Part shown: positions 1 to 64,000 of the stretch, piece by piece
Layout of the letters: every line of letters starts with the position of its first letter
How positions within the stretch are numbered: the stretch's first letter is position 1
Assembly: GCA_963724515.1 (NCBI GenBank)
Contig: CAVRUU010000003.1
Coordinates: 450,724-514,723, forward strand
Direction: 5' to 3'
Length of the DNA: 64,000 bases
From: Candidatus Eiseniibacteriota bacterium
Lineage (GTDB): Bacteria; Eisenbacteria; RBG-16-71-46; SZUA-252
Made by a program: the position numbers and the translations under genes
Notes under the pieces: model-generated
Database searches by the model: none
Told to the model about the DNA's origin: nothing
The model's input: the letters and a program-made list of their open reading frames with translations, nothing else

Positions 1-31
1 TTGCCGCGGCGGGGGGTGGCGCAAGGCACTG

Positions 32-1384
32 CTAGGCGATCGACTTCTTGATGCTGGCGCGGAGCTTCTCGAGCCCTTCCGCGATCGCTTCCCTGGAGAC
101 GATGAGAGGCGGACGGAACCGGATCGACGTGGGACCGGAGGCGATCACGATCACGCCCTCTTCGTAGGCCTTCCGGATCACGGCGTCGCGCAGCTCCGTG
201 GTCTTGAAATCGAACGCGCACATGAGCCCTTTGCCGCGCGCGTTCGAAAGGTGGTCCGGAAACTCGCGCTGCAGACCCTCGAGGCCGGCCAGAAGATCGG
301 TGCCGCGGGCAGCGGCGTTCTCGAGGAGCTTCTCCTCCGCCATGATCTCGAGGTAGCGGCCGGAGCGGACCATGTCCACGAGCGTGCCGCCCCACGTGGA
401 ATTGAGCCGGCTCGAGACGTGGAACACGTTGTCCTTGATCTCATCGACCCGCGTTCCGGAAATGAAGCCGCAGACCTGGGCCTTCTTTCCGAAGGCGATC
501 ATGTCGGGCTTCACGTCGTAGTGCTCGAAGGCCCACATCTTCCCGGTGAGCCCGAGACCGGCCTGGATCTCGTCGAACACGAGCATCGCTTCGTACTCGT
601 CGGCGAGCCGGCGCAGCTCCTGGAAGAACTCCTTGCGGAAGTGGTTGTCGCCGCCCTCTCCCTGGATCGGCTCGATGATGATCGCCGCGATGTCGTCCTT
701 CGACTGCTCGAAGGCGGTCCGGATCTGGGCGATCGAGAGCGCCTCGCGCGCCTTCACGTCGCGAAGGTTCTCTTCGTTGAGCGGGAATCTCGCCTTGGGA
801 TTCAGGACGCGCGGCCAGTCGAACTTCGGAAAGTAGGCCGTCTTCCTGGGATCGGTCGTGTTCGTGAGCGAGAGCGTGTAGCCCGAGCGGCCGTGGAACG
901 CCTGCTCGAAGTGGAGCACCTTGTGGCCGCGCTCCTCCCGGTACCCACGCGCGAAGTTCTTCCGCACTTTCCAGTCGAACGCGGCCTTGAGCGCGTTCTC
1001 GACGCCAAGCGTTCCGCCGGCCACGAGGAAGAGATGCGGCATGTAGCCCGGCATGGCGTGCGTCGCGAACGTCTCGACGAACTCCGCCATCTCGACCGTG
1101 TACACGTCCGAGTTCGAGGGGTTGTGGAGCGCCGCGCGCAGGATCCTCTTCGTGAACTCCGGAGCCTTCATGCCGGGGTGGTTCATCCCGACCGGGTTCG
1201 TCGCGAAGAAGGAAAAGAAATCGAGAAGTCGCTTTCCGTGCCGAGAGTCGTAGATGTAGACGCCCTCGCTCTTGTCCAGATCCAGGACGAAGTCGAATCC
1301 ATCCGCGAGCATCCGCTTCGCGATCGTCTCGTGGACCTTGTCGGGTGTGATCTTGACCGGCGAGGCGGCGAGGGTCGGGTTCAT
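32..1384 (-). CDS. lat: L-lysine 6-transaminase-like class III PLP aminotransferase
   Basis: Lower 451 codons of track ORF 32..1588. LAT-type sequence including FDEIQAGLGLTGKMWAFEHYDVKPDMIAFGKKAQVCGF (PLP lysine in FGKK). Start set at ATG 1384 (MNPTLAAS) because GGAG lies 6 nt upstream. The 68 codons above it are Arg/Pro/His-rich and run into the lrp 3' end. Confidence 0.75.
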   Translation of the reverse strand: MNPTLAASPVKITPDKVHETIAKRMLADGFDFVLDLDKSEGVYIYDSRHGKRLLDFFSFFATNPVGMNHPGMKAPEFTKRILRAALHNPSNSDVYTVEMAEFVETFATHAMPGYMPHLFLVAGGTLGVENALKAAFDWKVRKNFARGYREERGHKVLHFEQAFHGRSGYTLSLTNTTDPRKTAYFPKFDWPRVLNPKARFPLNEENLRDVKAREALSIAQIRTAFEQSKDDIAAIIIEPIQGEGGDNHFRKEFFQELRRLADEYEAMLVFDEIQAGLGLTGKMWAFEHYDVKPDMIAFGKKAQVCGFISGTRVDEIKDNVFHVSSRLNSTWGGTLVDMVRSGRYLEIMAEEKLLENAAARGTDLLAGLEGLQREFPDHLSNARGKGLMCAFDFKTTELRDAVIRKAYEEGVIVIASGPTSIRFRPPLIVSREAIAEGLEKLRASIKKSIA

Positions 1385-1407
1385 CAAAGGCTCCTTTCGG
1401 GTAACGT

Positions 1408-1905
1408 TCATTCGGAATCGATCTTGATCCGGCGCTGCTCCTTGGCGGTGGCCAGGACGATGAGCGTGCGCGTCTGGCGCACGCCGCGAGCCGTGTTCAG
1501 CTTCTCGATCAAGAGCTTGCGGAACGCGGCCATGTCCCGGACCCTCACTTTCAGGAGGAGAGAGAATTCGCCGGTGATGTGGTGGCATTCGAGGATCTCG
1601 TCGAGCTCCCGGACGGCTTCGATGAAACCCGTTTCGAATTTCGGATGTTCGATGAATATCTCGACGAACGCGGTGATGTCCTGCCCGAGCTTGCGCTCGT
1701 CCAGGAGCGCGACGTAGCCCCGGATGACGCCGCCGCGCTCGAGCTTGCGGATCCGCTCGTTCACGGAGGGGGGCGTGAGCCCGACCGCCTTCGCCAGCTC
1801 GGCCTGCGAGATCTTGGCGTCATCTTGGAGACGGGCCAGGATCTTTCGGTCGATGACGTCCAGGACCGTGCCGTTGTTCCGTTTTGTTAGGTCAGATGCT
1901 ATCAT
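1408..1905 (-). CDS. Lrp/AsnC family transcriptional regulator
   Basis: 165-aa ORF. It has an N-terminal wHTH (ISQAELAKAVGLTPPSVNERIRKLE) and a C-terminal AsnC/RAM ligand domain (ITGEFSLLLKVRVRD). It lies directly upstream of lat, as in the mycobacterial lrpA-lat pair. Confidence 0.85.
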   Translation of the reverse strand: MIASDLTKRNNGTVLDVIDRKILARLQDDAKISQAELAKAVGLTPPSVNERIRKLERGGVIRGYVALLDERKLGQDITAFVEIFIEHPKFETGFIEAVRELDEILECHHITGEFSLLLKVRVRDMAAFRKLLIEKLNTARGVRQTRTLIVLATAKEQRRIKIDSE

Positions 1906-2063
1906 TACCTAATATTATTCGGCATATTGGTGTTTTGGGTCAACATTTATTTAGTGGAGGGGTGTCCATACCCCCACCGATGCCGCTTGATGGCGGCCGC
2001 GCGCGGGTTTAACCTTGTAGTCGTGAAGCGATTCCACCCGCTGGAAGGAGATCCCCGCACCCC
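1906..2063. promoter_or_regulatory. AT-rich divergent intergenic region (likely promoters and Lrp operator)
   Basis: The only AT-rich stretch for kilobases (tacctaatattattcggcatattggtgttttgggtcaacatttatttagtgg). It lies between the divergent lrp and AAA+ genes and contains short A/T palindromes of the kind Lrp-type regulators bind. No precise site is called. Confidence 0.35.
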
Positions 2064-3545
2064 ATGAAAAGACCTGAATCGATTAAGGCCCTTAGGGTTA
2101 GCGGCTACAAGCCGCAGACCGTGAAGCAGGAGATGAGACGCAACCTGGTCGGGATGATCGAGCGCGGGGAGAACCTCTTCCCCGGAATCGTGGGCTACGA
2201 GAAGACCGTGCTCCCCCAGATCGAGAACGCGATTCTCAGCGGACACGACTTCATCCTGCTCGGGCTTCGTGGCCAGGCGAAGACGCGGATTCTCCGCAAC
2301 CTGACGCGATTCCTCGACGAGTGGATGCCAGCGATCGAAGGCTGCGAGCTGAACGACGACCCGCTGAATCCCATCTGCTCCGGATGTAAACGCCGGGTCG
2401 CGGCCGAGGGGGACGCGGTGCCGATCCGGTGGATCCATCGCGACGAGCGCTACCGGGAGAAGCTCGCGACCCCCGACGTCACGATCGCGGACCTGATCGG
2501 TGACATCGATCCGATCAAGGCGGCGAACCAGAAGCTCTCCTACAGCGATCCCGAGGTCATGCACTTCGGGATCATCCCGCGGACCAACCGCGGAATCTTC
2601 GCGATCAACGAGCTGCCCGACCTTCAGCCGAGGATCCAGGTCGGTCTCCTGAACATCCTCGAGGAGAAGGACATCCAGATTCGCGGATTCCCGATCCGGC
2701 TTCCCCTCGACATCCAGATCGTCTTCTCCGCGAACCCCGAGGACTACACGAACCGCGGGAATATCATCACGCCGCTCCGCGATCGGATCGCGTCGCAGAT
2801 CATGACCCACTATCCCTACACCCTCGACGACGCGATGAAGGTCACCGAGCAGGAAGCGTGGACGAACCGCGGTGACGGGATCGAGGTCATCGTCCCGGCA
2901 TACATCAAGGAGCTCGTCGAAACGGTCGCGATCCAGGCGCGCAAGTCCTCCTACGTCGATCAGGGCTCGGGTGTGAGCGTGCGCATGACGATCTCGCTCA
3001 TGGAGAATCTGATCTCCAATGCGGAGCGCCGCGCGATCCGCGCCGGCGAGCGCCGCCAGGCCGTGCGCATCTGCGATCTGCAGAACGGAATCGCCTCGAT
3101 CAGCGGCAAGGTGGAGCTGGTCTACGAGGGGGAGCAGGAAGGCGCCGTCGCCGTGGCGAAGCACCTGGTCGGGAAGGCGGTGAAGGAGGTCTTCGCGAAG
3201 CACTTCCCCGACGCGTACAAGGCGAAGGAGAAGAACGAGGGCGCGCCTTCCGAATACGACGCGATCTTCCGCTGGTTCGCCCAGGGAAAGCGGGTCGAGA
3301 TCTCCGACGAGCTGTCGACGCGCGAGTTTCACGAGCGGCTCTCGCAGGTGACCGGTCTCGAGGAGCTGCCGAAGCGCTATCTCGGGATCAAGGACGCGAT
3401 CGAGGTGCCGACGGCGATGGAGTTCGTGCTGGAGGCGCTCCACCAGAATTCGATCCTCGCCAAGGAGCGGACCGACACGAGCGCGCTCGCGTACACCGAC
3501 ATGTTCTCCACCATGCTCGGAAAGCCGGAGGAAGCGGAGGACTAG
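2064..3545 (+). CDS. BchI/ChlI-MoxR-like AAA+ ATPase (Mg-chelatase-like, non-photosynthetic context)
   Basis: 493-aa ORF. Walker A-like GLRGQAKT, Walker B GIFAINELPDL, FSANPEDYTNRGNIITPLRDR sensor region. It carries a three-Cys insertion C-x10-C-x2-C (GCELNDDPLNPICSGC). A vWA gene follows 3 nt downstream. Confidence 0.7.
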   Translation: MKRPESIKALRVSGYKPQTVKQEMRRNLVGMIERGENLFPGIVGYEKTVLPQIENAILSGHDFILLGLRGQAKTRILRNLTRFLDEWMPAIEGCELNDDPLNPICSGCKRRVAAEGDAVPIRWIHRDERYREKLATPDVTIADLIGDIDPIKAANQKLSYSDPEVMHFGIIPRTNRGIFAINELPDLQPRIQVGLLNILEEKDIQIRGFPIRLPLDIQIVFSANPEDYTNRGNIITPLRDRIASQIMTHYPYTLDDAMKVTEQEAWTNRGDGIEVIVPAYIKELVETVAIQARKSSYVDQGSGVSVRMTISLMENLISNAERRAIRAGERRQAVRICDLQNGIASISGKVELVYEGEQEGAVAVAKHLVGKAVKEVFAKHFPDAYKAKEKNEGAPSEYDAIFRWFAQGKRVEISDELSTREFHERLSQVTGLEELPKRYLGIKDAIEVPTAMEFVLEALHQNSILAKERTDTSALAYTDMFSTMLGKPEEAED

Positions 3546-3547
3546 TC

Positions 3548-4651
3548 GTGGATTTCCGCTACTCCAAGTGGGACGAGCGTCTCACCCAGAACCTGAGCTT
3601 TCTCAAGAATCTCCTCTCGCTCTACAACCGGCTGCTTCTGATGACCGACGGGGATGTCGACGAGGCGCTGCGCGCCCTGGAGGAGCTGGGTGACCGCTTC
3701 GGGTTCTTCAGCTCCAAGTTCTCGATGGACGACTTCAAGAAGCACCTGAAAGAACAGGACGCGATCCAGGAGGTGAACGGGAAGAACGTCCTGACGCGCC
3801 GCGGGGAGCGGATGATCCGACAGGACTCCCTGGACCGCATCTTCTCCGCGCTGGCGAAGGACTCGGCGGGAGAGCATCGCGTGCCGAGCACGGGCAGCGG
3901 CGGCGAGAGGATCACGGAAACGCGGCCCTACGTCTTCGGCGACAACGTCTCGGACATCGACTATGTCTCGAGCGTTCGGAACTCGGTGCGTCGGCAGCGG
4001 GGCGAATGGGGGGACGAAGGGCTGAATCTCACCGAGGACGATCTCGAGGTCTTCGAGACCGAGCACTCCTCATCGTGCGCGACGGTGCTCCTCATCGACG
4101 TGAGCCACTCGATGATCCTCTACGGCGAAGATCGGATCACGCCGGCCAAGCAGGCGGCCCTTGCCCTGGCCGAGCTGATTCTCACCCGCTATCCGAAAGA
4201 CTCCCTCCACGTCGTGCTCTTCGGGGACGACGCCTGGGAGGTGAAGATCCGGGACATTCCGTACGCCTCCGTGGGGCCCTACCACACCAACACGAAGGCG
4301 GCGCTTCAGCTCGGGCAGCGGATCCTCGCCAGACAGAAGCACGTGAACAAGCAGATCTTCATGATCACCGACGGGAAGCCCTCCGCGATCCACGAGGGCG
4401 GACGGCTGTACAAGAACGCGTTCGGCCTCGACCCCAAGATCGTGAACAAGACCCTGGACGAGGCCGTGCAGTGCCGCCGCAAGAGGATCTCGATCACCAC
4501 CTTCATGGTGACCCAGGACCCTTACCTCGTGCGGTTCGTGGAACGATTCACGCAGCTCAACAAGGGCCGCGCCTACTTCGCCGACCTAGAGAACCTGGGC
4601 TCCTACCTCTTCGTCGACTATGACCGGAACCGCCGCAAGCGGGTGAACTAG
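3548..4651 (+). CDS. von Willebrand factor A (vWA) domain protein, partner of the AAA+ ATPase
   Basis: 367-aa ORF. MIDAS DxSxS in VLLIDVSHSM and a downstream FMITDGKPS motif. It begins 3 nt after the AAA+ stop codon. Confidence 0.8.
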   Translation: MDFRYSKWDERLTQNLSFLKNLLSLYNRLLLMTDGDVDEALRALEELGDRFGFFSSKFSMDDFKKHLKEQDAIQEVNGKNVLTRRGERMIRQDSLDRIFSALAKDSAGEHRVPSTGSGGERITETRPYVFGDNVSDIDYVSSVRNSVRRQRGEWGDEGLNLTEDDLEVFETEHSSSCATVLLIDVSHSMILYGEDRITPAKQAALALAELILTRYPKDSLHVVLFGDDAWEVKIRDIPYASVGPYHTNTKAALQLGQRILARQKHVNKQIFMITDGKPSAIHEGGRLYKNAFGLDPKIVNKTLDEAVQCRRKRISITTFMVTQDPYLVRFVERFTQLNKGRAYFADLENLGSYLFVDYDRNRRKRVN

Positions 4652-5245
4652 GGGCTGCCCAGCCGGTACGTGAGTCCGGCCCCGATCGTCCCCATCACGA
4701 GCGAGTTGTTACCCATCGTCTGGTGGTAGCGGAGATCCAGGTCGAACATCGTTCGCGCCCACAGCGGAACGGACAGCCCGCCCCCGAAATTCATCCCGAA
4801 CGGGACTTCCCTCGAGCGCGTCCCCACCGCCTCGAAAGACCTGAGCGGACTGACGACGGGGAAATCCCTGAAGCCGAAGTCGTAGATGCCTGCTCCGAAT
4901 TCAGCCCTTGGAGAGACCCGATGCCGGTAGGGGGAGGCGAGCTCGATCTGAATCGTCAGGGGATTCACGCTGCTCCTGCTGCCCGGCACGTCCAGGTACA
5001 TGTGGTCGTAGTTCGCGGACAGGGACACGCTCGGCGTCAGGGGAAAGCCCAGCGCCCCGCCCGCCAGCCAGCCCGGGCCCGGCTCCCCGTCCCGATCCGG
5101 GAACACGAGCCCGCCGCGGATTCGGAGAAAGCCCTGCGGCGACGGCTCACTCGCTCGCGGCGGCCGGCGGGATGAAGGGCGACGAGATGCTAAGTACAAC
5201 GAGAGGAACGAAAAACGCGAGGACCGCTGCGAGGGAACGATTCAT
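4648..5245 (-). CDS. Small outer-membrane beta-barrel-like protein, frame-disrupted near the signal peptide
   Basis: The barrel-like body is ORF 4648..5199, with alternating hydrophobic strands and FGMNFGGGLSV ... GAGLTYRL. A good signal peptide (MNRSLAAVLAFFVPLVVLSISSPFIPPAAAS, ATG at 5245) lies in the -1 register and ends at a TGA at 5147-5149. Span length is 3n+1, so one extra nucleotide near 5147-5175. Confidence 0.4.
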
Positions 5246-5336
5246 GACACACCCCCCAGGTGTGGCGCCCGGCACCGCGGCTCGACTAGAAGGGGTACCC
5301 CGGGCGGAAGTCCAAGTTCTCGCGACCATTCTACCC

Positions 5337-6500
5337 CTACAGCGCCGCGCAGAACCGCTCGATCTCGTCCTCGGTGTTGTAGTAGTGGACCGAAGCGCGG
5401 ACCATCGACGTGAGCCCCCTCGCGTCCATATCGAGCCTCGCCATGGGGGCCGTCGTGACCGTGACGTTGATGCGCCGGGCCAGGAGCGTGCGCTTGATCT
5501 CCTCGGGGGCGCGCCCCTCCACGGTGAAGGTGACGATGGCGCATTTCTCGGCGCCGAGGTCGCGAACGGTGACGCCGGGCAGCGACGCAAGCCTCTGCCG
5601 CAGCATCGAGGCGAGCGAGCGAGCGCGGTCGCGGATCGCCTCGATCCCCCACCCCATCGCGTAGTCCACCGCCGCCTTCAGCCCGAGCTTCAGCGCTGCG
5701 CTGTTTTCGTAGGTCTCGAAGCGGCGCGCGTCCGGCCGGATCTCGTAGCGGTCGCGGGAAACCCAGGTCGCCGCGTGCGTGTCGAGAGTCGGCGGCTCGA
5801 GCCCCTCGAGGAACCCGCGCCTGACGTACAGGAACCCGATGCCTCGCGGCCCGCGCAGGAACTTGCGGGCGTTCGCCGAGAGCATGTCGCAGCCGATCTC
5901 CCCGACGTCGAGCGGCATCTGCCCCGCGGACTGACACGCGTCGAGGATGAAGGGAATGCCCGCGCGGCGCGCCACGGCGCCGACGGCGCGCGCCGGATTC
6001 ACGAGCCCGCCGTTCGTCGGAACGTGCGTCAGCGAGATCAGCTTCACGCGCGAATCGATCATGCCCTCGAGTGCCTCGACCGAGACCTGCCCGGTGGGAT
6101 CGCCCGGCACGACATCGATGGTGGCGCCGGTCCGTCGCGCCACATGTAAAAGGGCGATGTAATTGCTCGCGTACTCGGCGGCGGAGGTGAGGATCCGGTC
6201 GCCGGGATTAAACGGCAGGGAATAGAACGCCATGTCCCAGGCGCGTGTCCCGTTCTCGACCACCGCGATCTCCTCGCGATGGGCGCCGAGGAGCGCCGCG
6301 ATCGAGTCGTAGACGCCCTCGAGCGCGGGCTCCACCCGTTCCTGAGCCTCGTAACCCCCGATCGAAGCTTCGAGGCGGAGGTGATCCAGGACGGTGTCGA
6401 CGACCGGTCTCGGCATCAGGGAAGCGCCGGCGTTGTTGAAGTGGATGACGTTCGCGCACCCTGGCGTCTCGGCCCGGGCGCGCCCGACGTCGATCGGCAT
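5337..6500 (-). CDS. Class V PLP aminotransferase / cysteine desulfurase-like
   Basis: C-terminal 387 codons of track ORF 5337..7523, starting MPIDVGRARAETPGCANVIHFNNAGASL with GGAGAG upstream. Class V features: SLTHVPTNGG, DACQSAGQ, SANARKFLRGPRGIGFLY (PLP lysine). The ORF portion above 6500 is antisense to hpnC. Confidence 0.8.
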   Translation of the reverse strand: MPIDVGRARAETPGCANVIHFNNAGASLMPRPVVDTVLDHLRLEASIGGYEAQERVEPALEGVYDSIAALLGAHREEIAVVENGTRAWDMAFYSLPFNPGDRILTSAAEYASNYIALLHVARRTGATIDVVPGDPTGQVSVEALEGMIDSRVKLISLTHVPTNGGLVNPARAVGAVARRAGIPFILDACQSAGQMPLDVGEIGCDMLSANARKFLRGPRGIGFLYVRRGFLEGLEPPTLDTHAATWVSRDRYEIRPDARRFETYENSAALKLGLKAAVDYAMGWGIEAIRDRARSLASMLRQRLASLPGVTVRDLGAEKCAIVTFTVEGRAPEEIKRTLLARRINVTVTTAPMARLDMDARGLTSMVRASVHYYNTEDEIERFCAAL

Positions 6501-6560
6501 GACCCTCTCCTCAGCCCTTGGGCTCACGAGGACAAAGTGTAGCATCCTGGCGGCACTTCG

Positions 6561-7496
6561 ATGTACCGTGACGGGCACATGCCACGAGGCGCGCCGATGC
6601 ATTCCTCCCCCGCACCGGCCGAGACGATGGTCGTCGAGGCGGAGCCGGTCCCGCTTCATCTCGCCTATCGCGTCTGCGAGGATATCGCGCGGACGCACTA
6701 TGAGAATTTCCCCGTCGCGTCCCGGTTCATCCCGGTTGAAAAGCGGATCGCGCTCGCCGCGATCTACGCCTTCGCGCGCCAGGCGGACGACGTGGCCGAC
6801 GCGGCGGCGCCGAGGGAGGACCGGCTGCGCGCGCTCGACACGATCGAGAACGCCTTGCTCCGCGCACTCGACGGCGAGCCCCGCGGCCCGATCTTCACGG
6901 CGCTGGCGGATGCGGTGGAGCGCTACCGGCTCCCCACCGAGCCCTTTCTCGATCTCCTGGGCGCCTTTCGCATGGACGCGCGCGACGCGACCTTCCAGAC
7001 GTGGGACGATCTGCTCGCCTACTGCCGTGGGTCCGCGAATCCCGTCGGCCGCCTCGTGCTCGCGCTCTACGACATCGAGGATCCCGAGGCGCTTCGCGCG
7101 TCCGACGCGATCTGCACCGCGCTGCAGCTCACGAATTTCTGGCAGGACCTGGGGCCGGACCTGGACCGCGGGCGTCTCTTCCTGCCTCTGGAAGATCTGG
7201 CCCATTTCGGGCTGAATCCCCGTGACGTGACGCGGCCGGCGTCCCGGTCCGGGCTCACCCGGCTCCTCTCGCACGAGGTCCGCGCGACGAGGGATCTCTT
7301 CTCGAGGGGGACGCCCATCGTGCGCCTGACCCCCGTGCTCCTCTCGCTCCATCTCCGCGTGACGATCGCCGGAGGGCGCGCGATCCTCCGCGCGGTCGAG
7401 CGTCTGGGCTGGCGAGTGCTCGAGCGGAGGCCGACCCTGAGCGGCGTCGCGCGCGCGGGGATCGCGATACGCGCCCTGGCGGGGATCGATGGCTGA
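6561..7496 (+). CDS. hpnC: Squalene synthase HpnC (hydroxysqualene to squalene branch; squalene/phytoene synthase family)
   Basis: 311-aa ORF with the HYENFPVASRF signature and aspartate-rich YAFARQADDVAD. It is followed by hpnD and hpnE. The start is uncertain (several in-frame Met within the first 25 codons). Confidence 0.75.
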   Translation: MYRDGHMPRGAPMHSSPAPAETMVVEAEPVPLHLAYRVCEDIARTHYENFPVASRFIPVEKRIALAAIYAFARQADDVADAAAPREDRLRALDTIENALLRALDGEPRGPIFTALADAVERYRLPTEPFLDLLGAFRMDARDATFQTWDDLLAYCRGSANPVGRLVLALYDIEDPEALRASDAICTALQLTNFWQDLGPDLDRGRLFLPLEDLAHFGLNPRDVTRPASRSGLTRLLSHEVRATRDLFSRGTPIVRLTPVLLSLHLRVTIAGGRAILRAVERLGWRVLERRPTLSGVARAGIAIRALAGIDG

Positions 7497-8319
7497 TCCA
7501 CGCTCTGCTCCGCGGGGCACCAACTTCGCGCTCGCCTTCCGCGCGCTCCCTCCCGACCAGCGCGAGGCGATCCGCGCCGTGCACGCCTTCAGCCGCGAGG
7601 TGGACGACAGCGTGGACGAGGAGCCCGACCATGGTCGCGCGAGGGAGGAGATCCTCCGCTGGCGTGGTGAAGTCGCGGCTTGCTACGAGGGGGAGCCCAG
7701 CGAGCCGGCCGCCCGCGCGCTCAAGCCGCATCTCCTGCGCTTCGGGATTCCGCGCGTCTATCTGGACGAGCTCCTCTCGGGCGTCGAGATGGACCTGACG
7801 CAGCTCCGCTACGCGACGTTCGAGGAGCTTCGGCGCTACTGCTACCGCGTGGCCTCGGTGGTCGGGCTCATCTGCCTGCGCATCTTCGGCGACGAGGAGG
7901 AGCGCGGGAGAGCGTACGCCGAGAATCTGGGACTGGCGCTTCAGCTCACGAACATCCTCCGCGATCTCGGCTCGGATCTGGCGCGCGGGAGGATCTACCT
8001 CCCCCGCGAGGACCTCAGCAAGTTCGGATATCCGGAACAGGCGCTCGCGCGCCAGGAGCGGAATTCCGCCTTCCACGACCTCATGCGGTTTCAGGTGGCG
8101 CGGGCCCGCGGCTATTTCGCGGCCGCCGAGCGCGAAGCGTCGGCGCTCGATCCGCGCAGGATCCTGGCCGCCGAGATCATGGGCCGGATCTACAAGCGGC
8201 TCCTCGCCCGGATCGAAGCTTCCGGCTACGACGTGTTTCGCCGCGAAGTCCGCGTCCCGTTCCACGAGCGGGCGTGGATCGCCGGCAGCTCCATCCTCGC
8301 CGCCCACGCCATGCGATGA
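7489..8319 (+). CDS. hpnD: Presqualene diphosphate synthase HpnD
   Basis: 276-aa ORF. TNFALAFRALPPDQREAIRAVHAFSREVDDSVDE and a second Asp-rich region (LTNILRDLGSD). Overlaps the hpnC end by 8 nt. Confidence 0.8.
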   Translation: MADPRSAPRGTNFALAFRALPPDQREAIRAVHAFSREVDDSVDEEPDHGRAREEILRWRGEVAACYEGEPSEPAARALKPHLLRFGIPRVYLDELLSGVEMDLTQLRYATFEELRRYCYRVASVVGLICLRIFGDEEERGRAYAENLGLALQLTNILRDLGSDLARGRIYLPREDLSKFGYPEQALARQERNSAFHDLMRFQVARARGYFAAAEREASALDPRRILAAEIMGRIYKRLLARIEASGYDVFRREVRVPFHERAWIAGSSILAAHAMR

Positions 8320-9629
8320 ACGCGCGATTCGACGCGACCGTCGTCGGCGCAGGCTTCGCCGGCATGGCCGCGGCCACGGCGCTCGCGGAACGCGGCGCGC
8401 GCGTGCTCGTGCTCGAGACCCGCCAGCGCCCGGGCGGGCGCGCGTATTCGTGGACCGACCCCGAGACAGGCGAAGTCCAGGACAACGGACAGCATGTGCT
8501 CGGCGCTTTCTACGACGAGACGCTTCGTTTCCTGCGACGGCTCGGAACGCTCGATTCGCTCGCGGTGGATCCCACGTTTCGCCTCCGCGTCTGGGAGCGC
8601 GGGCGCGGGTCCTTCGAGCTTCGCTGCCCGGACCTTCCCTCGCCGTTCCATTGGATCGCGGCGGTCTCCACGTGCGGAAGGCTTGGGGCGCGCGGCCGTG
8701 TGCAAGCGCTCGACCTGCCGAGACGCGTGCGCGCGCTCGTCGAGCGGAACGGCGACGGCTCGAAGCTCACCGTCGAAAGCTGGTTCCGGGAGATGGGCGG
8801 AAGCGAGGATCTCGCGAGCCTGCTCCACCCGCTCGCGCTCGCGTCCCTGAACGAAGAGCCGAGGGATGGATCCGCGGGGCTCTTCGCGAGGGTTCTCGAT
8901 CGCATTTTCAAGAGTCCGGCGCGGTCGAGCGGCCTGGCGCTCCCCAAGCGGGGGCTCTCGGATCTCTTCGCCGGGTTCGACGAGTACGTCGCGGCGCGGG
9001 GAGGCGAGGTGCGGTATCGCGCGACGGCTCTCGGCGTGCGCGTCGAGTCGGGACGCGTTTCCGGGCTGTCGCTCCTGTACGGAGAGCGGATCGAATCGCG
9101 GTGCGTGATCCTGGCGGTGCCTCACGACCGCGCGGGTTGGATGCTCGCCCCCGAGCATTTCGGCGCGTTTCGTGAGATCGCGCGCGCTCCCTGGTCCCCC
9201 ATCATCTCCACGGTGCACACCTACGACCGCCCGATCCTGCCTTCCCGCTTCGTGGGTCTCCTGGGCACGCGCACGCAGTGGGCGTTCGACCGGGGAGCGG
9301 CCGCCGGGGGCGGCCATCACGTGGGAACGGTCCGGAGCGCGGCGTTCGACGACACCGAGCGCGCGGGCGAGGCGATCCTGGACGAGACCGCCGCGGAGCT
9401 GGCCGAAGCGTTTCCCCCGGCGCGCGAGGCGTCCCTGCTCCGCGCGCGCATCTACAAGGAACGGCGCGCCACGATACGCTCCCTTCCTGCCCTGCAGCGC
9501 TCGAGGCCTCCCGCGGAGACGGGAGTGGGCGGGCTCTACCTCGCGGGCGATTGGACCGCGACGGGGCTTCCCCCCACTATCGAGGGGGCGGTTCTGAGCG
9601 GACATCGCGCCGCTGCGCTCGCGGGATGA
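8316..9629 (+). CDS. hpnE: Hydroxysqualene dehydroxylase HpnE (FAD amine-oxidase fold)
   Basis: Starts MNARFDATVVGAGFAGMAAATALAERGARVLVLE (dinucleotide fold). ATG 8316 overlaps the hpnD stop (ATGA). The track ORF 7680..9629 carries a 212-codon Arg/Pro-rich extension overlapping hpnD, which I rejected. Confidence 0.8.
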   Translation: MNARFDATVVGAGFAGMAAATALAERGARVLVLETRQRPGGRAYSWTDPETGEVQDNGQHVLGAFYDETLRFLRRLGTLDSLAVDPTFRLRVWERGRGSFELRCPDLPSPFHWIAAVSTCGRLGARGRVQALDLPRRVRALVERNGDGSKLTVESWFREMGGSEDLASLLHPLALASLNEEPRDGSAGLFARVLDRIFKSPARSSGLALPKRGLSDLFAGFDEYVAARGGEVRYRATALGVRVESGRVSGLSLLYGERIESRCVILAVPHDRAGWMLAPEHFGAFREIARAPWSPIISTVHTYDRPILPSRFVGLLGTRTQWAFDRGAAAGGGHHVGTVRSAAFDDTERAGEAILDETAAELAEAFPPAREASLLRARIYKERRATIRSLPALQRSRPPAETGVGGLYLAGDWTATGLPPTIEGAVLSGHRAAALAG

Positions 9630-10693
9630 CCCTGGGAATCCGGACGCTGCGCGAGCGCGTCCTCACCTGGTATTCCAGGAACAAGCGCGCGCTCCCGTGG
9701 CGAAGGACGCGCGATCCCTACGCGGTCTGGGTGAGCGAGATCATGCTCCAGCAGACGCGGGTGGAGACCGTCGTCCCCTTCTACGAGCGCTTCCTGCGCC
9801 GCTTCCCCGACGTCTCATCGCTCGCTCGGGCGCGCGAGCCGGACGTGCTCGCGGCCTGGTCCGGGCTCGGGTATTACGCGCGCGCTCGGAACCTGCACGC
9901 CGCCGCGCGCGCGGTGGTCCGCGAGCACGCGGGGCGGATCCCCCGGGATAAGGAGTCGCTCGTGGCGCTCCCGGGCATCGGCGGCTACACGGCCGCCGCG
10001 ATCGCGAGCATCGCGTTCGACGTCCCCGCGGCGGCGGTGGACGGAAACGTGATCCGCGTGCTCGCGCGGATCCTGGGACTCCGGGGCCGGCGCGACTCGA
10101 TGGCACTCAGGCGGCGGGTCACCGAATGCGCGGAGTCCCTGGCGCGCGGCCCGCGCGCGGGAGACTGGACGCAGGCCCTGATGGAGCTGGGGGCCAGTGT
10201 CTGCCTTCCACGCGATCCGATCTGCGAACGCTGCCCCGCCGCCGCGTGCTGCCGCGCGCGGAGAAGTGGTACCCCGGATCGCTTCCCCGAAGCCTCCCTC
10301 GCGAAGGCGCCACGCGCGGAGCGGCGCGTGCTCCTCGTGGCGAGGTCGGGCCGTCGAGTCCTTCTGGTCCAGGACGAGGCGGACTCGCGCGCCACCTGGA
10401 CCCTGCCGTATGCGCGGCTCTCCGCGTCTTCGCCTCGTTCGGCGCGGGCGCTCGCGGCGCGGCTGCTGGGAAGGACCGTGGCGCCCGCCATCGCGAGCGG
10501 CACGTTCCGGCACCGCACTTTCTCCCACTCCATCACGTACGACGTCTGGTCGCTCGATCTCGGCCGCGCCCACGCGTCCGGGAAGCCGCGTCATGCGGCG
10601 GCCGGAGCCGAAATCTGGGCCACGCCCGGGGAGCTTCGCCGTTTGCCGGTGCGCTCCCATACCCTGAAGGCAATCAGAGACTTACATCGGTAG
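9626..10693 (+). CDS. mutY: A/G-specific adenine DNA glycosylase
   Basis: Starts [44 protein letters not shown]. HhH-GPD element [17 protein letters not shown]. 4Fe-4S cluster C-x6-C-x2-C-x5-C ([17 protein letters not shown]). C-terminal MutT-like domain. ATG 9626 overlaps the hpnE stop (ATGA). Confidence 0.85.
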   Translation: [355 protein letters not shown]

Positions 10694-10719
10694 AAAACGG
10701 CGCGGTCAGATGCTATAAT
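10691..10719 (+). promoter_or_regulatory. Putative sigma70-type promoter with extended -10 for the S8 protease gene
   Basis: tagaaa (10691-10696), then a 17-nt spacer including TG, then tataat (10714-10719; TGcTATAAT). It lies 60 nt upstream of ATG 10779 in an otherwise GC-rich context. Confidence 0.5.
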
Positions 10720-10778
10720 GCGAGAGGCGGTTTGATCCCTTGCTCCTGCGCCGACACCGATACCAACGAGGCCAAACC

Positions 10779-13292
10779 ATGCTGCGTCTCTTCCTCCGCA
10801 GGCGCTGGTCGCTTTTCCCCATCGCGCTGTTTGCCTGCCTCGCCCTCTCGCCGCAACCCGGGGACTCCGCGCCGCGCTCCGTTCATCCCGCGCTGCGGAA
10901 CGTGCGTCCCGGCGAGGCAATGTCGGAGCGGTTCCTATCGCGCAATTCGAGAGGCGACGTTCTGGTCGACGTAATCCTGCAAGGAGATATCACTCCCGAT
11001 CTTCTGCGGAGTCGGGGCATCGAGGTCAATTCGCACATCGGAAATCGGATGACCGCGCGCGTCCCGTTGGCGCTCCTTTCCACGCTCCTCGAAATTCCAG
11101 GGCTCGATCGCGTGCGCGTGGCGGAACGGTGCAAGCCGAATCTGGACAATAGCGCGCTCGACACCGGGATCAACACGTTGCGCACCGTGCCGCCTCCCTC
11201 GTTCACGGGGCAGACCGGCACCGGAGTGCTCGTCGGCGACGTCGACACCGGGATCGACTATACCAACCCCGATTTCCAGAGGCCGGACGGCACGACGCGC
11301 CTGGTCTCGATCTGGGACCAGACGGGGGTCGGATCCCCGCCATCCGGGTTCTCGTACGGCACGGAGTGGCTCCCGCCCGCGATCGACGCGCTGGTCTGTT
11401 CCGAGATCGACTCCGAGGGACACGGATCGCACACCATGGGAATCGCCGGGGGGGACGGGAGCAATACGGGCAACGGCCAGCCGGAATTCACCTACGTGGG
11501 GATGGCGCCCACGGCCGATCTTTGCATGGTGAAGACCACGTTCCAGACCACGGCGATTGTGGACGGGGTCAACTACATCTTCCAGAAGGCCGCGTCGCTC
11601 GGGAAGCAGGCGGTCGTGAACCTGAGCCTCGGCACCCAGGAAGGTCCCCACGACGGGACCCTCGACATGGACGTGATGCTGAACGCGCTCACCGGCCCCG
11701 GCAAGATCATCGTGGCTTCGTCGGGAAACGCGGGCGAGGACAACATGCACGGCCAGCTCACGCTGAGCGGGGTGACACCGCAATCGATGACCTTGGTGAT
11801 TCCCGCCTACACGAGAAATCCGGGCGCCGCGAACGACTTCCTGCTCTTTTCGGGATGGTACTCGGGCTCGACCCAGATGTCGGTCCGGATCACGACCCCG
11901 ACGGGGGTCATCGTGGGCCCGGTCGCGACCGGGACCAATCTCATGGGCACGAACACGGCGGACGGCTGGCTCAACATCAACAACGGAACGAGCCTCCCCT
12001 CGAACGGCGAACACGAGATCTACATCGAGCTCTACGATGCGAACGTGAACTTGCCACCCAAGGTCGGCACGTGGACGTTCCAGTTCACCCCGGTCGTGAT
12101 CGGCGCCAATGGACGCGTCGACATGTATCTCTACGACAGCCAGCTCGGGAACGCGGGCGCGCTCGCGCAATGGAGCGCGGGCCTCGCGTTCGGGGGCGTC
12201 GTCGGCTCCCCCGGGGACGCCGACTCCATCATCACGGTCGCGGCGCACACCACGAAGGATTGCTGGGAAGCCATAGACGGGTTCAACTACTGCTGGAATC
12301 CGCACCCGACCCTGAACGCGATCGCGTCCTTCTCGAGCCAGGGTCCCCGGCGTGACGGCTTCTTGAAGCCCGATATCTCAGCACCCGGGTTCGGCGTCAC
12401 GTCCACGCTCTCGATCGACGCCATCCCTTCGACGCCCCTGGTCGCTCCCGACGGGGTCCACTGGATTCAGGCCGGCACCAGCATGGCCGCTCCCCACGTG
12501 ACCGGAGGGACCGCGCTGCTGCTCGCACGGAGCGAGTGGACCAACGCGACTCCGTCGGTGATACGGGCGCGGCTGAAGAGCACCGCGCGCGCCGACGCGT
12601 TCACCGGGGCGGTCCCGAACCCGACGTGGGGCGCGGGAAAGCTGGATCTCGCCGCCGCCCTCGCGATACCGTTGACGGTGTCCGTGCCGCATCCGGCCAA
12701 GGGCCAGCTCTACGCGGTCGGGAAATACGACTCGGTGGACGTCGTGGTGGCCGGCTTCACCGCCGATACGGTGGACGTATCGCTCTCGCAGAACGGCGGC
12801 GCGACCTACCCCACGGCGCTCGGGAGCCTCTTCGCCGTGGCGCCGGGTCCGGCCAAGGCCCTCACCTTCTTCGTCGATCCGTCGATGATCACCACCCAGG
12901 CCAAGGTACGCGTCGTGGCGCGCACGGGCGCGACGGTGATGACCAGCTTCTCGGACAGCCTCTTCTTGATCTCGATCCCGACCGCCGTGGAGACGGAGAA
13001 TTCGACCCTTCCCGCGCGGTTCGCGCTCTCGCCAAACACCCCGAACCCGTTCAATCCGGTCACGACGATCCATTTCGATCTGGACCGGCCCGGATCCGCG
13101 ACGCTTCGCGTCTATTCGGTTTCGGGGGCTCTGGTCCGCACGCTCGTCGAGAAGCGGCTCCCCGCGGGTCGTTTCAGGGCCGTCTGGGACGGGCGCGACG
13201 CGGCCGGCCGGCCGGCGGCATCCGGCGTGTACATCTATCGGCTGACCGAAGGGGAACGCAATCTCTCCCGGAAGATGAGCTTGCTCAAGTAG
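10779..13292 (+). CDS. Secreted subtilisin-like S8 serine peptidase with C-terminal FlgD-Ig/T9SS-type sorting-like domain
   Basis: Signal peptide MLRLFLRRRWSLFPIALFACLALS. Catalytic triad contexts VGDVDTGID (Asp), GHGSHTMG (His), GTSMAAPHVTG (Ser). The last ~90 aa (NTPNPFNPVTTIHFDL ... SGVYIYRL) match the FlgD-Ig-like C-terminal domain common in FCB-group and candidate phyla. Confidence 0.85.
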   Translation: MLRLFLRRRWSLFPIALFACLALSPQPGDSAPRSVHPALRNVRPGEAMSERFLSRNSRGDVLVDVILQGDITPDLLRSRGIEVNSHIGNRMTARVPLALLSTLLEIPGLDRVRVAERCKPNLDNSALDTGINTLRTVPPPSFTGQTGTGVLVGDVDTGIDYTNPDFQRPDGTTRLVSIWDQTGVGSPPSGFSYGTEWLPPAIDALVCSEIDSEGHGSHTMGIAGGDGSNTGNGQPEFTYVGMAPTADLCMVKTTFQTTAIVDGVNYIFQKAASLGKQAVVNLSLGTQEGPHDGTLDMDVMLNALTGPGKIIVASSGNAGEDNMHGQLTLSGVTPQSMTLVIPAYTRNPGAANDFLLFSGWYSGSTQMSVRITTPTGVIVGPVATGTNLMGTNTADGWLNINNGTSLPSNGEHEIYIELYDANVNLPPKVGTWTFQFTPVVIGANGRVDMYLYDSQLGNAGALAQWSAGLAFGGVVGSPGDADSIITVAAHTTKDCWEAIDGFNYCWNPHPTLNAIASFSSQGPRRDGFLKPDISAPGFGVTSTLSIDAIPSTPLVAPDGVHWIQAGTSMAAPHVTGGTALLLARSEWTNATPSVIRARLKSTARADAFTGAVPNPTWGAGKLDLAAALAIPLTVSVPHPAKGQLYAVGKYDSVDVVVAGFTADTVDVSLSQNGGATYPTALGSLFAVAPGPAKALTFFVDPSMITTQAKVRVVARTGATVMTSFSDSLFLISIPTAVETENSTLPARFALSPNTPNPFNPVTTIHFDLDRPGSATLRVYSVSGALVRTLVEKRLPAGRFRAVWDGRDAAGRPAASGVYIYRLTEGERNLSRKMSLLK

Positions 13293-13472
13293 CGAGTAGC
13301 GCCGGCGCCAATCGAAACCTTCCCGCTCGGCCCCCCGTACTGAGGGCGGGCCGCCCTTGCGCGGAATCGACCGCAACCTTCCGCGGGGACTGCCTATCGA
13401 ATCCAATGCGCGAACAGGTCGCGCGCGGCTTCCGTCGCGCGGGCCGACCGCGCATCCACGGAGGGCCGGGCC

Positions 13473-14582
13473 ATGAAGCGCATTGTCCCTGGGATTTCGG
13501 CGCTGGCATGCGCCTGCCTCATCCTCGCCGCTCGAGTGCCCGCTGACGCGGAGGGCGCGAAGAACCTCGCGCCGGGCCGGCACGTCCTCGAGGGTCCGGA
13601 AGTCTCGATCTACAACATCGCGGGCGAAATGACCGTGGTCGAGGGCACGGGGCGCTCGGTCGAGGTCGAGATCACCGCCGGGGGCGCGGACGCGGGCCGA
13701 CTCACCGTCGAGGAGACGACCGTGAAGGGCATCCCGTCCCTGCGCGTCCTCTACCCCGAGGACCACATCGTCTACCCACAGTTCGGTTACGGTCCTCCGG
13801 ACGGGTTCAGCTCTTCCTCGTTCGGATACGGCAACCGGAGGTTCCGTGTGACGGGACGCGGGCCGGGCCTCGAGGCGCACGCCGACATCCGGGTCCTGGT
13901 CCCGCGCGGCAAGACGGTCCACCTGCACCTGGCCGTGGGCCGGGGCTCGGCAACGGGCGTGGACGGCGACATCTCCTTCGAGGGGGCATCCTCCTCGATT
14001 CAGGCGGAGCGGGTATCCGGCGCGCTTCGCGTGGACGTCGGCTCGGGAAACATCGACGTCTCGCGCTGCCGGGCCGAAGTCGTCGCGGAAACCGGGTCGG
14101 GGAACATCACGATCAGCGAAGTGGACGGGAACCTCTCGGCGGACGCGGGGTCGGGAAACGTCAGCCTGAGGCGTGTCGGCGCCGAGAGCATCGCCATCGA
14201 CGCGGGCTCCGGCTCGATCACCGGTTCCGACATCCAGGTCAAGAGCATGAGCGCCGACTGCGGGTCGGGCGAGATCGATCTCGACGGGACCTCGGCCGGA
14301 AAACTCGCGCTCGAGGCCGGGAGCGGCTCGGTCCACCTTCGCCTCACGAAGAACATCGACGAGCTGGCAATCGAGGCGGGATCGGGATCGGTGCGGCTCG
14401 AGGCGCCCGAAAGCCTGAGCGCCAAGTTCCGGATCGAGTGCCCGAGGAGGCAGCTCCACATCGCGTTCCCCACCGAGGTCCAGCGCGCGAACGACGACGT
14501 GACGGTGGGAACGATCGGGAGCGGAAGAGGATCGATTCACATCGACGCCGGCTCGGGCCGGGTCGATCTCGTGCGGATCTAG
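13473..14582 (+). CDS. DUF4097-type beta-solenoid repeat protein (putative adhesin), secreted
   Basis: 369-aa ORF with signal peptide MKRIVPGISALACACLILAARVPADA. It has at least 8 repeats of the GSG(N/S/E)(I/V) unit (GSGNIDVS, GSGNITIS, GSGNVSLR, GSGSITGS, GSGEIDLD, GSGSVHLR, GSGSVRLE, GSGRVDLV). Confidence 0.7.
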   Translation: MKRIVPGISALACACLILAARVPADAEGAKNLAPGRHVLEGPEVSIYNIAGEMTVVEGTGRSVEVEITAGGADAGRLTVEETTVKGIPSLRVLYPEDHIVYPQFGYGPPDGFSSSSFGYGNRRFRVTGRGPGLEAHADIRVLVPRGKTVHLHLAVGRGSATGVDGDISFEGASSSIQAERVSGALRVDVGSGNIDVSRCRAEVVAETGSGNITISEVDGNLSADAGSGNVSLRRVGAESIAIDAGSGSITGSDIQVKSMSADCGSGEIDLDGTSAGKLALEAGSGSVHLRLTKNIDELAIEAGSGSVRLEAPESLSAKFRIECPRRQLHIAFPTEVQRANDDVTVGTIGSGRGSIHIDAGSGRVDLVRI

Positions 14583-16519
14583 ACCCCGAACGCGACCGGA
14601 TCCCACGGCACGCCCAGCTCCGTGGGAGGCGCCATGTACCCGGCGAGCGCGGAGGCCGCGACCACGGGCGGGCTCGCGAGGTATCCCTCGCCGCCGACGC
14701 CCATTCGATTCTGCCAGTTCCGGTTGAACGAGGTGATCGCGCGCTCCCCCTTGGTGAGCGCGTCCGGCCCCTGGCCGAAACAGGGGCCGCACCAGGATTG
14801 TCTGATCTCGCCCCCTACCCCTCGGAAGACCGAAGCGATCGATTCCCCCATGAGGCGCGGGTCGGGACGCTCGATCAATCGCTTCACCGTGCCGCTCCCC
14901 GGAAAGATCACGAACTCCGCGCCCTTCGCGATGCGATCGATCCCGCGCCCGCGCGCGGCCAGGAGCACGAGCGCCGCCTGGAGCAGATCGTCGTAGCCGC
15001 CGTTCGTGCACGAGCCGATCATCGCCTTGGCGAAGGTGATCCGCTCCTTCGCGACTTCCTCGGCCGGGAAGGCGTTCCCGGGGCTGAAGGGTTTCGCGAT
15101 CATCGGCACGACCGAGGAAAGGTCGTGTCTCTCGTCGATATCCCAGCGCACGTCCTCACCCGGAGCGACCCTCGGATAACGGAGCGCAAAACCCCGCTCG
15201 CGGTACCAGGACTCGGTCACCTCGTCCTGGGCGAAGATGCCGTTCATCGCTTCCCCTTCGGCCATCATGTTGGCGATGGTGTTCCGGTACGGAATGGGAA
15301 GCTCCTGGTTCTGGTCCACGAACTCCACGCTCATCCCCTGCGACTGCTTCGTCCCCCATCCTTGCAGCAGCTTGAGCACGATGTCCTTCCCGCTCACCCA
15401 CGGCTGGAGCTTCCCCGCGAACACGACCCGGCGCTGCTTCGGCACCGTGAAGTACACGGCGCCCGTCGCCCATCCGAATCCCAGCGTCGTGCTCCCCACC
15501 CCGATGCCCACCGCGCCGTAGGCGCCGTAGGCGCGACTGTGGGAATCGGCGCCGGGGTAGAAGCCTCCGGGGAGGATCAACCCTTGCTCGGGGAAATAGA
15601 AATGGAAGATCCCGGTCCCCGGCGGCGCGTAGTGCGGGGCGCCGATCGCGTAACGCTCCGCGAACTCGCGCGAGATGGAGGTCTGCTTCTCGTCCGCGTC
15701 CTTGCCGGTGAAGACGAAGTGATCGTTGGCGATCGCGACGCGAATCGGCGGGACATCCCCGGCGCCGAGGATCTGGCGAAACGTGTGGATCGCGAACGGG
15801 GCCGTGCCGTCCGAGGCAGGAAGCAGATCCGCGTACACCTCGACCGTCGCGCCCGGTTTCACTTCGGCGCGCTTGTCCACGCGATGCGCCCAGACGATCT
15901 GCTCGGTGCTGGACATGGAGCGGGCTTCCGCGTAACCCGGAAACACGATGCTCATCGGCTTGATACCGTCCCTGAGCTCGCGCCTTCCCATTTCGACGAT
16001 GCCGCCGCCGCGCCGGATCTCCTCTTCCTTGGGCGTGAGCGGCAGCGCGGTGTAGCTCTTCCCCCGCGTGAGGTTCTTCAGCGCGCGCGTCTCGGGGTTG
16101 AATTCGAGGTCGTCGCCGTCCCCCGCGTCCTCGACGGCCTCGGGGCTCTGGGCGAAGTGGAGACCGAGGTTGAGCGCGTTGCGGCGAAAGATGTCGCCCA
16201 TGCCCGCTCCGCAGACGATCACCATCGTCGAGCTCCGCCTCCTCGGCGACCGCCTTCAGCCCCGCGGGCGACATCTCGCGCGAGGAGCCGATCGCGAAGC
16301 GATCCCCCGCGACGAGGAAGCTCTCGCCGGCGTGAACGCGGGCCCGGAAATCGGGCATGAGGTGGCGGAAGGCGCCCTCCTTCCAGCGCTTGTCGAGCGT
16401 GGCGAGGCTCTCGGAGACGCAGTCCTGCGCGGGCGTGATCTGGTCGGTGTCGATCGCGTCGCGCTTCTTCCCGGGACGCTTCGGATCCCAGAGGATGAGC
16501 GCCTTGCCGCGGACGGGCG

Positions 16520-16523
<4 letters not shown>
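14579..16523 (-). CDS. Aconitase/isopropylmalate-dehydratase superfamily protein with N-terminal swivel (LeuD-like) domain; one frame disruption
   Basis: Two track ORFs (15156..16523 N-terminal part, 14579..16225) join inside the swivel domain: FLVAGDRFAIGSSREMSPAGLKAVAEEAELD | MVIVCGAGMGDIFRRNALNLGL. Fe-S ligand contexts MIGSCTNGG and SWCGPCFGQG. Span length is 3n+1 (extra nt near 16226). ATG 16523 overlaps the kinase stop (ATGA). Confidence 0.7.
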
Positions 16524-19005
<2,482 letters not shown>

Positions 19006-19052
19006 GGGATGCTTACGCGGGAGCGGGGCTCCGCTCGCGACGCGGATTCAGT

Positions 19053-21522
<2,470 letters not shown>

Positions 21523-21605
21523 TCAACCCTCCAAGGCCGGGAGCAAGCTTCGGATCCTCCACGACCAGGGGGATGCGTGTCAAGGACGAGCCCAGAGGGT
21601 AGAAT

Positions 21606-22541
21606 GTGCCGATGAACGCACAGGCCGCCCTCGCCTCCGTCCTCCGCGTCTTCCTCGACTCGGCGTTCGACATCGTGCCGCTCTTTCTCCTGGCGCTCTT
21701 CGCGGGCGCCCTCATCGAGGAGTTCGTCTCGGAGCGCTTCATCGCGCGATTCCTGACCGGGCGGAATCCGGCAACGATGATCGCCGCGGCGATCGTGGGG
21801 GCGCTGATTCCCCTCTGCACTTGCGGAATGGTCCCGCTCGCGGTCGCGCTGCGGCGCCGAGGCGGGGACCCGAAGCACATCTTCTGCTTCCTGACGGCGG
21901 GCGCCGCCGTGAGCATCCCGGTTCTGTTCCTGACCTGGAACATCATCGGGCTGCCGTGGATGGGGATCAGGCTCCTGGCCTCCGTGCTGCTCGGGCTCCT
22001 GGCCGGCTACGCGAGCGTCGCGGTGCTGCGAAACGCGGGCGCGCAACGCACCGAAGCGCTCTCCGGACGAGGCAAGGTCGTGGAGACGCAAGGGGAGTTG
22101 CCGGGCCCGACCCCCATCGCGGGGAGGTCGCGACTGCGGTCGGTCTGGCGATGCTTCCTCGGTCAGGTGCGCGAGTACGCACCGTGGGTGCTGGTGAGCC
22201 TGATCCTCGCCGGGGTCGTGGCCGTGCTCGTGCCCGGACACTGGATCCAGCTCCTGTACGGGCAGAAGACCACGGTCGGGTCCTTTCTCGCGTCGATCAG
22301 CGGCATCCCCTTCTATTTCTGTTCCGGGGCCGAGCTCCCGCTCGTGAAGGAGCTTCTCGCGAAGGGGATGGGGTTCGGGCCCGCCACCTCAATGATGCTC
22401 GCGGTGCCCATCGTGAACATCCCCACCTTCGGGGTCGTCGCCAAGTGGCTCGGCCCGCGCGGAGCGCTCGTCTATCTGGCGCTCATCGTCGCCGGCTCGA
22501 CGCTGCTGGGAGCCATGGCGGGGCTGTTCGGGGACTTCTAG
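21606..22541 (+). CDS. Polytopic permease (UPF0718/YraQ-like)
   Basis: 311-aa hydrophobic ORF with about 8 predicted TM segments and a Cys-containing loop IPLCTCGMVPLAVAL typical of this permease family. The start is GTG 21606 or ATG 21612. Confidence 0.55.
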   Translation: MPMNAQAALASVLRVFLDSAFDIVPLFLLALFAGALIEEFVSERFIARFLTGRNPATMIAAAIVGALIPLCTCGMVPLAVALRRRGGDPKHIFCFLTAGAAVSIPVLFLTWNIIGLPWMGIRLLASVLLGLLAGYASVAVLRNAGAQRTEALSGRGKVVETQGELPGPTPIAGRSRLRSVWRCFLGQVREYAPWVLVSLILAGVVAVLVPGHWIQLLYGQKTTVGSFLASISGIPFYFCSGAELPLVKELLAKGMGFGPATSMMLAVPIVNIPTFGVVAKWLGPRGALVYLALIVAGSTLLGAMAGLFGDF

Positions 22542-22703
22542 GGTGGTCCTGATCGGGGTGCGTGTTGACAGTTCCGTGCGTTCAGGTAGCGCGTAGGAGC
22601 GGCCACTCAATCCGGTCGCCCATGCCTTCCTGCTCCGTCAGTCGTTCGACTCGCTTGGGACTGGCGCTGACCTGATCGGGGCTCTCGTGATGAAGGAGCT
22701 CAC

Positions 22704-23045
22704 ATGAAGGTCCGCAAGAGTGCTCGCATCGTCGTGCTCAATCCAGCCGGTGCGGTGTTGCTCGTGCGTTACCACGACTCGACGCCGGTCAATCCAAGCA
22801 AGCCCGAACTGCTCGCCTATTGGGTACCGCCGGGCGGCGGAGTCGGCGAGGGCGAATCGTTCGAGCGGGCGGCCATCCGCGAACTCGAAGAGGAAACCGG
22901 TATCGAGCTTTCGGCAGTCGGTCCGCAGATCTGGTCCCGGGAACGACAACTCCTGCACCGTGGCGAGCTCAAGAGGTACCTGGAGCGCTACTTTATTGCG
23001 TGGGCCAAACCCGATATTCCTTCTGCGCCGATCGACATAATCTGA
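22704..23045 (+). CDS. NUDIX hydrolase (short, possibly 3'-truncated)
   Basis: 113-aa ORF with NUDIX box GGGVGEGESFERAAIRELEEETG. It is shorter than usual and ends in non-conserved sequence just before an SDR gene remnant. Visibly lower GC than the flanks. Confidence 0.7.
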   Translation: MKVRKSARIVVLNPAGAVLLVRYHDSTPVNPSKPELLAYWVPPGGGVGEGESFERAAIRELEEETGIELSAVGPQIWSRERQLLHRGELKRYLERYFIAWAKPDIPSAPIDII

Positions 23046-23047
23046 CG

Positions 23048-23137
23048 ATGCTGGATCCCGAAGGGAAAGTGGCGATTGTGACGGGTGGCGCGCACGGGAT
23101 CGGCGGCGCCACTTGCGCCGCGTTGCGCGCCGCCAGC
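23048..23137 (+). pseudogene. N-terminal remnant of a short-chain dehydrogenase (SDR) gene
   Basis: ATG 23048 opens MLDPEGKVAIVTGGAHGIGGATCAALRAA, a clean SDR Rossmann start (TGGxxGIG). It then degenerates into unrelated sequence that overlaps the 3' end of the convergent HNH gene. No remainder of the SDR appears downstream. Confidence 0.55.
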
Positions 23138-23225
23138 AAACACGGTCTCCGGCCGAACTACGTTTCCGCGCCGGGCCGGGCTCAACCAGTGGAGTCGCCC
23201 GTGGGTGGGGGAGTAGGGGGCCGCC

Positions 23226-24527
23226 TCAAACGCCGGGCCGCGGACCGCTCACTTGGATCGATGTCCGGCTGAGAAACTTCAAGGCGGCCCGCATGCGCTC
23301 CTCCAGCGTGGCGTCCTGAAGGGTCCCCGTGAGCGCGGCCGCACGACGCGCCTCATCGGCTCGGCATCCGAGGTTGCGTAAGCCGGCCAACACATCCTGG
23401 ACCTGCTCTCTGGCAGCCCGCTCATTGGCAAGAGCCCGCGTCCGTGCTTCCGCCGCGCATCGCGCACCGTGGCGCCTCTGGTTCATGAACTCGGCTCCGA
23501 AAGCGCGCTCGGCTTCGTACTGGTTATGGGCGCGGCAACGCAGCCGAATGCGATCCACGGTCGCCCTTCCTCCCCTCGCCACGGGATCGACGTGGTCGAA
23601 TTCGAGGAACCTCCGTGCCTTGCAGCGGGTCCCCTTCGCGCTCACGAACGTACATTGACCCTGATCCCGCTCCCAGACGGCGCGGCGGACATGCGCCAGC
23701 ACGTATCGCTTCCTCGCGGTCGCGAGTTGCCGGCGCGGCCGACGGCTAATGCAGCTCTTCGGCATCCCGGTCCCCCGCGGCGCCGTCGTTGCCCCGAACT
23801 TGCGCTTCTCGAGCTGCACGATGAGAGCATCGAGCGCCCGGTCGAGCACCTGAGCCACATCCCCCGTAGGGAGTGCATGGCTGAGCAGAGACTGGGTGTA
23901 CCGCAGCTTGTCGTGGGTGCCCTTGGCGATCGTGAGCTGGAGGAGGAACCGCTCGGCGGAAGCAGGCGGCACCGTTCCTCGCGAGTTATCAAGGTGCCCC
24001 GGAGCACCCTCATCGAGCGTGCCGACCGATGCCGCAGCCTCAGTGCCAACTCGCCCCGGGGCGAGTTGGGGAGAATCGGAAATCATGGGCGTGATGGCCC
24101 GCAGTCTCGCTGGCACATCGGGGGGCGAGAAGCGCCTGGCGAGCCGCTCTTCGATCTCCGCCTTGCTTTTGTGGGTAGCTGCCTCGATCAGCTCGTTTGC
24201 GTTTTCCCGAGTGAGATGGGGAGCGAGAAGACAAACTGCGGCTAGATGGAGCCGACCTTCGGCCAGCGCGGCGAAGAGGGCTGGGAACTCCCGACCTACC
24301 CGTGCTGCCCGGATGCGCTTGAACGCCGCGTCCTCAGACAGCCTCAACTCATCAACGCAATAGGCGTGCATGGAGGGAAAGCCGGCCGGAACGTACAACC
24401 GACGCGCGTCCACCTCGGCGATATGAGCCAGGAGCACCGCGGTGGTGAGGCGATCTCGAGCGACCAGCGCGGCCAGATCGCGAAGGAGGACTGCGTCGCT
24501 GACATGGGCCAACATGTAATTCTGCAT
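23226..24527 (-). CDS. HNH endonuclease with DUF222-like N-terminal domain
   Basis: 433-aa ORF. N-terminal helical region (LLAHIAEVDARRLY..., as in DUF222/13E12-type proteins). C-terminal HNH: CTFVSAKGTRCKARRFLEFDHVDPVARGGRATVDRIRLRCRAHNQYEAE. Confidence 0.8.
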   Translation of the reverse strand: MQNYMLAHVSDAVLLRDLAALVARDRLTTAVLLAHIAEVDARRLYVPAGFPSMHAYCVDELRLSEDAAFKRIRAARVGREFPALFAALAEGRLHLAAVCLLAPHLTRENANELIEAATHKSKAEIEERLARRFSPPDVPARLRAITPMISDSPQLAPGRVGTEAAASVGTLDEGAPGHLDNSRGTVPPASAERFLLQLTIAKGTHDKLRYTQSLLSHALPTGDVAQVLDRALDALIVQLEKRKFGATTAPRGTGMPKSCISRRPRRQLATARKRYVLAHVRRAVWERDQGQCTFVSAKGTRCKARRFLEFDHVDPVARGGRATVDRIRLRCRAHNQYEAERAFGAEFMNQRRHGARCAAEARTRALANERAAREQVQDVLAGLRNLGCRADEARRAAALTGTLQDATLEERMRAALKFLSRTSIQVSGPRPGV

Positions 24528-24803
24528 GAGAACACCTGCTCACGGGGCGAGTCTCCTCGACTTGCCTGGTCCTCGAACCAGACTCCATGGGGGTTCATCA
24601 CTTTTACCACGAGCCCAATTCGACCCCAGGAGAGGCTCACAGCGCTCACGTAGGACGCCCGGGGAGTCTTGCCGTCTCACGCTCACGATTGGGCTCTCCA
24701 TGCTATCCGCAGGGGGCGCCAGCGCGGCGCTCGGAAAGGAGATGCGGGGCGTCGGCGAAGGAACGCGAAAAGTCGTCAAGAGAATTTTCTTGTCATCGAC
24801 GAA

Positions 24804-25568
24804 TTATGGGGTGCGCTCCGGACGGTTGTAGTGCAGGACGTCGTAGCAAGAGAGCCACTGGTCGCCTCGCGCCGCCGCGGCTCGAACCCGACCCATTCCG
24901 GCGACATGCCCTTCGGCGGGAATGAGGCGCATCGCAGACGAGCATTTGGCCTCCAGCCTCCCCAGAAACTCGGCATCCAGCGGAATTCGCCCGACAGCCT
25001 GCTCCTGAGCATCGAGCCTCAGTCCCGCACGGTCTGCTTCTTGGTGAAGTCGAGCGATCGTAGGGTAGCGCATCAGTTCAATCGCCAGGATCTCAGGAAA
25101 GAATTTGGCCAGGCTTCGGCGCTTGAGCGTGTCCTCGGAGTCCGTGACGATCATCAGGTGTCCGCCGGGCGCGAGAACTCGGTGGCTCTCGGTGAAGAAA
25201 CGCGGCAGATCCTCAATGTGGTGAACGACGTCAACGGCGAACGCGAGGGAGAACTCCTCCTTCGGAAACGGAAACTCCTTCCCAGCATCACCATGCACGA
25301 ACGTCACACTCGATTCCCTACGGCGTGCCTCATGCAGCATAGGCTCCGACAAGTCGAAACCAGCATAGACCAGATCGTTTCGTGTCTCCGCGAGTGCGCG
25401 AACGTAGTTCCCCGTGCCGCACCCGATCTCCAGCACCGCTCCGTCGGCCGGTAGTGCGTGGACCATCCGCGCGAGAGGCGAAACGACCCAGGGGACCGCC
25501 CACCGCGACCACGCGTAGGTGGGAGCGTAGCCGTCATAGTCGGTCGGAAAGGAAGACCTGTCATTCAT
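24804..25568 (-). CDS. Class I SAM-dependent methyltransferase (small-molecule type)
   Basis: 254-aa ORF. Motif I VLEIGCGTGNY, post-I acidic GFDLS, motif II-like FAVDVVHHI. No DNA-methyltransferase motifs (DPPY, PC-Q) seen. Confidence 0.75.
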   Translation of the reverse strand: MNDRSSFPTDYDGYAPTYAWSRWAVPWVVSPLARMVHALPADGAVLEIGCGTGNYVRALAETRNDLVYAGFDLSEPMLHEARRRESSVTFVHGDAGKEFPFPKEEFSLAFAVDVVHHIEDLPRFFTESHRVLAPGGHLMIVTDSEDTLKRRSLAKFFPEILAIELMRYPTIARLHQEADRAGLRLDAQEQAVGRIPLDAEFLGRLEAKCSSAMRLIPAEGHVAGMGRVRAAAARGDQWLSCYDVLHYNRPERTP

Positions 25569-25602
25569 GGCAGATGGATGGACCGAATCAAATCCCTGTC
25601 CG

Positions 25603-26334
25603 TCAGCCTTTCTTCGGAGGCTTCGAGGGCCGGATCTCGATCGCGCTCGCGAGCGTCCGCGGGTCGTGGCTCAAGAGATCCAGGACGATGCGCGCGATGT
25701 CGCGCGGCTGGATCTTCCAGTCGTCCTCGGTGCCCGGCGTATGCCCGTTGAAATGCGTCGCCACGCTCCCGGGCATGAGATGGGTCACCTTGATCCCGTC
25801 GTAGCGGACCTCCTGCATGAGCGCTTCGCTCATGCCGTTGAGGCCGAACTTCGAGGCGTTGTATGCGGTCGCGGTGGGAAAGGCGTTTTTCCCCGCGAGG
25901 CTCGAGATGTTGATGATGTAGCCGCCTCCCCGCTTCCTCATGCGCGGGATCGCCGCCCGAGCGCAGAGAAACACACCGGTCAGGTTCGTCTCGAGCACCG
26001 AGTTCCACTCCGCGAGCGACATCTCCTCGAGATTGCGGAAGAGGCCTACGCCAGCGTTGTTGACGAGGATATCGACGCCCCCGAAGGCGCGATCCGCCTC
26101 CGCGAAGAGCGACCGGACCTCCTCCTCGCGCCGCACGTCGCAGCGGTGCGCCAGGACGCGCTTCGGGTGCGCGCGCTCCAGCTCCTTGCCGGCGGCCTGG
26201 ACCTCATCCTGGGTCCGGGCGGAGACCACGACCTTCGCCCCCGCCTCGAGCAGGGCTTCGGCGATGGCGCGTCCGATTCCCTTCGTGCTTCCCGTCACAA
26301 CCGCCGCCTTATTGTGTAGAACGCCTCCGTTCAT
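25603..26334 (-). CDS. SDR family oxidoreductase
   Basis: Starts [25 protein letters not shown] (GGAGGAG RBS upstream). NNAG, catalytic YNASK. ATG 26334 overlaps the upstream gene stop (ATGA). The track ORF extension to 26625 is rejected. Confidence 0.85.
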   Translation of the reverse strand: MNGGVLHNKAAVVTGSTKGIGRAIAEALLEAGAKVVVSARTQDEVQAAGKELERAHPKRVLAHRCDVRREEEVRSLFAEADRAFGGVDILVNNAGVGLFRNLEEMSLAEWNSVLETNLTGVFLCARAAIPRMRKRGGGYIINISSLAGKNAFPTATAYNASKFGLNGMSEALMQEVRYDGIKVTHLMPGSVATHFNGHTPGTEDDWKIQPRDIARIVLDLLSHDPRTLASAIEIRPSKPPKKG

Positions 26335-26981
26335 AGAATCTCCTCCAACGCCTGCTTCAGCTCGGCGAGCTTCTCGGTGAAGAAATGGTCCGCGCCCTTC
26401 ACGACGCGAACCGTGACGGAGCCGGATCGCTCCCATTTCCTGACGAATCGATCGAGCGTGTCCGGGCTCCCGTACTGGTCCCGCTCCCCCTGCACGACCG
26501 CGAGCGGCCAGGGAAGGCGGTCCACGCGGTCCAGGAATTCGAACGAGTGGTTCTCGACGGGCAGCCCGAGCGCCACGAACCGCTCGACGCCGGGATCGGC
26601 AATCGCCCACTGGAGCCCGATCCACGCGCCGAAGGAGAATCCGGCTCCCCAGAGCCGCGTGTGGCCGGTGCGCTCCCGGGCGAACGCCGCCGCGGCCGCG
26701 ACGTCCCCGATCTCCTCGTTCCAGCCGGAGTACTGACCCACGCTTCTACCCACGCCGCGGAAGTTGAACCGGAGGACCGGATGCCCCGCGGCATCCAGCA
26801 CGCGGTACACGGTGTGCACGACCTTGCTGTGCATCGACCCGCCGTGAGCCGGGTGGGGATGGCCGATCACGGCCGGGGGAAGGCCGGCGCCCGGATCGGA
26901 CCAGAGCCCTTCGATCCTCCCTGCCGGGCCCGGAAACTCGACCGCGCTCACCGTGCGCGCTGCGGATTGAGAAGGCTCCAC
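26331..26981 (-). CDS. Alpha/beta hydrolase fold protein
   Basis: 216-aa ORF. Nucleophile elbow [22 protein letters not shown] oxyanion-region motif, C-terminal GADHFF (His). GTG start at 26981 is uncertain. Confidence 0.7.
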
Positions 26982-27028
26982 GGGTGCCGATCTCCTTGGC
27001 GGGGCGTGAGCGGGACGGCAATTGGGCG

Positions 27029-27057
27029 TTTTCGAAGGTGAGTGTCTCCGCTATAAT
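27029..27057 (+). promoter_or_regulatory. Possible promoter (-10 TATAAT) upstream of the E1 dehydrogenase gene
   Basis: A perfect tataat at 27052-27057, 47 nt upstream of the proposed GTG 27104. The -35 is weak (ttttcg at 17-nt spacing or ttcgaa at 15). Confidence 0.35.
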
Positions 27058-27103
27058 CGGTCTGCTCAAGCACCAAAATCCCGCCTTCGAAGGGAGTCTT
27101 CGC

Positions 27104-29212
27104 GTGGCAATCCGCGTCGAGAAAGAGACCATGCACGGCTTGAACCGGGCCGAGCTTCTGGACATGTATCGCCTGATCTTCCTGTCCCGGAAAATGGACG
27201 ACGAGGAGATCAAGCTGAAGAAGCAGAACCTCATCTTCTTCCAGATCTCCGGCGCGGGGCACGAAGCGGTGCTCATCGCGGCGGGCAAGGCCCTGAAGAG
27301 CGGCTACGACTGGTTCTACCCCTATTATCGGGACCGGGCGCTGATGCTCACGCTCGGCATGACTCCGACGGAGATGCTGCTGGAGGCGGTCGCGGCCGCC
27401 GCCGATCCCAACTCGGGCGGGCGCCAGATGCCGGCCCACTGGGGGCTGAAGCGCGCCAACGTCGTTTCCCAGTCGAGCCCGACCGGCACCCAATTCCTCC
27501 AGGCGGTGGGTTGCTCCGAGGGGGGCCGGTTCCTCTCGGTCCTGCGCGATATCAAGAACCGCCCGGCCTTCCACGAGGACGAGGTGGTCTACGTCTCGTC
27601 CGGCGAAGGCACGACGAGCCAGGGGGAATTCTGGGAAGCGCTCACGACGGCGGCCACGAACAAGACCCCCGTTCTCTTCCTGATCACGGACAACCAGTAC
27701 GCGATCTCGGTTCCGGTCGAGGTGCAGACCCCCGGAAGCGACATCTCGCGCTGCCTGAGCGGCATCCCCGGCCTCCGCATCATGAAGGTGGACGGCACCG
27801 ACCCGGTCGCTTCCTACCGGACGATGACGGAAGCCGTCGCTCACCTCCGCGCCCGGCGAGGCCCCGTGCTCGTGCACGCGTCGGTCGTGCGTCCGTACGG
27901 GCACTCGATGTCGGACGACGAGCTTTCCTACAAGCCGCCCGCGGAACGCGAGGCGGAGGCGAAGCGCGACCCGCTCCATACGTTCCCGGCGTTCCTGATC
28001 CGGGAGGGATTCGCGACGCAGGAGATCATCGAGGGGATCCAGAAAGAGGTCCTCGACACGATCGCGAAGGCGGAGGTGGAGGCGTTGAAATCACCGCAGC
28101 CCGAGCCGGACACGGCGCTCCGCCACGTCTACTCCTCCAAGGTGGACCCGACCTCCAAGGCGTTCCAGACCGAGCCCAAGCTCGAGGGTGGCCCGGAGAC
28201 GATGGTCACCCTGATCAACCGGTGCCTGCGCGACGAGATGGCCCGCGACCCGAGCATCGTCGTCTTCGGCGAGGACGTGGCCGACGCGACGCGCGAGGCG
28301 GCGCTGGCCGAGGTGTCCGGCAAGGGGGGCGTGTTCAAAGTCACGCACGGCCTCCAGAAACAGTTCGGCAAGGAGCGCGTGTTCAACTCCCCTCTGGCCG
28401 AGGCCAACATCATCGGACGCGCGATCGGGATGGCGACACGCGGCATCAAGCCGGTCGTCGAGATCCAGTTCTTCGACTTCATCTGGCCGGCGATGATGCA
28501 GATCCGGAACGAGATGGCGATGCTCCGCTGGAGGTCCAACGGAGACTTCTCCTGCCCCATGGTCATCCGTGTTCCGATCGGCGGGTATCTGCAGGGCGGA
28601 TCGATCTACCACAGCCAGAGCGGCGAGAGCATCTTCGCGCACAATCCGGGGCTTCGGGTCGTGTTCCCCTCGACGGCGGTGGACGCGAACGGCCTGCTGC
28701 GGACCGCCATCCGCTCCGACGACCCGGTGTTCTTCCTCGAGCACAAGCACATCTATCGCCAGCCGTTCGCGAAGGGGCAGTACCCGGGCCCGGACTACAT
28801 GATCCCCTTCGGGAAGGCCCGCGTCGCGCGCGAGGGGAACGACCTGACGGTGGTCACGTGGGGCGCGACCGTGAATCGCGCGCTCCTGGCGGCGCAGCGG
28901 CTCGAGACCGACGGAACGAGCGTGGAGGTGCTGGACCTTCGCACGATCCTGCCCTTCGACATGGACGCGATCGCCCGCTCCGTGCGGAAGACCGCGCGGG
29001 TGCTGGTGCTCCACGAGGACGTGCTGACGGGGGGATTCGGCGGGGAGATCGCGGCCCGGATCGCGGAGCATCTCTTCGAGTCGCTGGACGCGCCGATCCG
29101 GCGCATCGGCGCGCTGGATACGCCCGTCGGATACGCGCCCGCCCTGGAAGACGCGATCCTGCCCCAGGTGGATGGAATCGAGAGGGTTCTGCGGGAGCTG
29201 GCCGCGTACTAG
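27104..29212 (+). CDS. Fused 2-oxoacid dehydrogenase E1 component (alpha + beta subunits in one polypeptide)
   Basis: Alpha part: [20 protein letters not shown] region [37 protein letters not shown]. Beta part from [26 protein letters not shown] ... [18 protein letters not shown]. Start chosen at GTG 27104 (GAAGGGAG 7 nt upstream). ATG 27131 is the alternative. Confidence 0.8.
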
Positions 29213-29218
29213 CCGGCG

Positions 29219-30697
29219 CTACCGCTTCAAGACAACGTTTCCCGACTCCCTCCGGACTTTCCCCTCCTCCTCCAGACGGATCAGGTGCGCCTCCAGGGTC
29301 CGCGCGGCGAGCGCCGCGGGCGCGCCGGGCGTGTCCTTGTAGACCTCCTCGCGGAGCGCTTCCTCCGTCATCGGGCCCTTCTCCAGCGCGCGGAGGATGC
29401 GCGATTCCCGCATCCGGCGGTGCTCCACGAGCGTCGAAATCAGATGATCCACGCCGCGGCTGGGCGGCCCGTGCCCCGGGATCAGCGCTCCCGCCTGAAG
29501 CCCTCGGATCCGCTCCAGCGATCGCAGATAGTCCCCCATGTTCCCGTCGGGCGGGTCGATGACCACGGTTCCCAGCGTCGAGACCAGGTCCCCCGCGCAG
29601 AGCGTGCGCGAGCGCTCCTCGAGGAAGACGAAGTGGGAGAGGGCGTGTCCGGGTGTCGCGACCGCGACGAGGCGCCGGGGATGCGGACCCGGAAGCTCGA
29701 TCACGTCGCCGTCCACGAGCTCCCGGTCGAGCCGCACGCGGTCGGCGACCGACGCGTGTCCCCAGACCGGCGCCTTGTAGCGCTCGCGGACAAAGTCGGC
29801 GCCCAGGATGTGGTCCTTGTGACGGTGCGTGAGGAGGATCGCCTTCACCCGCCCGCCGCCGGCGGTCGCGGTGTCCACGACTTCGTGGAGCGGCTCGAGG
29901 TCGGACGGATCGGCCGTTCCCGGGTCGACGATCACGACCTCGCGGTCTCCCACCACGACGGCATTCGTGTGGGTCGCCGGCGGAAGGGTCTCGGTGCGAA
30001 GCGGCACCATCACGACGCCGGGGTGCAGGATCACGTGGCGCGAGGGAACGCCGTCGGCTTCGGGCACGCCGCGGAGCCTCTCCGCGAGATCGTGCGGGCC
30101 GCCGGCTCCCTCCGCGATGACCCGGATGGCATGGAGCGTCGGCATCGCGAGCGTCACGCGGTCTTCGTCCCACAGGCGAAGCGCGCGCGCGGGCTCGACC
30201 CACTCCCCCGACTGAAGCTCTCCCGGCCAGACGTCGGGCGGGGTCGCCTCTCCCAGCTCCGCGAGAAAGAACATGGTGTCGAAGCGGGCGCGGCTGAAGG
30301 GCGGCGTGATCCAGCGGCCCGAGGGCCGGAACACCGAGCGGTCGAGCGTCAGGCCGAGCCGCTCGATGGAGGGCCAGAACTCGACGTTTCCGTTCAGCAC
30401 CTGCTCCCTCAAGATGCGCTGCGCCTCGGGCGGCGGAATCGATCCATTCACGCCGACGAAGAGCCCCGTCTCCTCGAAGGTCTCCCGCACCGCGCAGCGG
30501 ATCATCGAGAGCTCGTACACCTCGTCCGCGTCCAGCGGTCCGTCCTCGCGCGACACCCTGCCTCCGGGGAACGAGTGGAATCCCCCGAGGAAGGGGTTGG
30601 CCTCGGCCCGATGAACCCAGAGGAGACGAAGCTCGGGCTTGCGCGAGATGAGGATCAGGCTCGCCGCCGGGCGAAGCGGCGGAGTCACGGGGGGCAT
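29219..30697 (-). CDS. NUDIX hydrolase - MBL-fold metallo-hydrolase fusion protein
   Basis: Starts MPPVTPPLRPAASLILI. NUDIX box PGGRVSREDGPLDADEVYELSMIRCAVRETFEETG. MBL motif LLTHRHKDH plus downstream TPGHALSH and PGHG. C-terminal winged-helix-like tail. The track ORF extension to 30967 is rejected. Confidence 0.75.
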   Translation of the reverse strand: MPPVTPPLRPAASLILISRKPELRLLWVHRAEANPFLGGFHSFPGGRVSREDGPLDADEVYELSMIRCAVRETFEETGLFVGVNGSIPPPEAQRILREQVLNGNVEFWPSIERLGLTLDRSVFRPSGRWITPPFSRARFDTMFFLAELGEATPPDVWPGELQSGEWVEPARALRLWDEDRVTLAMPTLHAIRVIAEGAGGPHDLAERLRGVPEADGVPSRHVILHPGVVMVPLRTETLPPATHTNAVVVGDREVVIVDPGTADPSDLEPLHEVVDTATAGGGRVKAILLTHRHKDHILGADFVRERYKAPVWGHASVADRVRLDRELVDGDVIELPGPHPRRLVAVATPGHALSHFVFLEERSRTLCAGDLVSTLGTVVIDPPDGNMGDYLRSLERIRGLQAGALIPGHGPPSRGVDHLISTLVEHRRMRESRILRALEKGPMTEEALREEVYKDTPGAPAALAARTLEAHLIRLEEEGKVRRESGNVVLKR

Positions 30698-30699
30698 CG

Positions 30700-31608
30700 C
30701 TACTCGACGAGCACGGGAGGGAGCACCAGGCGCAGCGCCTTGATGTGGTCGGGGCCGATGCCGCAGCAGCCTCCCACGATCTGGGCGCCGCGGGCGACCC
30801 ACCCCAGGGCCGCCTCCGCGAACCGCTCGGGGGTCCACGTCGCATCGAAGCGCCACGTGCCCCGCGCCATGTCGGGCTCTCCGGCGTTCGGGTAGCATCC
30901 AAGCGGAAGGCGCGTGACGCGGCCCATCGCTCCGAGACACTCTCCGGCCGCGTCGGGTCCCACGCAATTGACCAGGATCGCGTCCGGCTTGAAGGGCTCG
31001 ACCGCCCGCACGGCGTCCTCCAACGATTCCCCGTTCCAGATCTCGAGCGCGCTCTTGCAGATGAAGCTCACGAGCACCGGAAGTCCGGTCGGCTTGGCAC
31101 CCCGGAGCGCCGCCTTGGCCTCGGCCGTGGAATTCATGGTCTCGATCAGGATGAGATCGACTCCCGCCCGCGCGAGGCGCACCGCCTGCTCGGCGTGCTC
31201 CCGCTCGGCGAGCTTGGGCTCGGGCATGAGGTCCGGCCGGTAGCAGTCCTCGAGCGGCGCCAGCGCCCCCGCGATCAGGACCTCGCGGGTCACGAGGGCA
31301 CGGCCCACCGCCTCGCGCGCCAGCGCCACGGCCCGCTCCGTGAGCCGCACCGCCTCACCCGCACGTCCCGCTTTGGCCAGCGTCCTCGGAGTGGACCGGA
31401 ACGTGTTCGCGGTGATGACGTCGGCGCCCGCGCGGACGTAATCCTCGTGGATCGCGCGGACCGCGTCGGGCGCGTCGAGCAGCGCCTGGGCGCTCCAGAG
31501 CGGGAGCGGCGCCGGAACGTCCCGGCGCAAGAGCTCGGTCCCGAGCGCCCCGTCGAGGATGATCAGCTCGCCCCGGTTCAGTCGGCTCTTCATCGAATTG
31601 TGGCTCAT
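30700..31608 (-). CDS. Homocysteine S-methyltransferase family protein
   Basis: Starts MSHNSMKSRLNRGELIILDGALGTEL. ITANTF, zinc Cys ligands in VNCVGP and GGCCGIGPDHI. ATG 31608 overlaps the patatin stop (ATGA). Confidence 0.8.
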   Translation of the reverse strand: MSHNSMKSRLNRGELIILDGALGTELLRRDVPAPLPLWSAQALLDAPDAVRAIHEDYVRAGADVITANTFRSTPRTLAKAGRAGEAVRLTERAVALAREAVGRALVTREVLIAGALAPLEDCYRPDLMPEPKLAEREHAEQAVRLARAGVDLILIETMNSTAEAKAALRGAKPTGLPVLVSFICKSALEIWNGESLEDAVRAVEPFKPDAILVNCVGPDAAGECLGAMGRVTRLPLGCYPNAGEPDMARGTWRFDATWTPERFAEAALGWVARGAQIVGGCCGIGPDHIKALRLVLPPVLVE

Positions 31609-32717
31609 CCCGCGCCCGACGCCTCGTCGGACGGATTCAGTCCATGGAATTGCATCAGCTCCTCGATGACCGCGCGGCGTCTCTTCAAGATCGACGTCAT
31701 GGACGTGTAGCCGTAACGCAGGATCTGTTCCCGCTCGACGTAGCTCATCGTGGGATGAAGGAACATCATCACCTCGGCCGAGGAGGGCTCGATCCGATAG
31801 ATTTTGACTTGCGGGAACTCCGCCTGCGCGCGCCGGATCTCGCCGTCGAGACGCACCCGCGTCTCGATCCGCGACGCCTGATCGTGGATGAAGGACATCC
31901 CCTTTTCCGCGATCCGGGCGCACTTGCCGTCGCTCCGCGGAATGCACACCGAGCTGCGGTCGTTCATGATGTTGAGCATCGGGTTGATGATCAAGACCGT
32001 GTTGGCCCCCGCCTTGATCGCGAGGTCGATGTGCGCCACGCGGCCCGTCGAGCCGTCGATGTAGTCGCGGCCCTGGATGCGCACGGGCCGGAAGAAGAGC
32101 GGGATCGCCGAGGATGCCGCGATCGCGTGCGAGATGGGCACCAGGTCCCCGTCGGTGTTCGTGAAGATCCGCCTCGTGCCGAGATCGAGGTCGGTCGCCG
32201 GGATGTACAGCTCGCGGACGATGCCGGTGAAGGAGTCCGACTTCCCGAAGGCTTCCAGCAGGCGGCAAAACGTGCGCTGATAGTTTTCGAGAGCGAAAAG
32301 CCCCGGCGGCAATCGCTCCTCGATGTGGTGCATGAACTCGAAGGGGGACGGCCGTTGATGATGGCGGATGCACTTGATGAAGAAGTCCGGCACCGAGGCG
32401 ACGCACCCCAGCACGGATTTCAGGATCGCCCAGCGGTTCGCCATGTAGAAGTCGCCGCGCTTGAACTCGAGGGCGGAATCGGAGCCGTGCAGGAGCCCCC
32501 AGTAGATCTTCCTCGCCGAGACTCCCTTCGCGAGCAGCGACGCAACCGACGCGCCCGCGCTCACGCCGATGTAGACGTGAAACCCGGTGCTCGAGAAATC
32601 GAATCCGAGAAAATCGTCGAGGGCGGCGAGGCACCCGACCTCGTAGAAGGCACCGGTCATGCCGCCGCCGGTGAGGCTGAGCGCGATTTTTCCGCCTTCC
32701 GTGGCGGATGGGGTCAC
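31605..32717 (-). CDS. Patatin-like phospholipase
   Basis: Oxyanion LTGGGMTGAFYEVG, nucleophile GVSAGA (GxSxG), catalytic Asp in YIDGST. Start chosen at GTG 32717, which overlaps the SDR stop (GTGA). ATG 32801 would overlap the SDR gene by 88 nt. Confidence 0.8.
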   Translation of the reverse strand: MTPSATEGGKIALSLTGGGMTGAFYEVGCLAALDDFLGFDFSSTGFHVYIGVSAGASVASLLAKGVSARKIYWGLLHGSDSALEFKRGDFYMANRWAILKSVLGCVASVPDFFIKCIRHHQRPSPFEFMHHIEERLPPGLFALENYQRTFCRLLEAFGKSDSFTGIVRELYIPATDLDLGTRRIFTNTDGDLVPISHAIAASSAIPLFFRPVRIQGRDYIDGSTGRVAHIDLAIKAGANTVLIINPMLNIMNDRSSVCIPRSDGKCARIAEKGMSFIHDQASRIETRVRLDGEIRRAQAEFPQVKIYRIEPSSAEVMMFLHPTMSYVEREQILRYGYTSMTSILKRRRAVIEELMQFHGLNPSDEASGAG

Positions 32718-33523
32718 CCGCGCCTCCCGGGGTAGCGGAAGAGGCGGTTTACGATTCGATCCGCCAGACGCGGGGCCATCACGTTCAGGAGTCCGATCCA
32801 TCGGTTTCGGCGCGGGATGAAGATCTCGGGTCTGGGCCGTTTGAGCGCGCCCACGATCGCCCGCGCCACCTCTTCTGGCTTGAGTACGGTGCCTGCCGGT
32901 CCCAATCCCAGGGCCCGGCCTCGATCGAGCCGGGCCAGGAACTCCGTCTCGACGGCCGCGGGAATCACGAGCGCCACCCGGATTCCCCGGGGCCCAAGCT
33001 CCCTCCTCCACGCTTCGGTCATGCCGACGAGCGCGAACTTGGAGGCGTTGTAGAAGGAATAATACGGCACGCCGACCTTTCCCGCGAAGCTCGTGATGTT
33101 CACGATGACGGGTTCGCGGCGAGCGCCGCCCCGCTCCGTGAGTGCGGGGAGGGCCGCGCGCGTGACACGGACCGTGCCCAGCACGTTCACCTCGAGCATC
33201 TCCACCACGCGCTCGTCCGCGGCTTCCGCGATCGAGGCCAGATAGCCGATCCCGGCGTTGTTGACCACCGCATCGAGCCCGCCGAAGCGGCGCACGGCCT
33301 CGGCGACCGCTCGCTCGGCGTCGGCGGCGCGACGCACGTCGCCGGCAACCGCGATCGCGGCTCCTCCCGTTGATTCGATTGTGGAGCGCAAGGTCTCGAG
33401 CGGCGCCGCGCGGCGGGCGAAGAGCGTGAGCTTCGCTCCCTCGCGCGCGAGGAGCTCGGCGGTCGCGCGGCCGATCCCACCCGAAGCGCCGGTCAGGAGG
33501 ATCGAGCTGCCGCTAAGCTCCAC
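32714..33523 (-). CDS. SDR family oxidoreductase
   Basis: 269-aa ORF. LLTGASGGIGRATA, NNAG, YNASK. GTG 33523 abuts the S9 peptidase stop codon (33524-33526). Confidence 0.85.
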   Translation of the reverse strand: MELSGSSILLTGASGGIGRATAELLAREGAKLTLFARRAAPLETLRSTIESTGGAAIAVAGDVRRAADAERAVAEAVRRFGGLDAVVNNAGIGYLASIAEAADERVVEMLEVNVLGTVRVTRAALPALTERGGARREPVIVNITSFAGKVGVPYYSFYNASKFALVGMTEAWRRELGPRGIRVALVIPAAVETEFLARLDRGRALGLGPAGTVLKPEEVARAIVGALKRPRPEIFIPRRNRWIGLLNVMAPRLADRIVNRLFRYPGRRG

Positions 33524-35629
33524 TCACTTTGCTTTCGCCATGGCGGGCTCCGCCGCGGCGGCCTCCCTCGCGGGCTTCGGCGCCGGCTCCGGGCTCAGGT
33601 GCCGGACGAACCACTCGCGGATGAAGTGGAGGCGCGCGACCCTGCGCGAGGGCGTGCCCCCACGCGAGAGCCCGTGGCTCTCCCCCGGGAAGAGGACCAT
33701 CTCCACGTCGCGACGCAGCAGCTTGAGCGACGTATAGAGCTGCTCGGCCTCTTCCACCGGGCACCGGTGGTCTTCCAGGCTGTGCAGGATGAGAAGCGGG
33801 GTCTTGATGTTCTCCACGTACGTGATGGGCGACATGCGGCGGTAGTCCGGAGAGTCTCTCCAGGGCTGGTCGCCGAACTCGGGCACGGCGTCGTCGCTGA
33901 AGTCGCCCGCGAGGAGAAGCGTCTTGAGATCCACGACGCTTCGCTGCGTGGCGGCCGCCTTGAAGCGGTTCGTGTGACCCACAATCCAGTTGGTCATGTA
34001 GCCGCCGTACGAGCCGCCCGTGACCCCGAGCCTCGCGGGGTCGATCTCGGGGTAACGACGGAGCGCCTCGTCCGTGACGCGCATGAGGTCCTCGTAGTCG
34101 GGGCCTCCCCAGTCCACGACGATCGCCCGCGCGAACGCCTCTCCGTATCCCTGGGCGCCGCGCGGGTTCGAGAAGAGGACGTAGAACCCGGCGCTCGCGA
34201 GCATCTGGAATTCATGGAAGAAGCAGGCTCCGTACTGGATTCGCGGGCCGCCGTGGATCTCGAGCACCATCGGGTATTTCTTCCGGGCGGGATCGGCGTT
34301 CGGAGGCTTGAGCATCCAGCACTGGACGCGGTGGCCTTCCGGCATGTCCACCCAGAACTCCTCGGGCGCTCCGACGGCGAGAGTCTCGAAGAGCTTCGCG
34401 GTCGGGCGCGCGAGGGGCGTGATCGCACCGGTGGCGGGGTCGAGGCGCGCGACCGTCCCCGCGTCGGTGTGATCGCACCGGATGACCGCGAGATCCTTGG
34501 CGCCGGCGGAACCGGTCACGGCCAGGAGCGCGAGCGCTCCGGACGTGACGCTACGCGGCGTGCCCCCCTTCGGGGACACCGCGTAGAGGTGGGTCGAGCC
34601 CTGATCGCTGAGGAGGTAGTAGAGCGTTCCTCCGTCGGCGGACCAGACCGGCGGCACCGCGTCGTGGAAATCGCGCAGGTCCGTGCCCATGAGGTCCAGC
34701 GCCGAGCGATCGAAGTCGGGGGTCAGGTTGCGTGCCGGACCGCCCTGCGCCGGCACGATCCAGACGTGGAAGTTCTTCACGCCCCAGGCGTCGGTCTCGT
34801 CATCGTTCCCCAGAAAGGCGATCTCCTTCCCGTCCGGAGACCAGGCCGGCGCGAATGCCGTCCCGGGCTGAGGGGTCAGGTTCCGCGGCTCGCCCCCCGT
34901 CGCGGGTATGAGCCAGAGATCGCACACCGTCGCGTGATAGTCGGCGTCTGGGAGCCGGTTCGCCGGAACGACGAGCCACTTGCCGTCCGGCGACCACACG
35001 GCGGTCCCGTGGTCCCACGCTCCGCTCGTGAGCGGGCGCGCTTCGCGGGTCGTGACGTCGAGCACGTGGACCTGAAACCGGGATTCCGGCAGGAAGCCCT
35101 GGCCGTCTTCCTTGTAATGGAGCCGCGTGAGATGCATGAAGGTCGGAGGCTTCCGGTCCTTCTTCTCGTCCTTCGCCTCGGCCGCGTGCTTCGCCGCGAT
35201 CGAGCCGGGAAGATGCCCGGTCTCGGGCGGATCGTTCGCGCGATGGCAGAACGAGATCTTGGAACCGTCGGAGGACCACGCGAGCCCGCCGATCTTGCCG
35301 TCGAGATCTGTCAGCCGCTCGGCTTCCCCGCCTTCCAGCGAGAGTCGATAGATCTGCGCCTTCGTCTCGCGCCGGTCCGAGACGAACGCGATCGATTTCC
35401 CGTCCGGGTGCCAGACGGCGCTTCCGTTCTTGTGCTCTCCGAACGTGAGGCGGCGGGGCTCCCCCCCCGCGAGCGGGACGAGCCAGAGGTGCGACTGGTA
35501 ACCGTCCTCTTCGGGATCGATGGTCCGGACCTGGTAGACGACGCGCGTGCCGTCGGGTGAGAGCGCGACGGCATCCACGAATTGGAGCTGGAGGAGGCTT
35601 TCTGGCGTAACCGGTTTTCGCTCGGGCAT
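33524..35629 (-). CDS. S9 family serine peptidase (prolyl oligopeptidase / acylaminoacyl-peptidase type) with N-terminal beta-propeller
   Basis: 701-aa intact ORF. Repeated SPDG(T/K) propeller blades. Catalytic GGSYGGYM (Ser), later D and H contexts (LLILHSLEDHRCP ... PGESHG). Confidence 0.85.
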   Translation of the reverse strand: MPERKPVTPESLLQLQFVDAVALSPDGTRVVYQVRTIDPEEDGYQSHLWLVPLAGGEPRRLTFGEHKNGSAVWHPDGKSIAFVSDRRETKAQIYRLSLEGGEAERLTDLDGKIGGLAWSSDGSKISFCHRANDPPETGHLPGSIAAKHAAEAKDEKKDRKPPTFMHLTRLHYKEDGQGFLPESRFQVHVLDVTTREARPLTSGAWDHGTAVWSPDGKWLVVPANRLPDADYHATVCDLWLIPATGGEPRNLTPQPGTAFAPAWSPDGKEIAFLGNDDETDAWGVKNFHVWIVPAQGGPARNLTPDFDRSALDLMGTDLRDFHDAVPPVWSADGGTLYYLLSDQGSTHLYAVSPKGGTPRSVTSGALALLAVTGSAGAKDLAVIRCDHTDAGTVARLDPATGAITPLARPTAKLFETLAVGAPEEFWVDMPEGHRVQCWMLKPPNADPARKKYPMVLEIHGGPRIQYGACFFHEFQMLASAGFYVLFSNPRGAQGYGEAFARAIVVDWGGPDYEDLMRVTDEALRRYPEIDPARLGVTGGSYGGYMTNWIVGHTNRFKAAATQRSVVDLKTLLLAGDFSDDAVPEFGDQPWRDSPDYRRMSPITYVENIKTPLLILHSLEDHRCPVEEAEQLYTSLKLLRRDVEMVLFPGESHGLSRGGTPSRRVARLHFIREWFVRHLSPEPAPKPAREAAAAEPAMAKAK

Positions 35630-35642
35630 GATCGTCTCCGAT

Positions 35643-36704
35643 CTATTTGATACCGCTCTTGAATCGGTTGATCTGGTCTTTCAGGTACTGGTCGCTCGGG
35701 GAGTAGGAGAGCGCCAAGGTCTCCACCTCGATCGCCTTGGCCGCGTTTCCGCTACGGTAGTGGACCTCCGCGAGCGTGTCGAGTATCTCCGCGTTCTTCG
35801 GCTCGAGTGCCGCGGCCCGCTCGGCCGCCTTCAGCGCCTCCTCGAGATGGACGCCGTTGGTGGCGCAGATCCAGGCGAGCCCGTTCAGCGTGGACGCGTC
35901 GACGTCTTTCCGCGCGAGCGCATGCGCCATCGATTCCGCGACGCGCTCGCGCTCGAGCCGCGCCAGGTCCTTCTTCCCCGCCTTCTCGTAGTACTGGGCG
36001 TAGCGGATGTGGGCCTCCGCCAGACGCTGCCCCTCGAGGAGCCGGTAGACTCGGATCAGCTCGTTGATCGGGTCCTTGTGATCCTCCACCCGAAGATCCA
36101 CGTAACGCGTGCGGTACTCGGGATACTGCTCGCTGGGGCGCACGACGACGATCGCGGCGGACTCCATCCCCCTCTTGTCTCCTCCCGCCGCTTGCCCCGC
36201 GACGAGCGCCGCGAGGAGCCGCTCGGCAAGCTCCCCTCCGGTGTCGAGGAATGCCCGCTCCATTCCCTTCACGACTGCCTCGCCCGCGAGGATGTTCCCC
36301 TGGATCGCGTACCCCGGCCCGGTCACGCCTCCAGCCCAGTCGGAGCAGAGCTTTCCCGTGAAATTGGCGCTCCGGCCGCGAGCGTCCACCACCCCGAGCT
36401 GCCGGTGCGCGTTTCCCGAATCCGCGTCGAGCAGGGCGCGCATCACCTCCGGCGCCGGCTTCCCGGCGCGGAGCATCGCGAGTCCCGCGGGACCGAATGT
36501 CTCGTTCGTCGATGCCTGGGTGGCGATCGCGCCCACGCCCGCTTCGGCCCACGGCACCGCCATTCCGACACTGAAGGCCCGGGATTGGACCGCGATGCCC
36601 AGCTCCTGCGTCGCCGAGTCGTACGCGGCGATCGAGAACGTGGCGAAGGCCGGAGTGGCGGCGGCGAGGAACGTGACGGCTGCGGCGAGGACGAGCGCTT
36701 TCAT
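35643..36704 (-). CDS. Secreted DUF1028 (Ntn-hydrolase fold) - TPR fusion protein, copy 2
   Basis: Starts MKALVLAAAVTFLAAATPAFA|TFSIAAYD. DUF1028 core (GIAVQSRAFSVG, WAEAGVGAIATQA, GNILAGEAVV, AAGGDKRGMESAAIVV). The C-terminal ~120 aa are TPR-like. ATG 36704 overlaps the copy-1 stop (ATGA). Confidence 0.65.
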   Translation of the reverse strand: MKALVLAAAVTFLAAATPAFATFSIAAYDSATQELGIAVQSRAFSVGMAVPWAEAGVGAIATQASTNETFGPAGLAMLRAGKPAPEVMRALLDADSGNAHRQLGVVDARGRSANFTGKLCSDWAGGVTGPGYAIQGNILAGEAVVKGMERAFLDTGGELAERLLAALVAGQAAGGDKRGMESAAIVVVRPSEQYPEYRTRYVDLRVEDHKDPINELIRVYRLLEGQRLAEAHIRYAQYYEKAGKKDLARLERERVAESMAHALARKDVDASTLNGLAWICATNGVHLEEALKAAERAAALEPKNAEILDTLAEVHYRSGNAAKAIEVETLALSYSPSDQYLKDQINRFKSGIK

Positions 36705-37807
36705 TGCTGCGTCCCTCCCGCGCCCTTGCGGAAGCGCTCGATCTGGTCTTTCAGATACTGGCTCTTCGGATCGATGGTCGCTGCGCGCGACTCGACCTCG
36801 ATCGCCTTGGTCGTGTTCCCCTGGCGGAAGTAGAGCTCCGCGAGCGTGTCCAGGATGTCCACGTTCCGCGGCTCGAGCGAAACGGCCCGCTCGGCAGCCT
36901 TCAGCGCGCCCTCGAGGTAGAGGTCGTGCGTCGCGCACGCCCACGCGAGCCCGTTCAGCATCGAGGCGTCGCGTTCCTTCCGAGACAGCGCGCGGCGCAG
37001 GATCTCCGCCACGCGCTCGCGCTCCCGGGCCGCCAGATCCGTTCGTCCCTCGGCCTCGTACACCTCCGCGTAGTGGAAGTGGTTGTCCGCGCCGTGGAAG
37101 CCTTCCTGAATCTCGAGCAGCCGCCGCAGCTCCTTGATCGGGGTCTTGTGGTCCTCGACCCTGAGATCGAGGTAGCGCTGCGTGAACTGCGGACGCGTCG
37201 CGCTGGGCCGAACCACGAGGATCGCGGCGGATTGCATGCCCCGCTTGTCCCCGCCTGCCGCCTGCGCGGCGTCCAGCGCCGCGAGGAGCCGCTCCGCCAT
37301 CTCGCCCTGCGTCTCGCGATACGCCTTCGCCATCCCGGCGACCACCGCGGGGCCCGCGAGGATGTTTCCCTGGCAGGCGAAGTCGGCGCCCTTCTCTCCC
37401 CCCGCCCAGTCGAGGCATTTGCTGCCGGTCCAGTTGGCCACCCCTCCTTGGGCATCCGCGATCCCGAGCTGGCGTGAATCCCACACGGAGTCGGTCGCGG
37501 CCAGGGCGCGAAGCACATCGGGCGCGGTGAGTCCCGTGCGCAGCAGACCGAGCGCCTTGAGCCCGAACGAAGGGTCCACCCGCGCCTGGGTCGCGACGGC
37601 GCCCACGCCCGCCTCGGCCCAGGGGACGTCGGTGCCCACGCTGAAATACTTGGACTGCACGGCGACCCCCAGCTCGTGCGTGACCGAATCGAACGCCACG
37701 ATCGAGAACGTGCCGCGGTCGGAGGAGGCGAAGGCGGGTGTGGCGAGGAGTACGAGCCAGGCAGAGACAGCCAGAACTACCCAGCGGCGAAGCCTGATTT
37801 CAGCCAT
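36701..37807 (-). CDS. Secreted DUF1028 (Ntn-hydrolase fold) - TPR fusion protein, copy 1
   Basis: Starts MAEIRLRRWVVLAVSAWLVLLATPAFASSDRGTFSIVAFD. Same core and TPR tail as copy 2, roughly 55-60 percent identical by eye. The track ORF extension to 38002 is rejected. Confidence 0.65.
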   Translation of the reverse strand: MAEIRLRRWVVLAVSAWLVLLATPAFASSDRGTFSIVAFDSVTHELGVAVQSKYFSVGTDVPWAEAGVGAVATQARVDPSFGLKALGLLRTGLTAPDVLRALAATDSVWDSRQLGIADAQGGVANWTGSKCLDWAGGEKGADFACQGNILAGPAVVAGMAKAYRETQGEMAERLLAALDAAQAAGGDKRGMQSAAILVVRPSATRPQFTQRYLDLRVEDHKTPIKELRRLLEIQEGFHGADNHFHYAEVYEAEGRTDLAARERERVAEILRRALSRKERDASMLNGLAWACATHDLYLEGALKAAERAVSLEPRNVDILDTLAELYFRQGNTTKAIEVESRAATIDPKSQYLKDQIERFRKGAGGTQQ

Positions 37808-37900
37808 GGCGCGAGTTTCCCCGAATTTGCCCTTGCGGTCAACGTCGCTCGGGAGGATTCTCGGGAATACACTCGCCGGGCCGGGCGTAGGAAGGGCACC

Positions 37901-38794
37901 ATGAGTGTCGATCCCGTGAAACCCCGGTCCCCCCTCGATCCGCGCTACTACCAGATCGCCGTTCTGTCCGGCCTCCTCGTCTACGGCCTGGGCTGGCTCC
38001 ACTTCGACATCACGCCCGGCCGGGCCGCGCTCCTCCTGGGCACCTCGCTCCTCACGCAGTACGTCTGCACGAGACTCTGGCGGCTTCCCAAGTTCGATCC
38101 GAAGAGCGCTTTGATCTCCGGGCTCTCCCTATGCCTCCTGTGTCGGACGAACCTCGCGGCGGTGGCCGTCCTGGCCGCCGTCATCACGATCTCGAGCAAG
38201 TTCATCGTGAGGTGGAAGGGAAAGCACATCTTCAACCCCACCAACTTCGGCCTCGTGTTCCTGATGCTGGTCGGAGCGCCCCTGTGGGTCTCCCCGGGCC
38301 AGTGGGGCAGCGTCGCCTACTTCGGATTCCTGATGGCATGCCTCGGCGGTCTTGTCGTGAACCGGGCTGCCAGGAGCGATGTGACCTACGCGTTCCTGAT
38401 CTCCTTCGCGGCGCTCCAGTTCGGACGGGCCTTCTGGGCCATGCAGCGCTGGGAGGTCCCCATCCATAGAATGGAGAGCGGCGCGCTCCTGCTGTTCGCC
38501 TTCTTCATGATCTCCGATCCCAAGACGACGCCGAATTCACGCGCCGGCAGAATTCTCTTCGCCTGTCTCGTGACCGCGTTTGCCGGATTCATCCAGTTCG
38601 GCCTCTACCGTACGAATGGGATTCTATGGTCGCTCGCGATCTGGTCGATGGCCGTGCCGCTGATCGACCGGCTCCTGCCCGGGCTACGCTACGAATGGAG
38701 TCGTGTGAGATCGAAACCCCAACCCAAAGGAGTACCCGATGAAGCGGTTCCTGCTCACAGGCAGCCTGCTCTGGATCGCCCTGTCCTGGGCTGA
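37901..38794 (+). CDS. RnfD/NqrB-family-like polytopic membrane protein (orphan, no other rnf/nqr genes)
   Basis: Starts MSVDPVKPRSPLDPRYYQIAVLSGLL (GGAAGGG upstream of ATG 37901). About 8 TM segments. Family motifs KHIFNPTNFGLVFL and FFMISDPKTTP. I see no SGAT-type FMN attachment motif. The 3' end overlaps the next gene by 56 nt. Confidence 0.55.
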   Translation: MSVDPVKPRSPLDPRYYQIAVLSGLLVYGLGWLHFDITPGRAALLLGTSLLTQYVCTRLWRLPKFDPKSALISGLSLCLLCRTNLAAVAVLAAVITISSKFIVRWKGKHIFNPTNFGLVFLMLVGAPLWVSPGQWGSVAYFGFLMACLGGLVVNRAARSDVTYAFLISFAALQFGRAFWAMQRWEVPIHRMESGALLLFAFFMISDPKTTPNSRAGRILFACLVTAFAGFIQFGLYRTNGILWSLAIWSMAVPLIDRLLPGLRYEWSRVRSKPQPKGVPDEAVPAHRQPALDRPVLG

Positions 38795-40085
38795 TCCGGC
38801 GTCATCCTTCTGCGGCTTCTACGTCGCGCGCGGCGAGGCGAAGCTCTTCAACCACGCGTCCAAGGTCGTGATGGTGCGCGACGGCGACCGCACCGTGCTG
38901 ACCATGGCGAACGACTACAGCGGTGAGCCCAAGGAATTCGCGTTGGTCGTGCCGGTGCCGACCGTGCTGGAGAAGAGCCAGATCCACGTGGGCGATCGCG
39001 CCGTGCTGGAGCACCTGGACGCTTACTCGGCTCCGCGGCTTGTGGAGTACTTCGATCCGGATCCGTGCCGGCAGTACGCTGAGGACATGAAGGCAGCGAA
39101 CGGCGCCGTGAGGATGAGGCTGTCCGCGCCCTCCTCGCAGGCAGCCCGCGATCGCTCCCTCGGCGTCACGATCGAAGCCCGCTACACGGTCGGGGAATAC
39201 GACATCCTCATCCTCTCGGCGAAGCAGAGCGGGGGCCTCGAGACCTGGCTCACCGAGAACGGGTACACCGTGCCGGCAGGCGCGCGGCGCGTCCTCGGCA
39301 GCTACCTGCGACAGGGCATGAAGTTCTTCGTCGCCAAGGTGAACCTGGGCGAGCAGAAGCGGCTGGGGTTCTCCTACCTCCGCCCGCTCCAGATGGCCTA
39401 CGAATCCCCCAAGTTCATGCTTCCGCTCCGGCTCGGGATGGTGAACGCGGACGGACCTCAGGAATTGTTCGTCTTCGCGATCACGAAGAACGGCCGCGTG
39501 GAGACGACCAACTACCGGACGGTCCGACTCCCCGAGGGCGTCGACATCCCCGAGTACGTGAAGGACGAATTCCCACGCTTTTACCGCGCGATGTTCACGC
39601 GGCAAGTCGAGAACGAGAATCGCGAGGCGGTCTTTCTCGAGTACGCGTGGAACATGAGCTGGTGCGATCCCTGCGCGGCCGATCCGCTGAATGCGGATGA
39701 ATTGCGAAGCCTCGGTGTGTTCTGGCTTGGCTCTCCGGGACCGCAAGGACCCGCGCCCGGCGGGCCGCAGAACACGTTCATCACCCGGCTCCATGTCCGC
39801 TACGACGCACGGCACTTCCCGGAGGACCTGGTCTTCCAGGAGACGGCCGACCAGAGCAATTTCCAGGCTCGCTACGTGCTGCGGCACCCCTGGAAGGGGG
39901 ACACGTCGTGCGAGGGGTACCGCGAATATCGCCGGACCGTCCGGGAGCGCCGCGCCAAGGAGGCCGAGACGCTGGCGTCGCTCACGGGATGGGACCTGGC
40001 CTCGATCCGGAGAAAGATGGGCGGGGGCTGGTCCGACGAACCGGACAAGCCGTCCCTCTGGTGGGAGCGCATCTGGAATAACTAA
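38739..40085 (+). CDS. Secreted DUF2330 domain protein, copy 1
   Basis: 448-aa ORF. Signal peptide MKRFLLTGSLLWIALSWA, then FCGFYVARGEAKLFN ... VVPVPTVL ... DPDPC ... YDILILSA ... FFVAKVNL ... WCDPC ... ITRLHVRYD ... WWERIW. This matches my recollection of the DUF2330 family (PF10092). Confidence 0.6.
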   Translation: MKRFLLTGSLLWIALSWADPASSFCGFYVARGEAKLFNHASKVVMVRDGDRTVLTMANDYSGEPKEFALVVPVPTVLEKSQIHVGDRAVLEHLDAYSAPRLVEYFDPDPCRQYAEDMKAANGAVRMRLSAPSSQAARDRSLGVTIEARYTVGEYDILILSAKQSGGLETWLTENGYTVPAGARRVLGSYLRQGMKFFVAKVNLGEQKRLGFSYLRPLQMAYESPKFMLPLRLGMVNADGPQELFVFAITKNGRVETTNYRTVRLPEGVDIPEYVKDEFPRFYRAMFTRQVENENREAVFLEYAWNMSWCDPCAADPLNADELRSLGVFWLGSPGPQGPAPGGPQNTFITRLHVRYDARHFPEDLVFQETADQSNFQARYVLRHPWKGDTSCEGYREYRRTVRERRAKEAETLASLTGWDLASIRRKMGGGWSDEPDKPSLWWERIWNN

Positions 40086-40232
40086 TTTCGGCTGGACACG
40101 GCCGGCGCTGGGTGTAGCGTTGTCGGGGTCGGCGCGAACCACTCCGCTCACACGGCGCCGGCGGTCCTCCGATCCCCCTCCCCCCTCCCTTGGAGCCCCC
40201 TCTCCGCCCGCTGGAATTGGGAGGCTCGTGTC

Positions 40233-41607
40233 ATGAATCGGAGCTGCTTCACGGATCGGATCCGTCTCGCCCTTGCCGGGGTCCTCACCCTTCTTCTGGT
40301 GTCGGTAGCCGCGCCCGAGGCGCCCGCGTTCTGCGGCTTCTACGTCGCCCAAGGCGACGCCAAGCTCTACAACCAATCCTCGAGGGTCGTGCTGGCGCGC
40401 GACGGCGACCGGACCGTGCTCACCATGGCGAGCGACTTTCAGGGCGACCCGAAAGAGTTCGCGGTGGTGATCCCGGTGCCGGTCGTGCTGAAGAAGGAGC
40501 AGGTCCATATCGCGGATCAAGGCATTGTGGACCGTCTGCAGGATTACTCGGTGCCGAGGCTGGTGGAGTACACGGATCCGAATCCGTGCCCGCAGCGGGC
40601 AACGGTCACTACTTCTGATGACTCGCGGTCGCTTCCGGTCGCTCACTACCGAGGCGCTGTCGCCCTCAAGGGCGAGGTCATCATCCAAGCCCGCTACAAG
40701 GTCGACGAGTACGACATCCTCATCCTGTCCGCCGACGAGGGAAAGGCGCTCGAACGCTGGCTGCTCGCCAACGGCTACCGCATCCCCGAGGGGGCCTCTC
40801 GAGTGCTGCAAAGCTACATCCGGCAGGGGATGTTCTTCTTCGTCGCCAAGGTGGACCTGAGCGAGCAGAAGCGACTGGGCTACACGTTCCTCCGCCCGAT
40901 CCAGGTGGCGTACGAGTCGCCGAAGTTCATGCTCCCGATACGGCTCGGCATGGTGAACGCCCAAGGGACCGCAAGAGATGTTCGTGTTCGCGCTGACCCG
41001 CGCGGGCCGCGTGGAGGCCACGAACTACCGGACCCTCCGTGTGCCGACGGATCTCGACGTTCCCGAATTCGTGAAGCCCGAATTCCCCGATTTCTACCGG
41101 CGAGTATTCACGAGGCTGCACGAGCGCGAGGGCGGCAATGCGGTCTTTCTCGAGTATTGCTGGAACATCGTCCCGAACCAGCCCTCGTGCGATCCGTGCA
41201 CCGCTCCCTATCTGAGACCTGAGGAGCTGCGCACGCTGGGGGCGTTCTGGATCTCCCCCAATTCGAGCCCGCCGAGTGTCGCCGTCCTGACGAGGCTCCA
41301 CCTACGCTACGACCGGGATCACTTCCCGGAGGATCTCGTGTTCCAGGTGACCGCGGACCGGGAAAACTGGCAGGCCCGCTACGTGCTCCATCATCCGTAC
41401 TCCGGAACGGACGAATGCCCCGAGCTGGCCGCGTATCACAAGACGGTCTGGGATCGGCGCCACAAGGAGGCCGAGAACTATTGCGATCTCACGGGAACGG
41501 CCATGGGTGATGCGCGCACGCGAATGGGGGTCACCGAGAACTGGTCCGTGCCGTACGAAACCGCTACCTGGTGGGAGCGGATCTGGAAAGTGATGGAGCG
41601 GAAATGA
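40233..41607 (+). CDS. Secreted DUF2330 domain protein, copy 2; one frame disruption
   Basis: Signal peptide, then FCGFYVAQGDAKLYN. Collinear with copy 1 through ORFs 40233..41222 and 40978..41607. The junction is at a GGG run 40965-40967 (LGMVNAQG|PQEMFVFALT after removing one G). Span length is 3n+1. Confidence 0.6.
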
Positions 41608-41626
41608 GCGGGATCCACACCAACGT

Positions 41627-42166
41627 CTAGGACCGCGTGGGCGCGGATCGTCTCCCCGCATCCCCCCTGATCCGCCCGACCGCGCGCAGCACCGTCATCA
41701 TGGCGTTCAGAACGAAGACGAGCGGGTTCAATCGTCTGTCGGCGTACAGTAGCAGGACGTAGGCCCAGCCGATCGGGTAGCCGCGGCGCGCCCGCCGCGC
41801 GAGGTCGCCGAGGCGCTCCCATCCCGTGTGGATCAGCTCCACCTCGGTGCCCCCTCCGGCGGCGACGAATCGCATCTCGATCTGCTGCGACGTCTCGGGC
41901 TTCATTCCGGGATGCCAGGTGAAATCGACGCGGCCGGGAGGCTCCCACCGGGTCACCGTGCCCCACGTGTGCTCTTCTCCCCCGCGGCCCACCTCGTAGA
42001 TCCGGCCGCCGACCCGGCCCTCGAATACGACGCGCTCGGCGTGCTCGCCGCAGACCGAATGGCTGCGGAGCGGCCACCAGTCCCCCATCTTCTCCGTGAA
42101 TCGCCGGAACGCGGCGTCGGGTGTCCAGGGAACGGTGATGGTCTTCCGGAGCGGAGAGAGCGTCAT
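41627..42166 (-). CDS. SRPBCC (AHSA1/START-like) domain protein
   Basis: Starts MTLSPLRKTITVPWTPDAAFRRFTEKMGDWWP (GGAGG upstream of ATG 42166). The typical ArsR-SRPBCC gene pair. It has a hydrophobic C-terminal tail. Confidence 0.65.
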   Translation of the reverse strand: MTLSPLRKTITVPWTPDAAFRRFTEKMGDWWPLRSHSVCGEHAERVVFEGRVGGRIYEVGRGGEEHTWGTVTRWEPPGRVDFTWHPGMKPETSQQIEMRFVAAGGGTEVELIHTGWERLGDLARRARRGYPIGWAYVLLLYADRRLNPLVFVLNAMMTVLRAVGRIRGDAGRRSAPTRS

Positions 42167-42179
42167 GGGTCCTCCCGGG

Positions 42180-42485
42180 TCACGCGCGCGGACGCCGCCT
42201 TCGACCGGCGTAGGCGTCGAGGACGTCATCCCAGTACGAGTCGAGATAGTCTCGAAGCGAGACGAGGCCCGCGAAGTCGACCGTGTAGATCCGCCGCGTA
42301 CCTTCCTGTCTGCTTCTCACCAACCGCGCCTTGCGGAGCACCGCCAGGTGCTGGGAGACGGCAGGCTGAGTGACGGCAACGGCCCGCGCCAGCTCTCCCA
42401 CCGCGCGCGGGCGGCGGCGCAGGCGCTCGAAGATGGCCCTGCGGGTCGGGTCCGCGAGGGCGCTGAGGGCAGTAGAATAAGCCAT
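42180..42485 (-). CDS. ArsR/SmtB family transcriptional regulator
   Basis: 101-aa ORF. ALADPTRRAIFERL ... VGELARAVAVTQPAVSQHLAVLRKARLV wHTH. Confidence 0.85.
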   Translation of the reverse strand: MAYSTALSALADPTRRAIFERLRRRPRAVGELARAVAVTQPAVSQHLAVLRKARLVRSRQEGTRRIYTVDFAGLVSLRDYLDSYWDDVLDAYAGRRRRPRA

Positions 42486-42543
42486 TACTTATATAAGTAT
42501 ACACGCATGGATAGCTGTGTCAAGAGCCGACCGCTGGCTCAGG

Positions 42544-43110
42544 TCAGGAGGCAATACCCGCGATTCGGCATGCCTCCTGCCACTGGGCCGAAATCTCTAG
42601 TTGATCCACCCATCCACGAACGTATTGGAGATCGAGACCGTCTGCCCGGCGCTTGAGGATTTCCGCAGCGTCTTCGATTTGACGCTGCGATGCGCCGCGT
42701 TTCCCCCATTCGAGTTTGGCAAGTACGACGTCCTCGGCGGTCGCTATGGCGAGCTTCACACCGTGGAAATCGGCGGTCTCCCTCCGGTCAAACTCCCGAA
42801 GGCTGAATGGACGGGACTTCCGGATGATAAGATCGATCTTCCAGCCCGTCTTGCGGTCGACCACGTTGAACTGGCGCTGCTGTCGCAGAGCCTCCAATGC
42901 GGCGCTCTCATCTGCGTAGTACTCCGCATCCGGCAGGAGCTTGATGAAGCCGCGGATCTGATCCGAGGTCGGCGAGATCACCAAATCTATGTCCTGGGTG
43001 GCCCTCGCGACACCGTGGTAGGAACTCGCGAAGGAGCCCGTCAGCATGTAGGGGATGCCTACCCGTTCGAGAGTGCCGACAATGCGCTGGAATACTTCCT
43101 CTACGGTCAA
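42544..43110 (-). CDS. Minimal nucleotidyltransferase (Pol-beta fold) domain protein
   Basis: 188-aa ORF. NTase signature LTGSFASSYHGVARATQDIDLVI (GS ... DxD) plus a helical C-terminal region. TTG 43110 overlaps the upstream small-ORF stop (TTGA). Lower GC than the flanks. Confidence 0.55.
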   Translation of the reverse strand: MTVEEVFQRIVGTLERVGIPYMLTGSFASSYHGVARATQDIDLVISPTSDQIRGFIKLLPDAEYYADESAALEALRQQRQFNVVDRKTGWKIDLIIRKSRPFSLREFDRRETADFHGVKLAIATAEDVVLAKLEWGKRGASQRQIEDAAEILKRRADGLDLQYVRGWVDQLEISAQWQEACRIAGIAS

Positions 43111-43331
43111 CGCAGGGCCGCCGGTAAGGGCGCGGATCCGAAGGCATAGCGCAGAAGCTCGCGCTCGAGTTCCCGATCCGACCAGTCCGGATGCTCTCTC
43201 CGGAGGCGGGCCAGAGCAAGTTCTCGAGCGGCGTAGCTCATCTCAAGAGCCAGCCGGAGGCGCGCAGCACCGGTGAGGCTTCTCTGAATGCTGATCTGAA
43301 GCGCCGCCGCCTCTGGGCTTGTGTCGGTCAA
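43107..43331 (-). CDS. Small helical protein of unknown function, coupled to the NTase gene
   Basis: 74-aa ORF MTDTSPEAAALQISIQRSLTGAARLRLALEMSYAARELALARLRREHPDWSDRELERELLRYAFG. Predicted all-helical. It lies 67 nt downstream of dnaE2 on the same strand. Confidence 0.45.
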   Translation of the reverse strand: MTDTSPEAAALQISIQRSLTGAARLRLALEMSYAARELALARLRREHPDWSDRELERELLRYAFGSAPLPAALR

Positions 43332-43398
43332 CGTGTTCTCCTCAAGATTCCGCCCCCTCTCTCAAATCCGAGCCGCTCACCCAGTATAACGCCGCGCC

Positions 43399-46389
43399 TC
43401 ACAGCCGTTCCACCCGCTCCACCGTGAGCGTGCAGACCCCGAAGTCCTCCTCCACGCGCCCGGTGAGCAGGTAGGGAGCGTGGCTGCTCAACAGATGGCA
43501 GAAGCGGTCGTAGGCGTCGGGGAAAAACGTGGCGTCGTAGAGCGCCGTCGTGTCCTCGAAGCCGATGAACTCCATGAGCCGTTCGTCCTTCGAGTGGACG
43601 AGCTTGGACGTGACGTGCCAGCCGAGGACGGTGACGCGCTCCCCCACGTGGCGCTCGAGGTCCTTCGCCGCGATGACGCCGCGCCCGCGCATCGCGCGCT
43701 CGTGGGGCTCGAGCGGATGCGCGCTCAGGAGAAAGCCCAGCGCCTCGACCTCGTGGCGAAGCATCGTCTCGCGGTCGTACGCCGCCGCGCGCGGTGTGTC
43801 GATCGGCGTCGGCGCGAAGAGATCGAGCGTCGCTGTCGGGCGCGGTGCGGCCGTTTCCACGTAGAGCTCCCACAGGAGCTCGGCGCGTGTGCGCCCGCGG
43901 GCGATCGAATCGCATGCGCCTCCCTTCACCAGGAGCTCCGTGTCGGATGGATGGAGCGCCGCGCGGCGGCGCAGGTCCGCGAAGGACGCGAAGGACCCGT
44001 CGCGCTCCCGCGCCGCCACGATTCCCGCGGCCGCCTCCTCGTGCAGCCCCTTGAGCTGCATCAGCCCGACGCGCACGTGGCGCCCGCTTCCCGTGTACTC
44101 GCGGGCGCTCGCGTTCACGTCGGGCGGCGAGATCTTCAACCCCATGCGGCGCGACTCGGACACATAGGCGAACGTATCGAAGTAGCCCCCCCGGTTCGAG
44201 ATGACGGCCGCCATGAACTCGGCCGGGTGATGCGCGCGGAGCCACGCCGAGCGGAACGAGACCAGCGCGTAGGAGGCGCTGTGCGGCTTGCAGAATGAGT
44301 AGCCGGCGAAGGAGAGGATCATGTGCCACACCTTGTCGATCACCTCGCGCGTGACGCCTCGCCCCGCGGCTCCGGCGTAGAAGTCCGCCATGTACGCCCG
44401 GAGCGGCTTCAACGGCCGCTTCTGCCCGAGGGCTTTCCGCATGCCCTCGGCCTGCGCGAGCGAGAGCCCCGCCAGCTCCATCGCGACCTTCGTGATGTCC
44501 TCCTGGTAACACATGATCCCGTACGTCTCGTCGAGGGTGTGGCGCAACGCCGGGTGCAAGGGGTCGTACGCCCCGCCGCGGAGGCGCCTCACGTACTCGC
44601 GGATGTAGGAGTTCGCCGCGGGGCGGATCATCGAGGAGTGGATCACGAGGTGATCGAAGTCCCCCTTCCCCGCCTTTCGCTGGAGCTGGCGCATCGACGG
44701 CGACTCGGCGTAGAACACGCCGATCGTGTCCCCCGTCTCCATGAGCCGCTGCGTCGCCGGATCGTCGATCGGATTCCAGGCCCGCTCGTCGATCCTGAGC
44801 CCCGTGTTCCTCTCGACCGCGCGGATCGCGTCGCGGATCACCGCGAGGGAGCGGTTCCCGAGAAGGTCCATCTTCACGAGGCCGAAGTTCTCGACCTGGT
44901 CCTTCTCCCACTGGACGATCGGCACTCCCTTCGGCGCGATCTCGACCGGGACGTGGTCGGCGAGGGAGTCCGGCACGAGCACGATGCCCCCGCTGTGCAC
45001 GGCGAGGTGGCGCGGGTGGCCGTCGAGCGCCAACGCCTGGGCCAGGATCTCGGGCCACGGGGGCTCGAAGTCCACGTCGCGGAACCGCGCGCGGCCCGCC
45101 ATCCCGTCGATCGGGTCCTCGACTCCCCAGTGGTCCCGGAGGCGCTTCGTCACGTTCACGATCTCGGCCTCCGGCAGCCCGTACACCTTCGCGATCTCGT
45201 GGATCGCCGCCCTCGCGCGGAAGCCCACGTGGTTCGCGACCATCGCGGCGCGCACCGGCGCGCCGTTCTCCGCGAGCACGTCGAGCTGGATCTGGTCGCG
45301 CTCGTCCCACGCGAAGTCCACGTCGATGTCCGGAGGATCTTTCCGCTCGGGCGAGAGGAAGCGCTCGAAGAAGAGGTTGTGCCTCACCGGATCGACGTGC
45401 GTGATGCCGAGGAGGTAGGCCACGATGCTCGCGGCCCCCGAGCCGCGGCCGCAGATCCGCGGGGTGCGCGAGGTGATCGACTCCACGATCAGGAAGTAGT
45501 CGGCGAAGCCTTTCTCGCGGATGACCGCCAGCTCGCGGTCGAGCCGCGAGCGGACCTCGGAGCCGGGGGCGCGCCCGTACCGATGCAGGATTCCCGCCTC
45601 GCAGCGGGCGCGTAGGATCTCGAACGCCTCCCCGCGCTCGAGTGGATAGGACGGAAACACGGTCTTCCCCATCGGCCAATCGATCGCGCACTGCTCCGCG
45701 AGGAGTACCGCGTTCTCGAGCGCCTCGGGCGCGTGCGGAAACCGGGCCTCCATCTCCTCGGCGGAGAGAAAGGACCGCTCCGGCTCGGCGAGATCGTCGC
45801 GCGGCACGCGATCGAGCGTGGTGTTCCGGGCGATCGCGCGAAGCGTGTGGTGGATGCGGTGCCGCGCGCGATCCACGAAGTGGACGTCGTTCGTGGCGAC
45901 GCAGGCGATCCCTTCGGCGCGCGCCCACGCGAGGAGCGGGCGATCGGCGCGCCCCGGGACGAGCTCCGCGTAGACCGGGAGGGCGCCGCGCAGCTCCGAG
46001 AGCACGTGCCGCTCCGCGCTCAGGAGCACCAGCGAGGAGGCGTTCGCGCGGACGGCGCCCACGAGCGAGAAGCGGGGGTCCAGGTGGCGGGCCGTGAGGA
46101 CGCGGCAGAGCGAGCGGTAGCCCTCGCGGCCGCGCGCGAGGAGCACGGCGCGGGCGGGGCGCGAGGCGCCCGACGCCTCCACGACCTCCGCCCCGGCGAT
46201 CGGCTGGAGTCCCCACTCCTCGCAGATCTGGCGGTAGAAGACGAAGCCGTAGAGGGCATTCGTGTCGGTCAACGCGAAGCGGTCCATCCCGCGCTCGCGC
46301 GCCGCCTCGGCCAGGGCCTCGATCCGCTCGGCCCCGCGCATGAGGGAGTAGTGGCTATGGACGTGCAGGTGCGCGAATCGTGAGGCCAT
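43399..46389 (-). CDS. dnaE2: Error-prone DNA polymerase III alpha-type subunit DnaE2 (ImuC)
   Basis: Intact 996-aa ORF. PHP domain start FAHLHVHSHYSLMRGA, Pol III alpha core (GRGSGAASIVAYLLGITHVDP, PDIDVDF), OB-fold tail. It lies immediately downstream of imuB. Confidence 0.9.
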   Translation of the reverse strand: MASRFAHLHVHSHYSLMRGAERIEALAEAARERGMDRFALTDTNALYGFVFYRQICEEWGLQPIAGAEVVEASGASRPARAVLLARGREGYRSLCRVLTARHLDPRFSLVGAVRANASSLVLLSAERHVLSELRGALPVYAELVPGRADRPLLAWARAEGIACVATNDVHFVDRARHRIHHTLRAIARNTTLDRVPRDDLAEPERSFLSAEEMEARFPHAPEALENAVLLAEQCAIDWPMGKTVFPSYPLERGEAFEILRARCEAGILHRYGRAPGSEVRSRLDRELAVIREKGFADYFLIVESITSRTPRICGRGSGAASIVAYLLGITHVDPVRHNLFFERFLSPERKDPPDIDVDFAWDERDQIQLDVLAENGAPVRAAMVANHVGFRARAAIHEIAKVYGLPEAEIVNVTKRLRDHWGVEDPIDGMAGRARFRDVDFEPPWPEILAQALALDGHPRHLAVHSGGIVLVPDSLADHVPVEIAPKGVPIVQWEKDQVENFGLVKMDLLGNRSLAVIRDAIRAVERNTGLRIDERAWNPIDDPATQRLMETGDTIGVFYAESPSMRQLQRKAGKGDFDHLVIHSSMIRPAANSYIREYVRRLRGGAYDPLHPALRHTLDETYGIMCYQEDITKVAMELAGLSLAQAEGMRKALGQKRPLKPLRAYMADFYAGAAGRGVTREVIDKVWHMILSFAGYSFCKPHSASYALVSFRSAWLRAHHPAEFMAAVISNRGGYFDTFAYVSESRRMGLKISPPDVNASAREYTGSGRHVRVGLMQLKGLHEEAAAGIVAARERDGSFASFADLRRRAALHPSDTELLVKGGACDSIARGRTRAELLWELYVETAAPRPTATLDLFAPTPIDTPRAAAYDRETMLRHEVEALGFLLSAHPLEPHERAMRGRGVIAAKDLERHVGERVTVLGWHVTSKLVHSKDERLMEFIGFEDTTALYDATFFPDAYDRFCHLLSSHAPYLLTGRVEEDFGVCTLTVERVERL

Positions 46390-47608
46390 GGAGGATCCAG
46401 GTGGCCGGGACGAGCGCCTCCGCGCCGAAGCGCGCCCGCGCCCGGTCGATCGTGGACGTGAGCGCCGAGGCGCGCGCGACCGTTCCCGCCCGCAGCGCGC
46501 TTCGCTCGCCGTCGATCTCGTGTCCCTCCCACAGCGTGAGCTGCGCCGGTCCGGGATCGATGCCCGAGGCGGCGACCCTCAGCCGCCGCACGCGCACGCG
46601 CCGCGTCACCGCTCGCTCGAGAAGCTCGTCGAGGGCCGCGCCGACACGGGCGCTTCCCCGGAGCGGCTCCGCGAACGCCCTCCGCGCGCGAGCCTGGCGC
46701 CCGTCGGCGTACTCCACCACGAGCGAGACGCCGCGCACTCCCTCACCGCGCGCCTCAAGACGGGCGGCAAGCTCGGCAGCAAGCCGCGACGCGTGCGCGG
46801 AGAGCGCGCGGGAGTCGTTCGTCTCGCGCGCGAGGGTCTCCTCGACGACGAACCCGGGGGTTCGTTCCGGCGCGCGCACGGGCGTTGGATCGACGCCGCG
46901 CGCCTGGCTCCAGAGCAGGGCGCCCTCCTTGCCGAGCACTCGCGAAAGATGCGCCGGCGAGAGCGATTGGACGTCGCGCACGAAGCGCACGTTCAGAAGC
47001 TCGAGCCTGGCCGCGGCGACGCCGCCGCGGGCGGCGGGGAGCACGTCGACCGCGAGCGGCGCCAGGAAGCTGGGCTCGCTTCCGGAGGAGACGTCGAGGA
47101 GGTCGCCGTCGGGAGCGACGACTTGCGCCGCCACGCGGCTCACGAGCTTGTTGACGGCGACGCCGAGCGTCGGATGGAGACGGAACTCCTCCTCCACGTC
47201 GCGTCCCGCGCGCGCCGCCCGGTCCCGCGCTTCGGGATGGCTGCGCGCCACGCCGGTCAGGTCGAGGTAGAAGCGCCCGCTCGCCCAGCCGGCCCCGTGC
47301 TCCCCTCCGGACTCGACGACCGGTGCGAAGGGAGCGAGCCGCTCGAAGATCGACTCGCCGATCCCGCCATAGAAGTCGCGGTCCAGAGGCAGCGCGACCA
47401 GGTCACGGCACAGCCGCCGCGCGTGGACGAGCGGCGTCCCAGGTGTGACACCCGCCTCGCGCGCCTCGCGGGAAGGCACGAGCACACGCGGACGCGGCGA
47501 CTCACCCGGAATCAGCGCTAGAGGGCACCCTCTGAGCTTCGGGCAGCGAAGCCGCTCGGCCTGGATCGGAAAGGAATCGATGGCGACATGGACAATCGTG
47601 CGTTCCAT
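46355..47608 (-). CDS. imuB: ImuB, Y-family polymerase-like accessory protein
   Basis: 417-aa ORF. Y-family fold start IVHVAIDSFPIQAERL with a degenerate acidic triad, typical of ImuB. Overlaps the dnaE2 start by 35 nt. Confidence 0.8.
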   Translation of the reverse strand: MERTIVHVAIDSFPIQAERLRCPKLRGCPLALIPGESPRPRVLVPSREAREAGVTPGTPLVHARRLCRDLVALPLDRDFYGGIGESIFERLAPFAPVVESGGEHGAGWASGRFYLDLTGVARSHPEARDRAARAGRDVEEEFRLHPTLGVAVNKLVSRVAAQVVAPDGDLLDVSSGSEPSFLAPLAVDVLPAARGGVAAARLELLNVRFVRDVQSLSPAHLSRVLGKEGALLWSQARGVDPTPVRAPERTPGFVVEETLARETNDSRALSAHASRLAAELAARLEARGEGVRGVSLVVEYADGRQARARRAFAEPLRGSARVGAALDELLERAVTRRVRVRRLRVAASGIDPGPAQLTLWEGHEIDGERSALRAGTVARASALTSTIDRARARFGAEALVPATWILHGLTIRAPARP

Positions 47609-47632
47609 GAGGGCAATCGGGGGGCCCTTACT

Positions 47633-48217
47633 TCAAGAGTAGCGACGCAGTAGACCGACCAGAATCCCACGAACCTCGACGCTCGCGGCGGGCCACTCCA
47701 TGGGCCGGAGCGCCGCGTTCGCCGGGCGAAGCTCGACACGGGCCCCGCGGCGGAAGAAGCGCTTGAGCGTGGCCCCACCGTCCACGACCGCGACCACGGT
47801 CTGGCCGTTCTCCGCCTCACGCGCGCGGCGGACGACGATGAGATCGCCGTCCTTGATCCCGTCCTCGATCATCGAGTCCCCGAGGACGCGGAGCGCGTAG
47901 CGCTCGCCCGGGCCAAGGAGCGAAGCCGGCACCTCGACCGGCTCCGGATTCTCGATCGCCTCGATCGGACGCCCCGCCGCCACGAGCCCCAGGAGCGGGA
48001 TCGTGGCTGGAGCGACGGGCCTGAGGCTTCGCTTCGCATTGTGCCGGGCGGAAGCCAGAGCGCCTCGGCGGCGAAGCTGTGTCACGAGCTTCGCGACCGC
48101 GTTGAGCGACCTGACCCCCAGGTGGCGGCGGATTTCCTCGTACGAAGGGGCAAAGCCGCTGCGCTCGATGAATCGGGTGATGAATTCATAGGCTGCATGC
48201 TGGCGCGGCGTGAGCAT
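47633..48217 (-). CDS. lexA: LexA repressor
   Basis: Starts MLTPRQHAAYEFITRFIERSGFAPSYEEIRRHLG (wHTH). Cleavage-site region LLGLVAAGRPIEA. S24 peptidase Ser in LGDSMIEDGI and Lys in GATLKRF. 24 nt upstream of imuB. The track ORF extension to 48355 is rejected. Confidence 0.9.
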   Translation of the reverse strand: MLTPRQHAAYEFITRFIERSGFAPSYEEIRRHLGVRSLNAVAKLVTQLRRRGALASARHNAKRSLRPVAPATIPLLGLVAAGRPIEAIENPEPVEVPASLLGPGERYALRVLGDSMIEDGIKDGDLIVVRRAREAENGQTVVAVVDGGATLKRFFRRGARVELRPANAALRPMEWPAASVEVRGILVGLLRRYS

Positions 48218-48349
48218 GAGCACGAACGGTCCTCGCGGTGCGTGGGGGTGTCCCGGGACGGCCGCATGGCGCCCTGTAGCTGCCGTCCGGGACCCCTGCC
48301 CGCCTGGCGGTACGCGAATGCGCGCCCTGCGAGCCACGCCATGGTAGGT

Positions 48350-48364
48350 GAACAAAAGGTGAAA
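48350..48364. promoter_or_regulatory. Candidate direct-repeat SOS box (GAAC-N7-GAAA; the complement reads TTTC-N7-GTTC)
   Basis: gaacaaaaggtgaaa sits in the only AT-rich patch of the lexA / SRPBCC divergent intergenic region. It has one mismatch to the GTTC-N7-GTTC box used by alphaproteobacterial-type LexA. It is 133 nt upstream of the lexA ATG, which is rather far. Confidence 0.3.
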
Positions 48365-48405
48365 GTCAAGAGGAGAACCGCTCGCGTCTGTTCCGCGCCG
48401 GCCAC

Positions 48406-49275
48406 ATGGGATACGATGTGCCGATGGAGCCTACCTCGTTCCTTCATTACCGATCCTTCCGGTCCCCAGTCTTATCGCTCTGGCCATGCCTCACGGTCCC
48501 GGATCGCCTGGCGGGCTGGATGGGCGAGGCGGATGTCGAGCTTGCCCGAGAGGGGGCCCTGACCGTGAAGTCCTGGAACGGAGACGTGATCCAGGGTCGC
48601 GTGATCGCCGCGGTGCCGCCGGCGAGGCTCGAGTTCGCGTGGAGGCCGTTCGACTTCGATCCGAAGAGCCATGTCATGTGGCGGCTCTCCGGCGATGGCC
48701 CGGGCTCGAGGCTGACCGTCACGCACGACGGCCTTCGAAGCCGCGAGGAGCGCGACCACGCGAGGCTCTTCTGGCGCGATTCGCTCGACGCGCTCGCGCG
48801 GCTCGCGGACGAGAAGATCCCGTCCCCCGAATGGGGCGGCACGCATCCGGTCACCATGCGCGCGCTCGTGCCGCGCACGGCCGCCGACGTGTGGCCGCTC
48901 CTCTCCTCTTCTTCGGGCCTTTCCAAGTGGGTGGCCAACGTGGAGCAGTTCGAGGCGCAGCCGGGGGGCGCCTTCCGATTCCGTTCACGCTATCGCGGAC
49001 AGGACGTCGTGGAGCAGGGGCTCATCCAGGAGATCGTCCCCGAATCGAAGCTCAGGGTCTCGTGGGAGTGGGTCGGCGAAGGCTGGGGTACTGCGACCGA
49101 GGTTCTCTTCGCGCTCGAGCCGGAGGAGGGCGGCACATCGATCCTGATCTCGCACTCCGGGTTCGACCGCATCGACTCGGGCGTCGCGACGGCCGCGCGC
49201 CGGAACTACGCGGGAGCGTGGGCCGAGGTGCTCTCGGATCTGAAGCGCCTCATGGCTCCGGCCGCGGTCCGCTAG
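48406..49275 (+). CDS. Tandem SRPBCC (AHSA1-like) two-domain protein
   Basis: 289-aa ORF with two similar halves (each ... W ... RL(E/R)(F/V)(A/S)WE ... T(V/E) ...). The start is ATG 48406 or ATG 48424. Confidence 0.6.
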   Translation: MGYDVPMEPTSFLHYRSFRSPVLSLWPCLTVPDRLAGWMGEADVELAREGALTVKSWNGDVIQGRVIAAVPPARLEFAWRPFDFDPKSHVMWRLSGDGPGSRLTVTHDGLRSREERDHARLFWRDSLDALARLADEKIPSPEWGGTHPVTMRALVPRTAADVWPLLSSSSGLSKWVANVEQFEAQPGGAFRFRSRYRGQDVVEQGLIQEIVPESKLRVSWEWVGEGWGTATEVLFALEPEEGGTSILISHSGFDRIDSGVATAARRNYAGAWAEVLSDLKRLMAPAAVR

Positions 49276-49279
49276 CTCC

Positions 49280-50293
49280 CTACACCCGCAGGACGATCTT
49301 CCCCACGTTGTGCCGCCTCTCGAGGAGCTGGTGGGCGGCGCCGGCCTCCGCGAGCTGCATCACCCGGCCGGGCTCGGGATGGATCTCGCCGGCGGCGGTC
49401 AGCCGGAGCAGCTCTTCGAGAATGCCTCGCGCGCGCGTGCGATCACGCGTGAGCGCCGCGAGGTTCAGCCCGTAGAATCCACGGCTCGTTCGAAGGAGCC
49501 CGAGCGGGTTGATCCGCGGCGTCGAGAGGAGGAATCCGATGGCGCCCAGGATGCCGCCCCTCGACATTCGCGCCACGCCGCAGCTCACGAGGCGGCCGCC
49601 CGGCCTCAACGCGCGGATGCCCTCCGCGATCGTGCGTCCTCCGACGGAGTCGATGACAATGTCGAATCCGCCCTCCTTGCTGTAGAGATTCCGCGCGACC
49701 CTGTCGACGTGCGCCCTCCGGGAATCGACGACGTGCTTCACCCCCTCGGCCTGGAGACGCTCCCGCTTGAAGTGGGAGCTCGCGGCGCCGACGACCTCGA
49801 GACCTGCCCGGCGCGCGAGATCGATCACGGCGAGTCCGACCCCGCCCGCGGCCGCGTGGAGGAAGACGCGCATTCCCGGCTGGATCGGCCCCGTGTGGTA
49901 GAGGGCCACGTACGCCGTCCCGTAGTTGAGCGGGAGCACGACCGCGGTCTGGGCGCCGAGCGAGTCGGGGATCGCGAAGACGTTTCCGGCGGGGGCGGCG
50001 ACCTTCTCGGCGTATCCGCCGGAAGAGTGGAACGCCAGCACGCGCTGTCCGACGCGGAGCCCGTTCACCCCCTCGCCGAGTGCCAGGACCTCTCCGCTCG
50101 ACTCGAACCCCGGAATGAAGGGGCGCCCCGGCGCGTCCGGATAGAGTCCCTGGCGCGCGAGCACGTCCGCGAAATTCACGCCGGCGGCTTTGACCTGGAT
50201 GAGGATTTCTCCGGGTCCCGCGACCGGGTCCGGGGTTTCCTCGACGCGGAGCGTCTGCGGCGGACCTGGCCGGCGGAGCAGGACGGCGCGCAC
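49280..50293 (-). CDS. Zinc-type alcohol dehydrogenase / quinone oxidoreductase (MDR family)
   Basis: 337-aa ORF. GVNFADVLARQGLY, cofactor fold HAAAGGVGLAVIDLA, C-terminal GKIVL. Confidence 0.8.
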   Translation of the reverse strand: MRAVLLRRPGPPQTLRVEETPDPVAGPGEILIQVKAAGVNFADVLARQGLYPDAPGRPFIPGFESSGEVLALGEGVNGLRVGQRVLAFHSSGGYAEKVAAPAGNVFAIPDSLGAQTAVVLPLNYGTAYVALYHTGPIQPGMRVFLHAAAGGVGLAVIDLARRAGLEVVGAASSHFKRERLQAEGVKHVVDSRRAHVDRVARNLYSKEGGFDIVIDSVGGRTIAEGIRALRPGGRLVSCGVARMSRGGILGAIGFLLSTPRINPLGLLRTSRGFYGLNLAALTRDRTRARGILEELLRLTAAGEIHPEPGRVMQLAEAGAAHQLLERRHNVGKIVLRV

Positions 50294-50295
50294 GG

Positions 50296-50721
50296 TCAGC
50301 TTCCCGCGCGCCGGGGAGACGGCGTTACGGCGCCGGCGCTGAGCCGCGCGACCAGCGCCTCCACGCGCGCGCGAATCTCGTCACGAACCCGCCGCACGTC
50401 CTCGATCGGCTTCTTCGACGGATCCTCGAGCGACCAGTCCTCGACCTTCCGGCCGGGATACTCGCAGACGGCGGGATCGTCGCAGCCCATCGAGATCACG
50501 TGGTCGGCGCGGTCGAGCATGGCCCGATCCACGCGGCGAGGCTTCCGGCCCGTGAGATCGATCCCCACTTCCTTCATCGCCTGGACCACGATGGGATGCA
50601 CCTCGGACGCGGGCTCCGATCCCGCCGAGATCGCCTCGTGCCCGGGCGCCAGGCGCTCGAAGAAGGCCTGCGCCATCTGGCTTCGCCCCGCGTTCTGGCG
50701 GCAGAGAAAGAGGAGGGTCAT
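50296..50721 (-). CDS. arsC: Low-molecular-weight phosphatase-family arsenate reductase
   Basis: Starts MTLLFLCRQNAGRSQMAQAFFERL (CX5R-S P-loop). Later SAGSEP and a DP motif. The track ORF extension to 50892 is rejected. Confidence 0.75.
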   Translation of the reverse strand: MTLLFLCRQNAGRSQMAQAFFERLAPGHEAISAGSEPASEVHPIVVQAMKEVGIDLTGRKPRRVDRAMLDRADHVISMGCDDPAVCEYPGRKVEDWSLEDPSKKPIEDVRRVRDEIRARVEALVARLSAGAVTPSPRRAGS

Positions 50722-50743
50722 GGGCCGACTATACGCGAATCGA

Positions 50744-51460
50744 TCACGGGCCCGCCAGCGCGCGCGCCTTGTCGAACACGGCCCTCCACATCGGGGCCGT
50801 GAGCTTCCCCGTGCTCGTGTTCTGCTGGCTCGGGTGGTAGGAGGAGAGAAGGAATCCCCCCTCCGGCAGGGCCACGGATGCCGCGTGCGCAAGATCCGGA
50901 CGAGGCTTCAGATCCGGAAGGCCCAGCTCCCGCCGGGATTTCAAGATCGAATCGAGCGCGACGCGGCCCAGGGCCAGCCTCACGCGCACGTCCGGAAGCG
51001 CCGCCATCTCGCGCACGAGGTACTCGCGGCAGTTGTCCAGCTCCTCAGGGGCCGGCTTGTTGTCGGGAGGGGCGCAGCGCCCCGCCGCCGAGATGAAGAC
51101 GCCGTGCAGCGTCAGCCCGTCCCCGCCGTGGACCGAGCGCGGGGAGCTGGCGAGCCCCTGGCGATGAAGCTCCCCATAGAGCCACTCCCCCGATCGGTCG
51201 CCGGTGAACATGCGCCCGGTCCGGTTCGAGCCGTGCGCCCCGGGAGCCAGGCCCACGATGAGGAGCCATGCGGCCGGATCGCCGAAGCCCGGCACCGGAC
51301 GACCCCAGTATTCCTCGCCCTGGTACGCTTTCCGCTTCAGGCGCGCGACCTCGGCGCAGTAGGAACGGAGCCTCGGGCAGCGCTCGCAGGCGATCACGTC
51401 CTTCGCGATGACCTCGAGGTCGCCCTCTCGTCGTATAATTCGGCGCTTCTTCACGACCAC
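50744..51460 (-). CDS. Uracil-DNA glycosylase, family 5 (UdgB)-like
   Basis: CERCPRL Fe-S cysteine context. Motif A GLAPGAHGSNRTGRMFTGD (Ala-Pro form typical of family 5). C-terminal SYHPSQQN. GTG start at 51460 or 51454. The remainder of track ORF 50744..52288 is antisense to the thioredoxin-like gene. Confidence 0.7.
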   Translation of the reverse strand: MVVKKRRIIRREGDLEVIAKDVIACERCPRLRSYCAEVARLKRKAYQGEEYWGRPVPGFGDPAAWLLIVGLAPGAHGSNRTGRMFTGDRSGEWLYGELHRQGLASSPRSVHGGDGLTLHGVFISAAGRCAPPDNKPAPEELDNCREYLVREMAALPDVRVRLALGRVALDSILKSRRELGLPDLKPRPDLAHAASVALPEGGFLLSSYHPSQQNTSTGKLTAPMWRAVFDKARALAGP

Positions 51461-51490
51461 AGCGCACCCATCCACGGAGGTTTCGTGCCG

Positions 51491-52603
51491 ATGCAACGAG
51501 TCCGGGCTTCCTGCTCGCTCCTCGCGGCCCTTCTCCTTCTCTTCGCGGTATCCGGCGCCCACGCCGAGCTGACGCCCGGCACCCCGGCGCCCGATTTCAC
51601 GGGCAAGAAGGTCTGGCTCAACGGCGGGCCGCTCTCGCTCCAGAAGGAGCTGAAGGGCAAGGTGGTCCTCGTCGATTTCTGGGAGTACACCTGCATCAAC
51701 TGCATCCGCACGCTCCCTACCCTCAAGCGCATCTACTCCCGGTACAAGCCCTATGGGTTCGAGATCATAGGCGTTCACGCGCCCGAGTTCGATTTCGCCT
51801 ACAAACCGGCAAACGTCGCGATCGGGACCAAGCGGCAGCAAATCCCCTGGCCGGTGGTCGTCGACAGCGATTTTTCGATCTGGCGCGCCTACGACAGCAA
51901 TTCCTGGCCGAACAAGTTCCTGATCGGCTCCAGGGGAATCATCGCACGCCAGCATGCGGGCGAGGGAGCCTACGCGGAGCTGGAGCGGCAAATCCGGGAA
52001 GAGATCCAGAGGGCGAAGCCGAATGTGACGTTCCCCGCCGCGTGGGTCATCCCCCCCGACACGGACGACTTCAACCCGAGCCGCTGCGGCGCGGTTTCGC
52101 AGGAGACCTACGTGGGGACGAATCGGGGATCGCTCTGGGGCGGCGAGATCGCAAACCGGGAAGGACTCCAGCCGGGGAAGACCGTCCTCTATTCCAGCGC
52201 GCCGCGCCAGGTGAGGCGCGGATTCTTCGCGCACGGACTCTGGAAGAACAACCCCGACGACTTCGAACACGCGCGGAGCACCGCGCAACCCGCCGACTAC
52301 GTCGGGATGGGCTATCGCGGAAGTGAAGTCTACGTGGTCATGAATCTCAAGCGGGGCGTTTCATCGCGGGTCTACGTGACGCGCGACCGGAAGCCTGTTC
52401 CCGCCGCCCGCCGCGGCGTGGATGTGGCGGCCGACCCGCGGGGCCGTACCTACATCGACGTGCGCGAGGGGCGGATGTACTATGCGATCCAGGGGGAGGA
52501 CATGGGGCCCCACGAGCTCCGCCTCTCCCCGACCGAAGCGGGCGTCGCGATCAACTCCTTCACCTTCGGAAACCGCTGCCTGACCAAGTTCGACAGGCTC
52601 TAA
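51491..52603 (+). CDS. Secreted thioredoxin-fold (redoxin, DipZ C-terminal-like) protein with C-terminal beta-rich domain
   Basis: Signal peptide MQRVRASCSLLAALLLLFAVSGAHA. Redoxin domain with WEYTCINCIRTLP (CxxC). About 200-aa C-terminal extension. Only the last 370 codons of track ORF 49310..52603 are credible. Confidence 0.7.
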   Translation: MQRVRASCSLLAALLLLFAVSGAHAELTPGTPAPDFTGKKVWLNGGPLSLQKELKGKVVLVDFWEYTCINCIRTLPTLKRIYSRYKPYGFEIIGVHAPEFDFAYKPANVAIGTKRQQIPWPVVVDSDFSIWRAYDSNSWPNKFLIGSRGIIARQHAGEGAYAELERQIREEIQRAKPNVTFPAAWVIPPDTDDFNPSRCGAVSQETYVGTNRGSLWGGEIANREGLQPGKTVLYSSAPRQVRRGFFAHGLWKNNPDDFEHARSTAQPADYVGMGYRGSEVYVVMNLKRGVSSRVYVTRDRKPVPAARRGVDVAADPRGRTYIDVREGRMYYAIQGEDMGPHELRLSPTEAGVAINSFTFGNRCLTKFDRL

Positions 52604-52626
52604 CCGCCCAACGCCGACTGGTTCTA

Positions 52627-52670
52627 GGGGTGCCGGTGTATCCCTAGGTACCATGGGGCCCCGGCACCCT
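52627..52670 (+). promoter_or_regulatory. Stem-loop (9-10 bp GC stem) between the thioredoxin-like gene and the heme operon; possible terminator or leader structure
   Basis: ggggtgccgg (52627-52636) pairs with ccggcaccc(t) (52661-52670). The 24-nt loop contains a second imperfect palindrome centred on ggtacc. There is no U-tract after it. Confidence 0.3.
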
Positions 52671-52730
52671 TGAAAACCGGCCGCATCCAAGCGAGAATAA
52701 CCCACCGGTCGAGGAGCCGGGCACCCACAC

Positions 52731-53552
52731 ATGCAATTTCTCGTACCTCTTCTAACTACCTTACTGCCGGTACTTTACGCGCTGTCGGTGGCCGCCTACG
52801 CGCGCGCCTACGCGCGCGAGGGAGGCGCTTCCGACCGCTGGGGCCCGATCGCGCTCCGCGCGGCCGTCCTGGTCCACATCCTCTACCTCTCGGTCCGGGG
52901 AGTGCTCGAAGGGCACCTCCCCCTCACGTCGGTCTACGATTTTCTCTCCGCCACCGGGCTTTCCATGGCGGCGGTCTATCTCTACGTCGAGTCGCGGGAA
53001 GGAGTCCGAACGACGGGCGTCTTCGTGCTCCCCTTCGTCTTCCTGATCCAGATCGTATCGTCGGCGTATGGAGGCAAGGTGACACCCGAGCCCGTGCCGC
53101 TCAAGCCGATCTGGTTCGAGCTCCACACGCTGACCGCGGTCCTGGGCTATAGCGCGTTCGCCGTCTCGGCGATCTACGGCATCCTCTTTCTGCTGCTCTA
53201 CCGGGACATCAAGGCCAACCGCTTCTCGTTCTTCTTCGGCCGCATGCCGCCGCTCGAAGCGCTCGGCCAGATGAACATCCGCGCGGCGGAGGGAGGACTC
53301 GCGCTCCTGACGCTGGCGATCGCGCTCGGGGTGGGATGGCTGAAGCGCACCGGGGCCGGCACGCTGGGAGATCCGAAGATCTGGCTCACCGTATTCGTGT
53401 GGTGCATCTTCGCCTTCGCGGTGCTGGCGTATCACCGGTTCGGCTGGCGTGGCCCGCGCGCCATCTACATGTCTCTCGTCGGATTCACGACGCTGCTCCT
53501 GTCGCGGGTGGCGGTGGATCTCTTCTTCCACTCGTTCCACTCGTTCCGGTAG
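52731..53552 (+). CDS. CcsA/HemX-family (cytochrome c assembly protein family) membrane protein
   Basis: 273-aa ORF, about 8 TM segments. Degenerate tryptophan-rich region GAGTLGDPKIWLTVFVWCIF in place of the CcsA WGxxWxWDPKETW motif. It sits directly before hemA, comparable to hemX of the Bacillus hemAXCDBL operon. Confidence 0.6.
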   Translation: MQFLVPLLTTLLPVLYALSVAAYARAYAREGGASDRWGPIALRAAVLVHILYLSVRGVLEGHLPLTSVYDFLSATGLSMAAVYLYVESREGVRTTGVFVLPFVFLIQIVSSAYGGKVTPEPVPLKPIWFELHTLTAVLGYSAFAVSAIYGILFLLLYRDIKANRFSFFFGRMPPLEALGQMNIRAAEGGLALLTLAIALGVGWLKRTGAGTLGDPKIWLTVFVWCIFAFAVLAYHRFGWRGPRAIYMSLVGFTTLLLSRVAVDLFFHSFHSFR

Positions 53553-53557
53553 CCATC

Positions 53558-54880
53558 GTGACCTCCAAAGCGGGGCTCGCTTCCCTCGACTTCCTCTGCG
53601 TCGGTCTCAACCACGAGACCTCGCCGCTCGAGATCCGCGACGCCCTCGTCATGAACGAGGCGGAGGTCGGACGCGCGATCCAGGTCCTTCGCGACCGCGG
53701 GGGCGCCGACGAGGCGCTGATCCTCTCGACGTGCAACCGGACCGAGATCTACGCCCGCGGGGCTTCGGTCTCCGATCTGGCCCGCTTCGTGAACGACCTC
53801 CTTCGCGAGATCAAGGGGATGGACCTGGGAGCGAGAGGCCACAGGCTGTACGCCTACCGCGAGCCCGACTCGGTCCGTCATCTCTTCCGCGTCGCGTGCG
53901 GGCTCAATTCCCAGGTTCTGGGCGAGCCCCAGATCATCGGACAGGTGAAGGACGCGCTCATCCTCGCCGCGCGGTCGGGGGGCTCGGGGCCGGTCACCGA
54001 GCGGCTCCTGGACGCGGCTCTCCGGTGCGCAAAGCGCTCGCGCACCGACACCGGAATCGGACGGGGTCCGATCTCCTCCGTGTACGCCGGCGTCAACCTC
54101 GCGTCCAAGGTCCTCGGAGGCCTCCCGTCGAAGCGCGTGCTCCTGATCGGCTCGGGCAAGATGACCGGGCTTTCGATGTGCCACCTCATGGACGCCGGGG
54201 TCCGGGAGTTCACGATCGCGGCGCGAAACCGCGAGCGGGCGGAGTCGCTGGCGGGCCGGGGGCCCGCTGTGCGCGTCGTGAGCCTCGAGGCGATCCCGGT
54301 CGTGCTCCCGGGCGCCGACATCGTCGTGTGCGCGACCGCGGCGCCCGGCTACATGATCCTCGAGCCGACCGTGCGCGCGGCGATGAAGATCCGAAAGAAC
54401 CGCCCGCTGCTTCTTCTCGACCTCGCCGTGCCGCGCGACGTGGACCCTGCCGCGGCCAGGCTCCCCAACGTGTTCCTGCACGATCTGGACGCCCTGGCGG
54501 CGATCGTGGCGCAGAGCCTGGAGCAGCGCCGCGCCGAGATTCCCAAGGTCGAGGCCATCGTCGACGACGAGGTGAGCCGGTTCCTGCGATGGTACCGTTC
54601 GCTGGAGATCAAGCCGACCGTCACCGCGTTCCGCGGCCATTTCGAGCGGATCGCGCAGGAGGAGCTGGAGCGCCACCGCGGACGGTTCCGGCCCGAGGAC
54701 CATCCGGCGCTCGAGTCGCTCACGCGCTCCATCGTGCAGAAGCTGCTCCACCGGCCGACGACGCGGCTCAGCCGCGCCGACGAGGACGAGAGCGAGGGCC
54801 TGCGACGCGTCGACGCGGTGCGCGACCTGTTCGGAATCGAGCGCGAGGAGGAGTCCGATGAGGATCGGAACGCGCGGTAG
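53558..54880 (+). CDS. hemA: Glutamyl-tRNA reductase
   Basis: Starts VTSKAGLASLDFLCVGLNHETSPLEIRD. LSTCNRTEIY (catalytic Cys), NADPH fold LLIGSGKMTG. GTG 53558 is 5 nt after the upstream stop. The track ORF extension to 53336 is rejected. Confidence 0.9.
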   Translation: MTSKAGLASLDFLCVGLNHETSPLEIRDALVMNEAEVGRAIQVLRDRGGADEALILSTCNRTEIYARGASVSDLARFVNDLLREIKGMDLGARGHRLYAYREPDSVRHLFRVACGLNSQVLGEPQIIGQVKDALILAARSGGSGPVTERLLDAALRCAKRSRTDTGIGRGPISSVYAGVNLASKVLGGLPSKRVLLIGSGKMTGLSMCHLMDAGVREFTIAARNRERAESLAGRGPAVRVVSLEAIPVVLPGADIVVCATAAPGYMILEPTVRAAMKIRKNRPLLLLDLAVPRDVDPAAARLPNVFLHDLDALAAIVAQSLEQRRAEIPKVEAIVDDEVSRFLRWYRSLEIKPTVTAFRGHFERIAQEELERHRGRFRPEDHPALESLTRSIVQKLLHRPTTRLSRADEDESEGLRRVDAVRDLFGIEREEESDEDRNAR

Positions 54881-55778
54881 CGCGCTCGCCCTGGCACAGA
54901 GCGAGCAGGTGCGCGCGTCGCTTCCCGGCGGGCCGCGTGACCACCGGCTCGTCGTGATCAAGACCTCGGGCGACCTCAACCCGAACGCGTCCCTTTCGCG
55001 GATCGGCGGCAAGGGTGTGTTCACGAAGGAGCTGGAGGAAGCCCTTCTCCGAGACGAGATCGACCTCGCGGTGCATTCCCTCAAGGACCTCCCCACCGAC
55101 GAGCGCCCGGGGATTCGCCTCGGCGCGCTCCTCCTCCGGGAAGATCCCCGGGACGCGCTGGTGAGCCGCGACGGGCTCTCCTTCGAGCGGCTGCGCTCGG
55201 GCGCATCGATCGGGACCTCCTCGCTGAGGCGCCGTTCGCAGGTTCTCGCGCACCGTCCCGATCTCCGCGTTCAGGAATTGCGCGGGAACGTGCCGACCCG
55301 GCTCGCGAGGCTCGAGGAGGGACGCCTGGACGCGATCATCGTGGCGGCCGCCGGCCTGATCCGCCTGAAGCTCATGGACCGTGCCACGCAGGTGTTCGAG
55401 GAGTCGTTGATGCTCCCCGCCCCCGGCCAGGGAGTTCTCGCGATCCAGATCCGCGCCGGCGACGCTGCCGCGCAGGCCGCGATCGCGCCGCTCCACGACA
55501 CCGTCTCGGCCGCGGAAGCCACCGCCGAGCGGGCGCTTCTCGAAGGGCTCGGTGGCGGCTGCCTGGTCCCGGTCGGGGCGCGGGCGCGCGCGAAGAACGG
55601 AACGCTGGAATTGAACGCGTTCGTGGGCCATCCGGAGGGCCGCCCGTCGATTCGCATGAACGCGTCGGGGCCGATCGCCACTCCAGCCGATCTCGGCCGC
55701 GCGCTGGCCGTCACCATGCTCGGGCAGGGAGCGCGGCCCATCCTGGACGAGGTGCGAAGCGAGGAGCGTTTCCCATGA
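54858..55778 (+). CDS. hemC: Hydroxymethylbilane synthase (porphobilinogen deaminase)
   Basis: MRIGTRGSALALAQSE ..., IKTSGD, HSLKDLP, GTSSLRR, GGCLVPVGA (cofactor Cys). Overlaps the hemA end by 23 nt. Confidence 0.9.
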   Translation: MRIGTRGSALALAQSEQVRASLPGGPRDHRLVVIKTSGDLNPNASLSRIGGKGVFTKELEEALLRDEIDLAVHSLKDLPTDERPGIRLGALLLREDPRDALVSRDGLSFERLRSGASIGTSSLRRRSQVLAHRPDLRVQELRGNVPTRLARLEEGRLDAIIVAAAGLIRLKLMDRATQVFEESLMLPAPGQGVLAIQIRAGDAAAQAAIAPLHDTVSAAEATAERALLEGLGGGCLVPVGARARAKNGTLELNAFVGHPEGRPSIRMNASGPIATPADLGRALAVTMLGQGARPILDEVRSEERFP

Positions 55779-56548
55779 ACCCGCTCTTCTTTCTCACGCG
55801 CGTGGATCCGATCGATGACGCCCTCGCGTATCAGGCTTCCGAGATGGGGTTCGTCGTGGTGCGGGAATCGCTGCTCGAGACCGAATCCGGCGTGGATGGC
55901 CGGTGGCTCGAGGAACACCTCGCGGGAATCCCCGAGGGCGCGGGGCTGGCCTGGACCAGCCGCCGCGCGGCGGAGGTGCTCGCCGGCGCGTTGCCCGCCC
56001 TTCGCGAGCGTCTCGAGCGCGTCCCCATGTACGCCGTCGGGGAAGACAGCGCATCACCGATCCGCCGGGCCGGCTTCTCGCCCCACGTTCCCCCAAAGCC
56101 GGTCGGCGCGGCCGAGCTGGCGCGATTCATCGCGGAGCGAGCGGCCGGCGACCGCTTGCGGCGTGTGATATTCCTTCACGGCAACCGGTCGCTCTCCGAT
56201 CTTCCGGACGGGCTCAGGGCGCGAGGGATCGACGTGGAATTTCTCGAGGTCTACCGGACGCGTTTTCTGGCGCCCGATTTCGGCGGACTGGACGTGGCAC
56301 TGCGGGAGGGCGCCGCGGTCATCGTCGCGTTCTTCAGCCCATCCGGCGTGGAAGCGTTCGAGCGCCTGCTCTCCCCGGACTCGTGCGCCCGGTTCCGCGA
56401 GCGCACGCTCGCGATCGCCCGGGGGCTCACCACGGCCTCGGCACTCCACGAGCGCGGCTACCGGAACGCGCTCGCATTCGAGCCCTCGGCGCCATTCGCC
56501 CACTATGCGCAGAAGGCGCTTCAAGCGACCTCGGGAGATACCCCATGA
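55775..56548 (+). CDS. hemD: Uroporphyrinogen-III synthase
   Basis: 257-aa ORF of HemD size and position between hemC and hemB. Two-lobe pattern with TSRRAAE and FFSPSGVEAF motifs. ATGA overlaps at both ends. Confidence 0.75.
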   Translation: MNPLFFLTRVDPIDDALAYQASEMGFVVVRESLLETESGVDGRWLEEHLAGIPEGAGLAWTSRRAAEVLAGALPALRERLERVPMYAVGEDSASPIRRAGFSPHVPPKPVGAAELARFIAERAAGDRLRRVIFLHGNRSLSDLPDGLRARGIDVEFLEVYRTRFLAPDFGGLDVALREGAAVIVAFFSPSGVEAFERLLSPDSCARFRERTLAIARGLTTASALHERGYRNALAFEPSAPFAHYAQKALQATSGDTP

Positions 56549-57528
56549 GCTTCCCCGCGACCCGCATGCGACGCCTCCGCGCGAGCGAGGCGCTGCGCTC
56601 GCTCGTCCGGGAAACCTCGCTCACGCCGGGGAGCCTCGTGGCGCCGCTCTTCGTCTGCCACGGAGAGCGCGTGAGCCGGCCGATCGCATCGATGCCGGGG
56701 CACGCCCAGATCTCGGTGGACCTCGCGGTGGAGAAGGCGAAGAAGGCGGCACTGCTCGGGATCGGAGGGCTCATTCTCTTCGGCATCCCCGCCCGGAAAG
56801 ACCCGGAGGGGCGCGAGGCCTACGACCCCGAGGGAATCGTTCCTCGGACGCTCCGCGCGATCAAGGCGGAGGAGCCGGAGCTGCTCCTCTGGGCCGACGT
56901 CTGTCTGTGCGAGTACACCGATCACGGGCACTGCGGCGTCGTGAAGGACGGCGCCGTCGACAACGACCGCACCCTGCCGCTCCTCGCGCGCGCCGCGGTG
57001 GCCTACGCCAAGGCCGGCGCCGACATCATCGCGCCGAGCGACATGATGGACGGACGCGTGGGGGCGCTCCGGAAATCGCTCGACGAGGCATCTCTCCGGG
57101 ACACGCCGATCGTCGCCTACTCGGCGAAGTACGCGAGCGGGTTCTACGGGCCGTTCCGGGAGGCCGCCGAATCGGCGCCTCGGTTCGGGGACCGGCGCGG
57201 CTATCAGATGGATCCGGCCAACTCGGACGAGGCGCTCCGGGAAGTCGCGCTCGATCTCGAGGAAGGCGCGGACATGGTGATGGTGAAACCCGCGCTACCC
57301 TACCTCGACGTGATCCGCCGCGTGAAGGACCGGTTCCAGGTCCCGGTGGTCGCCTACAATGTCTCCGGCGAGTACGCGATGATCAAGGCGGCCGCCCAGC
57401 TCGGCTGGCTCGACGGCGAGCGCTGTGCGCTGGAGTCGCTGACCGCGATCCGGCGCGCCGGCGCCGACGTCATCATCACCTACTTCGCGGAAGAGCTGGC
57501 GCCGCTCCTGGGCAGGAACAAGAAGTGA
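56545..57528 (+). CDS. hemB: Porphobilinogen synthase (delta-aminolevulinate dehydratase)
   Basis: MSFPATRMRRLRASEALRSLVRETSL, metal-site CLCEYTDHGHCG, active-site lysines in VMVKP and SAKYAS contexts. 327 aa, intact. Confidence 0.9.
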   Translation: MSFPATRMRRLRASEALRSLVRETSLTPGSLVAPLFVCHGERVSRPIASMPGHAQISVDLAVEKAKKAALLGIGGLILFGIPARKDPEGREAYDPEGIVPRTLRAIKAEEPELLLWADVCLCEYTDHGHCGVVKDGAVDNDRTLPLLARAAVAYAKAGADIIAPSDMMDGRVGALRKSLDEASLRDTPIVAYSAKYASGFYGPFREAAESAPRFGDRRGYQMDPANSDEALREVALDLEEGADMVMVKPALPYLDVIRRVKDRFQVPVVAYNVSGEYAMIKAAAQLGWLDGERCALESLTAIRRAGADVIITYFAEELAPLLGRNKK

Positions 57529-58833
57529 AGACTGGCACCCGGCCGAGAACGAAGGAGAGCGAGGCGATCCACGATCGCGCCCTCGGTCTTTTCCCCGGAG
57601 GCGTGAACTCTCCGGTGCGGGCGTTCAAGGCCGTGGGGGGAAACCCGCGCGTCATCGTATCGGCGCGCGGGGCCTATCTCACCGATGCGGACCAGAACGA
57701 GCTCCTCGACTACGTGCTCGGCTGGGGACCGATGCTCCTCGGACACGCGCATCCCGCCGTCGTCGAAGCGGTGGAGCGGCAGCTCCGGGCCGGCGTGCTC
57801 TTCGGAATGTCGAACCCGCTCGAGGTGGCGCTGGCCGAGCGCGTGCGCCGCTTCTACCCCGCCGCCGAGCGGCTGCGGTTCGTCGTGTCCGGGACCGAGG
57901 CGACCATGGCCGCGATCCGCGTCGCGCGCGCCGCGACCAAGCGGGACGCGATCGTGAAGCTCGACGGTTGCTACCACGGCCACGCCGATTCCTTTCTCAT
58001 ACGCGGAGGGTCGGGGCTCCAGACGTTCGGCGTGCCCGACTCGGCCGGCATTCCGGCTTCGATCGCCTCGGAGACGCGGGTCGCCTCCTTCAACGACCTC
58101 GGGTCCATCGAAACGGCCTTTGCGCGAGAGCCGGGCAGGATCGCCGCGGTGATCCTCGAGCCGGTCCTCGGAAACATGGGTGTGATCCCGCCCCGGGCGG
58201 ACTTCCTTCCGGGCTTGCGGAAGCTCTGCGACCATCACGGCGCGCTCCTCGTCTTCGACGAGGTGATGACGGGATTCCGCGCCGCGCGCGGAGGCGCCGC
58301 GGAGCGCTACGGCATCAAGCCGGATCTGGTCACGCTCGGCAAGGTGATCGGCGGAGGGCTCCCCGTCGCGGCCTTCGGGGGCCGTGCCGATCTCATGAAG
58401 CTCGTGGCACCGGAGGGCCCTGTCTACCAGGCCGGGACCTACGCGGGCCATCCGCTCGCGATGGCCGCCGGAGACGCGACCCTCGAGGCGCTCGAGAAGG
58501 ACGCCGGCACGTTCCGCCGGGTCGAGGCGCGCACGGGGCTTCTGGCCGCGGGGCTCCGGGAGATCCTGACGCGCCGCAAGGTGCGCGGCGTCGTGAACGC
58601 GGTCGGATCGATGTGGACGCTCTACTTCGGCGTCGATGAAGTCTCCTCCGCGGAGGAGGCGAGGCGCGCCGACGTCAAGGCGTACGCGCGTTTCTTCCAG
58701 GGCCATGCTGGAGCGCGGCATCTTCCTTCCGCCGTCGGCATTCGAGAGCGCCTTCTTCTCGGACGCTCACGGCGAGGCGGAGATCGACCGGACGCTCGAG
58801 GCCGCCGAAGAGTCGATCGGGGGCGACGAATGA
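57525..58833 (+). CDS. hemL: Glutamate-1-semialdehyde 2,1-aminomutase; one frame disruption
   Basis: GTG 57525 overlaps the hemB stop (GTGA). [40 protein letters not shown] (PLP Lys). The C-terminus [22 protein letters not shown] is in ORF 58636..58833. The junction is at 58702-58704 (FFQG|MLERG, extra C). Span length is 3n+1. Confidence 0.85.
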
Positions 58834-59889
58834 CACAGGGACCGTCGCTGGCTCCGGCCTACTCCTTTCTCCGCGCGTGCCGCAACGAGCCGATCGGCGA
58901 GACCCCGATCTGGATCATGCGCCAGGCGGGCCGTTACCTTCCCGAATACCGGGCCGTCCGGGAGAAGCACCCGTTCCTCGAGATCTGCCGCACGCCGGAG
59001 CTCTGCGCGGAGGTGACCGCGCAGCCGGTCGAGCGGTTCGGCTTCGACGCGGCGATTCTCTTCTCGGACATCCTGGTTCCTCTCATCGCGATGGGTGTCC
59101 CGATCGAGTTCGACCCCGGGCCGAAGCTCGGCACCCGCATCACTCATCGCCGCGACATCGCGGCACTCCAGTGGGGCGGCCCCGCTTCGGTCCCGCACAT
59201 CCGGCCGGTGATCCGGGCGGTCCGGGAGCGACTCCATGGAGGCGTGCCTCTGATCGGGTTCGCGGGAGCGCCTTTCACGCTGGCCGCCTACCTCGTGGAC
59301 GGCGGCGGATCGAAGGACCTCGTGTCGACGAGGAGTTTCATGGCCCGGGACGACGCGCGGCTTCGCGGAGCTGCTCGACGTGCTCGCGGTCGCGACGATC
59401 GATTTCTTGAAGGAGCAGATCGCGGCGGGAGTGGACGCGGTGATGCTCTTCGACACGCAGGCGGGCTGGCTCCCGCCGGGCGAGTTCGCCCGCTCCGCCG
59501 CGTCGGCCGCCGACCGCGTGCTTCGCTCCATTCCGAAGTCGACCCCGTCGATCTACTTCGCGCTCGCCTCCTCGAACGGGCAGCTCGACGCAATGCGCGC
59601 CATCCACGCCGACGTGATCGGGCTGGACTACCGCGTCTCCCTGAGCCAGGCGCGCGCGATCCTGGGCAGCTCCCGCAGCGTCCAGGGAAACCTCGACCCC
59701 GCCGTGCTCATGGGTCCACCGGAGCAGGTGGTGGCGCGCGCGGAGGCGGTTCTCCGCGAAAACGGCGGCCGTCCCGGGTTCATCTTCAATCTGGGTCACG
59801 GCATCTATCCCGAGACGCCCGTCGAGAACGTGGCGCTCCTCGTGGACACGGTGAAGCGGCATCGCAATCCGGGGAGGAGGGTCCAGTGA
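58830..59889 (+). CDS. hemE: Uroporphyrinogen decarboxylase; one frame disruption
   Basis: ATG 58830 overlaps the hemL stop. [27 protein letters not shown]. The second half ([35 protein letters not shown] ... NLGHGI) is in ORF 59380..59889. The junction is near 59358. Span length is 3n+1. Confidence 0.85.
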
Positions 59890-61270
59890 CCTCTTCCGTC
59901 ACCGCGGATCTCCTCGCCAAATACGACCGCCCTGGCCCGCGCTACACATCGTATCCAACCGCGGTCGAGTTCCACGAGGGATTCACGCCGGAGAGCTACC
60001 TCGCGAAGCTGGACGAGGCCGCGGCAGCCCCGGACGAGCCGCTCTCGGTCTATGTGCATCTGCCGTTCTGCCGCGAGCGGTGCACCTTCTGCGGCTGCAA
60101 CGTGATCATCTCGCAGAAGCCGGGAGTCGCGGCGGAATACATCGCGGATCTGGAAGAGGAGATCGCGCTCGTCGCCGACCGCCTCGGGAAGCGCACGCGT
60201 CTCGTCCAGTACCACTGGGGGGGCGGCACGCCCACGTATCTCACCGAGAGCGAGATCGAGCGGGTCTGGAACGCACTCGCCGGACGGTTCACCTTCGAGC
60301 CGGGCGCCGAGATCGCGATCGAGGTAGATCCCCGCGTGACGACCCACCGCGCAGGCGGAGCTCCTCCGCAAGCTCGGGTTCAACCGGATCTCGATGGGCG
60401 TGCAGGATTTCGATTCCGAGGTCCAGGAGGCGGTCAACCGCTACCAGACGTTCAACCAGACCAAGGACATCCACGAATACCTGCGCGGGCTCGGCGTCGA
60501 GTCGATCAACTTCGATTTCATCTACGGGCTCCCCCACCAGACGCCGGCGTCGTTTCGGAAGACGCATCCAGCTTGCGCTGGAGCTTCGGCCGGACCGGGT
60601 AGCCGTCTATTCCTACGCGTTCGTCCCCTGGATCAAGGCGCATCAGAAGGCGATCCATCCCGAGGATCTCCCGCCGCGCGAGGTGAAGCTCGAGCTCTTC
60701 GGGATCGCGCACGAGCTCTTCACGGGAGCGGGGTACCAGCAGATCGGAATGGACCACTTCGCGCTGGAGAGCGATTCTCTGGCGCGCGCGGCGCGCGAGC
60801 ACACCCTCCACCGCAATTTCATGGGTTATACGACGCACCCGGCCAAGGACTCCGTGGGGTTCGGCGTCTCGGCCATCGGCGATCTGGGTGGGGCGTTCGC
60901 GCAGAACACGAAGAAGCTCAACCGCTACCGGGACGCGCTCGGCGCCGGCCGGCCGCCCATCGAGCGCGGCTTTGCGCGCAGCAAGGACGACGAGATCCGC
61001 CGCGACGTGATCCAGAGCCTCATGTGCAACTTCTTCCTCGACGTCCGCGCGATCGAGCGCTCGCACGGCATCGACTTCGCCTCCTACTTCGCGGAATCGC
61101 TCCGGGATCTGGACCAGGGTCCGGCGACGAACGGGTTCGTCACGCGCTCCGCCTCCGCCATCGAGGTCACCGAGCGCGGGCGCCTGTTCGTGCGGAACGT
61201 CTGCATGGCGTTCGACGCCTATCTGAAGCGTCATGAGGGCGAGAAACAGGTTTTCTCGCGCACCGTCTGA
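59886..61270 (+). CDS. hemN: Oxygen-independent coproporphyrinogen III oxidase (radical SAM); two frame disruptions
   Basis: GTG 59886 overlaps the hemE stop. Radical-SAM CRERCTFCGC, GGGTPT. The middle segment LGFNRISMGVQDFDSEVQEAVNRYQ is in the ORF 60394 frame. The tail RPDRVAVYSYAFVPW ... RNFMGYT is in the ORF 60080..61270 frame. Junctions are near 60342 and 60565. Span length is 3n+2. Confidence 0.85.
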
Positions 61271-62229
61271 AGACAGGGATCCTGCTTCTCAATCTCGGCG
61301 GCCCGGACACCCTGGACGCCGTGCGCCCGTTCCTGACCCGGCTCTTCACGGACCGCGAGATCATCCGGCTTCCGGGAGGACGCGTCGGCCAGGCCCTGAT
61401 CGGCCGGGCGATCGCGTGGAGGCGCACGCGCGAGGCACGGGAGAACTACGCCAAGATCGGAGGTGGCTCGCCGCTCGTGCGCTGGACCACGCTCCAGGGA
61501 CGCGGCATGGTCGAGCGGCTCAGGGCGCGCGGCCACGATGTCGCTTTCGCCATGGCGATGCGCTACTGGAATCCCACGACCGACGAGGCGCTGGATGAGC
61601 TGGAACAGGCGGGCGTCGAGAGGCTCCTCGCGCTGACGCTCTATCCGCACTACTCGCTGGCGACGACCGGATCGAGCGCGGGCGAGCTCTGGCGCGTCAT
61701 GAAGCGGCGGGGCACCTCGCTCCCGCTCGACCGCATCGATACCTGGTACGACCATCCCGGGTATCTCGACGCCCTCGCGCTCCGGACCAAGGACGCCCTC
61801 GCGCAATTCCCCCCCGGCACGCGCCCCACGCTGCTCGTGAGCGCGCACGGGCTGCCGAAGCACTTCATCGATGCCGGCGATCCCTACTGCGAGCACATCC
61901 GCGCGACCATCGAGGGCCTCCTGAGCCGCCTCCCCGATCTGCCTCACGTCCTCGGCTACCAGAGCCGCGTCGGCCCCGTGGAGTGGATCGGCCCGAGCAC
62001 CGACGAGGTGATTCGCGAGATGGCCGGCAAGGGCGTGAAGGACCTCCTCGTGATCCCGATCAGCTTCGTCTCCGACCACGTCGAGACCCTCTACGAGATC
62101 GACCTTCTGTACGGGGACCAGGCCCGCTCGCTCGGCATCACGAACTTCCGGCGGGTGGAATCCCTGAACGACTTCCCCCCGTTCCTGGACGCGCTCGCCG
62201 ATCTGGTCGAGCCGAAGCTCCGCCGATGA
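61267..62229 (+). CDS. hemH: Ferrochelatase (start codon unresolved: CTG 61267, or frame-shifted ATG 61233; first canonical in-frame start GTG 61321)
   Basis: ORF 61321..62229 has LTLYPHYS, VSAHGLP, QSRVGPVEWIGP, ISFVSDHVETLYE. The conserved N-terminal KTGILLLNLGGPDTLDA is encoded in-frame upstream of GTG 61321, back to CTG 61267, which overlaps the hemN stop (CTGA). Confidence 0.8.
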   Translation: MKTGILLLNLGGPDTLDAVRPFLTRLFTDREIIRLPGGRVGQALIGRAIAWRRTREARENYAKIGGGSPLVRWTTLQGRGMVERLRARGHDVAFAMAMRYWNPTTDEALDELEQAGVERLLALTLYPHYSLATTGSSAGELWRVMKRRGTSLPLDRIDTWYDHPGYLDALALRTKDALAQFPPGTRPTLLVSAHGLPKHFIDAGDPYCEHIRATIEGLLSRLPDLPHVLGYQSRVGPVEWIGPSTDEVIREMAGKGVKDLLVIPISFVSDHVETLYEIDLLYGDQARSLGITNFRRVESLNDFPPFLDALADLVEPKLRR

Positions 62230-63584
62230 GGGTCGCGGTCCTCGGAGCGGGGATCGCCGGCCTCACCGTCGCCCACGCGCTCAAACGCGACGCCTCGCGC
62301 GCCGGGCGCGCGCTGACGCTCGAGGTATTCGAGGCCGGATCCCGCGCGGGTGGGCGCATCGGGACCACCCGGGCGGACGGCTTCCTGGTCGAGTGGGCCG
62401 CCGACGCGTTTCAGGGCGGCGCCGGCCCGGCGCGAGCGCTCATCGATGCGGTGGGACTTTCGGGGGAGCGCGTCGTGGCCTCGGCGGACGCCGCGCGACG
62501 CTACGTGTTCGCGAGGGGACGGCTCCACCGATTCCCGGGGGGACCCGCTTCTCTGCTTCGCTTCACCGCCATGTCTCCCGCGGGCCGGATGCGCGTGCTC
62601 GCCGAGCCCCTCTTCGCGGGACGCGTCCCGAGGGAGGAATCCGTGCACGACTTCGCCTCGCGCCACATCGGCGAGGAGGGGGCGCGGGTGATCCTCGGCT
62701 CGTTCGTTCGTGGGATCTACGCCGGCGACTCGAAGAAGCTCTCGCTCGACGCGGCCTTCCCCCGCATGCGCGAGCTGGAGAAGAAGCACCGGTCGCTCGT
62801 GGTCGCGATGGCCAAGGAGCGACGGGGCCCGCAGCAGCTCTGGTCGCTCGCGGGCGGAATGGGCTCCCTCGTGGACCGGCTGGCGCAGTCGCTCGGTGAG
62901 GCGGTCCGGTTCCGCATGCCCGCCCTCCGGCTGAGCCGGGTGCCGGAGTACGCGGCTCCCACCCCGTTCACGGTCCGGTTCGCGAGCGGCGAGTCACGGA
63001 GCTTCGACGCGGTCGTGATCGCGACCCCGGCCCGGGACGCGGCCGCGCTCCTGCGCGATCTCGACATGGAGTCGGCGAACGCCCTGGGCGACATTCCTTG
63101 CGCCGGAGTCGCCGTGGTCGCCCTCGCCATCCGCCTCGAGGCGTTCCGCGCGAGGCCCGACGGCTACGGGTTCCTGGTCGCGCCCGGCGAGGATCTTCCC
63201 GTGCTCGGCGCCCTCTTCGAATCGAACCTCTTCCGAGGGCGCGCGCCGGAGGGATTCGCGCTGGTACGCGTCTTCCTGGGCGGAGTCGACCGGCCGGATC
63301 TCGTCACCCTGCCGGATGCCAAGCTCATCGGGCTCGCGTGCGAGGGGCTGGACCGCGCGGTGGGTCTCAAGGGCGGGCCGCAGAACACCTGGGTCATGCG
63401 CCAGGAGGGCGCGATCCCCCAGTACACGATCGGGCATCGCGAGCGGGTGGCTTCGGTGATGAAGCGGCTGGGGTCCTTTCCGGGGCTCTACGTGGCGGGC
63501 AACGCCTACCGCGGGGTCTCCGTCGGCTCGATCGTCGAGGACGCCGACCGGGTGGCGGGCTGGCTGCTGCACGCGGCGCGGTAG
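62226..63584 (+). CDS. hemY: Protoporphyrinogen/coproporphyrinogen oxidase, HemY-type FAD enzyme
   Basis: MRVAVLGAGIAGLTVAHAL (dinucleotide fold), C-terminal GLYVAGNAYRGVSVGSIVEDA. ATG 62226 overlaps the hemH stop (ATGA). The track ORF extension to 61983 is rejected. Confidence 0.8.
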   Translation: MRVAVLGAGIAGLTVAHALKRDASRAGRALTLEVFEAGSRAGGRIGTTRADGFLVEWAADAFQGGAGPARALIDAVGLSGERVVASADAARRYVFARGRLHRFPGGPASLLRFTAMSPAGRMRVLAEPLFAGRVPREESVHDFASRHIGEEGARVILGSFVRGIYAGDSKKLSLDAAFPRMRELEKKHRSLVVAMAKERRGPQQLWSLAGGMGSLVDRLAQSLGEAVRFRMPALRLSRVPEYAAPTPFTVRFASGESRSFDAVVIATPARDAAALLRDLDMESANALGDIPCAGVAVVALAIRLEAFRARPDGYGFLVAPGEDLPVLGALFESNLFRGRAPEGFALVRVFLGGVDRPDLVTLPDAKLIGLACEGLDRAVGLKGGPQNTWVMRQEGAIPQYTIGHRERVASVMKRLGSFPGLYVAGNAYRGVSVGSIVEDADRVAGWLLHAAR

Positions 63585-63603
63585 CCGGCCGTGGGCGAAA
63601 TCT

Positions 63604-63966
63604 TCACTTCCCCTCGTACAGGCAGCGCGCCTCACAGGTCTCGTGCACGGTGATCCCGACGAGCGAGGGAAGGGCGGGCTTCAATTTCTCCCAGATCCAG
63701 CGCGCGAGATTCTCGGACGTGGCGTTCGCGAGGCCGGGGACCTCGTTCAGGTAGTAGTGGTCCAGCTGCGCGCGGATCGGCTCGACCAGGCGCGTGATCT
63801 CGCCATAGTCCAGAAACCACCCCGTCCCCGGATCGACCTCGCCTTCGACCGTGACCTCGACGCGGAAGGAATGTCCGTGGAGCCTGCGGCACTTGTGCCC
63901 TTCCGGAGCCTTCGGAAGCAGGTGCGCGGCCTCGAAGGCGAAATCCCTGGTCAGGCGGACGTTCAA
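63604..63966 (-). CDS. queD: 6-carboxy-5,6,7,8-tetrahydropterin synthase
   Basis: 120-aa ORF. FEAAHLLP, CRRLHGHSFRVEV (zinc His ligands), DHYYLNE. TTG start at 63966. The frame stays open to the window edge, so the start is uncertain. Confidence 0.85.
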   Translation of the reverse strand: MNVRLTRDFAFEAAHLLPKAPEGHKCRRLHGHSFRVEVTVEGEVDPGTGWFLDYGEITRLVEPIRAQLDHYYLNEVPGLANATSENLARWIWEKLKPALPSLVGITVHETCEARCLYEGK

Positions 63967-64000
63967 TGCAGACCCACCATCTTGTGCGTCTGGGGTATCA
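63963..64000 (-). CDS. 3' end of an unidentified upstream gene (partial, runs off the window)
   Basis: The reading frame ending ...IPQTHKMVGLH-TGA (stop at 63963-63965) overlaps the queD TTG as TTGA, the coupling pattern seen throughout this window. It is too short to identify. Confidence 0.25.
   Translation of the reverse strand, partial: IPQTHKMVGLH

Follow-up and report, generated by a model that had tools for sequence, protein, structure and literature searches.

Within the window, that is, the whole 64,000-nucleotide stretch of DNA that was analysed, positions 37901 to 41607 of the forward strand hold a gene for an RnfD/NqrB-fold membrane protein followed by two genes of the DUF2330 type. 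Gene 1 (37901..38794, +), with which the public gene call P0001 is identical, encodes a polytopic protein of 297 aa. In HMM searches it matches PF03116 with 59 bits (cutoff 27.7), the match being confined to model positions 168-289, and it is related to the RnfD chains of the PDB (phmmer, E 1e-6). Unlike RnfD and NqrB, it lies far below the NCBIfam equivalog cutoffs, reaching 46 bits with the rnfD/rsxD model against a cutoff of 207. Homologues of gene 1 are labeled 'RnfD', 'NqrB', or 'enediyne biosynthesis protein E5' by PGAP and JGI, the last of these names being given by JGI to many of its orthologues.

The motifs KHIFNPTNFG and FFMISDPKTTP, which a preliminary description had put forward as family hallmarks, are both found in gene 1. 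They contain the half-helix motifs FNPT and SDPKT, the most conserved portion of the protein, which correspond to the FNP and (S/T)DP motifs of RnfD and NqrB. Its two ends are predicted to lie in the cytoplasm, as in these proteins, and the ten-helix fold is common to them, with TM-scores of 0.59-0.67 for RnfD and 0.43-0.50 for NqrB; a fusion homologue reached 0.67 over 300 aligned columns with RnfD 8rbq_D in Foldseek. Gene 1 thus covers the entire RnfD fold, and the term 'short' initially applied to it does not fit. What is missing is the five-helix linker that bears the flavinylated threonine in RnfD and NqrB (PMC9588780), in place of which gene 1 has an invariant loop, P-L-W-V-S-P-G-Q-W-G. 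As had been noticed for gene 1, there is no SGAT-type site: none of the three proteins contains [ST]GA[ST] or a relaxed variant of it.

Gene 2 (38739..40085, +) encodes an exported DUF2330 protein of 448 aa, referred to as type a, which matches PF10092 with 276 bits, so that both proposed family assignments hold. It overlaps gene 1 out of frame by 56 nt, and similar overlaps of 56-59 nt are shared by the RnfD-like and DUF2330 genes of L001 and L003. A putative translational coupling region (38715..38738, +) within the 3'-terminal part of gene 1 carries a Shine-Dalgarno-like AAAGGAG, 7 nt from the ATG of gene 2. The Sec-type signal peptide (residues 1-23; 38739..38807, +) shows an n-region with MKR, a hydrophobic core 14 residues long, and a small residue at each of positions -3 and -1, and signal peptidase I is predicted to cleave between A21-S-S23 and F24-C25-G26. 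Cleavage of the A-x-A/F-C-G type is also suggested by 120 natural fusions, in which -3 is A in 103 and -1 is A or G in all 120.

Five conserved cysteines are found in gene 2, at residues 25, 110, 309, 312, and 391. The sequence F-C-G-F-Y-V-A directly follows the signal peptide, 85 residues separate C25 from C110, C-D-P-C occupies residues 309-312, and the protein ends with WWERIW. All of these elements, including the equivalents of C110 and C391, recur in gene 3, in agreement with the invariant elements first listed for the two paralogs. Conservation of the cysteines extends to the wider family: among 99 DUF2330 representatives, C110 and C391 are near-universal, and the CxxC cysteines are retained or lost jointly in 98. 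In a distant DUF2330 subfamily, the CxxC is missing entirely. W308-C-D-P-C312 is near-invariant and is preceded by a β-strand in the AF2 model of a fusion. Invariant as well is D-P-D-P-C, at mature positions 83-87, after which comes a disordered loop of 15-36 residues (pLDDT <50), with a top-residue frequency of 0.21 vs 0.57 elsewhere.

Gene 3 (40233..41607, +), 147 nt beyond gene 2, is the other DUF2330 paralog, referred to as type b, of 457 aa if a frameshift is corrected. The overlap, the 448-aa length with its signal peptide and the spacing all agree with the preliminary description, as does the paralogy; the identity between genes 2 and 3 is 56%, rather than about 60 percent. With the second copies in L001, L008, and L009, gene 3 shares 61-64% identity. 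The region consists of two open reading frames in different frames (40233-41222 and 40978-41607), over which the matches of the DUF2330 HMM are split (9-240, then 238-454). The coding sequence runs from 40233 to 40964 in one frame and from 40966 to 41607 in the +1 frame, the site of the shift (40965..40967, +) being a 1-nt insertion that gives GGG where intact orthologues have GG; the window reads CAAGGGACCGCAAGAG, and L001 reads CAAGGACCCCAGGAG (Q-G-P-Q-E). This represents either a very recent pseudogenisation, gene 3 being a probable recent pseudogene, or an assembly error. Gene 3 was not found in the closest relatives, L169 and L171, and it is therefore dispensable.

The coupling of the RnfD-like and DUF2330 genes is firmer than was first proposed, given their adjacency across phyla and their frequent fusion into a single polypeptide. 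The RnfD-like gene lies immediately upstream of the DUF2330 gene on the same strand in 76/80 loci of GTDB species representatives; among metagenome loci, it is on the same strand in 66/80, immediately upstream in 65, and most loci without such a neighbor lack the upstream sequence. Around ten phyla are spanned, and the gene 2 orthologues that adjoin an RnfD-like gene are 59-90% identical to gene 2. Natural RnfD-like::DUF2330 fusions make up at least 120 protein clusters, one of them from the cultured bacterium Nitrospira moscoviensis (ALA57477.1), and in-frame fusions are found in Vicinamibacterales, Nitrospira, and Thermoanaerobaculia loci. The AF2 model of a fusion (pLDDT 83, pTM 0.83) scores too high for two domains oriented independently. 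Every other gene family near DUF2330 recurs in about 10 of the 82 loci at most, so that no further neighbor is conserved. The family assignments, the adjacency, and the conservation of the cysteines, three points on which the preliminary description had staked its proposal, were each tested and each held. The RnfD-like and DUF2330 proteins are thus a widespread, highly conserved, uncharacterised cell-envelope module whose genetic coupling is near-obligate.

The names given to its homologues might suggest that gene 1 is the remnant of a degraded rnf/nqr operon or of an enediyne-type cluster, its adjacency to DUF2330 being incidental. However, gene 1 orthologues of 60-91% identity with an intact open reading frame are present in hundreds of genomes, the coupling to DUF2330 is near-obligate, fusions included, and rnf/nqr, PKS, E3 (DUF1702), and E4 genes are absent from the window flanks and from the relatives. 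Conservation and fusion data effectively refute this reading.

As in the rnfD-rnfG and nqrB-nqrC pairs, the downstream gene codes for a partner that is periplasmic and has a hydrophobic helix at its N-terminus. In contrast with Rnf and Nqr, that partner is DUF2330 rather than an FMN-bind domain, and the genes for RnfA/B/C/E/G and NqrA/C/D/E/F are absent from the locus; no rnf/nqr, ApbE, or FMN-bind gene lies nearby, either here or in relatives, in line with the initial observation on the other rnf/nqr subunits.

The reading that we tentatively favor is that of a periplasmic redox module working through thiols and supplied by way of the membrane subunit. The locus would encode a self-contained, two-part inner-membrane/periplasm module acting as a 1:1 complex. 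Its first part would be gene 1, a ten-helix RnfD/NqrB-fold protein that has lost the periplasmic linker of some 50 residues on which the flavinylated threonine sits in RnfD and NqrB, and that keeps the FNPT and SDPKT half-helices bordering the cavity in which FMN is bound in RnfD. The second would be the gene 2 product, together with its decaying paralog gene 3, a DUF2330 protein of about 425 residues, exported by Sec, that would be freed by signal peptidase between A-x-A and F-C-G and dock on the periplasmic face of the first; in many bacteria, both parts are joined in one polypeptide. A non-covalent flavin or quinone may sit in the vacated FMN cavity, and electrons would pass between the membrane and the DUF2330 domain via the membrane subunit. 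Redox activity would reside in the W-C-D-P-C pair and in the single Cys at mature position 2, and C110-C391 would be a structural disulfide.

We infer a redox or cofactor-handling role from circumstantial support. W-C-D-P-C resembles the WCGPC motif of thioredoxin and the WCEPC motif of ResA, and this thioredoxin-like W-C-x-P-C motif argues for redox activity. So does the position of the deletion: in RnfD, both the FMN cavity and the site where RnfG docks face the extracellular side, beneath the linker (PMC9588780), and it is this covering linker that gene 1 lacks. Published two-subunit Nqr/Rnf-like complexes without a flavinylation site also support the redox reading (PMC11334425). In these, the transmembrane subunit lacks the flavinylation Thr and the extracytosolic partner reaches into the flavin site (PMC11334425; PMC8238504). 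They are similarly minimal, with a transmembrane and an adjacent extracytosolic subunit (Meheust et al. 2021; mSystems 2024), but they differ in that their transmembrane subunit is fused to a cytosolic, NqrF-like domain that binds NAD (PF00175) and in having an FMN-bind partner and ApbE, none of which is present here. A Mesorhizobium plasmid locus is an example of that PF00175-fused, FMN-bind/ApbE type.

The redox reading also draws on Metabacillus pB218, where an RnfD-like gene of the same subfamily is coupled to that of a membrane-anchored AhpC/TSA redoxin (CQAC). Among the RnfD-like relatives found that are not linked to DUF2330, this 265-aa protein is the closest (34% identity, E 5e-32), and it shares with gene 1 a short P-x-Q-W-G linker, the N-terminal DPRxxQI motif, and the lack of a flavinylation site. 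In both cases the RnfD-like gene overlaps, and is translationally coupled to, the gene for an extracytoplasmic CxxC protein. The Metabacillus partner is, however, a thioredoxin-fold, peroxiredoxin-like protein encoded upstream, whereas DUF2330 is encoded downstream, and the pairing with a redoxin is known from this one locus, in an uncharacterised monoderm system.

Several observations argue against the redox reading. On the cytoplasmic side, the module has short tails but no domain for electron input, and its proteins contain no flavin, haem, or Fe-S motifs. DUF2330 has no thioredoxin match in Pfam and no Foldseek match to any thioredoxin-fold protein, and its fold is not that of thioredoxin. 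Conserved cysteines of Sec-exported proteins most often form structural disulfides, and the distant subfamily devoid of CxxC also counts against redox-active thiols. DsbB-DsbA and DsbD/CcdA-TlpA/ResA can be likened to the module only in their mode of working, a polytopic membrane protein with a periplasmic W/F-C-x-x-C protein that carries the working thiols; the folds are unrelated on both sides, and no conserved pairs of cysteines occur in the membrane subunit. The only Cys that is well conserved there is C83 in the numbering of the fusions (117 of 120), and its equivalent is missing from the Metabacillus relative, which makes a cysteine relay of the DsbD type unlikely.

The absence of a redox cofactor motif speaks for the main rival reading, which is nearly as likely as the redox one and in which the RnfD-fold subunit, whose structure recalls urea and ammonium channels, would let through an ion or a molecule that is small or hydrophobic. 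On the periplasmic side, DUF2330 would act on the passing substrate as an enzyme, a binding domain, or a gate, with all cysteines structural or the N-terminal Cys serving as catalytic nucleophile or metal ligand. After RnfD and NqrB, the next Foldseek matches are urea transporters and Amt/Mep/Rh proteins; RnfD itself has been described as resembling a transporter in its two inverted five-helix repeats (PMC9588780). Conservation within gene 1 is highest in the FNPT and SDPKT motifs, which line the channel, and the conservation of DUF2330 is enzyme-like, with about 60% identity across phyla and numerous invariant His, Asp, Glu, and Arg residues. On the other hand, no substrate, transporter-partner, or metabolic gene is conserved nearby, the thioredoxin-like WCxPC motif and the redoxin-linked relative are left unexplained, and we know of no RnfD family member shown to be a plain channel.

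The enediyne E5 (UnbU) proteins, such as SgcE5 of Streptomyces globisporus C-1027, also bear on a channel. They are RnfD-family proteins without Rnf partners, their gene adjoins that of a secreted protein (E4/CRTAC1-VCBS), and their pathway handles a hydrophobic polyene and is not an electron-transfer chain. They differ from gene 1, to which they are 26% identical over 193 residues (E 2e-11), by their greater length (374 aa) and their location in PKSE/E3/E4/E10 cassettes, none of which is present here. To our knowledge, E5 has not been assigned a function either.

Another reading, highly improbable, starts from the fold of DUF2330, whose sole structural matches, in two libraries (PDB and BFVD), are baculovirus P35/P49 and their relatives. 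DUF2330 would be a bacterial member of that fold and a membrane-docked periplasmic suicide substrate, or trap, for a protease, with the exposed hypervariable loop as bait and the N-terminal Cys, at mature position 2 as in P35, capturing or protecting the acyl-enzyme intermediate. The matches include PDB 1p35 (probability 0.89) and, in BFVD, granulovirus P35 (E 1.8e-3), p49 (E 1e-2), and entomopoxvirus P35 (E 4.7e-3, TM-score 0.41), with about 255-275 of roughly 300 P35 residues aligned. Mature DUF2330 is predicted to begin with F1-C2, and P35 requires Cys2 (PMC7863939); D-P-D-P-C and the disordered loop after it coincide with the P35 reactive site D84-Q-M-D87, past which P35 has a flexible loop of its own (from about residue 87). 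Nevertheless, TM-scores are just 0.33-0.41 with an rmsd of 8-12 Å, sequence similarity is absent (hhalign probability 0.2%, HMMER vs PDB empty), and a stand-alone DUF2330 model, itself poor, gave no P35 match. Moreover, the Cys is residue 2 behind a Phe, not a free N-terminal Cys, Asp-Pro is a poor protease site, and the agreement in position may be fortuitous. P35, a viral protein of the cytosol, has no partner in the membrane, and the pairing of a protease trap with a ten-helix RnfD-fold protein is left unexplained. The similarity may serve as a lead, not as proof of membership.

The two neighbors of the locus, which encode DUF1028 and TPR proteins, are divergent from it, as first described; they show lineage-level synteny and lie outside the module.

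The core DUF2330 subfamily is a near-obligate partner of a flavin-less membrane protein of the RnfD fold, to which it is often fused. In the window, the pair consists of an RnfD-like membrane protein (gene 1) and an exported DUF2330 protein (gene 2), followed by a second DUF2330 paralog (gene 3). The 80 loci recovered when one genome per GTDB species was scanned with a DUF2330 alignment share 59-84% identity with gene 2 and belong, by record title, to Eisenbacteria, Dormibacterota, Acidobacteriota (Vicinamibacterales, Thermoanaerobaculia, Holophagales), Nitrospirota, Methylomirabilota/Rokubacteria, Binatia, Myxococcota/Deltaproteobacteria, Alpha- and Gammaproteobacteria, Verrucomicrobiota and Spirochaetota. 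RnfD-like genes, detected with HMMs built from homologues of the gene, lie directly upstream on the same strand in 76 of these loci; three of the four exceptions end without upstream sequence, and only L041, from a Methylococcaceae, has 6 kb upstream without an RnfD-like gene. Among 80 metagenome loci, a significant RnfD-like match was found in 66, directly upstream in 65; ten of the others extend no more than 170 nt upstream, two (L105 and L133) hold weak remnants, and two (L086 and L136) are without the gene. The co-occurrence that the preliminary description had proposed to check across genomes is thus borne out in both samples. In the reverse look-up, two RnfD-like orthologues (62-65% identical) were each found to precede two DUF2330 genes in otherwise unrelated surroundings. 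At the genetic level, a 1:1 membrane-periplasm complex is essentially established.

All-against-all clustering of the other ORFs revealed no further conserved neighbour family in more than about 10 of 82 loci; the module, i.e., gene 1 with its DUF2330 partner or partners, is therefore self-contained, and the DUF1028-TPR pair beside it represents local synteny only. On the same grounds, this pair, the S9 peptidase and the multicopper oxidases present at some loci were rejected as parts of the module. The order of the genes is reversed in a single observed locus, L112 (2531-4455), where the RnfD-like gene lies downstream of DUF2330. On plasmids, DUF2330 was found only as a decayed copy in Deinococcus sp. 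QL22 (L085, 7001-8250), detected as four tblastn pieces, annotated as two short CDS and with no RnfD-like gene alongside.

Gene 1 (37901-38794, + strand; ORF listing and translation) encodes a protein of 297 aa whose sole Pfam domain is PF03116 (NQR2_RnfD_RnfE), matched with 59.3 bits for a cutoff of 27.7 and only over the C-terminal half of the model. Its attribution to the RnfD/NqrB family in the preliminary description is upheld by this score and by the Foldseek alignment in the PDB of a fusion homologue with RnfD (8rbq_D; about 300 aligned columns, TM-score 0.67, E 1.6e-8). The membrane part retrieved RnfD (TM-score 0.59-0.67), NqrB and then, distantly, urea and ammonium channels. Gene 1 falls below the NCBIfam rnfD cutoffs (46.4 vs 207 for TIGR01946, 40.4 vs 415 for NF002011), and a phmmer search of PDB sequences matched it to RnfD chains only (E 1e-6 to 1e-5), in an alignment that begins right past the point of the flavinylated loop of RnfD. 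In agreement with the earlier claim that no flavinylation site is present, [ST]GA[ST] and its relaxed variant are absent from all three proteins; in the membrane half of 120 fusions no column with such a motif is conserved, the one recurrent match occurring in 10 sequences at a non-conserved alignment column.

In the Rnf structure of C. tetanomorphum, RnfD is built of two five-helix repeats in inverted orientation, between which lies a 'five-helix linker' (residues 140-190) that shields the FMN on the extracellular side and provides the docking site of RnfG, and both termini of the protein are cytoplasmic (PMC9588780). In gene 1 this linker is shortened to about 13 residues (PLWVSPGQWGS), with an invariant P-L-W-V-S-P-G-Q-W-G. 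The lid that bears the flavin is gone, and a short conserved periplasmic loop remains at the very site where the periplasmic partner of Rnf binds. Ahead of the first transmembrane helix, the cytoplasmic N-terminal segment harbors the motif D-P-R-x-Y-Q-I (residues 13-19; 37937-37957), which is at least 90% conserved in fusions and reads DPRISQI in a redoxin-linked homologue of Metabacillus (L166, 5986-6783). The N-terminal arm of RnfD binds RnfC and, by analogy, the motif could be a candidate docking site for some cytoplasmic partner.

When 1.84 billion representative proteins were searched exhaustively, 5,950 clusters, formed at 50% identity, matched DUF2330 at E<=1e-3; among the best 150 of them, ten proteins of 710-790 aa combine an RnfD-like N-terminal part with a DUF2330 C-terminal part. 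A search with the fusion protein P0245 gave at least 120 clusters, all with both Pfam domains; one of them is ALA57477.1, encoded in the complete genome of Nitrospira moscoviensis, a cultured species. Of the sampled loci, 13 are in-frame fusions, from Vicinamibacterales, Nitrospira, Thermoanaerobaculia and other Acidobacteriota. At separate-gene loci, the two genes overlap out of frame by 56-59 nt, so that one indel suffices to join or separate them, in keeping with the patchy occurrence of the fusions. The overlap between gene 1 and gene 2 amounts to 56 nt and contains an AAAGGAG ribosome-binding site. In 120 fusions, the junction comprises a hydrophobic helix with A at position -3 (103/120) and A or G at -1 (120/120), followed by an invariant F-C-G. 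This junction is a predicted signal peptidase I site, which suggests that the mature DUF2330 chain would start with F-C-G-F-Y-V in the fusions as well.

AlphaFold2, run on the fusion alignment, produced a model (mean pLDDT 83.2, pTM 0.83) with ten membrane helices, a charged cytoplasmic linker, one more transmembrane helix and a mixed alpha/beta domain. That this pTM was reached though the larger domain represents only 57% of the chain would imply a defined interface between the parts, and the cytoplasmic location of the termini explains the extra transmembrane helix of the fusions, which puts DUF2330 outside the membrane. Gene 2 alone, with a less diverse alignment, was poorly predicted (pLDDT 63.5), and its Foldseek matches were noise.

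Gene 2 (38739-40085, + strand; 448 aa) matches PF10092 with 276 bits over model positions 2-278 of 279, and the N-terminal part of gene 3 does so with 197 bits, which confirms the DUF2330 assignment of both. Five cysteines (C25, C110, C309, C312 and C391 in gene 2 numbering) are invariant in 95 close homologues, as is W308-C-D-P-C312. In the best 150 representatives, they are retained in 100/113 (C25), 135/140 (C110), 116/138 (C309), 117/141 (C312) and 110/114 (C391) sequences; the conservation noted between the two paralogs thus extends to the wider family, at about 84% for C309 and C312. The terminal WWERIW, shared by the two paralogs, is less widely kept, WW-x-x-x-W being present in only about one quarter of these 150. 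Among 99 representatives covering all internal positions, C110 occurs in 98 and C391 in 96, and the CxxC pair is complete in 82, absent in 16 and split in 1. The simplest reading of this pattern would be that C110 and C391 form a disulfide, that the CxxC is a separable unit and that the Cys at mature position 2 stands alone and is putatively functional.

The W-C-D-P-C segment follows a hydrophobic strand. The corresponding motifs of thioredoxin and ResA are WCGPC and WCEPC, respectively, and that of DUF2330 fits the W/F-C-x-x-C active-site motif of thioredoxin-like oxidoreductases. In contrast with the latter, no thioredoxin fold was detected in DUF2330, either as a Pfam thioredoxin-family match at E<=0.01 or among the Foldseek matches. 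The N-terminal Cys was rejected as a lipoprotein Cys, since the -1 position is Phe or Met rather than Gly, Ala or Ser, and an Ntn-hydrolase reading was discarded because Foldseek returned no match to that abundant fold. A distant DUF2330 subfamily (alignment A4) starts with A-x-A-M-C-G followed by a Pro-rich insert and is devoid of CxxC; several of its members end in a Gly-rich stretch, a transmembrane helix and basic residues, reminiscent of a sorting signal. The scan for this subfamily gave mainly the core family and one distant locus, L086 (740-2257), without an RnfD-like neighbour. In longer DUF2330 proteins, Pfam detects DUF2330 only, apart from one AMP-binding_C match that is probably a gene-call artefact. 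Sequence and profile searches found no relative of DUF2330 in the PDB, and database look-up gave neither an assigned function nor a solved structure for the family. Literature searches on DUF2330 (PF10092, COG4402, IPR019283) and on the N. moscoviensis accessions returned nothing, and no paper, structure or functional annotation was found for the RnfD-like/DUF2330 pairing. PADLOC and PHROGs have no matches to the module, which is therefore not a known defence or phage family.

Gene 3 (+ strand) does follow gene 2 after a gap of 147 nt, as first described, but it is not the intact paralog that it was taken for: its DUF2330 match leaves the first frame at 40964 and resumes at 40966 in the +1 frame, which it follows up to the stop at 41607. 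Where intact orthologues have CAA-GGA-CC(N) (Q-G-P), the window has CAAGGGACC, and gene 3 therefore contains one extra G at 40965-40967; after repair, it is 56% identical to gene 2. A programmed +1 frameshift was rejected, as the zero frame remains open for 85 more codons and the orthologues simply have one G fewer. Gene 3 clusters with the second copies of the two-copy loci L001, L008 and L009 (61-64% identity; two of them labelled Eisenbacteria) and shares only 50-57% identity with any first copy, first copies being 66-75% identical among themselves; the duplication is therefore old. The closest relatives of the locus, L169 and L171 (89-90% identical), contain genes 1 and 2 only, so that this lineage can do without the second copy. 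The frameshift is either a first step of gene loss or an assembly error. With respect to the latter, L004 (8001-11600) carries the module of L003 in about ten frameshifted fragments, which looks like a noisy assembly and indicates that single-base indels in such high-GC genes can be artefacts. Separate, recent duplications are seen at L003 and L080, whose copies are 79-81% identical, and the proteins P0241 (963 aa) and P0244 (987 aa) each have two tandem DUF2330 domains in one polypeptide, i.e., a fused two-paralog arrangement.

The genes that flank the module up to a distance of about 6 kb (patatin, SDR, S9 peptidase, two DUF1028-TPR genes, AHSA1, ArsR, DnaE2) include no other rnf/nqr subunit, nor was one found in the examined relatives, and none is a conserved neighbour in the 82 loci, so that the orphan status initially ascribed to gene 1 stands. 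Gene 1 hence differs from the subunits of Rnf/Nqr complexes by having no covalent FMN site, by scoring below the equivalog cutoffs and by its lack of companion subunits. The two-part layout already has a described analogue, the Nqr/Rnf-like complexes, in which a transmembrane subunit without the flavinylation Thr is likewise tightly paired with an extracytosolic subunit (PMC11334425). According to the same 2024 analysis, the extracytosolic partner in two-subunit complexes reaches a non-covalent flavin site of the transmembrane subunit (PMC11334425). In contrast with gene 1, those systems possess a cytosolic NqrF-like NAD-binding domain (PF00175) fused to the transmembrane subunit and have ApbE in the cluster, and their partner is an FMN-bind protein with [S/T]GA[S/T], whereas here it is DUF2330 without that motif. 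Neither ApbE nor FMN-bind was found in the 64-kb window by phmmer with the Mesorhizobium proteins, a single-sequence search of limited sensitivity.

When flavin-less RnfD-like relatives were sought on plasmids by tblastn, three informative contexts emerged. On Metabacillus pB218, a 265-aa RnfD-like protein (34% identity to gene 1, E 5e-32) resembles gene 1 in its short P-x-Q-W-G linker and its DPRxxQI N-terminus, and its gene shares an overlap with the gene of an AhpC/TSA redoxin that is membrane-anchored and carries CQAC. In Mesorhizobium, an FMN-bind protein, ApbE and a 503-aa RnfD-like protein are found together, which is the 'NQR/RNF-like system' of PMC8238504. In Streptomyces and Serratia, enediyne-type E3 (DUF1702), E4 (CRTAC1/VCBS) and E5 genes are grouped, and SgcE5 is 26% identical to gene 1 over 193 aa (E 2e-11), a better match than RnfD and a worse one than the Metabacillus protein. 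Enediyne E5 (UnbU) differs from gene 1 in belonging to a PKSE/E3(DUF1702)/E4(UnbV)/E10 cassette (cf. the SgcE3/E4/E5/E locus), and PKSE, E3, E4 and E10 genes are absent from the window flanks and from 160 related loci; nothing usable was found in the literature on UnbU/E5. On the Serratia proteamaculans plasmid NZ_MT039191 (L168, 2026-7720), the DUF1702, VCBS-repeat and RnfD-like trio occurs without a polyketide synthase and adjoins a histidine N-alpha-methyltransferase and a LuxR regulator. An RnfD-fold membrane protein is thus repeatedly combined with an extracytoplasmic partner, and partners of two types are redox proteins.

As for function, a thiol-based extracytoplasmic redox module is the tentatively favoured reading, as suggested by the WCxPC unit, the lone N-terminal Cys, the redoxin-linked sister protein and the Nqr/Rnf-like precedent. 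This reading is weakened by the lack of a cytoplasmic input domain, of a cofactor motif, ApbE or FMN-bind gene and of a thioredoxin fold, as well as by the existence of a DUF2330 subfamily without CxxC; in addition, cysteines in exported proteins are commonly structural, and the redoxin pairing is one locus. The main rival to the redox module, itself a doubtful one, is a channel or transporter that acts with a periplasmic enzyme or binding domain of a non-redox kind; it would fit the resemblance of the RnfD-like fold to Amt/urea channels, the parallel with enediyne E5-E4 and the enzyme-like conservation of DUF2330.

While the fold of the membrane subunit is known, that of the exported partner is apparently novel or P35-like. 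With the DUF2330 part, Foldseek retrieved only baculovirus P35 from the PDB (1p35, probability 0.89, TM-score 0.33). In BFVD, the top named matches were granulovirus P35 (E 1.8e-3), entomopoxvirus P35 (E 4.7e-3, TM-score 0.41) and p49 (E 1e-2), with one uncharacterised Tupanvirus protein ranked ahead of them. Overall, the P35/P49 fold matches had Foldseek probabilities of 0.89-1.00, but TM-scores of 0.22-0.41 and rmsd values of 8-12 Angstrom. P35 acts via a reactive loop cut at D87 and via Cys2 (PMC7863939). The predicted mature DUF2330 shows a positional likeness, as it starts with F1-C2 and has D-P-D-P-C at mature residues 83-87, past which lies a disordered hypervariable loop of 15-36 residues. 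In sequence, no homology was detected: P35 sequences were recovered (L172-L175) for profile comparison, hhalign of alignment A7 against A6 gave a probability of 0.2%, and 1p35 was missed by the PDB profile search. By analogy, DUF2330 might be the first cellular relative of the P35/P49 fold and might sense envelope proteases or another acyl-enzyme, or trap them covalently, while docked on the membrane subunit, which would be its anchor or signal transducer. The whole of this reading is highly improbable, in view of the low TM-scores and because a protease trap has no obvious need of an RnfD-fold partner. To our knowledge, P35 has no cellular homologue. If the weak fold match holds, it would bear on the origin of this viral caspase inhibitor, an inhibitor of apoptosis; were the trap reading true, it would point to a bacterial origin, and several thousand bacterial lineages would have a periplasmic protein with a reactive loop and with a Cys as second residue of the chain.

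DUF2330 is a large family (5,950 clusters), and about 60% identity across phyla is unusual for an exported protein. Public pipelines name the parts of the module 'RnfD', 'NqrB', 'enediyne E5', 'DUF2330' or 'hypothetical'; with the pairing, two 'hypothetical' annotations become one defined, experimentally tractable module, carried by groups of environmental importance, among them Nitrospira, Acidobacteriota, Methylomirabilota and methanotrophs. The pairing widens the emerging view that proteins of the RnfD/NqrB fold generally serve as adaptors in the membrane for partners outside the cytoplasm, so far RnfG/NqrC, FMN-bind proteins, redoxins and enediyne E4, and now DUF2330, and it may bear on the role of enediyne E5 proteins.

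The surroundings of the module are partly shared with relatives. An Rfam search of 35.0-43.5 kb gave one chance-level match only, and promoter and terminator scans remained at background level. Upstream, an S9/tricorn-like peptidase (701 aa) and two tandem DUF1028+TPR paralogs with signal peptides occupy 33524-37807 on the - strand; both immediate neighbours are indeed DUF1028 and TPR proteins on the opposite strand, so that the module is divergent from this pair as originally reported. The trio is also found upstream of the module in L169 and L171, not in L001, L003 or wider samples, and may be a separate exported Ntn-hydrolase-like/peptidase unit. Downstream, on the - strand, the genes of an ArsR-family regulator (101 aa) and of an AHSA1/SRPBCC protein (200 aa) overlap each other at 41627-42485, beside a 188-aa ORF (42544-43110) without a Pfam match. 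These genes are followed by a DnaE2-type error-prone polymerase (43399-46389, - strand; PHP, DNA_pol3_alpha, finger, HHH_6), and the same DnaE2 gene, together with an IMS (ImuB-like) gene, lies downstream of the module of L001 (12666-16881), in partial synteny.
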